A stretch of 37,388 nucleotides of DNA from a virus (lineage: Duplodnaviria; Caudoviricetes), in IMG/VR virus record IMGVR_UViG_3300032257_000532, positions 1-37,388 of that record; one strand, 5' to 3'. A program made the translations under genes and the position numbers. The notes beneath the pieces were generated by a model. That model did not search any database. It was given only the letters and a program-made list of their open reading frames with translations, and was not told the origin of the DNA. Shown in pieces: positions 1 to 37,388 of this stretch (position 1 is its first letter; the number at the start of each line of letters is the position of its first letter).

Positions 1-50
1 CCACATCCGACCAAAACCGACGCTTCCGAACGACCATTCCTACCCCCTTG

Positions 51-74
51 GTGTCCACTATCGTTAGTGGACAC
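51..74. repeat. Perfect 10-bp inverted repeat in the flank outside the prophage
   Basis: GTGTCCACTA-tcgt-TAGTGGACAC. Confidence 0.8.
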
Positions 75-151
75 TATCGCCAACCCTGATCAGGGCCGCC
101 AGAGCTGGTTAACCGGACGGACACGGTGTAACCACAGTTGTAACTACTTTC

Positions 152-156
152 GAGAT
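152..156 (+). repeat. Left copy of 5-bp target-site duplication GAGAT
   Basis: Immediately precedes the terminal TG; identical to 37179-37183. Mu-type transposition makes 5-bp duplications. Confidence 0.9.
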
Positions 157-328
157 TGTGCGGGGACACTTGTTATTAGAGTAACCGGGATATGGCGGGA
201 TTAGGCGGAATTTAGTGGAACAGCCCCCAAAAACCGCCGTTTGTTGTTGTCTCGTTAAAAATGGGTCGGCGGGTGTTTTGTTTTTAGACTAATCGCCCAT
301 CAGGCCATTTCGGCACTTGAATTTAGAG
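157..328 (+). promoter_or_regulatory. Left end (attL) with transposase-binding repeats L1-L3
   Basis: CACTTGTTATTAGAG (167-181), GGAATTTAGTG (207-217), CACTTGAATTTAGAG (314-328). TTAGAGT sits at positions 20-26 from both termini. Confidence 0.75.
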
Positions 329-506
329 CTTCTGTTTTTTGTTCTGGATCATGGATATGTTGATGAAGGGCCTGATTTTTACAGAGCAAAATAGTAACCG
401 GTCCGGTGATTGTGATTTGTGACGGCATGTGAGCAAGTGTGTTGTTGTCATTCAGGCCTGTGGCCTGTGCAACTGCGTTCCGAAGACGATCCTTAAAGCC
501 CGACAT
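300..506 (-). CDS. Small hypothetical protein downstream of the repressor (likely lysogen-expressed)
   Basis: 68-aa ORF with a strong GGAGG RBS, co-oriented with the repressor. Confidence 0.65.
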   Translation of the reverse strand: MSGFKDRLRNAVAQATGLNDNNTLAHMPSQITITGPVTILLCKNQALHQHIHDPEQKTEALNSSAEMA

Positions 507-538
507 GCTACCTCCGTGATGTACTATGATAGCACAGA

Positions 539-964
539 CTATAAGTCTTTCCCTTTTTCCTCCAAGCCCTTTTCATAAATAATTTTTAGAATTTTCGCTT
601 TGTGCTCAGGCGTAAAGCCTTTGTTTGTGAACATTTCTTCCGCGATTTCATAGCTCGCCTCTAGAACCTCCATATCTAATGCTGTGGCAGGGTTTACAGG
701 CTGCTTCGGCTCCCGCCCGGTCGCGAGCCAATCCAAAGAAACCCTGCAAGCCCTTGCGATCTGTGACAGCGCAACGATTTTTGGCTCGGTGTTGCCAGCC
801 GTGTAATTGCTGACAGTCTTCAGCCCTATTCCTGTTTCCCTTGAGATCTTGGAGTTGCCCCCCGATTCGCGAATCGCCACACGGATTCGCTCCGCGATTT
901 CGGTCTTTAATGCCGAAACTCCGAAATCTGTGGCTTCATTATTTTTTGCGTTCGTAGTTTTCAT
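539..964 (-). CDS. Prophage repressor, XRE-family HTH (no S24 peptidase domain)
   Basis: ERIRVAIRESGGNSKISRETGIGLKTVSNYTAGNTEPK...VSLDWLATG is a CI/XRE HTH signature; divergent from ner. Start placed at ATG 964 rather than 1072. Confidence 0.85.
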   Translation of the reverse strand: MKTTNAKNNEATDFGVSALKTEIAERIRVAIRESGGNSKISRETGIGLKTVSNYTAGNTEPKIVALSQIARACRVSLDWLATGREPKQPVNPATALDMEVLEASYEIAEEMFTNKGFTPEHKAKILKIIYEKGLEEKGKDL

Positions 965-986
965 AACGCCCTGAAATAAAACAAAA

Positions 987-1074
987 TTCACAACATTGAG
1001 CATTAAATTTCCCACCAAAGAACACCGAAGGAAAATATAATGCTTGATGTTGTGAAATAAATTGCACAACATCA
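987..1074. promoter_or_regulatory. Lysis/lysogeny switch region with three CACAACAT operator-like repeats
   Basis: AT-rich divergent intergenic region; inverted repeats 987-1005/1038-1056 and 1045-1054/1065-1074. Confidence 0.65.
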
Positions 1075-1136
1075 GGTTACAAGTTACCTAGTATTCACCT
1101 CAAAAAAAGCGGCCCTAACCGCTTCCGTGAGACCCG

Positions 1137-1439
1137 ATGGCAAGACGCGAAGACATGCACTGGAGCGACGTAAAAGCTTCCCTCGAAAAACAGGGCTCAA
1201 ACCTTGCGGAGATTGCTCTTTCGCTCGGCATCAGTCGGGTCAGCGTTTCCAAGGTGAGCTGGCGTCCCAATGCGGGCGTTCAAGCCACCATAGCCAAAGC
1301 TCTCAGCACCACGCCTCAAGCCATTTGGCCAACCCGTTATTACGTCTCCTCCGGCAAGCCTTTGCGGCCTTCCATCTGGATGCGGAAGAATAGCAGGTGC
1401 GGTGCGTTTGCACATGTCAAAAAACGAAAGGCCGCCTGA
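1137..1439 (+). CDS. ner: Ner-like DNA-binding regulator
   Basis: DMHWSDVKASLEKQG...IAKALSTTPQAIWPTRY matches the Ner/Nlp pattern; first early gene. Confidence 0.9.
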   Translation: MARREDMHWSDVKASLEKQGSNLAEIALSLGISRVSVSKVSWRPNAGVQATIAKALSTTPQAIWPTRYYVSSGKPLRPSIWMRKNSRCGAFAHVKKRKAA

Positions 1440-1440
1440 C

Positions 1441-2274
1441 ATGAAAATCATCGAAATCAAAACTTCTGAAATTGACGCCACAAACCGCAAGCGACCGGTC
1501 GATGACGATGTTGTCGCTCAGTTGGCCGAAAGCATCCAGGCCCGCGGTTTGCGCCAACCTATTGAGGTTGCAAAACAGGCCAAGGGTCAGCCCTACAGAT
1601 TGATTTCCGGTGGGCACAGATTTGCCGCAGTCAAAGCCGTGGACTTGGAAACGGTCTCTGCAATCGTTCTGACTGGCAGTGAATTGGAATTGCGCGCCGA
1701 CGAACTACTGGAAAACTTGGAACGTAGCGAATTGTCAATGTTGGAACGGGCGCAGTTTTACGCAGAACTGAAGCACTTGTTTGAGAAAAGCAACCCCAGC
1801 AGCACACACGGCGGGGATCGGCGTAGTGACGATTTTCAAGACACCAACTTGGCGACTTGGTCTGACACGGTCGTGACACGGACGCAAAAAAGTAAAACCA
1901 CCATTGAGAGGGCGGCGCGTATTGGCGCGACGCTGACCGACAAAGCCGCCAAAAAGCTGCGCGGCACGGATTTCGCAGACAACCAGTCCGAACTTGAGGC
2001 GTTGGCTAAGCTTGAGCCCAAGCGCCAAGTCGAGGTTATCACGGCTCTGACCGACGAGCGTGATGCTGCCCCCAAGACCGTTGCCCAGGCCGTCAAAATC
2101 ATCGAAGGGCACACCGCCCCCGCCACGGACGATCCTGTTGAGGCCCTATCCAACAAGCTGCTGGACAGCTGGAACCGCACCGTCTCGAAAGAACCGAAAG
2201 CCGCACGCCGTTTTCTTGATCACCTGATCGAGAACGGCATTCTGGCGACCGGATCTGTTAAGGGGATCAAGTGA
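1441..2274 (+). CDS. ParB N-terminal domain protein
   Basis: LAESIQARGLRQPIEV...LISGGHR...ENLERSEL ParB motifs plus HGGDRRS. Start placed at ATG 1441 just after the ner stop. Confidence 0.85.
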   Translation: MKIIEIKTSEIDATNRKRPVDDDVVAQLAESIQARGLRQPIEVAKQAKGQPYRLISGGHRFAAVKAVDLETVSAIVLTGSELELRADELLENLERSELSMLERAQFYAELKHLFEKSNPSSTHGGDRRSDDFQDTNLATWSDTVVTRTQKSKTTIERAARIGATLTDKAAKKLRGTDFADNQSELEALAKLEPKRQVEVITALTDERDAAPKTVAQAVKIIEGHTAPATDDPVEALSNKLLDSWNRTVSKEPKAARRFLDHLIENGILATGSVKGIK

Positions 2275-2750
2275 TGGCCCGCCGGAGTTTCCCAAAACCA
2301 CCGGCGAACACCATGCCCAGCCTTTTGGACTGGACACCGCCACGTGACGTCGTCGTGCGGTTTGAGGACGAGCGGGTACGCACCGCCACCCTGCGGGCGC
2401 AATTGTCGCGGGCCGTTTCAGAGACGCTCAGTGATGCCACTGCGTCCCGCCAAGATATTGCTGAAAAAATAAGCGCTTGGCTTGGCGAAAGTGTTTCCGC
2501 GCCGATGCTGGATAATTATGCCAGTGAGGCCAAAGAAGACCACGCGATCAGCTTGCCGCGCGCCATTGCCTTGATCCAGGCGACAGGTGATGTGCGGTTG
2601 TTGCAGTTGATTGCCGAAATGTTCGGTCACGCGGTGATCGAGGCGAAATACGTCAACGCCGTCAATGAGGCGATGGTCGCGGAACAGATCGAAAAGCTGG
2701 CAAAACAGAAAAAACAATACCGCCAAGGCTGGAAAGGCGGGGCGTCATGA
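2271..2750 (+). CDS. Conserved early protein preceding the transposase (HTH/CII-like)
   Basis: Overlap-coupled to both neighbours; SRQDIAEKISAWLGESVSAPMLDNYAS is HTH-like. Confidence 0.75.
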   Translation: MMARRSFPKPPANTMPSLLDWTPPRDVVVRFEDERVRTATLRAQLSRAVSETLSDATASRQDIAEKISAWLGESVSAPMLDNYASEAKEDHAISLPRAIALIQATGDVRLLQLIAEMFGHAVIEAKYVNAVNEAMVAEQIEKLAKQKKQYRQGWKGGAS

Positions 2751-4864
2751 GGGAATGGTTCACCGCTGCTGAACTGGCATCAATGGCGTTGAAATCCTTG
2801 CCCGGCACAGATCGTGGCATTCAATCGCTTGCCAAGCGAGAATGTTGGGCCGCGCGTAACAATGCCGCCGGTGGCGGGTTGACCCGCAAGCGGGCTGGTC
2901 GGGGTGGCGGGGTTGAGTATCACTACACATTGTTGCCAATGAAGGCCCAGGCGAAAATCGTTGCCGATCTGGCCCCGGTGAAAGTGGCTAAGGCCGCTGA
3001 GAAATCTGCCCTTGCGGCCCCCGATTTGTGGGCCTTTTACGAAGCATTGCCCGATGCGCGCAAAGACAAAGCCAAGCAAAAATTGCAGGTCATTGAAGAG
3101 GTCGATGGGCTGTATCGCGGCGGTGTGTTGAAAAATTTAGCAGTGCACACGGTGGCGCAAAGCCACGGCGTAACGCCGGCCACGGTGTTCAACTGGTACA
3201 GGCTGGTCGCGGGTGTGCCGCGGGCCGATTGGTTGCCCGCACTGGCCCCGCGTCATGCTGGCCGCACCAAGACGGCACCATGCACACCGGAAGCTTGGGA
3301 GGTTCTTAAATCCGATTGGCTGCGGGCCGAGCGACCAACATTTGAAAGTTGTTATCGCCGTTTGCAACGTGCGGCGGATGCCCAAGGGTGGAGCGTCCCC
3401 TCATCGCGCGCATTGGAGCGGCGCATGGAGCGTGAGATTGCCGCGCCGGTGCGGGTGTTGGCGCGCAAAGGTGTGGATGCGCTCAAGGCGATGTATCCGG
3501 CGCAAGAGCGGGACCGGTCGATTTTTCATGCGTTAGAAGCGGTCAACGCCGATGGCCACAAGTGGGACGTCTGGGTGCAATGGCCGGATGAAGACAAGCC
3601 AATCCGCCCGATGATGGTCGCGATCCAAGATTTGTTTTCCGGTATGTTTTTGGGCTGGCGGTTCGATAAATCGGAGAACAAAGAGGCCGTCCGCCTTGCC
3701 ATCGGTGACGTTGTTGAGACCTATGGCATCCCCGACCACATCTGGCTGGACAACGGGCGCGGCTTTGCTTCCAAGTGGCTGACGGGCGGCATCGCCAATC
3801 GGTTTCGTTTCAAAATCAAAGAAGAGGAACCGGTCGGCATTCTCACCCAGTTGGGCGTCGAGGTGCATTGGACGTTACCTTATAGCGGCCAATCAAAGCC
3901 CATTGAAAGGGCCTTTAGAGATTTCTGTGACGACATCGCAAAACACCCCGCGTTTGCCGGTGCATGGACGGGCAACACCCCGCTGAACAAGCCTGAAAAT
4001 TATGCCTCCAAGGCGGTGCCGCTGGACGATTTTGTGCGCATCGTCAATGAAGAGATCCAGCACCACAACGACCGCGTCGGACGTCTCGCCCCCATTTGCC
4101 GGGGCCGATCATTCACGCAGACGTTCAAAGAATCTTATGAGCAAGCCCCGATTAAAAAAGCCACCGAAGAGCAAAAACGTTTGTGGCTGTTGGCCGCCGA
4201 AGGTGTCACCTGCGCCCGGCGCGATGGGGCCATAAATTTGATGGGCAACCGGTTTTGGGGCGATTTTTTGCATGCCCATATGGGCCAGAAATTGGTGGTG
4301 CGTTTTGATCCTGATCGTCTGCACGCGGGGCTGCACGTCTACCGCTTAGACGGTTCCTACATCGGCTATGCCGAAGTGGTTGATGCCGCTGGTTTCAACA
4401 ATGTGGCCGCCGCCCGCGATCATAACCGCACCCGGAAGGCCTTCCAGAAAAATGCCAAGGTGCTGCTCGAACAGCACCGCACGCTCACCGGTGAAGAGAT
4501 CGCCGCGACATTGCCCACCCCGGCCAACATGCCGCCGTTGGAAAGCAAAGTCGTGCAAATGGCGGGCATCAAAGACCCTTTGATGACGCGCCCAGAACCA
4601 AAAACAACCGCCCTCAATGACCGCCAAGAACTCGCCCTTGAGCGCGTGGTTGAGCGGTTATCGGACCATCGCCCCGCCGAGCCTGAAGACACACCGGAGA
4701 CGCGGTACGCGCACGCACGGGCGCTTGATGCGGCGCTTGGCGACGGTGACGTGGTGAGCCTTGAAGATCGCCAGTGGTTACAAAGTTATCAGGAGACGTC
4801 TGAATACCGCACCGGTCGCCGCATGGAGAAAAGTTTTGGGAGCCGGTCGGACATCGCCGGATAA
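2747..4864 (+). CDS. Mu-like DDE transposase (MuA)
   Basis: N-terminal Mu HTH (EWFTAAELA...LPGT); catalytic motifs NADGH, LDNGRGF, SKPIERAF; C-terminal VRFDP domain. Confidence 0.95.
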   Translation: MREWFTAAELASMALKSLPGTDRGIQSLAKRECWAARNNAAGGGLTRKRAGRGGGVEYHYTLLPMKAQAKIVADLAPVKVAKAAEKSALAAPDLWAFYEALPDARKDKAKQKLQVIEEVDGLYRGGVLKNLAVHTVAQSHGVTPATVFNWYRLVAGVPRADWLPALAPRHAGRTKTAPCTPEAWEVLKSDWLRAERPTFESCYRRLQRAADAQGWSVPSSRALERRMEREIAAPVRVLARKGVDALKAMYPAQERDRSIFHALEAVNADGHKWDVWVQWPDEDKPIRPMMVAIQDLFSGMFLGWRFDKSENKEAVRLAIGDVVETYGIPDHIWLDNGRGFASKWLTGGIANRFRFKIKEEEPVGILTQLGVEVHWTLPYSGQSKPIERAFRDFCDDIAKHPAFAGAWTGNTPLNKPENYASKAVPLDDFVRIVNEEIQHHNDRVGRLAPICRGRSFTQTFKESYEQAPIKKATEEQKRLWLLAAEGVTCARRDGAINLMGNRFWGDFLHAHMGQKLVVRFDPDRLHAGLHVYRLDGSYIGYAEVVDAAGFNNVAAARDHNRTRKAFQKNAKVLLEQHRTLTGEEIAATLPTPANMPPLESKVVQMAGIKDPLMTRPEPKTTALNDRQELALERVVERLSDHRPAEPEDTPETRYAHARALDAALGDGDVVSLEDRQWLQSYQETSEYRTGRRMEKSFGSRSDIAG

Positions 4865-4867
4865 GAA

Positions 4868-4903
4868 AAACGCCCGCCGAGTGTGGAACCGGGGCGGACG
4901 TTT
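4868..4903. terminator. Hairpin between A and B (attenuator or antisense terminator)
   Basis: AAACGCCCGCC...GGCGGACGTTT; fully paired with G-U and followed by a U-tract on the minus strand. Confidence 0.5.
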
Positions 4904-4924
4904 CAATAGAGAACAGAGGATAAA

Positions 4925-5659
4925 ATGACAGAACATTTTCAAACCGTCAATACCATCGCCCCGCTCAAAAACGTCGCGCGTTTTACCGAGCTGGTCGATC
5001 TGCTGGTCAACCGCCCATCGGAGTTGCCGGGCTTCGGCACATTTTCTGGTCGAGCCGGGTTGGGCAAGAGCTTCGCGGCCCGGTACGCGATCAACGAGTT
5101 TCGGGCGTTCTACGTGGAATGCGATTTCACCTGGACGCAAAAAGCGTTCTGCGAGGCGCTGATGGTCGAGCTTGGATTGCTGCCACCGCGCACGATCCTC
5201 AAAAAACCGATCTACCGCGCGGTGGCTGAGATCGGCGATCATCTGGCCGACCATCCACGCCGTCCGTTGATTATTGATGAGGCCGATTTTCTGGTTAAGC
5301 GCGGCATGATCGAAATCGTTCGGGCCATTTACAAACACTGCGCTGCGGCGGGGACGGCGATCATCTTGATCGGTGAAGAGAACATGCCGAACGCCTTGAA
5401 AATTTGGGAACGCGTCGATAGTCGGATCCTCAAGGGCATCAAAGCGGTCCCGACCGATCAGGACGACGTGCGGGTTTTGGCGCAATTGGTGTGCCCCAGC
5501 TTGACGCTGGAAAAACCGGTTATTGCCAAATTGCGCAGTTGCACCAACGGCAGCGCCCGGCGGGTTGTTACCAAGCTTTACGGGCTGCGCGAAAAGGCCG
5601 CGCTGGAAAATCTTACCACCATCACGCTCGATGCGTGGGATCCGGTGGAGGCAGTTTGA
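4925..5659 (+). CDS. MuB-like AAA+ ATPase (target capture)
   Basis: Walker A GRAGLGKS, Walker B LIIDEAD, ILIGEE; follows the transposase. Confidence 0.93.
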   Translation: MTEHFQTVNTIAPLKNVARFTELVDLLVNRPSELPGFGTFSGRAGLGKSFAARYAINEFRAFYVECDFTWTQKAFCEALMVELGLLPPRTILKKPIYRAVAEIGDHLADHPRRPLIIDEADFLVKRGMIEIVRAIYKHCAAAGTAIILIGEENMPNALKIWERVDSRILKGIKAVPTDQDDVRVLAQLVCPSLTLEKPVIAKLRSCTNGSARRVVTKLYGLREKAALENLTTITLDAWDPVEAV

Positions 5660-6270
5660 TGGCGCGTAAACCCGCAGACGTTGTCGCCAACGCCCGCTTT
5701 CCCCAAGGTCGTGATGAGATCTGGAAGCACATTCGCGCCCTTGGCCGGGACGGCAAAACATTCACCATTTCCGATGTCTGGTTTGAATGCGGTAAGGAAA
5801 TTCATCGCGACACGGTTCGGTCGTACATGACCAGTTTGGTCATCGCCGGGATACTTAAAAACACCATGGCCGCGCCGGGAAAGGCCGTTCATTTTACGAT
5901 GCCCGCTGATTTGGGGGCAGAGGCCCCCCGGGTTAACCGGCGCGGGGAACACGTCACGCAGGGGCTTGGCACCGAGGCCATGTGGCGCACCATGAAAACA
6001 ATGAGTGCCTTTACGGCGGCTGAATTGGCCTTGATGGCCAGCACGTCCAAAGTGCAGATCAGCGAAGGCGCGGCAAAAGATTATTTGAAATTTATGGCGC
6101 GGGCAAAATTTGTGCGCACGGTCGAAATGAAGCCGGGAAAGCCAACACGATTTGCCTTTGCGCGCCAGCGTGATCCCGGCCCCAAGCCGCCGCAAATTCA
6201 ACGCATCAAACAGGTATTCGATCCGAACTCAAACACGGTTGTGTGGCCCAAAGCGGAGGATCAAAAATGA
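5659..6270 (+). CDS. Tandem winged-helix DNA-binding protein
   Basis: MARKPAD start overlaps the B stop (TGATG); two wHTH-like repeats and a C-terminal VFDPN motif typical of this position. Confidence 0.8.
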   Translation: MARKPADVVANARFPQGRDEIWKHIRALGRDGKTFTISDVWFECGKEIHRDTVRSYMTSLVIAGILKNTMAAPGKAVHFTMPADLGAEAPRVNRRGEHVTQGLGTEAMWRTMKTMSAFTAAELALMASTSKVQISEGAAKDYLKFMARAKFVRTVEMKPGKPTRFAFARQRDPGPKPPQIQRIKQVFDPNSNTVVWPKAEDQK

Positions 6271-6659
6271 GTACCCCGTTCAAATCACGTGACCGCACCA
6301 ATGTCGAAAAAGCCCGCGCCGCGTGGGACGATAGTTGCCCCGATTGGGTGATTGTCTTGGCCCAGGCTTGTGATGACGGCACCCAGTCCATGGTTGGAAA
6401 AAGGCTCAAATACACCAACGGGTCCGTTTGCAGCGCGGTCATCGGCCAGTCCTACAAGGGCGATATGGCGTTGGTCGAACGTCGCGTGCGGGGCGAGTTG
6501 ATGTCTGCATCGGTGCGCTGTCCGGCCACCGGAGAGATCTCCCTCTCCGTCTGTCTGGACAACCAACAACACGCCAAAAACGCAAACCGCACCAGCTCTT
6601 TTCGGGCCAGCATGGTGCTGGCGTGTCGCCAATGCCCGATCTCAAGTATCGGAGGATAG
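6267..6659 (+). CDS. HTH plus Cys-rich early protein
   Basis: ATGA overlap; PDWV..LA...SQ HTH and CP..GEI...C...CxxC. Confidence 0.75.
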   Translation: MSTPFKSRDRTNVEKARAAWDDSCPDWVIVLAQACDDGTQSMVGKRLKYTNGSVCSAVIGQSYKGDMALVERRVRGELMSASVRCPATGEISLSVCLDNQQHAKNANRTSSFRASMVLACRQCPISSIGG

Positions 6660-6664
6660 GACCC

Positions 6665-6919
6665 ATGTTGAGCGAAAATCTTCAAAGTCTTGCAGAAGGA
6701 CTACGGCGCTATGTCGCTACGGGCATGACGGTGGAATCATCCGCAGTGGTGATTATTTGCGCGATCCTTGAGTCCGCAATTGAGGACGCTGAAGAACTGG
6801 AGGCACGCACTGTGCCAGCGCTCGATCGGCAGACCGGCGATCTGCCGGAAAACGTGGTCCGGATCGCGACCAAACGCGTCGGCTGGCCGGTCACCTCTGG
6901 TCCGGGAGACGCGGCATGA
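6665..6919 (+). CDS. Hypothetical early protein
   Basis: AGGA RBS; MLSENL...LPENVV; coupled to the next ORF. Confidence 0.7.
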   Translation: MLSENLQSLAEGLRRYVATGMTVESSAVVIICAILESAIEDAEELEARTVPALDRQTGDLPENVVRIATKRVGWPVTSGPGDAA

Positions 6920-7323
6920 GAAACCAATTTTCAAGCGCTGCCGCCGAAATTGCCGACACCAGCTATTCGTGCGCGGTCGAACATGCACTGAGCATGGGCG
7001 CACATGGTATGACACCACGCCAAGTTCTCGAAAGCATAGGTATGCCCGACGCCTTCAAAAACCCAACTTGGGAGGACGCCGTTTTTGCTCTGGCCCATGT
7101 CCACCGTCGGGTGTCCAATTCGAAGCAAAAATCGCAATTGCCCAAGCACGTTTTTTCCGGCCTCAATGTCACCAAGCAGGATCATGAAGACGGTGGGCCC
7201 ACCCCTCGGTGGTGCCTGAAATGCAAGGGGTCGTTTGAAAGCCACGACCGCCGCATCTGCCCCAGTTGCACCAAAGCCAACCGGCAATTCGCGGGCGGCG
7301 ATCTGGGAGGGCTTTACGCATGA
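6916..7323 (+). CDS. Hypothetical protein with C-terminal zinc ribbon
   Basis: CLKC...ICPSC; ATGA overlaps at both ends. Confidence 0.7.
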   Translation: MRNQFSSAAAEIADTSYSCAVEHALSMGAHGMTPRQVLESIGMPDAFKNPTWEDAVFALAHVHRRVSNSKQKSQLPKHVFSGLNVTKQDHEDGGPTPRWCLKCKGSFESHDRRICPSCTKANRQFAGGDLGGLYA

Positions 7324-7466
7324 ACCGCCACACTCGAACGCGCATTCGCAATCGTTTTTTCCATCCCATCGCGGCCCCTTTTGAGGCCCTTTGGACGGGC
7401 ATCAAAAGCCTCTTTAAAGGCCTGTTGAACGGCCTTCACATTCATCACGAAAGGACCCCACGATGA
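7320..7466 (+). CDS. Small hypothetical protein
   Basis: GGAGG RBS; ATGA overlaps at both ends (MNRHTR...). Confidence 0.6.
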   Translation: MNRHTRTRIRNRFFHPIAAPFEALWTGIKSLFKGLLNGLHIHHERTPR

Positions 7467-8074
7467 ACACTACACCCACCCCCGACGGTTATATGGCCGA
7501 CGCCAAAGGCCGGTTGGAGGATCAGACCGTTCGCAAAATCATCGAATACGCCGAAGACTTAAATGCACGCATCGCCCGGTTTCGCGGCCACACGTTCAAC
7601 GACGTCGCCACTTTTTTGGACGTTCTGGCTGAAAAATACGCCGCTTCCAAAGGCGGCAAAAAGGGCAACGTCACGCTGACGTCGTTTGACGGTTGCCAAA
7701 AAGTCGTCGTTCAAGTTCAAGATTTTTTGACCTTCGGGCCCGAATTGCAGATCGCCAAGGGACTGTTTGATGCGTGCATCACCAATTGGGCCGAGGGCGC
7801 GGATGACAAAATTCGCGTTTTGGTCGATCACGCATTTCAGGTCGATAAAGAAGGTCGGATCAACCGCGCGGCTTTGTTCAGCTTGCGGCGGCTGAACATC
7901 GATGATGACAACTGGCAAGCGGCCATTCGGGCGCTGAACGATTCCATTCGCATCCAAGGGTCACGCGAATATGTGCGGTTTTACAAACGCGCAAATCCCG
8001 GGGCCGCGTGGCGGGCCGTCACCATTGATCTGGCCAGTGCCAAATCACCAGATCCCGTATCCACACCAAACTGA
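7463..8074 (+). CDS. DUF3164 family protein (Gam position of Mu-like phages)
   Basis: GGKKGNVTLTSFDG, FGPELQIAKGLFDAC, AFQVDKEG, YVRFYKR motifs. Confidence 0.88.
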   Translation: MNTTPTPDGYMADAKGRLEDQTVRKIIEYAEDLNARIARFRGHTFNDVATFLDVLAEKYAASKGGKKGNVTLTSFDGCQKVVVQVQDFLTFGPELQIAKGLFDACITNWAEGADDKIRVLVDHAFQVDKEGRINRAALFSLRRLNIDDDNWQAAIRALNDSIRIQGSREYVRFYKRANPGAAWRAVTIDLASAKSPDPVSTPN

Positions 8075-8107
8075 TCGTGTAACCGACTTCCAGCCGGAGG
8101 ACCGACC

Positions 8108-8422
8108 ATGAACACTTTGACCGCTGACTTTAACGAAGCCCTGTTGAACCTGTCTGCGCTGATTTCGCGCTATTTTCCACTGGGGCGCTCCTCGCCAGTA
8201 AGCCGCGAATTTCGTGCCGTTACAAAAGAACTGCGCCACCACGGACTGGCGCTCCAAACCGGGGTGGTGGTCGGAGATCCGCGCGATTTGCTCAAACTGG
8301 CGCTGGATGCATGTGCGGATCGGGGGGTGTGCGGGCTCGACATCATGGACATCGTCAATGCCCACCAACGGGGCAATCCCAGCCCGGTGGCGATGCCCAA
8401 AGCGGTGGGAGACGGGACATGA
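8108..8422 (+). CDS. Hypothetical protein
   Basis: GGAGGA RBS; in the early operon. Confidence 0.65.
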   Translation: MNTLTADFNEALLNLSALISRYFPLGRSSPVSREFRAVTKELRHHGLALQTGVVVGDPRDLLKLALDACADRGVCGLDIMDIVNAHQRGNPSPVAMPKAVGDGT

Positions 8423-8514
8423 CCCTGTGGGAAAAATTTGGTCTTGCCTTGGCGCTGGTCGAGGCCGCCGGTGCCATTTTCATTTTGTTTCAATCCGGGA
8501 TTATCGAGCTATGA
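8419..8514 (+). CDS. 31-aa single-TM peptide
   Basis: MTLWEKFGLALALVEAAGAIFILFQSGIIEL; ATGA overlaps at both ends. Confidence 0.55.
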   Translation: MTLWEKFGLALALVEAAGAIFILFQSGIIEL

Positions 8515-8699
8515 ACATCACCGATTTTCAATTCAGCATTTTACATGGTGTCGATGGTCAAGCGCAATTATCGCTGCATCACGGTGGCGATGTTTACCAG
8601 ATGGATTTGGACAACGCACAGCGTCAATCGTTGGGCCTGAATTTGCTGGACGCAACCCATGCCGATCCCGTTTCCGACGATGAAACTGGGGAAGCCTGA
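8511..8699 (+). CDS. Small hypothetical protein
   Basis: MNITDFQF...; coupled to flanking genes. Confidence 0.6.
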   Translation: MNITDFQFSILHGVDGQAQLSLHHGGDVYQMDLDNAQRQSLGLNLLDATHADPVSDDETGEA

Positions 8700-9367
8700 T
8701 GCCCTATCTGCGTGATCAACAACTCGAAGAGTTTCAAGATATTCGCCCGGCTGGCGGCGCACGGGTGTTGTTGATCGATCCGCCGTGGAGTTTTGAGGCT
8801 TATTCAGAAAAGGGGCACTTCAAGGGGGCGTCTGCGCAGTACGCCACCATGTCGATGGATGAGATCAAGAAAATGCCAATCGGCCATTTGGCGGCAAATG
8901 ACGCGGTGGTTTTTTTGTGGAGCACTTGGCCGCTGATGCCGCATTGGAACGACGTCATCACCGCATGGGGATTTGAGTTCAAAAGCCTTGCTTGGGAATG
9001 GATCAAGTTCAATCCCGACACCGGGAAATATGCCTTTGGCCCCGGCTACGGCACCCGCAAAAATTTGGAGCCGTGCTTGATGGCGACCCGCGGCAAACCG
9101 AAAATGCGCCCGCCCATAGATATGCCGTTGCTTGGCGCGGGACTGCCCCAAGGCGTGCGCTCGGTGCGAGACTTTGTTGAGGCCATGCCACTGGATTGCA
9201 TTCGCCAGCCACTCGACGGCCATTCACGCAAACCAGACGAGCAGTACACCCGCATCCAAACCATGTTCGAAGGCCCATACGTGGAGCTTTTCGCGCGCCA
9301 GCGTTACCCCGGCTGGATCAGTTGGGGCTTTGAGGTCGATAAATTTGAAGTGAGGGCCGCGCAATGA
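8699..9367 (+). CDS. MT-A70 family adenine methyltransferase
   Basis: DPPW catalytic motif, Y.TMS.DEIK..P, FLW, HSRKP, ELFAR, GW.SWG. Confidence 0.93.
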   Translation: MPYLRDQQLEEFQDIRPAGGARVLLIDPPWSFEAYSEKGHFKGASAQYATMSMDEIKKMPIGHLAANDAVVFLWSTWPLMPHWNDVITAWGFEFKSLAWEWIKFNPDTGKYAFGPGYGTRKNLEPCLMATRGKPKMRPPIDMPLLGAGLPQGVRSVRDFVEAMPLDCIRQPLDGHSRKPDEQYTRIQTMFEGPYVELFARQRYPGWISWGFEVDKFEVRAAQ

Positions 9368-9546
9368 CCAAGCCGATCATCAAGCTCATGCGCGACGCCG
9401 CCGATCTGCGCGACCGCGCCAAATCCGAAACGGATCCAGCCGTCCGCGCGGTGCTCATTGATGCAGCGGAACAGGTTGAGAAAGAAGCTGACGCGGTGCG
9501 CGGTGGCAAGATCATTAAAAATCAGTGCCATATACGCCTCCTTTGA
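9364..9546 (+). CDS. Small hypothetical protein
   Basis: ATGA overlap with the MTase; helical 60 aa. Confidence 0.6.
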   Translation: MTKPIIKLMRDAADLRDRAKSETDPAVRAVLIDAAEQVEKEADAVRGGKIIKNQCHIRLL

Positions 9547-9601
9547 GAAAGCGAAAGTATAGCACAACCATTGCCGCTCTTCGAGTTGGCGCAAACGAGG
9601 A

Positions 9602-10033
9602 TTATTTTTTATGCCTATCGTGCACATCAGCAGATGCCGCCGTCGCCACGGTCGATCCGCGTGGGACAATATTAAAATTGAACCCCTCAGCCATGCCGCG
9701 CGCGACGGTCAGCGCCAGCACCGCTCGGTGCGCGCCGACGCACGGCCAGCCAAGACCTCGAGCCTCGTGGTCATCTGCAGCCAAGCCCAGCTCTATGGCC
9801 TCGGGGTTCGAGCCCATGGCGTCGGCTTGAGCGACAATATGATCCACCGCCTCGTCGGCAGCCGCGTCGATGGCGGCGGCCAACTCGGCCAATTGTTCGA
9901 TAGCATCGCCCGGCGCGTGCCGCCGTCCGGACGACCACGATTTGATCGTGTCCAGGCGGGCATCAAGAAGGCGTGCGGCCTCCGATTGGGAAAGGCCGCA
10001 CACCTGACAGAGAAGGGAAAATACGGTCGCCAT
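9602..10033 (-). CDS. HTH protein of an antisense two-gene cassette
   Basis: GLSQSEAARLLDARLDTIKSWSSGRR XRE-like HTH. Confidence 0.8.
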   Translation of the reverse strand: MATVFSLLCQVCGLSQSEAARLLDARLDTIKSWSSGRRHAPGDAIEQLAELAAAIDAAADEAVDHIVAQADAMGSNPEAIELGLAADDHEARGLGWPCVGAHRAVLALTVARGMAEGFNFNIVPRGSTVATAASADVHDRHKK

Positions 10034-10252
10034 TTACGCGCTCAAGTCTTCGGCCAAAGTAGCCGGGTCCGCCGCCAACGCGCCGACGATTTCAACCTCG
10101 GCCCATTCGTCGCAACCGCGCTCATCGCAGATCGAGCGCACAATGTCGGTCGCCGTGGCTTCGGCATCGGCGGCGTCATCGCCAACAACCAAATCCATAA
10201 AGTCGATCCGGCCATTTGTAAAAGCAGTTTTGTAAACAAATGCGGTTTTCAT
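10034..10252 (-). CDS. Small acidic protein of the antisense cassette
   Basis: AAGGA RBS; stop abuts the start of the HTH gene. Confidence 0.7.
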   Translation of the reverse strand: MKTAFVYKTAFTNGRIDFMDLVVGDDAADAEATATDIVRSICDERGCDEWAEVEIVGALAADPATLAEDLSA

Positions 10253-10308
10253 CTTCTAGGTCCTTCACCTCTTACAGCGGGCCAACCCCACCGCGTCTTT
10301 GATGATTT

Positions 10309-10337
10309 AGTGTACACCCATCGTGTACGGCTGCCAA
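10309..10337 (-). promoter_or_regulatory. Sigma70-type promoter with embedded operator for the antisense cassette
   Basis: TTGGCA (10337-10332) - 17 bp - TACACT (10314-10309); GTACAC-N5-GTGTAC dyad at 10312-10328. Confidence 0.7.
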
Positions 10338-10373
10338 CAGCTATTTTGTGAACTGAAACAAGGGACCATCAAA

Positions 10374-11129
10374 ATGTCAGCCGCACGCAAATTCAAAACC
10401 ACGCCGGTGCGCCGGGGCTTGATCGCCAAGATTAAGATTGCGCAAAAGCAGCTTGGGCTGGATGACGATATTTACCGCGCCAAGCTGGCCGGGTTGTACG
10501 GCGGCAAGACATCGGCGACCCAACTCAACATCCGTGAGCTGGAGGATTTTGTGCAACAGCTTAAAGTCGAAGGCGCGAAATTCACCAAGCGCAAGGCCCC
10601 GGCGCGTGCGGGCAAACGGGCGTTGGCCGATGGTGATATGCAAGCGAAAATGCGCGCACTTTGGATTTCACTTTATCATCTGGGCGTGGTCCGCGACCCT
10701 GCCGAACAGGCGCTGGTTAATTTTGCCAAGCGGGTCAGCGGTGGTCGGGATCGCGGCATCGCCGCGTTGCAGTGGTTGGACACCGATCAGGCCAACAAGA
10801 TGATCGAAGCGCTCAAGGCCATGGCCACCCGCGAGGCCAGCGTGAGCTGGGAACCGTATCGCCTTGTCGGTCAATCCCCGGTTTACATGCCACGTCACCG
10901 CGTGATCGAGGCGCAATGGCGCGTCCTTATGGATATCTGCCCGAGCTTGAGCGCCAACCGATCGCTGCGGACGTATCTCAAGGACAGCACTTTCGGCGAG
11001 GCCATCCTTTCTGAATTGACCGATGCGCAGACGGACCGAGCCATCGAAAACCTCGGCGCGCAAATCCGCAAATCATTGTCCGACCACGACTGCAAAACGC
11101 TCAAGGACTGGAAGGCGCGGTCATCATGA
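10374..11129 (+). CDS. gemA: GemA / gp16 (DUF1018) family regulator
   Basis: LIAKIKIAQKQLGLDDDIYR...KMRALWISL...ALQWL...IEALK. Start placed at ATG 10374. Confidence 0.9.
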   Translation: MSAARKFKTTPVRRGLIAKIKIAQKQLGLDDDIYRAKLAGLYGGKTSATQLNIRELEDFVQQLKVEGAKFTKRKAPARAGKRALADGDMQAKMRALWISLYHLGVVRDPAEQALVNFAKRVSGGRDRGIAALQWLDTDQANKMIEALKAMATREASVSWEPYRLVGQSPVYMPRHRVIEAQWRVLMDICPSLSANRSLRTYLKDSTFGEAILSELTDAQTDRAIENLGAQIRKSLSDHDCKTLKDWKARSS

Positions 11130-11485
11130 ACGCCCAACTTCCCCACGGTTTGCAAGTGATCGCAGATGCCAGCAGTGTTGAGGTTGCGCTGAAAATCGCG
11201 TTGGTGCGCGGCGGATCGCGGCTGCAAATTCCGCAAAAAGCGGATGGTTCGTTGCTGGCGGACATTGTGGGGATTGACGCCGCTCGCGATATCGTCAAGG
11301 ATTTGGCGAACGAACGCCTGACCATCCCGTTGGCGAAACGGGTGCTGGCGTTCTGGCTATCGGCCCAAGGGTGGTCCCAAGAAAAAATTGCCATGCGTTT
11401 GAAAATATCGCGCCGCTCGATCCAATATTGGCTGACCGGCACCACCCCCACCCGACAATCTGATCTGTTCGACGACTGTGCCTGA
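11126..11485 (+). CDS. Mor/C-like late transcription activator
   Basis: ALKIALVRGGSRLQIP plus C-terminal HTH; sits between gemA and the lysis genes. Confidence 0.8.
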   Translation: MNAQLPHGLQVIADASSVEVALKIALVRGGSRLQIPQKADGSLLADIVGIDAARDIVKDLANERLTIPLAKRVLAFWLSAQGWSQEKIAMRLKISRRSIQYWLTGTTPTRQSDLFDDCA

Positions 11486-11509
11486 CGTAGGGGCCGGGCG
11501 GGCCTAACC

Positions 11510-11557
11510 GGGCGCAACGGTTGCGCCCTGACGTTACGCACCACAAGTCCGCAAAAT
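11510..11557 (+). promoter_or_regulatory. Late promoter Plys: activator dyad plus -10
   Basis: GGGCGCAAC-G-GTTGCGCCC (11510-11528), then CAAAAT 23 bp later; same layout at 19022. Confidence 0.75.
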
Positions 11558-11563
11558 CGCGGC

Positions 11564-12124
11564 ATGACAGATCAATTATTCATTAAAGCCATTGAGACCG
11601 TCCTCAAACATGAGGGCGGCTATGTCAACGACCCGGTCGATCCGGGCGGGGCCACAAACTTTGGCGTCAGCCTGCGGTTTTTGTTGTCTGTTGGAGAGTT
11701 GGATCTGGACGACGACGGCGTCATGGACGGCGATTTCAATTTTGACGGCACCGTCGATGTGGCGGATATCAAAAATATGTCCGCCGCCGATGCCATAAAA
11801 ATGTACCACCTGCACTGGTGGTCAAAATACCAATACGACACCCTGCCCGCCAAAATCGCCCCGAAAATTTTTGACCTCGCCGTCAACATGGGGGCCAAGC
11901 AGGCCCACAAGTTGCTGCAACGCGCATGCCGCGCCGCCGGGGCGGACCTGGCGGAGGACGGCATCATCGGGCCGCAAACGCGTTTTGTCATCCAGGGGCT
12001 GGATCAATGGGCACTGTTGACCGCTTTGCGATCCGAGGCCGCGGGGTTTTATCGGGTGCTGATCGCCCAAAAACCCAAGTTCAAAAAATATCAAAACGGC
12101 TGGCTGAGGAGGGCCTACGCATGA
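11564..12124 (+). CDS. Endolysin, glycoside hydrolase family 108 with peptidoglycan-binding domain
   Basis: HEGGYVNDPVDPGGATNFGV, FDLAVNMG, DGIIGPQT, GWLRRA. Confidence 0.93.
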   Translation: MTDQLFIKAIETVLKHEGGYVNDPVDPGGATNFGVSLRFLLSVGELDLDDDGVMDGDFNFDGTVDVADIKNMSAADAIKMYHLHWWSKYQYDTLPAKIAPKIFDLAVNMGAKQAHKLLQRACRAAGADLAEDGIIGPQTRFVIQGLDQWALLTALRSEAAGFYRVLIAQKPKFKKYQNGWLRRAYA

Positions 12125-12423
12125 GCTTTGTCAGATTGGTTTGGTTTTCTGTTCGCAACACATGTCAGGATCTTTGGCGCTATGGCTTTACCGCGTTGGG
12201 CGGGCTGACATTGATTTTGATTTTGGTTGTTCCCGCCATGGTGACGTGGTTGGTGGGCTGGATTTATGCGGATGTGTTAAATGGCTATTGGTGGGGACTG
12301 GGCTTTGGCGGGGTCGTTAACCTTGGGCTCATGGGGCTTTTGGTTTTCGTCAAAGCAACTGACACCCGCGGCGATCCCGAAGGCCGGTCTTTATGGTCAT
12401 TATATAAAGACGGAAAAATATAA
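12121..12423 (+). CDS. Membrane protein (holin/antiholin candidate)
   Basis: 100 aa with 2-3 hydrophobic segments; ATGA overlap with the endolysin. Confidence 0.6.
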   Translation: MSFVRLVWFSVRNTCQDLWRYGFTALGGLTLILILVVPAMVTWLVGWIYADVLNGYWWGLGFGGVVNLGLMGLLVFVKATDTRGDPEGRSLWSLYKDGKI

Positions 12424-13058
12424 TGGGCATTTTGACCCTGCTCCAGGCCGTCCCCTCGCTGATCGGCGTTGGCCGCAATATTTTTGAGGCGGTTACCGGC
12501 GACAGCGTTGATGAGCAAATCACCGCCGACGACTTGAGCGCGCGGATCGACGCGTTGCCCGAAGATCAGCGTTTGCAAATCAGCACCAAATTGATTGCTG
12601 CCAGCGTGCGCACGCAGATCGAAGACACGCGGCGGTTTGTCGCGATGGCGTCCGGCGATGCCGACCAGCAACGCGCCACGGCGCGCCCTGAAATCGCGCG
12701 GTCCGCCATGCGGGTGATCGCGATGTTTTCAAATGTGTTCGCGGCGCTGTTGATCTTCACCATGGCCGAATGGTTTTTGCGTATGGTGTTTGCGGTGCAA
12801 GGGCTGGTTTATCCCAATGTGTCGTTATGGGGTCTGTTCGCCCAGGCCGAGCCGATCACCACCATGATCTGGCCGCCGCTGATTGCCAGTTTCTGGGTGT
12901 GCGCGTCGATCATCAAAAAATATTTTGGCGTGCGCGAACGCGACAAAGCCCAGCAGTTTGAGATCCAGGCGGGCAAACCGCTGCAAAGTTCCGCCGCGAC
13001 CATCGCGGCTGCGGGCAACGGGATCGCGGGCATCATCAATATGATCCGGGGTAAATGA
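12423..13058 (+). CDS. Holin-like membrane protein
   Basis: Hydrophobic segments, ARP..A motif and YFG.RE..K ending, resembling 3TM holins; in the lysis cassette. Confidence 0.6.
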   Translation: MGILTLLQAVPSLIGVGRNIFEAVTGDSVDEQITADDLSARIDALPEDQRLQISTKLIAASVRTQIEDTRRFVAMASGDADQQRATARPEIARSAMRVIAMFSNVFAALLIFTMAEWFLRMVFAVQGLVYPNVSLWGLFAQAEPITTMIWPPLIASFWVCASIIKKYFGVRERDKAQQFEIQAGKPLQSSAATIAAAGNGIAGIINMIRGK

Positions 13059-13417
13059 TGGCCGATTTCGATCCCAAGCTGGCGTACGAAGTTTTTCGCG
13101 ACCTGTTGATTTTTCTTTTTTTCGTCTGGACTGCGGTGACACGCAGCCGGTCCGTCAACCGTGCTGAAATCGATGAGGTCCGCAAGAATCACACCGAACG
13201 GCTGGATCGCCATTCTGAAAAACTCACCCAGTTTGATGAGCGCATGAAGGCTATGCCGAAACATGACGACTTGGAAAACCTTCATGAGCGCATCAATCGG
13301 GTGAATGAGAATGTTGGCAAAGTGCAGTCGTCGGTGTCCGGCATCAAGGCCACCGTAGATGCCATCAAGAGCGCGGTTGCACTGCTTAACCGTCACCACC
13401 TGGGAGAAGGCAAATGA
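13055..13417 (+). CDS. DUF2730-like protein (TM plus coiled coil; Mu gp25 position)
   Basis: N-terminal TM, MKAMPKHDDL motif, coiled coil. Confidence 0.75.
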   Translation: MMADFDPKLAYEVFRDLLIFLFFVWTAVTRSRSVNRAEIDEVRKNHTERLDRHSEKLTQFDERMKAMPKHDDLENLHERINRVNENVGKVQSSVSGIKATVDAIKSAVALLNRHHLGEGK

Positions 13418-13713
13418 ACTTTCCCGACTTTAAAGCTGAACACCGACGTTGGGCGATATTGAAGTTGCTCTCAGACGAACATGATCGCCGGTGCAATCAC
13501 GTTCTTTTACGGAAAAAACTGCCGCGTTGGGATCACAACGTCACATTGGGCACTCTGGAAGGTGACCTGAAGTGGCTTGAACAACGCGGACTTGTGACGG
13601 TCGAAGAGCTGATGACCGGATATCTGGCCGCGACGGTCACGGATTTGGGCATTGCCGTGGCGGGCGGCCACGAGCGCATGCGTGGCGTGGACTTTCCGAT
13701 TGACCCTGTTTAA
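13414..13713 (+). CDS. Mu gp26-like winged-helix protein
   Basis: EHRRWAILKLL...DLKWLEQRGLV...G..VA.G. Confidence 0.8.
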   Translation: MNFPDFKAEHRRWAILKLLSDEHDRRCNHVLLRKKLPRWDHNVTLGTLEGDLKWLEQRGLVTVEELMTGYLAATVTDLGIAVAGGHERMRGVDFPIDPV

Positions 13714-13724
13714 GGGGAGCTCTA

Positions 13725-14291
13725 ATGGGCATTAAAAGTACCATTGAAACCAGTCTGGAGGACGACGACCGCCAAGCGCTGGATCAACTGATCGTTGGGG
13801 GCAAGCTGACCCTTATGGCTCTGCTCGAATGGTTGGGCGAGCGTGGATATGACATCTCACGCTCGGCGCTGCATCGCCATGTGAGTAAGGTTGAACGCAT
13901 GGGGGCCAAACTGCGCCAATCCCGCGCCATGACCGAGGCGCTGGTCAAAGAACTCGGCCCAGACGCTACTGAGGGCAAACAAGGCCGGCTGTTGGTGGAG
14001 GTTCTGCGCACGCTGGTGTTCAACCACCTGTCGGCGCAAATTGGTGGTGACGATGACGCCGCTGGATTGGAATCGCGCGACCTGTCGTTTTTGGCCAAGG
14101 CGCTCAAAGACATGGCGAGCGCCAGCAAAATCGATTTAGACCGTGAGCTGAAAATCCGCGAAGACGCCGAGAAAAAAGCCAAGGCCGAAGCCGCCGCCCG
14201 GGTTGAAGAGGTGCTAAAAAAAGACACCACCAAGGGCATCACCAAAGAAACTCAATCGGCAATTATCAAGAGTATTTTGGGGGGCGGCTGA
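13725..14291 (+). CDS. DUF3486 / gp27, terminase small subunit
   Basis: KSTIE, GYDISRSALHR motif; precedes the large terminase. Confidence 0.85.
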   Translation: MGIKSTIETSLEDDDRQALDQLIVGGKLTLMALLEWLGERGYDISRSALHRHVSKVERMGAKLRQSRAMTEALVKELGPDATEGKQGRLLVEVLRTLVFNHLSAQIGGDDDAAGLESRDLSFLAKALKDMASASKIDLDRELKIREDAEKKAKAEAAARVEEVLKKDTTKGITKETQSAIIKSILGGG

Positions 14292-15808
14292 TGGAAACCG
14301 TTAAAGGATTCCTCAGCTACCAGCAAGCCGCGCTGACGGCGATCTTCACCTCCGCCGTGGTGGTGATTGAAAAATCGCGGCGTATCGGGATGACCTGGGC
14401 GCTCGCCGCCGTGGCCGTACTGCACGCCGCCGCCGTTAAAGCGGCGGGCGGCATGAATGTGTTTTACATGGGCTACAATCTGGAAATGGCCCGCGAGTTT
14501 ATTGAGGTCTGTGCGTGGTGGGCGGGCCTGTTCGACCAAGCCGCGCGCGAGGTTGAAGAGATTGTGCTCAAAGACGAAGACAAAGACGTCCTGGCCTTTC
14601 GCATCAAGTTTAGCAGCGGCTTTGAAATCATCGCCTTGCCGTCCAACCCCCGGTCCTTGCGCGGCATGCAGGGGCTGGTCATTTTGGATGAGGCGGCGTT
14701 CCATGACAATTTGGATGAAGTTTTAAAGGCCGCATTCGCGCTGTTGATCTGGGGCGGCAAGGTGGTTGTGTGTTCCACCCACGACGGGGACACCAACGCG
14801 TTCAACACCCTGATCAATGACATTCGCGCGGGCCGCAAAAATTATCACCTGTTGCGGTCCACGTTTGACGATGCGCTGGCGGATGGGTTGTACAAGCGCA
14901 TCTGCGAGACCCAAGATCAAAATTGGTCCGCAGCCGCCGAGGCCGCTTGGCGTGACGACATTATCAATTTTTACGGCGATGGGGCCGACGAAGAATTGTT
15001 TTGCGTGCCGTCCGAGGGCTCCGGCACCTATCTGTCGGGTGCGCTGGTTGAGGCCCGGATGGAGGCGGAGATCCCGGTGGTGCGGTGGGAGCAACCGTCT
15101 GATTTTGCAGAAATTGCGGATCACCTTCGCGAGGCCGAGTGTCGGGACTTTTGCGAACGCGCGCTGATGCCTTTGTTGGAAAATCTCGATCCCAAGCTGC
15201 GCCATTTTTTGGGCGAGGATTTTGGCCGCTCGGGCGATCTGACCGTCATGTGGCCGTTGGTGCTGGACCAGGACTTGACGCGGCGCACCCCGTTTTTGCT
15301 GGAACTGCGCAATATCCCGTTTCAGCAGCAAGAACAGATCCTCTTTTATATCTGTGACCGGTTGCCGCGTTTTGGCGCGGGCGCGTTTGATGCGCGCGGC
15401 AACGGTCAGTATCTGGCGGAACGCGCCATGCAGCGCTACGGCGCGGCGCGGATTTTTCAGGTGATGCTGTCGGTCGAATGGTACCGGGAAAACATGCCCG
15501 TTTACAAAGCCGCGTTTGAAGACGCCACCATCACCCTGCCCAAAGACGCCGACGTGCTGGCGGATCACCGGGCCATTGTTATGGAGCGGGGCGTGGCGCG
15601 GGTCCCCGAGAACGCGCGGACCAAAGACAAAAAAGGTGGGCAGCGCCACGGCGACAGCGCCATCGCGGGTGTGATGGCGTACTTCGCCAGTCGCCAAGAC
15701 ACCATGGAATACGAATATACCCCCGCCCATCACGCCGAACAGGAGCGCGACGCCCCCGGCGACGGCATGGCCGGGCGCGCGGCATTTAATCGAAAAGGAG
15801 CCTGGTGA
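14291..15808 (+). CDS. terL: Terminase large subunit (Mu gp28)
   Basis: EKSRRIGMTW, ILDEAAFH, GEDFGRSGD, HGDSAIA. Confidence 0.93.
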   Translation: METVKGFLSYQQAALTAIFTSAVVVIEKSRRIGMTWALAAVAVLHAAAVKAAGGMNVFYMGYNLEMAREFIEVCAWWAGLFDQAAREVEEIVLKDEDKDVLAFRIKFSSGFEIIALPSNPRSLRGMQGLVILDEAAFHDNLDEVLKAAFALLIWGGKVVVCSTHDGDTNAFNTLINDIRAGRKNYHLLRSTFDDALADGLYKRICETQDQNWSAAAEAAWRDDIINFYGDGADEELFCVPSEGSGTYLSGALVEARMEAEIPVVRWEQPSDFAEIADHLREAECRDFCERALMPLLENLDPKLRHFLGEDFGRSGDLTVMWPLVLDQDLTRRTPFLLELRNIPFQQQEQILFYICDRLPRFGAGAFDARGNGQYLAERAMQRYGAARIFQVMLSVEWYRENMPVYKAAFEDATITLPKDADVLADHRAIVMERGVARVPENARTKDKKGGQRHGDSAIAGVMAYFASRQDTMEYEYTPAHHAEQERDAPGDGMAGRAAFNRKGAW

Positions 15809-17415
15809 TGGCCGATCAAAATCATAGCGGCCTCATTGATCAATGGGGCAAACCGATCCGCAAACAAGAACTGATCAAAGAACTGTCCGGCCCGACTGTC
15901 ACCGGCGTGCGCCAGTATCATTCCGGCCACCCGGCCCAAGGGTTGACGCCGCAACGCTTGGCCGCGATTTTGCGCGAGGCCGAAAACGGCGACCCGGTGC
16001 GCTACCTGGAACTGGCCGAGGAAATGGAAGAAAAAGACCTCCATTATCTGGGCGTCATGGGCACGCGCAAGCGCCAAGTCGCACAACTGCCGATCACCGT
16101 GGTGCCCGCCAGCGACGACCAAATCGACATCGACAACGCCGATCTGGTGCGCGCCTGGCTGGACCGTGATGAGCTGGAGGACGAACTGTTCGACATCCTC
16201 GATTCGGTGGGAAAAGGATATTCCGTTTCGGAAATCATTTGGAATTTAGACGCCAATCAATGGATGCCCAGCCAAATCGTTCACCGCGACCCGCGCTGGT
16301 TTCGTTTTGATCCCGACGACGGCCAGACTCTGCGCCTGGTTGACGAAGGCGGGCGGCTGGAGCCGCTGGCCCCGTTTAAATTCATCCGCCACCGCACCAA
16401 GGCCAAGTCCGGCTTGCCGATCCGCGGCGGTCTCGCCCGGGCCGCGGCGTGGGGCTATCTGTTCAAAAACTTCACCGTGCGCGATTGGGTGATCTTTGCC
16501 GAGCGCTACGGCCACCCGCTGCGCGTGGGCAAATACGGCGCAAACGCCACAAGGGAAGAAAAAGACATTTTGCTGCGCGCGGTGTCCGACATCGCGTCGG
16601 ACGCGGCGTGCATCATTCCTCAAGGAATGGAATTGGAATTTATCGAGACCAAGATCAGCGGCAATTTGGATTTGTTTGAGCGGTTTGCCGATTGGATTGA
16701 TCGGCAGATTTCCAAGGCGGTTCTGGGCCAGACCCTGACCACCGAGGTCGGCGACAGCGGTTCATACGCTGCGGCCACCGTGCACGGCGGTGTCAAAGAT
16801 GATATTGAGCGCGCCGATGCCAAGGAGTTGGCGGCAACACTCAACCGCGACGTAGCGCGCCCGATCATTGACCTGAACCGCGGGCCGCAAAAACGATATC
16901 CGAAGTTACGGATTGGCCGCGAAGAAGAAACCGATATCGCGCTGATGTCCGAAAGCCTCGCCAAATTGGTGCCGCTGGGGCTGAGCGTTTCGGCCAAACA
17001 GGTTCGCGATAAATTAGGGCTGAAAGAGCCGGACGACGGCGACGACGTGTTGCGGGTGGCCGGGCCACTGCCGGTGTCTGGGCCACTGCCGGTGTCTGGG
17101 CCACCGCCAGTGGCCGTGGACGATACGGGAAAATCCGCCACCAAGGCCATGGCCGCCGCACATCTTAAAAACGACGATGATGCGGTCGAATTGTTTTTTG
17201 CCGAGTTGCGCGAAAGCGGCGAACTGGACGCGGCCATGGAGCCGATTTTAACACCCCTTGAAACGGCCTTAAACGGCGCTGAAACTTTTGATGACATGAA
17301 AAACATTTTGACCACGGCGCTGGCCGACATGAATGCCGATAAATTGGCCGAGCTGATTGCCCGGGGCGCGTTCAATGCGCGCATGGCCGGTGACGTCGAT
17401 GTGGATCTGGATTGA
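15805..17415 (+). CDS. Portal protein (DUF935, Mu gp29)
   Basis: LAEEMEEKD.H, FAERYG.P.RVGKY, ISKAVLGQTLT. Confidence 0.93.
   Translation: MMADQNHSGLIDQWGKPIRKQELIKELSGPTVTGVRQYHSGHPAQGLTPQRLAAILREAENGDPVRYLELAEEMEEKDLHYLGVMGTRKRQVAQLPITVVPASDDQIDIDNADLVRAWLDRDELEDELFDILDSVGKGYSVSEIIWNLDANQWMPSQIVHRDPRWFRFDPDDGQTLRLVDEGGRLEPLAPFKFIRHRTKAKSGLPIRGGLARAAAWGYLFKNFTVRDWVIFAERYGHPLRVGKYGANATREEKDILLRAVSDIASDAACIIPQGMELEFIETKISGNLDLFERFADWIDRQISKAVLGQTLTTEVGDSGSYAAATVHGGVKDDIERADAKELAATLNRDVARPIIDLNRGPQKRYPKLRIGREEETDIALMSESLAKLVPLGLSVSAKQVRDKLGLKEPDDGDDVLRVAGPLPVSGPLPVSGPPPVAVDDTGKSATKAMAAAHLKNDDDAVELFFAELRESGELDAAMEPILTPLETALNGAETFDDMKNILTTALADMNADKLAELIARGAFNARMAGDVDVDLD
17062..17115 (+). repeat. 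18-bp tandem repeat in the portal linker
   Basis: GGGCCACTGCCGGTGTCT twice plus one degenerate copy (GPLPVS GPLPVS GPPPVA). Confidence 0.9.
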
Positions 17416-18698
17416 CGATGGCGGTTGAATTTAAAAATCTGCCGCCCAAAGAGGCCGTCGCTTTTTTCAAAAAAAAGGGCTACGCGCTCGGCTTTGATTG
17501 GCGCGACGTTTGGCAGCAGGAACACGCTGCCGCGTTTACCGTGGCCAAAGTGAGCCGCCTCGATGTTTTGGAAGATATCCGGGGCGCGATGGACACGGCC
17601 ATCAAAAACGGTGTGACGGCGGCGCAGTTTAAAAAGAACCTCAAGCCAATTCTCCAAGCCAAAGGCTGGTGGGGAAAACGGGCGATGTATGACCCGGTTG
17701 AGAAAAAATTTAAACGTGCGCAACTGGGATCCAGCCGGCGGCTGCAAACCATTTTTGACACCAACATGCGAACAGCCTATGCGGCGGGCAAATGGGAGCG
17801 TGCCGAGCGCACCAAAAAAACGCGGCCCTATTTGCGCTACATCGCGGTGCGCGACAGTCGCACCCGCCCCCAGCACAGCGCGTGGCACGGCACGGTGTTG
17901 CCCATCGATCATGAGTTTTGGCAAAGTCATTTTCCGCCAAATGGGTGGCGCTGTCGCTGCACCGTGCAGACGTTATCAGAACGTGATCTCAAACGATATG
18001 GTCGCAAGATTTCACCCGATCCGCCGGTCCAGACCCGCAAATACCTCAACAAGCGTACCGGCGAAGTCACGGATGTGCCGGTCGGCATCGACCCGGGATT
18101 TTCCTACAACGTCGGCGAGGCGCGTGATCGCGCCCTCACCCCGCCACCCACGGGAGGTTTGCCCACATCGTTTCCGGCAGGCGTCAATCTGCCGCCGTTG
18201 CCCGCACCGCGGCCAGCCCCAGCGAAGTTGCTGCCAAAAGGTCTCAGCGATGATGAATATATTGACAGTTTTTTAGGTGAATTTGGGGTCAAACGCGGAC
18301 AGGCTATGCACTTCACCGATAAGGCGGGTGAGAGGTTGGTGATTTCCGAGGAGTTGTTTCGTACGTCCGAAAATACGCTGAAGCTGACCCGGGCCAGTCG
18401 TCAGCGTTATTTGTTGCTGACTGCCGCCGCCATCAAAAACCCCGATGAAATTTGGTGGATATGGGAAAAGCTTAAAAACAAACCCGGTTTGGTTTTGCGG
18501 CGACGTCACATTGCGCGCTGGGATATGGGCGATGGCCAAGCCCTGGCCGTGTCGGTATTTGAACACGGCAAAGATGGTTGGATGGGCATCACCTCATTTG
18601 CGCCCTATCACAACCGCTCAAAGGCCGCCCAAGATCGGTACATGAATAAACAGCGTGGCGAGCTGCTGGCGTGGCGGCGCAAAGACCCCCCAAAGTAA
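17412..18698 (+). CDS. MuF (gp30) minor head protein with C-terminal PBECR2-like nuclease extension
   Basis: AFTVAK, RLQTIFDTN, D.RTRP.H, PPNGWRCRC MuF motifs; Pro-rich linker; then IKNPDEIW...RRHIARW...GW.G.T.F...G.L.WRR. Confidence 0.85.
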   Translation: MTMAVEFKNLPPKEAVAFFKKKGYALGFDWRDVWQQEHAAAFTVAKVSRLDVLEDIRGAMDTAIKNGVTAAQFKKNLKPILQAKGWWGKRAMYDPVEKKFKRAQLGSSRRLQTIFDTNMRTAYAAGKWERAERTKKTRPYLRYIAVRDSRTRPQHSAWHGTVLPIDHEFWQSHFPPNGWRCRCTVQTLSERDLKRYGRKISPDPPVQTRKYLNKRTGEVTDVPVGIDPGFSYNVGEARDRALTPPPTGGLPTSFPAGVNLPPLPAPRPAPAKLLPKGLSDDEYIDSFLGEFGVKRGQAMHFTDKAGERLVISEELFRTSENTLKLTRASRQRYLLLTAAAIKNPDEIWWIWEKLKNKPGLVLRRRHIARWDMGDGQALAVSVFEHGKDGWMGITSFAPYHNRSKAAQDRYMNKQRGELLAWRRKDPPK

Positions 18699-18767
18699 AA
18701 CCCCACCGGTGACGATGGGGTTTGTGTTGGGGCTTTCGGTCGCGGTTCACCCGCTTGGGCCTCAACG
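18695..18767 (-). ncRNA. Candidate ~70-nt small RNA convergent with muF
   Basis: Minus-strand TGGATT-17-TATAAT promoter (18801-18773), stem-loop body, terminator CCCCATCG-TCAC-CGGTGGGG-TTTT. Confidence 0.5.
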
Positions 18768-18809
18768 CTCTGATTATAGCCCACCCTCTTAACAAAATCC
18801 ACAACGCCC

Positions 18810-18930
18810 GTAAATCGTCGTAGAGGCCCTTTGCGGCGATTTGGCCCCGGTTATAGCCGGGCGCTTCAGGACACCCTTTAGTGCCCCCTTTAATGGGCCG
18901 ATTAAACCCTGTTTGAAGGCCTGTTTCAGA
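18810..18930. other. Candidate strong gyrase site (SGS-like)
   Basis: Non-coding; TTT/TTA tracts recur every 10-14 bp between GC runs; upstream of protease I and near the prophage midpoint (about 18668). Confidence 0.5.
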
Positions 18931-19021
18931 TCGAAAATGCATCGCCGCCGCCGTTAGCGTTGTGAAAGCCATCGATCTGCGCTATGGGTTGAAAGCGCGG
19001 ACGATTGCTGTCTGGCGCACT

Positions 19022-19069
19022 GGGCGCAACTGTTGCGCCCTTATTTGTATCCTCTCTCATTGCAAAAAT
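19022..19069 (+). promoter_or_regulatory. Late promoter PI: activator dyad plus -10
   Basis: GGGCGCAAC-T-GTTGCGCCC (19022-19040), then AAAAAT 23 bp later. Confidence 0.75.
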
Positions 19070-19121
19070 GTCCCCAGTGGTGATTTCACCGCTGGTCATA
19101 ATTTTGTCTTTGAGAGACCTG

Positions 19122-20180
19122 ATGAAATTTTTTCTTTCCACATGTTCAGTCATCTTACCGGGTGGTGTGTCCGGATGGGTGATGCTGATGCCATCTGGTG
19201 ACATCAATGCCGACGACGGTCGTAAGTTTAAAAATGCCAACACCGCCGATGTTGTCAAGGCCAGTGCCGCCAAGATTGATCTGGTGATCGACTATGAACA
19301 CCAGACCGATTATGCCAAGCAAAATGGCCAGCCAGCCCCCGCCGCCGGGTGGATCAAGGAGTTGGCGGCGCGTGCAGATGGCATTTGGGGCCGGGTGGAA
19401 TGGACCGATAAGGCCAAGGCCTACCTTGCCGCGAAAGAATTTCGCTATTTAAGCCCAACTTTTCTTCATGACAAAGCTGGAAACGTCCAACGCATTTTGC
19501 GTGCGGCGTTGCTAAACAGCCCGGCCATCCACGAACTCCCCGCTCTCGCCAAATCACAACAAACAGGAACCGATCCCATGGATGTAGAACAATATCTGGC
19601 CTTGTGTCAGGCCCTCGGTCTGGCCGAGGGGACGGCGGTCGACGCCGTGATTAAAACCGCCAAGGCGGCGCAAACGGTCGCCACCGAGGCCGCCGACACC
19701 ACCGCCGCGTTGTGTTCGTCGCTTGACTTGGACCAAAACGCCAGCGTCGAAGACGTCACCGCTGCGGTGACCAGCCTGAAAGCCACGGCCACGGCCACGG
19801 CTATCGACAACGGTGGCACACCCGACCCAGCCCAATTCGTCAGCATGGCGGCGTTTCAAGAACAAAGCGGGGCCTTAAAAACCTTGCAGGATACCATCGC
19901 CGCCGCCACGGCCAATGATGTCGTTGAAAAAGCCATGGCGGCGGGCAAGGTGACCCCTGCCAATCGGGATTGGGCACTGGCGCTGGCCCGCACGGACCCG
20001 GGCAGCTTTGACGATTTTGTCAAAAATGCGCCGGTGATCATCGCGCCGGGCACCGCTACACCGTCCGGCGATATTACGGCAAAAGCCACCGCACTGGATG
20101 CCGACGAAAAATCCATGTGTGCGGCCATGAGCATTTCCGAGGAACAATTCCTCGCAACCAAAAATGAAGGGATCGACTAA
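19122..20180 (+). CDS. Head maturation protease I (with C-terminal scaffold)
   Basis: VIDYEHQT, APAAGWI, VEWT..A, FRYLSP, AALLNSPA. Start placed at ATG 19122, downstream of the late promoter. Confidence 0.92.
   Translation: MKFFLSTCSVILPGGVSGWVMLMPSGDINADDGRKFKNANTADVVKASAAKIDLVIDYEHQTDYAKQNGQPAPAAGWIKELAARADGIWGRVEWTDKAKAYLAAKEFRYLSPTFLHDKAGNVQRILRAALLNSPAIHELPALAKSQQTGTDPMDVEQYLALCQALGLAEGTAVDAVIKTAKAAQTVATEAADTTAALCSSLDLDQNASVEDVTAAVTSLKATATATAIDNGGTPDPAQFVSMAAFQEQSGALKTLQDTIAAATANDVVEKAMAAGKVTPANRDWALALARTDPGSFDDFVKNAPVIIAPGTATPSGDITAKATALDADEKSMCAAMSISEEQFLATKNEGID
19578..20180 (+). CDS. Nested in-frame scaffolding protein (Mu Z-like)
   Basis: Internal ATG with ACAGGA RBS right after the protease domain; Ala-rich helical sequence. 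Confidence 0.65.
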   Translation: MDVEQYLALCQALGLAEGTAVDAVIKTAKAAQTVATEAADTTAALCSSLDLDQNASVEDVTAAVTSLKATATATAIDNGGTPDPAQFVSMAAFQEQSGALKTLQDTIAAATANDVVEKAMAAGKVTPANRDWALALARTDPGSFDDFVKNAPVIIAPGTATPSGDITAKATALDADEKSMCAAMSISEEQFLATKNEGID

Positions 20181-20590
20181 TGGCCGCTCTCACCACTGAC
20201 CGCAACACGCCGGAAATCGACGGCGTGATGCGCGATATCCCGGTCGCCACCGGCGTTAAAATCTTCGCCGGGGCGCTGGTGTGTTTCAGCGCCACCGGTT
20301 TCGCCACCCCCGGGGCCACAGCCACCACGTTGGTCTCTGCTGGTCGCGCCGAAGAACAGGTCGACAACACCGCAGGCGCCGATGGCGCTGTGACGGTCAG
20401 GACCAAGCGTGGCGTGTTCCGTTTTGCCAATTCGGCAGCGGCAGACGCCATCACCGCCGCCGAGATCGGCGACGCCTGCTACCTTGTCGACGACCAAACC
20501 GTGGCAAAAACCGATGCCACGGCCACCCGGTCGGTCGCTGGAAAAATCATCAACATCGACGCCCAAGGCGTCTGGGTTGAACTCGGCTAA
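20180..20590 (+). CDS. Head decoration/cement protein
   Basis: MAALTTDRNT...IFAGALV...YLVDDQTV; lies between scaffold and capsid genes. Confidence 0.8.
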   Translation: MAALTTDRNTPEIDGVMRDIPVATGVKIFAGALVCFSATGFATPGATATTLVSAGRAEEQVDNTAGADGAVTVRTKRGVFRFANSAAADAITAAEIGDACYLVDDQTVAKTDATATRSVAGKIINIDAQGVWVELG

Positions 20591-20602
20591 GGAGGCCACG
20601 TC

Positions 20603-21496
20603 ATGCTCGTTAATCGTCAATCTCTGAACAATTTGTTTATCGGTTTCAAAACCACGTTCAAAAATGCGCTCAGTCAGGCTGAGCCGCAATACACACAAGT
20701 GGCCATGGTGGTGCCCAGTTCCACAAAATCCGAACAGTACGCCTGGATGGGCAAGGTGCCCAACGTGCGTGAATGGCTGGGGGATCGTGTCGTACAAAAC
20801 CTGATGTCGCACGACTACACCGTTCGCAACAAAGATTTTGAACTGACCATCGGGGTCGATCGTAACGACATCGATGACGACAGCTATGGCGTTTACACCC
20901 CGCTGTTTGCTGAAATGGGCCAGTCCATCACCGCGCACCCCGACCAGTTGGTGTGGGATCTGCTCAAGGGTGGGTTCACCACGGCTTGCTATGACGGTCA
21001 GTACTTCTTTGACATCGATCATCCGGTTTTGGACGAAACCGGCGCAACCGTTTCCGTGGCCAACACGGATGGCGGTGCCAGTGCACCTTGGTTTCTGGTC
21101 GATGACACCCGCGCCATTAAGCCGATTATCTTTCAAGAACGGAAAAAACCGGACTTTGTGTCGATGGATCAAGACACCGATGAAAAAGTGTTTTCATCGC
21201 GTGAATTTCGATACGGCACCCATGCGCGCCACAACGTCGGGTTCGGGTTTTGGCAGTTCATCTGGGGCTCCAAACAGGTTTTGGACGCGACGGCTTACGC
21301 CACCGCGCGCACGTCGCTGATCGGCATGAAGGGTGATCATGGCCGCCCGCTGGGCGTTAAGCCGCGCAAGCTGATTGTTGGCCCCAGTAACGAAGAAGTC
21401 GCGCGCAAAATTATCGGTTCAAAAGAATTGGCCGGTGGTGGCGACAACCCTTGGTATGGCACCGCTGAAACGGTCGTCGTCCCGTGGCTGGCATAA
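20603..21496 (+). CDS. Major capsid protein (Mu gpT)
   Basis: VPSST..E.YAWMG..P..REW.GDR, CYDGQYFFD.DHPV, GFGFWQ. Confidence 0.95.
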   Translation: MLVNRQSLNNLFIGFKTTFKNALSQAEPQYTQVAMVVPSSTKSEQYAWMGKVPNVREWLGDRVVQNLMSHDYTVRNKDFELTIGVDRNDIDDDSYGVYTPLFAEMGQSITAHPDQLVWDLLKGGFTTACYDGQYFFDIDHPVLDETGATVSVANTDGGASAPWFLVDDTRAIKPIIFQERKKPDFVSMDQDTDEKVFSSREFRYGTHARHNVGFGFWQFIWGSKQVLDATAYATARTSLIGMKGDHGRPLGVKPRKLIVGPSNEEVARKIIGSKELAGGGDNPWYGTAETVVVPWLA

Positions 21497-21536
21497 GCCC
21501 GACGTAACCCCAAAACTGACAAGGATCAACTGAACC

Positions 21537-21719
21537 ATGGCTAAGAAAATTCGTATCGTTTCCAAGGTCGAGGGCTTCCGCCGTTGCGGCCAAGCCCATT
21601 CATCCCAAGCCACAAATTTTGATTTGGATGCTTTCACCCCGGCGCAATTGGCCGAGCTGAAAAGCGAACCGAAGCTGATCGTTGACGAAGTCGACGTGAA
21701 GGAAGCGGCGAAGAAATAA
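21537..21719 (+). CDS. HI1506-like / gp35 small protein
   Basis: GFRRCG..H...QLAELKSEPKL.V. Confidence 0.8.
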   Translation: MAKKIRIVSKVEGFRRCGQAHSSQATNFDLDAFTPAQLAELKSEPKLIVDEVDVKEAAKK

Positions 21720-21816
21720 CGCCGCACAAAAAAACGGCGATCAATCGCCCTAAGCCGGGAGCCGCAAGGTGGCCCGGCTTTCGGGTGAGCACACCTTATA
21801 TATAAGGACCCGGATT

Positions 21817-22242
21817 TTGAGCTACGCCACCCAACAAAACATGGTTGACCGTTTTGGCTCCGATGAACTGATCGAGCTGACCGATCGCGCCGATCCGCCC
21901 GCCGGGCTGATCGACGTGACGGTGGTCGGGCTGGCGTTGGCGGATGCCGACGCGGAAATCGATAGCTACATCTCAGTCCGCTATGCCCTGCCGCTGGCGG
22001 CCACCCCGGCGCGTCTGATCAAGGTCGCGTGTGACATTGCGCGCAAGCACCTGTTCAAAGACCAGCCGCTCGATGAGGTGATCGACAATTATAAAGCCGC
22101 GGTGGCGTTTTTGCGCGATGTGTCGCGCGGCGTGGCCGAACTGGACGTTGCCGGGGCCGAGCCCGCTGGCGATACCACCGGGTCGCCGCAACTGAGCAGC
22201 GGGCCGCAAATGTTCACCAAAGACACCATGGGGGGATTTTGA
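21817..22242 (+). CDS. gp36 (DUF1320) head-tail adaptor
   Basis: SYAT..MV.RFG..EL..LTD, ALADADAEIDSY...RY.LP. TTG start at 21817 after AAGGA. Confidence 0.88.
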   Translation: MSYATQQNMVDRFGSDELIELTDRADPPAGLIDVTVVGLALADADAEIDSYISVRYALPLAATPARLIKVACDIARKHLFKDQPLDEVIDNYKAAVAFLRDVSRGVAELDVAGAEPAGDTTGSPQLSSGPQMFTKDTMGGF

Positions 22243-22694
22243 TGACCGGCGCGGTTCTTCACATTGATGCGTCTGATTTGGGCCGGGTCGGCAAACGGTT
22301 GGACCGGTTGTTGCGCCGGGTGTCTGACGCGACGCCGTTGATGGATGACATCGGCGCGATGTTGGTGACCTCAACCCAAGACCGGTTTGAGCGCGGTGTC
22401 GATCCAGAAGGCACGGCGTGGAAACAATCGGACCGCGTAACCCGCGCCCAGGGCAATGCCCAGACGCTGGTCGATACCGGGCGGTTGATGACGTCGATCA
22501 CCCATGTGCCCGGCAACAATGAGGTCGAGGTCGGCACCAACGTGATTTATGGGGCCATCCATCAAGCCGGCGGGCAAGCTGGGCGCGGCAAATCCGTCAC
22601 CATCCCGGCGCGGCCCTATCTGGGCATTTCGTTCGACGACAGGGCCGAGATCGGCAACCTGATTGATGATTATTTGATGGAGGCGTTGCAATGA
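22239..22694 (+). CDS. Virion morphogenesis protein (Mu gpG-like)
   Basis: RFE...DPEG..W, LVDTGRL..SI, VGTNV.Y.AIHQ.GG, IPARPYLG. Confidence 0.9.
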   Translation: MMTGAVLHIDASDLGRVGKRLDRLLRRVSDATPLMDDIGAMLVTSTQDRFERGVDPEGTAWKQSDRVTRAQGNAQTLVDTGRLMTSITHVPGNNEVEVGTNVIYGAIHQAGGQAGRGKSVTIPARPYLGISFDDRAEIGNLIDDYLMEALQ

Positions 22695-23263
22695 TCGGGG
22701 CAATAGAAAACGCCATCATCGCGAAAATTCAAGCCGCGTCCGACGCGAGCGCGTTGGGCTATCGGTTCAAAACGGTCGAGAGTTTCGGCCAAACCATCAC
22801 GCCCGACAATTTGCGCCGATCGACACAATCGTTTCCCGCCGCATTGGTGGTTTTTGCCGGGGAGCCGCGGCCCACCGATGGCCCCGGCGGCAAGACCCGT
22901 CACAGCCCGATGTTTACGATTTTCCTGTGCCAGAAAAACCGCCGGGGCGACGGATCGTCGCGCAGTGGAAAAGACGGCAAGGTCGGGACGTATCAAATGA
23001 TCGAAGACGTGCGTGGCCTGTTGAGTGAACAAACGCTGGGTCTGGCCATCGACCCGATCAAGCCGGGCGCGGTGCGCTCCGTGATGCAAGACGACGGGCC
23101 GTCGATCTATGCCCTGGAATTGCACGTCGGTTACGACGCCAATCCGCGTTTGGCGGACTCCGCCACGCTGGACGATTTTGCCACCTTGAACGCCGATTGG
23201 GACGTCCCCGTGGACGGCACCATCGACGCCACCGACACCATCACATTGGAGACATTGCCGTGA
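22691..23263 (+). CDS. gp37 (DUF1834) tail terminator
   Basis: MIGAIENAII; synteny before gp38 and the sheath. Confidence 0.8.
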   Translation: MIGAIENAIIAKIQAASDASALGYRFKTVESFGQTITPDNLRRSTQSFPAALVVFAGEPRPTDGPGGKTRHSPMFTIFLCQKNRRGDGSSRSGKDGKVGTYQMIEDVRGLLSEQTLGLAIDPIKPGAVRSVMQDDGPSIYALELHVGYDANPRLADSATLDDFATLNADWDVPVDGTIDATDTITLETLP

Positions 23264-23445
23264 AACAATTTGTAAAACCAGCGGACGGGCTCAAGGTCCG
23301 CGACCCCAAGAGCGGACAGCATCTGCCCGCGGGCGGTGCCGAGATCGATCTCGGCCCCTATTGGCACCGCCGTTTGCGCGATGGCGATGTGGTGAAGGCC
23401 GCCAAGCCCAAAGCCGCAAAATCCGCCAAAGCTGAAAAGGAATAA
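23260..23445 (+). CDS. gp38 (DUF2635)
   Basis: FVKPADGLKVRDP...YWHRRLRDGDV; GTG start overlapping the gp37 stop. Confidence 0.85.
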   Translation: MKQFVKPADGLKVRDPKSGQHLPAGGAEIDLGPYWHRRLRDGDVVKAAKPKAAKSAKAEKE

Positions 23446-23452
23446 CTGAACA

Positions 23453-24922
23453 ATGATCAGTTTCAATCAAATCCCCATCAATTTGCGGGTGCCCGGCGCG
23501 TATCTTGAAATGGACAACACTCGCGCCAACCGAGGCCTGCCCGGCATGCCCTCGCGGATCCTGGTGTTGGGCCAAAAACTTGCCACCGGAACCCAAGCCG
23601 CAGACACCCCGGTCAAAATCCTCGACGTCGCCGCCGCCGAGGCCGCGTTCGGTCGCGGATCGATGCTGCATTTGATGTTCAAGGCGCTCAAGGCTGTCAA
23701 CACCTGGACCGAAACCTACGCGATTGCGTTGGACGATGATGGCGCGGCCACGGCGGCTGCGGGATCGGTTTTATTCGGCGGTGCCGTTACCCAGGCGGGC
23801 ACCGTGAATTTATATCTGGCCGGCCAGCGCGTGCGTGTCGGTGTGAGCGTCGGCGACACGCCCGCCGTGATCGCCACCGCCACCGTGGCCGCGATCACCG
23901 CCGCTACCGATCTGCCGGTTACCGCCGCCGTCAACGGGATCACACCCGAACAGGTGGACATCACAGCGCGGGGTAAAGGCGCTGCCGGCAACGACATTGA
24001 CATTCGCTTAAACTATAATTTTGGCGAGGCCCTACCCGCCGGCCTAACCGCTGTCCTCACCGCCATGTCTGGCGGCACCGCCAACCCTGACCTCACCGCC
24101 GCCATCGCCGCGTTTGGCGACACATGGTACACATCCATCGCCGTGCCATATACCGACGCGGCCAATTTGGGGCTATTGGAAACGGAACTCAGCGCGCGTT
24201 TCGGCCCCATGGTGATGATGGATGGGCGTGCATACAGTGCCGCCAGCGGCACCCACGCCACACTGACCACCTTGGGCAATTCGCGCAATTTGGAACACCT
24301 GTCGATCATGTACGCCACCGGCAGCCCATCCGCGCCGTGGACGTGGGCGGCAGCCTACGCGGGTGTGGCCGAATATCACTTAAATATCGACCCCGCCCGG
24401 CCCTTGCAGACCTTGGCGCTGGGCATGATGCCGCCTGCCGATGCGGATTTGTTCACGTTGGAAGAACGCAATTTATTGCTGTTCGATGGCATTTCCACCC
24501 ACCGCGTCGATGATGGTGGCCGGGTGCTGATCGAGCGCGCGATCACCACTTATGAAACCAACGCCGGGGGCATCGACGACCCATCCTATCTGGACGTCAA
24601 CACGCTCGCGACGTTGGCGTATCTTCGCTATTCGGTCAGCGCGCGGATCTTGTCCAAATATCCACGCCACAAGCTGGCCAATGACGGCACCGAATACGGT
24701 GCGGGCCAAGCCATCATCACGCCCAGCGTGATCCGGGCCGAGTTGATTGCCCTGTTTAAGGATTGGGAAGCCGCGGGTCTGGCCGAGGGCATCGACCAGT
24801 TCAAGGCCGACCTGATTGTGGAGCGCGACGCCGTGGATGTGAACCGCGTCAACGCGGTGATCCCGCCCGACGTCATCAACCAGTTCCGCGTATTTGCGGG
24901 CAAGGTGCAATTTCGCCTCTAA
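23453..24922 (+). CDS. Tail sheath protein (Mu gpL)
   Basis: ISFNQIP..LRVPG.Y.E.DN, FGRGSML, DPARPLQTL, ERN.LL.DGIST. Confidence 0.95.
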   Translation: MISFNQIPINLRVPGAYLEMDNTRANRGLPGMPSRILVLGQKLATGTQAADTPVKILDVAAAEAAFGRGSMLHLMFKALKAVNTWTETYAIALDDDGAATAAAGSVLFGGAVTQAGTVNLYLAGQRVRVGVSVGDTPAVIATATVAAITAATDLPVTAAVNGITPEQVDITARGKGAAGNDIDIRLNYNFGEALPAGLTAVLTAMSGGTANPDLTAAIAAFGDTWYTSIAVPYTDAANLGLLETELSARFGPMVMMDGRAYSAASGTHATLTTLGNSRNLEHLSIMYATGSPSAPWTWAAAYAGVAEYHLNIDPARPLQTLALGMMPPADADLFTLEERNLLLFDGISTHRVDDGGRVLIERAITTYETNAGGIDDPSYLDVNTLATLAYLRYSVSARILSKYPRHKLANDGTEYGAGQAIITPSVIRAELIALFKDWEAAGLAEGIDQFKADLIVERDAVDVNRVNAVIPPDVINQFRVFAGKVQFRL

Positions 24923-24934
24923 GGAGACTGATAA

Positions 24935-25300
24935 ATGAACCCGAATCAAAAACTGGGCCGCGTTACAATTAAGGTCGATGGTGACGTGATCGAAAGTTAC
25001 GCGGACGCCGAGATCGACACCGGCGGCTTTGAAATCAGTGAAAAGGAAAACGGCAATTTTCCCGGCCATTGGTCCGAGAAAAAAACGCCCGGACGCGTCA
25101 AGTGCAAGATCGACTGGGGCGAAAGCAACAGCATCGAAATCCTCAAAAAATGGCGCGACGTCACCCTCACCTGTGAGCTCGACAGCGGCCAGACCTACGT
25201 TGGCGCGCACTACACCCTCACCAAAATCCCGCCGATCACCACCGAACAGGTCGAGCTGGAATTTTATGGGCCCGCAATGGAGGAAATGACCGTTGTCTAA
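24935..25300 (+). CDS. Tail tube protein (Mu gpM-like)
   Basis: Follows the sheath; 121 aa, beta-rich. Confidence 0.8.
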   Translation: MNPNQKLGRVTIKVDGDVIESYADAEIDTGGFEISEKENGNFPGHWSEKKTPGRVKCKIDWGESNSIEILKKWRDVTLTCELDSGQTYVGAHYTLTKIPPITTEQVELEFYGPAMEEMTVV

Positions 25301-25586
25301 CACCGTCACAATCGAGCTTGAGTTTCCCGTCACGTTAAAAATGAAAAATGGCCGCACCGAGCGCGATGAAATCATCGACACCGTCGAACTGCGCCGACCC
25401 AAGGTCAAAGACATCAAAGGCCTTAACCTTGAACAACTGGAAGGCGACGACCTTGAAGTGTTGGTGCGGCGATTGTCGGGATTGGACCGCGCCGTAATGG
25501 CCGAAATCGACGTGACCGATTTTTTGAAATTGGCGGAGGTCATCGGTGGTTTTTTTCCACGGCCTTCCACGGACGCAAACAATTAG
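25293..25586 (+). CDS. Tail assembly chaperone (gp41/GpE-like)
   Basis: IELEFPV...LRRPKVKD...D..DF...GFF. Confidence 0.85.
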   Translation: MSNTVTIELEFPVTLKMKNGRTERDEIIDTVELRRPKVKDIKGLNLEQLEGDDLEVLVRRLSGLDRAVMAEIDVTDFLKLAEVIGGFFPRPSTDANN

Positions 25587-25759
25587 ACGACCCCGCAGGA
25601 TCTGAATTTTTTGATCCTTGGCCGCTGGTCGCCGAACTGGCCCATGGCTACGGATTTGGGGCAAAAGAGGTTTGGGACTTGTCTTTGGTGGATGCGCTCC
25701 GCTGGCACGATGAACTAAGGAATATTCATGACGAACATGACAGCCCGAATTCGGATTGA
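25293..25759 (+). CDS. -1 frameshift-extended chaperone (GpE+E'-like)
   Basis: Slippery T TTT TTT at 25550-25556; the -1 frame is open to TGA 25757-25759 and encodes WPLVAELAHGYGFGAKEVWDLSLVDALRWH. Confidence 0.8.
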
Positions 25760-27512
25760 ACTTGGCGACCGAATTTCGGCACCGCTTCGGCGCATTTCAG
25801 GCCAAATTGAAACCACGATGGGGCGTGCCCGCCGCGCGGCAGAGCAAACCGGAAAAAGTATGGAACGGGTCCACAAGGCCATGCGCGGTATGGGCTCTGC
25901 CGGGCGATCGATGTCGTTCAAACTCACCGCGCCAGTCATCGCTTTTGGGGCTTTAAGCTTGCGTGCCGCGGCAAATTTTGAAGCGGCAATGAACAAGGTG
26001 GGGGCGTTGAGCGGGGCGACAGCAAAAGAGCTGAACAGCCTTAGGTCTCAAGCTCTGAAATTAGGGAAAACGACGGTTTTCACGGCCACCCAAGCTGCGG
26101 ATGCCCAAGCTTTTTTGGCAATGGCTGGATTTAAGACCAATAAAATTATGGCGGCTCTGCCAGGCACATTGCAATTGGCCGCTGCGGCTGGCATTGATCT
26201 GGGTCGGGCGGCGGATATCACGTCAAATATTTTAACCGGTTTTGGTAAGAGCGCTGACGAACTTGGTCACGTCAATAATGTGCTGGTCGGGACGTTTACG
26301 AATTCCAACACCACACTGGAAGAGCTTGGCGAGTCCATGAAATTTGTCGCCCCTGTTGCACGCGGTGCTGGCATGGCATTCGAGGAAACAGCCGCGGCCA
26401 TTGCGATGATGGGCAACGCGGGGGTTAAGGGTGGATTGGCCGGGCGGTCATTGCGTATGGCCATCGCAAAATTGCTCAACCCAACCAAAGAAATCATGCG
26501 GACGTTTAAAAGTCTCAAAATCAACGAAAGCGATCTCTATGATTCCGAAGGCGCTCTTCGGTCACTGGCAGATATTATGGGTCTTTTAAAAGAACGCGGG
26601 GCGACAACCGGGCAAGTCTTGGCGATTTTTGGTACGGAAGCTGGGCCAAATATGCAAGCGTTGATGGACCAGGGCATCGACAAAATGGTCGAGTTTACAG
26701 ACAAACTGAAAGAAATTGGTAACGTTGCGGAAAAGATTGCCAAGGCCCAGCTGGTCGGTGCACGGGGCGAAACGCTCAAATTGGCCTCAGCGTTTGAGGG
26801 TCTGCAACTTGCTATTGCTGATTCCGGTGTTCTCGCGGCATTTACGAAAATGGTTGAAGCCGTCACCTCATGGCTTGGTGAACTATCCAAGGCGTCTCCG
26901 GCGACCTTTCGGTTTGTAACTGTCCTGGCCTTGATCCTGGCGGCCATCGGCCCGTTGCTGATCGGCATTGGGCAGATCGGCATCGGAATTTATGGTTTGA
27001 CCATTGCGTTTTCAGCCCTCAAGGCAATGCAATTGGGCGCGTTGTTTGTGTCCATTGCAGGCGGGGTGAAGGCGTTGGGGGCAGCATTATTGCTTAACCC
27101 CATTGGCCTGATCATCACCGCCATTGGCGTGGCGGCGTTTTTATTGGTCACCCGATTTGACGACATCAAAAAATCACTAAAGGCTTTGCGTGGTTTTGCC
27201 GGGCTGGCGCTGGATTACGTGGTGAACAAAATCACCGCGTTACGGAATGCGTTTGCAAACGTGTTGCCAGACTGGCTTAAAGAAAAAATGGGCATTGATG
27301 TTTCAGCAAAAATGCCCCCCACACCATCGGTGGCCAGTGCCTACGCCGGGCGTGGTCGCGGTGGATCACGTGGTGATCAACGCACGGATGTTGGCGGAGA
27401 ATTGTTCATTAAGATCGACAGTGAAGGCCGCCCGAAAGTCGCTCAACTCAAAAGCAACAACCCAAGTTTTGACCTGAACGTCGATACTGGGTTGGTGATG
27501 TCTGGAGGGTGA
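25728..27512 (+). CDS. Tape measure protein (TP901-like core)
   Basis: FEAAMNKV.ALSGAT, T.FTATQAADA..FLAMAG, LGESMKFVAP; follows the chaperone. Confidence 0.92.
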   Translation: MTNMTARIRIELGDRISAPLRRISGQIETTMGRARRAAEQTGKSMERVHKAMRGMGSAGRSMSFKLTAPVIAFGALSLRAAANFEAAMNKVGALSGATAKELNSLRSQALKLGKTTVFTATQAADAQAFLAMAGFKTNKIMAALPGTLQLAAAAGIDLGRAADITSNILTGFGKSADELGHVNNVLVGTFTNSNTTLEELGESMKFVAPVARGAGMAFEETAAAIAMMGNAGVKGGLAGRSLRMAIAKLLNPTKEIMRTFKSLKINESDLYDSEGALRSLADIMGLLKERGATTGQVLAIFGTEAGPNMQALMDQGIDKMVEFTDKLKEIGNVAEKIAKAQLVGARGETLKLASAFEGLQLAIADSGVLAAFTKMVEAVTSWLGELSKASPATFRFVTVLALILAAIGPLLIGIGQIGIGIYGLTIAFSALKAMQLGALFVSIAGGVKALGAALLLNPIGLIITAIGVAAFLLVTRFDDIKKSLKALRGFAGLALDYVVNKITALRNAFANVLPDWLKEKMGIDVSAKMPPTPSVASAYAGRGRGGSRGDQRTDVGGELFIKIDSEGRPKVAQLKSNNPSFDLNVDTGLVMSGG

Positions 27513-27516
27513 GATG

Positions 27517-27894
27517 TCAGTAGGTGTATGTAACCGCGAGCAACGTGAATTTTCGAGCTTGACCGGACTGTTCGGCGTTGAGTTTGAGGCAAAGTTCTTT
27601 TCCACCTTCAGCGACAAACCCACGAAATTTATACATGTTGAGGACGCGAATTTCGCGTACCCCATCAAGCAATGTTTCGTTCGCAATGATGGCGGGACAA
27701 ACTCCGGCTTTGATTACGGCGCTGTAGATCGCATCGGTGATGATTTTTTCCGGCAAAACGATGGTGACGATGCCGTCATTTTTTTCCACCGAGATCGGCT
27801 GCCACGTGGTCAGGGTTGGTACCAAAAATTCTGCGGCACGGGCTTGCCCGGCCAAGGCCATAAAGAACAGTCCGGCAAAAATCAATTTCAACAT
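27517..27894 (-). CDS. Antisense moron: exported protein with signal peptide
   Basis: MLKLIFAGLFFMALAGQARA/A signal peptide, AAGGA RBS, two Cys; promoter TTGTCC-16-TACCCT at 27952-27925. Confidence 0.75.
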   Translation of the reverse strand: MLKLIFAGLFFMALAGQARAAEFLVPTLTTWQPISVEKNDGIVTIVLPEKIITDAIYSAVIKAGVCPAIIANETLLDGVREIRVLNMYKFRGFVAEGGKELCLKLNAEQSGQARKFTLLAVTYTY

Positions 27895-27935
27895 GATCGT
27901 GTCCTTATCGCGGTTCAGGCCGGGAGGGTAGCACA

Positions 27936-29150
27936 ATGAGCTGGCGGGACAACCTTCGCGAGGTGTCGTTTCGGGGCGTGCCGTTTTTTTATGACGACAC
28001 GGATGGCGAAATGGGCCGGCGCGCGCAGCGCCACGAATACGCGGGCCAGGACGTGGCCTATCACGAAGATCTGGGCCTCAAGACCCGCGTGCACACCATT
28101 AACGCCTATGTGTGGGGCGACAACGCCGACGTTTTGGCCGCAAATCTGCAAGCCGCGATTGAAGCACCGGGTGCTGGCACACTGGTGCATCCAGTCCGTG
28201 GCCAAATGCTGGCGATGGTGACCAACGCCCGGGTGCGCACCAGCACCCGCGAGGGCGGCCTGGTCACTTTTGCGCTGACATTCGAAGAAACCGGTTCTGC
28301 GCGTCAACCGCAACTTTCACCATTGCCGGTGGCGCGCATCGACGCCGCGGCGGATACCTCTTTAAGCACCGTCCAAAAGGCCTTTGAAGAGGCTTTTAAC
28401 GTCGATGGATTGCCGCAATTTATCGCCACCGATGCCGCCGGTCAGGTCACCACTGGGGTGGACCGGATCAAAGGCGCATTTGCCGATTTGCGTCAAAGTG
28501 AGCAATCCGCTGCGGGCTGGGTCGGGCGTGGCGCGGATATCAAATCGCGCGCGGTGACCATCATCCGTGACCCGGCCCAATTGGCGGTCGAAATCGCCGA
28601 TGTGATCGGTGTCGATTTGGAACTGCCTGGCGCGCGGCTGGCGCGATCATTGTCGCGTCTGTTTGATTTTGGCCGGGATGTTCCTGCCGTTGCCGCCACC
28701 ACCGCCACGCGGCGGATCCAAGTGGCCAACCGCGATGCGTTCACCGCCGTGGTGCGCCAAACGGCGGTGATCCATGCCGCGCGTGCCAGTGGGCGCGAAC
28801 AATTTCCCAACCGGGCATCGGCGTTGGTGCGCCGCGACCAGATCGCAGATGTGATTGAGACCGAAACCCTGACCGCGCCAGACGCCAGCTACCGGGAATT
28901 GGTGGCGCTGCGCGCCGAGGTAATCCGCGCCATCGATGTGCAGGCGGCGCGACTGCCGCGGCTGAAAACCATCCGCCCCGCCCGCACCAGACCGGTGCTG
29001 GCGCTGGCCCATGATTTGTACGGCGACGACCCGTCCCAAGCGCTGGCGTTGTCGTCTGATTTGGTTGCACGCAACCGGGTGCGTCATCCGGGGTTTGTGC
29101 CCGGCGGTGATGATCTGGAGGTTACGATCGGGGGCGTGAGCAATGGCTGA
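27936..29150 (+). CDS. DNA circularization protein (Mu gpN)
   Basis: MSWRDNLREVSFRGVPF, GRR...HEY, EDLG, G.LVHP, RN..RHPGFVP. Confidence 0.93.
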   Translation: MSWRDNLREVSFRGVPFFYDDTDGEMGRRAQRHEYAGQDVAYHEDLGLKTRVHTINAYVWGDNADVLAANLQAAIEAPGAGTLVHPVRGQMLAMVTNARVRTSTREGGLVTFALTFEETGSARQPQLSPLPVARIDAAADTSLSTVQKAFEEAFNVDGLPQFIATDAAGQVTTGVDRIKGAFADLRQSEQSAAGWVGRGADIKSRAVTIIRDPAQLAVEIADVIGVDLELPGARLARSLSRLFDFGRDVPAVAATTATRRIQVANRDAFTAVVRQTAVIHAARASGREQFPNRASALVRRDQIADVIETETLTAPDASYRELVALRAEVIRAIDVQAARLPRLKTIRPARTRPVLALAHDLYGDDPSQALALSSDLVARNRVRHPGFVPGGDDLEVTIGGVSNG

Positions 29151-30195
29151 AGTCAAATTGATCATTGGCGGCGATGTGTGGCGGGGTTGGGAAGAGGTCA
29201 CCATCACCCGGTCGATTGAGCAAGCCGCGGGGACGTTTGATTTGAAACTGACCGACCGCTGGCCGGGGTCAGATGTGGTGCGTCCCATCAACCCGGGCAT
29301 AGCGTGCCGGGTGGAAATTTCCGGCCAGCCGATCATTGGCGGTTATATCGACGATGCCACCGAGACGTTTGAGGCGGATACCCATGAGCTCAGCGTTCGG
29401 GGTCGTGACGCGGCTGGCGATTTGGTGGACTGTTCGGCGGTTTACAAATCAGGCGAATGGAAAAACGCCAAATTGGAAGACATCGCCAGCGATCTGTGCC
29501 GCCCGTTTGGCGTTTTGGTGACGGCCAGCACATCGACGGGCAAAGCGTTCGAAAGTTTCCGCATCCAAGAAGGCGAAACGGTGTTTGAGACCATCGAGAG
29601 GGCGTGTCGCCAGCGCGGTTTGCTGGTGCGCTCCACCGGCACCGGCGGGCTGGTGATCGGGTCCGGTGCGGGGGTGGCCAATAATGCCGGCGCGCTGGCG
29701 CTGGGCGACGGCGGCAATGTGTTAAAACTGCGCATTGAGGCGTCATCACGCGAACGTTACTCCAGCTATACGGTGAAGGGCCAAAATGTCGGCGGCGGTG
29801 AAAAGTCCGCCGAAGACATTGCGGGCGATGAAGCGGTGGTGCTGGACGGGTCGGTCCCGCGCTATCGCCCGTTGATCGTTTTGGCCGAAGAACCGGGCGA
29901 TGGCCCCCGTTTTGAAGAGCGTGCCCGGTGGGAACAACGGGTGCGTTGGGCGCGCGGCAAACGCATGTCGGCGACCGTTCAAGGGTGGCTGGACCGGGCC
30001 GGTCGTCCGTGGCGGCCGGGCGACGTTGTGGCGGTTGATTTTCCCAAATTCAAGGGGTCGATGTTGATTGCCACGGTGAATTTTTCACGTGGGCCAACCG
30101 GCACCTTGAGCACCCTTGATTTAACGTTGCCGAACGCGTTTGACGTGTTGGGTGAGAGCGTGCCAACCACCGCTGTGGAGGGACTGGCATGGTAA
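29143..30195 (+). CDS. Baseplate hub (Mu gpP/gp44)
   Basis: GWEEV.I.RSIE, GRD..GDLVDCS, RYRPLIV, TVQGW. Confidence 0.92.
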   Translation: MAEVKLIIGGDVWRGWEEVTITRSIEQAAGTFDLKLTDRWPGSDVVRPINPGIACRVEISGQPIIGGYIDDATETFEADTHELSVRGRDAAGDLVDCSAVYKSGEWKNAKLEDIASDLCRPFGVLVTASTSTGKAFESFRIQEGETVFETIERACRQRGLLVRSTGTGGLVIGSGAGVANNAGALALGDGGNVLKLRIEASSRERYSSYTVKGQNVGGGEKSAEDIAGDEAVVLDGSVPRYRPLIVLAEEPGDGPRFEERARWEQRVRWARGKRMSATVQGWLDRAGRPWRPGDVVAVDFPKFKGSMLIATVNFSRGPTGTLSTLDLTLPNAFDVLGESVPTTAVEGLAW

Positions 30196-30773
30196 ACCGC
30201 CACCCGATCATCACCGCCGTCGATAAATTGACCGCCCCGCTGCGCCGTCGGGTGGCGTTGATGGTGGGCCGGGCGGTGTTGATGGCCGTTGACGATGGCA
30301 CCAAGTGCCAGACCGTGCAGATCACGGCGCTGAAAGGCGAGGTGTTGGACGGTGTGGAACGGGTTACCGAATACGGATTTACATCCCACCCCCACCCCGG
30401 GGCCGACGCGGTGGTGGTGGCGGTGGGCGGCAACCGCGATCATGGTGTGGTGATCGCGCTGGGCGACCGGCGGTACCGTCTGACCGGATTGGCGGCGGGC
30501 GAAGTGGCATTGCACGACGAGCAAAGTCAGGTGATCAAACTGGCGCGCAGCGGGATCGAGATCACCACCGCCCAAGCGGCAGGCGTTACCGTCACCGCGC
30601 CGTTGGTCACCGTCACCGCACCAAACGTGGTGGTCAATGCCGACAGCATTGATCTGGCCGGTATGGGTGGGGTTGAGATCGCCCGGGTTGGCGATTTGGT
30701 CAACGTCGGGACCGGGTCCAGCGCCGGGCAGTGGCCGATTGTGTCCGGATCGCCAAAAGTGAGGGCCAACTGA
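30189..30773 (+). CDS. Baseplate spike (Mu gp45)
   Basis: YGFTSHP, GGNRDHGVVI, GEVALHD. Confidence 0.9.
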   Translation: MVNRHPIITAVDKLTAPLRRRVALMVGRAVLMAVDDGTKCQTVQITALKGEVLDGVERVTEYGFTSHPHPGADAVVVAVGGNRDHGVVIALGDRRYRLTGLAAGEVALHDEQSQVIKLARSGIEITTAQAAGVTVTAPLVTVTAPNVVVNADSIDLAGMGGVEIARVGDLVNVGTGSSAGQWPIVSGSPKVRAN

Positions 30774-31267
30774 TGGATGCGCGGCTTTTTATAGACCCCG
30801 ATACCATGGCCATCGACGTGGCGTTGTCGGGTGGTGGGTTGGCCACCGACGGCGGTTTGGAAACCGCCGTGGTGGTGTCGCTGTTCACCGATGCCCGGGC
30901 GCAGTCGGATGATGTGTTGGCGGATGATCAATTGGACGATGATGCGAACCGACGCGGATGGTGGGGCGATGCGGTGCCGCCCACCATCGACGGGGTGCCT
31001 AAAGTGGGCGACCGCATCGGGTCGCGGTTATGGCTTTTGGGCCGCGAAAAAATTGTGCCCGAAACCATTAGCCGGGCCGAGACCTACATTCGCGAGGCGT
31101 TGCAGTGGATGATCGACGACGGCATGGCCAGGCGCATCGACGTCACCGTGGAGGCCCAGCGCCAAAACGTGTTGGCGTTTGAAATTGTCATTGAGCGGCC
31201 ATCCGGTGAAAGCGCCAAGTGCGCGTTTATGTGGGATGCCCAAGCGCAGAAAGGTGAACAATTATGA
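30773..31267 (+). CDS. Baseplate wedge gp46
   Basis: LETAVVVSLFTDARA, RGWWGD, GSRLWLL.REK. Start placed at ATG 30773. Confidence 0.92.
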   Translation: MDARLFIDPDTMAIDVALSGGGLATDGGLETAVVVSLFTDARAQSDDVLADDQLDDDANRRGWWGDAVPPTIDGVPKVGDRIGSRLWLLGREKIVPETISRAETYIREALQWMIDDGMARRIDVTVEAQRQNVLAFEIVIERPSGESAKCAFMWDAQAQKGEQL

Positions 31268-32322
31268 GCTTTCAACGGGCTTTATTATCCGAACTGATCA
31301 CCCAGGCGGAAACAGAAATCGAAGCCAATTTGCCAGGTGCCGACGCGGCGTTGCGGCGCACGGTTTTGGGCGTGCTGGCACGGGTCAACGCCGGAGCGGT
31401 GCACGGGCTATATGGCTATCTGGATTGGATGGCCAGGCAGATTTTGCCCGACACCGCCGAGGGTGAATTTTTGGACCGCCACGCGTCGATCTGGGGCGTG
31501 GAGCGCAAGGCGGCGGCGTTTGCCACCGGCACGGTTGATTTCACCGGCACCGATGGGGTGGTGATCGCGGGGGGCTCTGAGCTAAAACGCAGCGACGGTC
31601 TTAAATACGTGATCGGGGCCGATGTCCCCATTCAGGGCGGTGTGGCCAGTGTGACCGTGACCGCTCAATTGGCCGGTGCCGATGGGGTGGCGGCGGCTGG
31701 CCAAGCGTTGAATTTAACGTCGCCCATCGCCGGGATCGACAGCGGCGCTTTGGTCGCGGCGGGTGGGCTGGTCGGCGGCACCGACGAAGAGACCAATGCA
31801 GATCTGTTGGCGCGGGTATTGGCGCGCATTCAACAGCCGCCCCACGGTGGGGCCGATTTTGATTACGTCACGTGGGCGCTGGACGTGGCGGGTGTAACCC
31901 GCGCGTGGGTCTATGCGCAAGAACTTGGGCTGGGCACCGTCACGGTGCGGTTCATGATGGATGAGGCGTACGCCGATGGCATCCCGCTGGCCGCCGACGT
32001 TAACGCTGTACAAACGTCTATGGACGCCGTGCGCCCGGTGACCGCCGACCTCACCGTGCTGGCCCCGATCGCGGTGGCGCTGGATGTGACCGTTTCCGGA
32101 CTTGACCCGGCGACCCAAGCCGTCAAAGACGCGATCACTGCGGAACTGGCCGATCTGATCAAGCGCGAGGCGGTGCCCGGGGGAACGATCTTGATCAGCC
32201 ACATTCGCGAAGGGATTTCGATTGCCGCGGGCGAGGCCGATCACGTTCTGGTCAGTCCCGTCGCCGACATTCCCCACACCACCGGACAGATCGCCACCAT
32301 GGGCGCGATCACTTGGATTTAG
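31264..32322 (+). CDS. Baseplate J / gp47
   Basis: QILPDTA, PHGGA..DY..WAL.V.GVTRAW. Confidence 0.93.
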   Translation: MSFQRALLSELITQAETEIEANLPGADAALRRTVLGVLARVNAGAVHGLYGYLDWMARQILPDTAEGEFLDRHASIWGVERKAAAFATGTVDFTGTDGVVIAGGSELKRSDGLKYVIGADVPIQGGVASVTVTAQLAGADGVAAAGQALNLTSPIAGIDSGALVAAGGLVGGTDEETNADLLARVLARIQQPPHGGADFDYVTWALDVAGVTRAWVYAQELGLGTVTVRFMMDEAYADGIPLAADVNAVQTSMDAVRPVTADLTVLAPIAVALDVTVSGLDPATQAVKDAITAELADLIKREAVPGGTILISHIREGISIAAGEADHVLVSPVADIPHTTGQIATMGAITWI

Positions 32323-32334
32323 GGAATTGAAAAA

Positions 32335-32919
32335 ATGAGCACCGACGCCTACCTCGCCCAACTTCAACAATTGTTACCGCCCGGCCAAGCGTGGCCGCGG
32401 GATACCGACGCCACGTTGACCAGGCTGCTTTCGGCCATGGCCGAAGGGCTGGCCGGCGTCGATGCGCGGGCGGACGATTTGGCCGATGAGGCGGATCCGC
32501 GCAGCGCGACTGAGCTGCTCAAAGATTGGGAACGGATGGCGGGCCTGCCCGATGCGTGCAGTGCTCAAGTGGCCGACACCATCGGCGAACGCCAAGACGT
32601 GTTGACGGCTAAGATCACTAGACGCGGAGGTCAATCGCGAAAATATTTTGTCGATCTGGCGGCGGCGCTTGGCTATGCGGTGACCGTTCGCGAATTTACC
32701 CCGTTTGTTGTGGGGTCCGTGACGGGGGACCCGTGTTATTCCGAAAACTGGCGCTTTGCGTGGCAAGTGGGCGCGCCCAGCACCACCGTGCGCGATTTCA
32801 AAGCCGGTCAGGGGGCCGCGGGCGAACCGATCCGCGATTGGGGCAATGAGATCCTGGAATGTGCCATTTCCGCCACCGCCCCAGCCCACACCAACGTCAT
32901 TTTTGCTTACGGAGGATAA
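32335..32919 (+). CDS. gp48 / YmfQ (DUF2313) baseplate protein
   Basis: LLPPGQAW, DWER..GLPD.C, GGQSR.YF, LEC......PAHT. Confidence 0.92.
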   Translation: MSTDAYLAQLQQLLPPGQAWPRDTDATLTRLLSAMAEGLAGVDARADDLADEADPRSATELLKDWERMAGLPDACSAQVADTIGERQDVLTAKITRRGGQSRKYFVDLAAALGYAVTVREFTPFVVGSVTGDPCYSENWRFAWQVGAPSTTVRDFKAGQGAAGEPIRDWGNEILECAISATAPAHTNVIFAYGG

Positions 32920-32922
32920 TTT

Positions 32923-33522
32923 ATGTTTCGCAACGATCATGCCACCGCCGCCGGATCCAAGCCCGCGTACTCTGCGGCGAGTTTGCCCGGATATTTTACC
33001 GATGGCGATCCGGCCACCGGGGTGCCCGCGACCAGCGTCACGCAGGACTGGCTGAACACCGTTACTGAGGAACTTGTCAACACGATTACCAGCGCGGGCA
33101 TCGCGTTGGACAAAGCCGACGACAGCCAGTTGGTGGCCGCGATCCGCGCCATGACCGGCCACGACATCGCGTTTATGGCGGGACGGGCGGCGGACGGCAC
33201 CGGCGATGATGTGGCGGCCCAGACCTATGGGGCGCTGCAATTGACCCGGGACATCAATATTTTGTCCGAAGTGGGCTATGCCGAAGTTGCCCCGACCGGC
33301 GCGGCGCTGATTTTTGACGTGCTGCTCAACGGCGTGTCGATCTATACCACCGCGCCCCAAATCGCCGCCGGGGCCAATGTGCTCACGGCAGGAGTGTTGA
33401 CGTCCGCGCCAAACCCGTTGGCGGCCAGCGCCGGGGACCGGTTGGAGTTTAAAATCACCCAAATCGGCTCCATCATTGCCGGTCAAAAAGTCACCTTCTC
33501 GATTAAAGGGCTGACGCAATGA
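32923..33522 (+). CDS. Short tail fibre / fibre adaptor (gp49 N-terminus-like)
   Basis: GYFTDGDP..G.PAT.V..DWLN...EEL...I..AGI.LDK....QL..AI. Confidence 0.8.
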   Translation: MFRNDHATAAGSKPAYSAASLPGYFTDGDPATGVPATSVTQDWLNTVTEELVNTITSAGIALDKADDSQLVAAIRAMTGHDIAFMAGRAADGTGDDVAAQTYGALQLTRDINILSEVGYAEVAPTGAALIFDVLLNGVSIYTTAPQIAAGANVLTAGVLTSAPNPLAASAGDRLEFKITQIGSIIAGQKVTFSIKGLTQ

Positions 33523-34262
33523 GCCAGGTTCAAGCGCCGCAGTTGACGTCGGTTCGGGCGAGCGGTGGGTTCGAAATCATCATCGCCGCGGACACGCAAA
33601 ACTTTGATCTGCGGGCGGCGATTGATGCTCTTGGCTATGACGGCCTATCAGCAACCACGGTGATGTGTGTCGTCAATGCGGGGGTCATCATCAACAGTGC
33701 TGATGCGGCCTTGGCTGGCTTTGACACAGGCATATGGCCGGGTGGTGTGGTTATTGACATTACCAATTACGGCACCATTCGGGGTGCCGGTGGACGTGGG
33801 GGCCAAGGTGCAGGTCAAACAGCCCCACATCCGGATCGAGACGGAGTCGGTGGCGGAACTGCGTTGAATATCCAAACACCCACAACGATTAACAATATTG
33901 GCGTTCTCACGGGCGGCGGTGGTGGTGGTGGTGGTGGTGGCAATAATGTCGGGGGTAATGTTGCCGGTGGCGGTGGTGGTGGCGGCGCAGGTGATGTTTT
34001 TGGGTTGGGAAATGGTGGCGGCGGCGGGACGGCAACCGCCGGTGCCAACGGCACCTTGACCACCGGCGGTGCCGGGGGCGTTGGGTATAACGGCGGCGGG
34101 GATGGTGGTCAAGCCGCTGGCCCCGGTTTGGCCGGAGCCGATGGTGTTGGGGTTGGCTGGTTGATTACGGGTGGATATGGCGGTGGCGCTGGAAAGGCCG
34201 TTAATGGAAACATTAACGCAACGTGGATTGCGATCGGCACACGCACTGGATTGATTGTTTAA
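33519..34262 (+). CDS. Glycine-rich tail/receptor-binding protein
   Basis: N.G.I.G.GG.GG and GGGGG motifs; in the fibre module. Confidence 0.7.
   Translation: MSQVQAPQLTSVRASGGFEIIIAADTQNFDLRAAIDALGYDGLSATTVMCVVNAGVIINSADAALAGFDTGIWPGGVVIDITNYGTIRGAGGRGGQGAGQTAPHPDRDGVGGGTALNIQTPTTINNIGVLTGGGGGGGGGGNNVGGNVAGGGGGGGAGDVFGLGNGGGGGTATAGANGTLTTGGAGGVGYNGGGDGGQAAGPGLAGADGVGVGWLITGGYGGGAGKAVNGNINATWIAIGTRTGLIV
33912..33941 (+). repeat. (GGT)7-containing poly-Gly microsatellite
   Basis: GGCGGC(GGT)7GGC encoding ten Gly. Confidence 0.9.
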
Positions 34263-34274
34263 AGGAGAAAAAAA

Positions 34275-34907
34275 ATGCGCTACGCAACTGTTGAAAACGA
34301 TGCCGTCGTTGGTGCCCCCCATGCCAAACCGGCAAAAATTGAAATCAGCCCTGGGGTGATCGTTGGCGCGGGACACTGGCCCGATGCTGAGTTGGCCAAA
34401 TATGGTGAATATCCGATTTCGTCAACATTCGATCCCGCCATCGAGTATGAGACGGGCTACACGTTTGACGCCGCAACCGGACAGGTCGTGGCGAGCGTTG
34501 CGGCGATTGCGGTGGCGGAAAAGATTGCTCCCGCTTTAATGGCCGTTGACGCCGCCGCCGAACGGTCGCGCCTGGCCTACATCACGCCCGGCAACGGCCA
34601 GGCCATGAGCTACCGCGAAAAGGCAGCCCAAGCGATGGATTGTCTGGCCAATTACACCGCCGCGACGCCCCCGGCCAGCGGCGTTTATGTGTTGCTCGAT
34701 TCCGAGGTGGGCATTATGGCCAATGCTGACGGCACCATCACCGCCAATGCCTATGAGGTCGCCGTGGTGGTTGATGCCACCCGCACCGCCTGGTTGGCCA
34801 TCGAAGCCGTCATCAACCGCACCCGCGTCCAAGCCAAGGCCGACATCAAAGCCGCAACAACGGCGGCGGAAGTCGAGGCTATTTTGGCGGCGATTGTGTG
34901 GACATGA
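34275..34907 (+). CDS. Tail fibre assembly-like protein
   Basis: AAGGAG RBS; YITPG.GQAMSY.EK..QA and AKADIKAA.T..EV.AI..I.W motifs. Confidence 0.7.
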   Translation: MRYATVENDAVVGAPHAKPAKIEISPGVIVGAGHWPDAELAKYGEYPISSTFDPAIEYETGYTFDAATGQVVASVAAIAVAEKIAPALMAVDAAAERSRLAYITPGNGQAMSYREKAAQAMDCLANYTAATPPASGVYVLLDSEVGIMANADGTITANAYEVAVVVDATRTAWLAIEAVINRTRVQAKADIKAATTAAEVEAILAAIVWT

Positions 34908-35449
34908 TGGAAAAAGGCGCTGTTTTGTCAGACTGTGGTCAGTACCGCTACGCTTTGTGGCGGAGCTGGGACAAATCCAAGCCGCGTCTCGTGTTTATCA
35001 TGCTCAACCCGTCAACGGCAGACGCGGAGACCGACGACGCCACGATCCGCGTGTGCATTGGCCGCGCCAAACGCATGGGTTTTGGCGGAATCCGCGTACT
35101 AAACCTGTTTGCTTATCGCGCCACAGACCCGCGTGAGTTACACCAGATTGATGATCCCGTTGGCCCTAAGAATTGGCGTTACCTTGGACAGTTATGCGGA
35201 TGCGTGGCAGATGGCGAGGTGACGATCGCGGCCTGGGGTAACGATGGTCAACTCATGGGCCACCATCGCGAACGCTGGCGCGAAGCCCTTGAAATCATCT
35301 GTTATGACATGGGCACGCCGCTGTTCTGCCTCGGCTTGACCCAACACGGCCAACCCAAACACCCGCTGCGAATCCCCTACGCCATAGAGCCGACACTATG
35401 GATGGACCGGGACCGGTGGCTAAAATCAACTTCCCCAACCGGCCAATAG
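34904..35449 (+). CDS. DUF1643 family protein
   Basis: SDCGQYRY.LWRSW, FIMLNPSTAD...DD.TI, NLFAYRATDP, AAWG, PKHPL. Confidence 0.9.
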   Translation: MMEKGAVLSDCGQYRYALWRSWDKSKPRLVFIMLNPSTADAETDDATIRVCIGRAKRMGFGGIRVLNLFAYRATDPRELHQIDDPVGPKNWRYLGQLCGCVADGEVTIAAWGNDGQLMGHHRERWREALEIICYDMGTPLFCLGLTQHGQPKHPLRIPYAIEPTLWMDRDRWLKSTSPTGQ

Positions 35450-35580
35450 CGGCCTGGCGGGGGCCGGGGTGCGCTAACACCCCGAACCGGGCGCAGACAC
35501 GCCCTCGACCAAAACAGGCCTCATTCAGGCCGACCCGCCACCTGTAGCCACAGGCGGGGCCACTATGAAACGATTCTGTT
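35450..35580 (+). promoter_or_regulatory. Structured leader of the late methyltransferase
   Basis: Several hairpins and mutually exclusive pairings (see findings). Confidence 0.55.
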
Positions 35581-36402
35581 ATGAAAGCTATCGCTCCGAC
35601 CAATCCCGTAGCACCTTACCAAGGCGGCAAGCGCAACCTCGCCAAGACCCTGATTCCGATCATCGACACCACCCCGCACACGGCCTACCGCGAGGTGTTT
35701 ATGGGCATGGGGGGCATCTTTTTGCGCCGCACCCGTATTCCCACTAACGAAGCCATCAACGACGCCTCCCAAGACGTCGCCAACCTGTTTCGCATCCTGC
35801 GCGAACACTTTCCCCAATTCATGGATGTGCTGCGCTTTCAACTTACCACACGCGCCGATTTTGATCGCTTGATGAAGGTCGACCCCGACACCCTGACCGA
35901 TCTGCAACGTGCGGCGCGATTCCTCTATTTGCAACGCACCGCGTTTGGCGGCAAGGTCGCCAAACGTACCTTTGGCGTGGCACCAGAACGGCCCGCAAGA
36001 TTTAACCTAATGCGTTTGGAACAAGATCTGGCCGACGTTCATGAACGGCTAGCGGGGGTGGTGATCGAATGTTTGGATTTCCGCGATTTCATTACCCGTT
36101 ACGACCGCAAGAACGCGCTGTTCTATCTCGACCCGCCCTACTGGAATTGTGAAGGCGACTACGGAAAAGAGCTGTTCAAACGCGAAGATTTCACCGATTT
36201 AGCAGCCCTTTTAAAGGGCCTCAAAGGCCGCTTTATCCTGTCTTTAAACGATGTTCCCGAGGTGCGCGACCTGTTTGCCTGGGCCGATATTCAGGCCGTG
36301 GAAACGACCTACAGCGTGGGGGGTGGGGGTAAGTCGAAAAAAGCGGGCGAGGTGATTGTCACCGGGGGACAGCGTGGAGCTGAAAAAGTCAGTGGTATAT
36401 AA
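35581..36402 (+). CDS. Dam-like (D12 class) DNA adenine methyltransferase at the mom position
   Basis: PYQGGKRNLA, Y.EVF.G.GG, AARFLYL, YLDPPY. Confidence 0.93.
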   Translation: MKAIAPTNPVAPYQGGKRNLAKTLIPIIDTTPHTAYREVFMGMGGIFLRRTRIPTNEAINDASQDVANLFRILREHFPQFMDVLRFQLTTRADFDRLMKVDPDTLTDLQRAARFLYLQRTAFGGKVAKRTFGVAPERPARFNLMRLEQDLADVHERLAGVVIECLDFRDFITRYDRKNALFYLDPPYWNCEGDYGKELFKREDFTDLAALLKGLKGRFILSLNDVPEVRDLFAWADIQAVETTYSVGGGGKSKKAGEVIVTGGQRGAEKVSGI

Positions 36403-36468
36403 TATCTTGGGCTTAGAAACCCTCTATAGGGATCAGGCACACTGGGTCAAAAGTGGCAATGGGGGACT

Positions 36469-37086
36469 ATGATGCCGATGGATGAAATTAAACAAGCCCG
36501 TGAGGCCCTTGAAGAAGCCCGGGAACGGTACACACAAGCTGTTTTGGCGCTGATGAAGGCGAATGAAGAACAGAGTGTGGAGCGCCGAACAGACGTCTAC
36601 AGAATTAATAAAGATAAATCCAACCAACAAACACAGGATAAGCACCAACTAATTGCCGATGCGCGTCTCACCATCCTGGAGGCGATAGAGCGGTATATGA
36701 ATGATAATGGTGTAGGTGTCAGAAACGCGGTGGAATCGGTTGCAAAAGGCTACCCTGGAAAGACACTTTTAGGGATTCCAAAGCAGGTTTATGGTGTTGT
36801 CTCACCGATGACGGAGACGACGCTCTGGAACTGGAGAAAGGCCTTCGGTGAGCACGGTCGCGAAGGCTTGCTTCCTCAACACAAGGGGCGGACGGCTTCA
36901 TACATATCTGCCCATCCCGAAATAGCCGCTTTCATTGAAAAAACGCTCGTCGAAAATACGGACATAACAGGGGTAAAATTACATGAAAAAATTGCTGTTG
37001 AAGCAGGAAAGCATGGCATTAAACCACCAAGTTTGAAGACGTGCACACGAATGATCTTGAAATGGCGTTCAAATGGACAGTTATAA
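36469..37086 (+). CDS. Stand-alone transposase end-binding-like HTH protein without catalytic domain
   Basis: GGGGG RBS; aligns by eye with the Ibeta-Igamma region of this phage's MuA. Confidence 0.7.
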   Translation: MMPMDEIKQAREALEEARERYTQAVLALMKANEEQSVERRTDVYRINKDKSNQQTQDKHQLIADARLTILEAIERYMNDNGVGVRNAVESVAKGYPGKTLLGIPKQVYGVVSPMTETTLWNWRKAFGEHGREGLLPQHKGRTASYISAHPEIAAFIEKTLVENTDITGVKLHEKIAVEAGKHGIKPPSLKTCTRMILKWRSNGQL

Positions 37087-37100
37087 GTAAGAATAAGGGC

Positions 37101-37178
37101 CTTAAATTCGCTTTTGAGGCCCTGCTTCCTGCTAAAAATTCAAGCTGCGGGGACTCTAAATTCCACCGACCCGCTACA
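37101..37178 (-). promoter_or_regulatory. Right end (attR) with transposase-binding repeats R1-R3
   Basis: CTCTAAATTCCAC (37154-37166), CTAAAAATTCAAG (37132-37144; 22-bp spacing) and CTTAAATTCGC (37101-37111) are inverted relative to the left-end motifs. Confidence 0.75.
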
Positions 37179-37183
37179 GAGAT
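37179..37183 (+). repeat. Right copy of 5-bp target-site duplication GAGAT
   Basis: Immediately follows the terminal CA at 37177-37178. Confidence 0.9.
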
Positions 37184-37217
37184 GGGCAATCCTAAAGCGA
37201 CCTATTTGCTACCTGAC

Positions 37218-37254
37218 AAATAAAAACGGCCTAGCCATTTCTGGCTAAGCCGTT
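37218..37254 (-). terminator. Rho-independent terminator of the tRNA
   Basis: Minus strand AACGGCTTAGCCA-GAAA-TGGCTAGGCCGTT-TTTATTT. Confidence 0.8.
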
Positions 37255-37262
37255 GATTTTAT

Positions 37263-37339
<77 letters not shown>

Positions 37340-37388
37340 GGAATGGTTTTGGTTTTTTTATGCGACAAACCCGCCCCGTTGTTTTTTT

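Follow-up and report, generated by a model that had tools for sequence, protein, structure and literature searches.

The last gene of a complete Mu-like prophage encodes a stand-alone version of the DNA-binding module by which Mu-type transposases recognize the phage ends, lacking the catalytic core; the gene is real and under selection, and its product, whose function is putative, belongs to a known kind of regulator as a variant that the open literature surveyed does not describe. The prophage is contained in the window, i.e., the entire 37,388-nucleotide stretch of DNA analyzed here, which is a single contig, and extends from TG at position 157 to CA at position 37178, next to a host tRNA-Met (37263-37339) that lies past its right end. 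The gene of interest, hereafter the end-binder gene, and its setting comprise the following features.

152..156, plus strand: target-site duplication GAGAT, left copy (sequence, end mapping)
2747..4864, plus strand: resident full-length MuA transposase, own type, with the NADGH core (gene annotation)
35581..36402, plus strand: D12-class DNA adenine methyltransferase gene (dam), directly upstream of the end-binder gene
36461..36465, plus strand: ribosome-binding-site-like GGGGG (sequence)
36469..37086, plus strand: stand-alone transposase end-binding-domain gene, 205 aa, the last prophage gene
37179..37183, plus strand: target-site duplication GAGAT, right copy, 5 bp (end mapping)

The sequence-only reading had described this last gene as visibly AT-richer and provided with its own ribosome-binding site; the higher AT content was confirmed, and a sequence resembling a ribosome-binding site is present. 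Its GC content and GC3 are 0.47 each, compared with a GC content of 0.53-0.62 in 15 other rightward genes measured; the cI gene is AT-rich too. The second ATG at 36472 is the likelier start by its best fit to GGGGG, and the database form of the protein has 204 aa. The stop codon precedes position 37101 by 14 bp and the terminal CA by 92 bp. The gene, stop codon included, is identical letter for letter in contigs of three runs, possibly corresponding to source samples. Prediction of sigma-70 promoters upstream of the gene called none; a TATAAT is present at 36398-36403. Other genes of the prophage encode a ParB-like protein (1402-2274, ahead of the transposase), an MT-A70 methyltransferase (8699-9367) and a DUF1643 protein (34898-35449).

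The end-binder consists of a new helix, an I-beta domain, a linker and an I-gamma domain, and nothing more, as deduced from its matches to PHROG 310 and from fold comparisons.

36475..36636, plus strand: N-terminal long helix (residues 3-56), heptad-like in residues 3-36, to which full-length transposases give no match
36637..36873, plus strand: I-beta-like domain (residues 57-135), including an insertion (residues 95-113) common to the other transposase lineage described below
36874..36915, plus strand: I-beta/I-gamma linker with a PxxxGRT motif, like that of own-type MuA
36916..37077, plus strand: I-gamma-like three-helix domain, ending in a conserved PSxRTxQR helix

The PHROG 310 profile (Mu transposase) matches residues 19-201 over profile positions 69-244 of 696 with an E value of 2.5e-15, and the pairwise match to the resident MuA is weak (20% identity, E 0.003). 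All five sequence blocks formerly paired with the resident MuA are present and colinear with it, at 3/13, 6/12, 4/11, 6/10, and 5/18 identities. The AlphaFold model (pLDDT 85, pTM 0.49) contains a single helix at residues 3-80, which takes the place of the Mu helix-turn-helix (HTH) domain as had been supposed, followed by two helical domains. Transposase domains were among the best matches in the structural comparisons, with modest scores (no Foldseek E value at or below 0.001, Z about 6). In Foldseek, the Mu transpososome and TnsB account for the top five rows obtained with the model (E 0.02-0.09). The I-beta-only model gave no significant match in Foldseek; compared with 48,161 chains, it matched five at Z>=5, four of which are transposase DNA-binding domains, namely TnsB (6.1), MuA (5.9, rmsd 2.5 over 61 residues), TnpE (5.4), and MuA I-beta (5.2). 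Residues 146-205 align in VIA to the MuA I-gamma structure 2EZH (Z 5.7, rmsd 2.4), a score with which many homeodomains tie, and the Atlas comparison with a Mu-type transposase cluster gave a TM of 0.71 over 145 residues. A wide fold search with the whole model was swamped by coiled coils, and a PDB sequence search found nothing significant.

The remaining parts of MuA are absent. The stop codon follows I-gamma in all seven aligned family members, which extends the earlier observation that the protein ends ahead of a DDE core; domain III, which contacts MuB and ClpX, is missing from a protein that ends at residue 205; and the I-alpha enhancer-binding domain is lacking, an N-terminal profile giving no match below E 0.3 outside the family. 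With this profile search, the idea that the N-terminal helix is a still recognizable relic of the linker between I-alpha and I-beta was rejected; with the whole protein, matches in some transposases start as early as profile positions 11-29. Residues 3-36 carry 80-100% hydrophobic a/d positions in five of seven members, as counted in the best of seven registers with no null model; the homodimer prediction (score 0.01) speaks neither for nor against dimerization.

A full HMMER scan, the only search in which the family surfaced, returned 33 hits. Six homologues of 199-217 aa are 24-42% identical to the end-binder over most of their length and all end just past the PSxRTxQR helix, and two further short proteins (P0009 and P0011) have no long helix, giving eight short homologues in total; the other hits are mostly transposases, either full-length or truncated. 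The members have preserved both recognition helices as well as the linker, and the DNA-binding part is basic. In the I-beta recognition helix, the positions that face the DNA differ between members, thus its specificity may have drifted. At 24-42% identity, seven frames are open with the same boundaries, while simulated neutral evolution left 6 of 5000 frames open at a divergence of 0.5 and none of 5000 at 1.0. For the three main-family members with available DNA, pS was 0.67-0.77 and pN 0.36-0.43 in the three pairs, with synonymous sites near saturation; these values, obtained for the selection check proposed from the sequence, indicate that the gene is maintained under purifying selection.

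Other searches added little to this family. Word-index protein searches returned only the query itself near that length and nothing longer, and an alignment search of proteins returned already-known members only. Among GenBank phages, four records match in full-length RC1/RS1 transposases and two other matches are weak and unrelated, and P0005 as a query matched nothing among GenBank phages and plasmids. None of the seven members matches the anti-phage defence profiles of PADLOC 2.0 (library from 2023), and NCBIfam gave weak IS630/IS481 matches only. Further Atlas clusters of 130-190 aa with similar features may represent IS fragments or additional stand-alone families. Two large proteins, P0019 (3215 aa) and P0032 (1265 aa), are matched by the I-beta segment in seven stretches each.

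The transposases related to the end-binder fall into two lineages that occur on similar phage backbones: the own type, to which the resident MuA belongs (NADGH core), and the other type (mostly DSTPAD core). Judged by sequence comparison, the end-binder branched off long ago instead of being copied recently from the resident MuA gene, and most of it resembles the second lineage. The family profile (A2) scores the resident MuA at 18 bits, own-type MuAs at 18-28 bits and the other lineage at 27-86 bits, a gap that is biased because similarity was the criterion by which the other-type proteins had been chosen. An insertion of about 15 aa is shared by all six core members and 27/27 other-lineage proteins and is found in none of the five own-type proteins, and for each of the six members the best own-type MuA ranks only 22nd-27th of 32. 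The parts of the protein differ in this respect: the I-beta recognition region and I-gamma score nearer the other type and the linker is own-like, its motif P/DxxxGR[TS] occurring in six of nine short proteins, 5/5 own-type MuAs, and 0/27 other-lineage proteins. In a 41-row tree, from which five duplicates, three truncated proteins of short length, and a single locus had been omitted, the query and five homologues form a six-member clade (96/94), and the own-type MuA stands apart on a long branch (99/99); an AU test that joined the six members with own-type MuA did not reject this arrangement (p 0.28), and a quick tree of 59 rows weakly favored a grouping of own-type MuA and eight of the short proteins (support 81, with a long-branch warning). 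Thus, of the proposed domesticated transposase fragment, the maintained stand-alone I-beta/I-gamma protein stands, and its recent derivation from the phage's own MuA is not supported by the profile scores and the insertion. Phages of both lineages (L018, L031-L037, L156) encode cI, ner, a cII-like protein, and a MuB 38-48% identical to that of the window, and have similar end sites and 5-bp duplications. The existence of two distant lineages on similar backbones and ends suggests transposase swapping. The label 'B3-like' was considered for the other lineage and rejected: the duplications in G202, G329, and G069 are 5 bp long, and those made by B3 are described as 6 bp (PMC8705779).

An end-binder-type gene is the last phage gene in all four loci with available DNA (the window and three of the eight short homologues), which bears on the earlier question of whether homologues sit at the ends of other Mu-like prophages. 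The distance from gene to prophage end is 92 bp in the window, 96 bp in G001, and 107 bp in G069, the three loci with a visible end. In G001, the right end resembles that of the window, its flank TTCGC is the same as at the left end of a prophage whose MuA is 69% identical to the resident one, and the genome also carries a prophage of the other transposase lineage. In G002, tail genes and a decayed dam precede the gene, which is the last one of a Mu-like record that stops at its stop codon; this dam (L001 9330-9560) is reduced to fragments and the adjacent end-binder gene is intact. The G069 gene (L022 1393-2106), which abuts and follows dam, is a variant without the long helix and with a repeated I-gamma-like C-terminal tail; by its flank GATCC it is assigned to a prophage whose transposase is of the other type, and it possibly had an independent origin. 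In G003, which has a 72% identical MuA and the same ends, the slot holds four unrelated ORFs and no end-binder gene. Since such a close relative lacks it, the gene is accessory and not needed, and the terminal slot is a place of variable cargo.

The end-binder gene is rare. Two of the 401 genomes in the order sample carry such a gene, one of them being the center of the sample. A class sample of 401 genomes contained 21 with matches, one of them a broken frame (G751) and none a further stand-alone gene, and family samples of 21 and 7 genomes yielded no further such gene. None of 80 viral loci around dam relatives carries one, although tail genes (gp48/J) are visible in only five of these loci and many are cut close to dam. 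A viral contig search with the query or with an alignment of P0008/P0006/P0007 found no context, and of two metagenome scans, one gave no match and the other returned only the window itself.

The putative targets of the end-binder were mapped at both prophage termini.

157..181, plus strand: left terminus with site L1 (end mapping)
273..289, plus strand: left-end site L2, weaker match, predicted (matrix)
312..328, plus strand: left-end site L3, predicted (matrix)
37096..37123, plus strand: hairpin after the end-binder stop codon (R3 of the sequence-only reading), likely a terminator (folding z -4.2)
37132..37148, minus strand: right-end site R2, predicted transposase site (matrix)
37154..37178, minus strand: right terminus with site R1 (end mapping)

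The terminal sites of both transposase lineages have a common consensus near GACA(C/G)nTnnnnTT(A/G)GA, thus an end-binder of either ancestry could recognize both kinds of ends and compete broadly. With a matrix built from six other-lineage ends that are confirmed by duplications, the sites of the window rank 10th (L1), 11th (L3), 89th (R1), 184th (L2), and 271st (R2) among 74,744 positions, and column-shuffled matrices equalled L1 in 1/300 and L3 in 0/300 cases. A nine-site matrix, for which five ends were picked by eye, has its top window matches at the prophage ends. The proposed end repeat R3 does start 14 bp from the stop codon; however, in the tested register it ranks 12,916th of 74,744 with the other-lineage matrix, and it is mainly a terminator-like hairpin, which also carries a U-tract in G001 (z -7.0) and G003 (z -6.5) and is without a clear equivalent in G069. 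That it lies so near the stop codon is therefore as expected for a terminator. A 10-bp-periodic (G/C)GGA array follows L1 (187-209 in the window) in 12/12 left ends of both types, five of which were picked by eye, and is a candidate packaging signal or site for another protein.

We propose, with a probability of about 0.4, that the end-binder is a catalytically empty competitor that occupies the transposase sites at phage ends, most likely barring related Mu-like phages in the lysogen. The protein would be made in the lysogen, where it would occupy these sites and compete with the transposase, so that related or heteroimmune Mu-like phages would be kept from integrating or replicating; once the prophage is induced, it would be out-titrated by the MuA that the phage itself encodes. 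This proposal is favored because the gene is dispensable, moron-like cargo and the sites are common to both lineages, and a truncated P-element transposase is described as binding element DNA and repressing (PMC7776569). Against it, the structural scores are modest, the variable I-beta recognition helix may have changed in specificity, a binder of the common consensus would hinder its own phage too, the right-end sites R1 and R2 of the window rank low with the other-lineage matrix, and G001 holds the end-binder gene alongside an other-lineage prophage; moreover, co-orientation with the late genes and the abutting dam in G069 fit late rather than lysogenic expression. It is possible, if doubtful, that the end-binding module became a broad superinfection-exclusion factor acting at the integration step, which would blanket the end sites of both lineages and stop Mu-like phages that escape repressor immunity. 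Such a factor may have arisen more than once: own-type prophages have a coiled-coil form, and an other-type prophage has one in which an I-gamma-like tail is duplicated.

A close rival, somewhat less probable, is that of a self-regulator that binds the ends of its own phage and either damps spontaneous transposition in the lysogen or ends transposition late for packaging. The position of the gene behind the late genes, in their orientation, and its abutting dam in G069 would suit this role, as would the own-type linker motif and the weak grouping with own-type MuA in the larger quick tree; however, G003 with its closely related MuA and identical ends does without the gene, and pairing of the Mu prophage ends is reported to require neither MuA nor the right end (PMC3820752). 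Slightly less probable, and likewise a close rival, is a repurposed transcription factor, whose paired HTH module would recognize a phage or host promoter instead of transposon ends. The tandem HTH fold is like that of paired, POU, and homeodomain proteins, the I-beta recognition helix is variable, and the new N-terminal helix could oligomerize. The Mu repressor and MuA share the I-alpha domain, which is a precedent for such reuse. On the other side, the I-gamma helix and the linker remain transposase-like, no candidate operator was seen in the window, and the top matrix matches there are the ends.

The sequence-only reading had also considered Mu-type cis immunity, to which a role in genome immunity, with clearance of MuB from the vicinity of the ends, may be added, and this is highly improbable by the known route, because cis immunity operates via MuA-MuB contact (PMC7350765) and the end-binder is devoid of the C-terminal domain III, in which III-beta is the part that touches MuB (PMC3362531). 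Finally, a non-functional remnant of a second transposase is the least probable explanation and is largely refuted: broken or truncated transposases do occur among the hits (G751; P0024, P0031) and the gene is rare, but its same-length homologues share boundaries and open frames with synonymous sites near saturation, there is no trace of I-alpha, and no core remnant lies in the mere 92-107 bp or so from stop codon to prophage end.

Regulation by parts of a transposase that lack catalytic activity is known from IS and P elements; for instance, InsA of IS1 is a non-catalytic N-terminal transposase piece that regulates transposition. The fold, linker, and domain order of the end-binder are those of the I-beta/I-gamma module in MuA (PDB 4FCY, 2EZK/2EZL, 2EZH; PHROG 310) and TnsB (8AA5, 7PIK), whereas it is encoded by a separate gene without I-alpha, the DDE core, or domain III, and differs from the resident MuA type by its N-terminal helix and insertion. 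Close parallels in build are the KP protein (207 aa) and the 66-kDa repressors of the Drosophila P element, which likewise keep the DNA-binding part without the catalytic core, KP being also similar in size and in having a helical segment with heptads, only heptad-like in the end-binder, that might dimerize; these repressors are described as products of the transposase gene of the P element itself, formed by deletion or splicing (PMC7776569). In contrast, the end-binder is an old, separately encoded phage paralogue with putative repression; it thus shares with the repressors a DNA-binding domain without a core, not their derivation from a transposase gene of the same element, and is not a transposase. 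OrfA of IS911 and the related IS3-family regulators are non-catalytic N-terminal pieces with an HTH and a leucine zipper, described as regulating transposition and, for OrfA, as sharing a reading frame with the transposase via frameshifting (PMC2909936), whereas the end-binder gene lies 31 kb from MuA and is no close copy of it. The gene also resembles the accessory, moron-like genes of Mu-like phages in being AT-rich, patchily distributed, and located in a variable slot; unlike those presented in the available text of PMC4378225, it derives from a core transposition protein. In the text surveyed from the open literature, including PMC8987985, PMC4378225, PMC8705779, and PMC5977238, no such separate conserved gene of a transposable phage is described.

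If the end-binder binds the ends, it would be a natural inhibitor of Mu-type transposition, and, if the proposal is true, a possible phage-versus-phage defence that acts on DNA integration rather than on entry or transcription. This raises the question of whether end-site competition controls lysogeny and superinfection among Mu-like phages, and suggests a possible use as an off-switch for Mu/TnsB-type transposition tools.

The mapped ends also point to possible tRNA-adjacent targeting by Mu-like phages, a subject on which the literature searched held nothing. Four of the six prophages with both ends mapped by duplications sit 44-104 bp beyond the 3' end of a tRNA (Met, Ser, Phe, Ala). The stretches between tRNA and prophage end are as follows.

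37178-37263 of the window
2213-2318 of L022
950-995 of L019
12163-12262 of L144

In the other two mapped prophages (G003 and G329), look-alikes of tRNA 3' fragments, which are not called by ARAGORN, can be recognized by eye near the right end.
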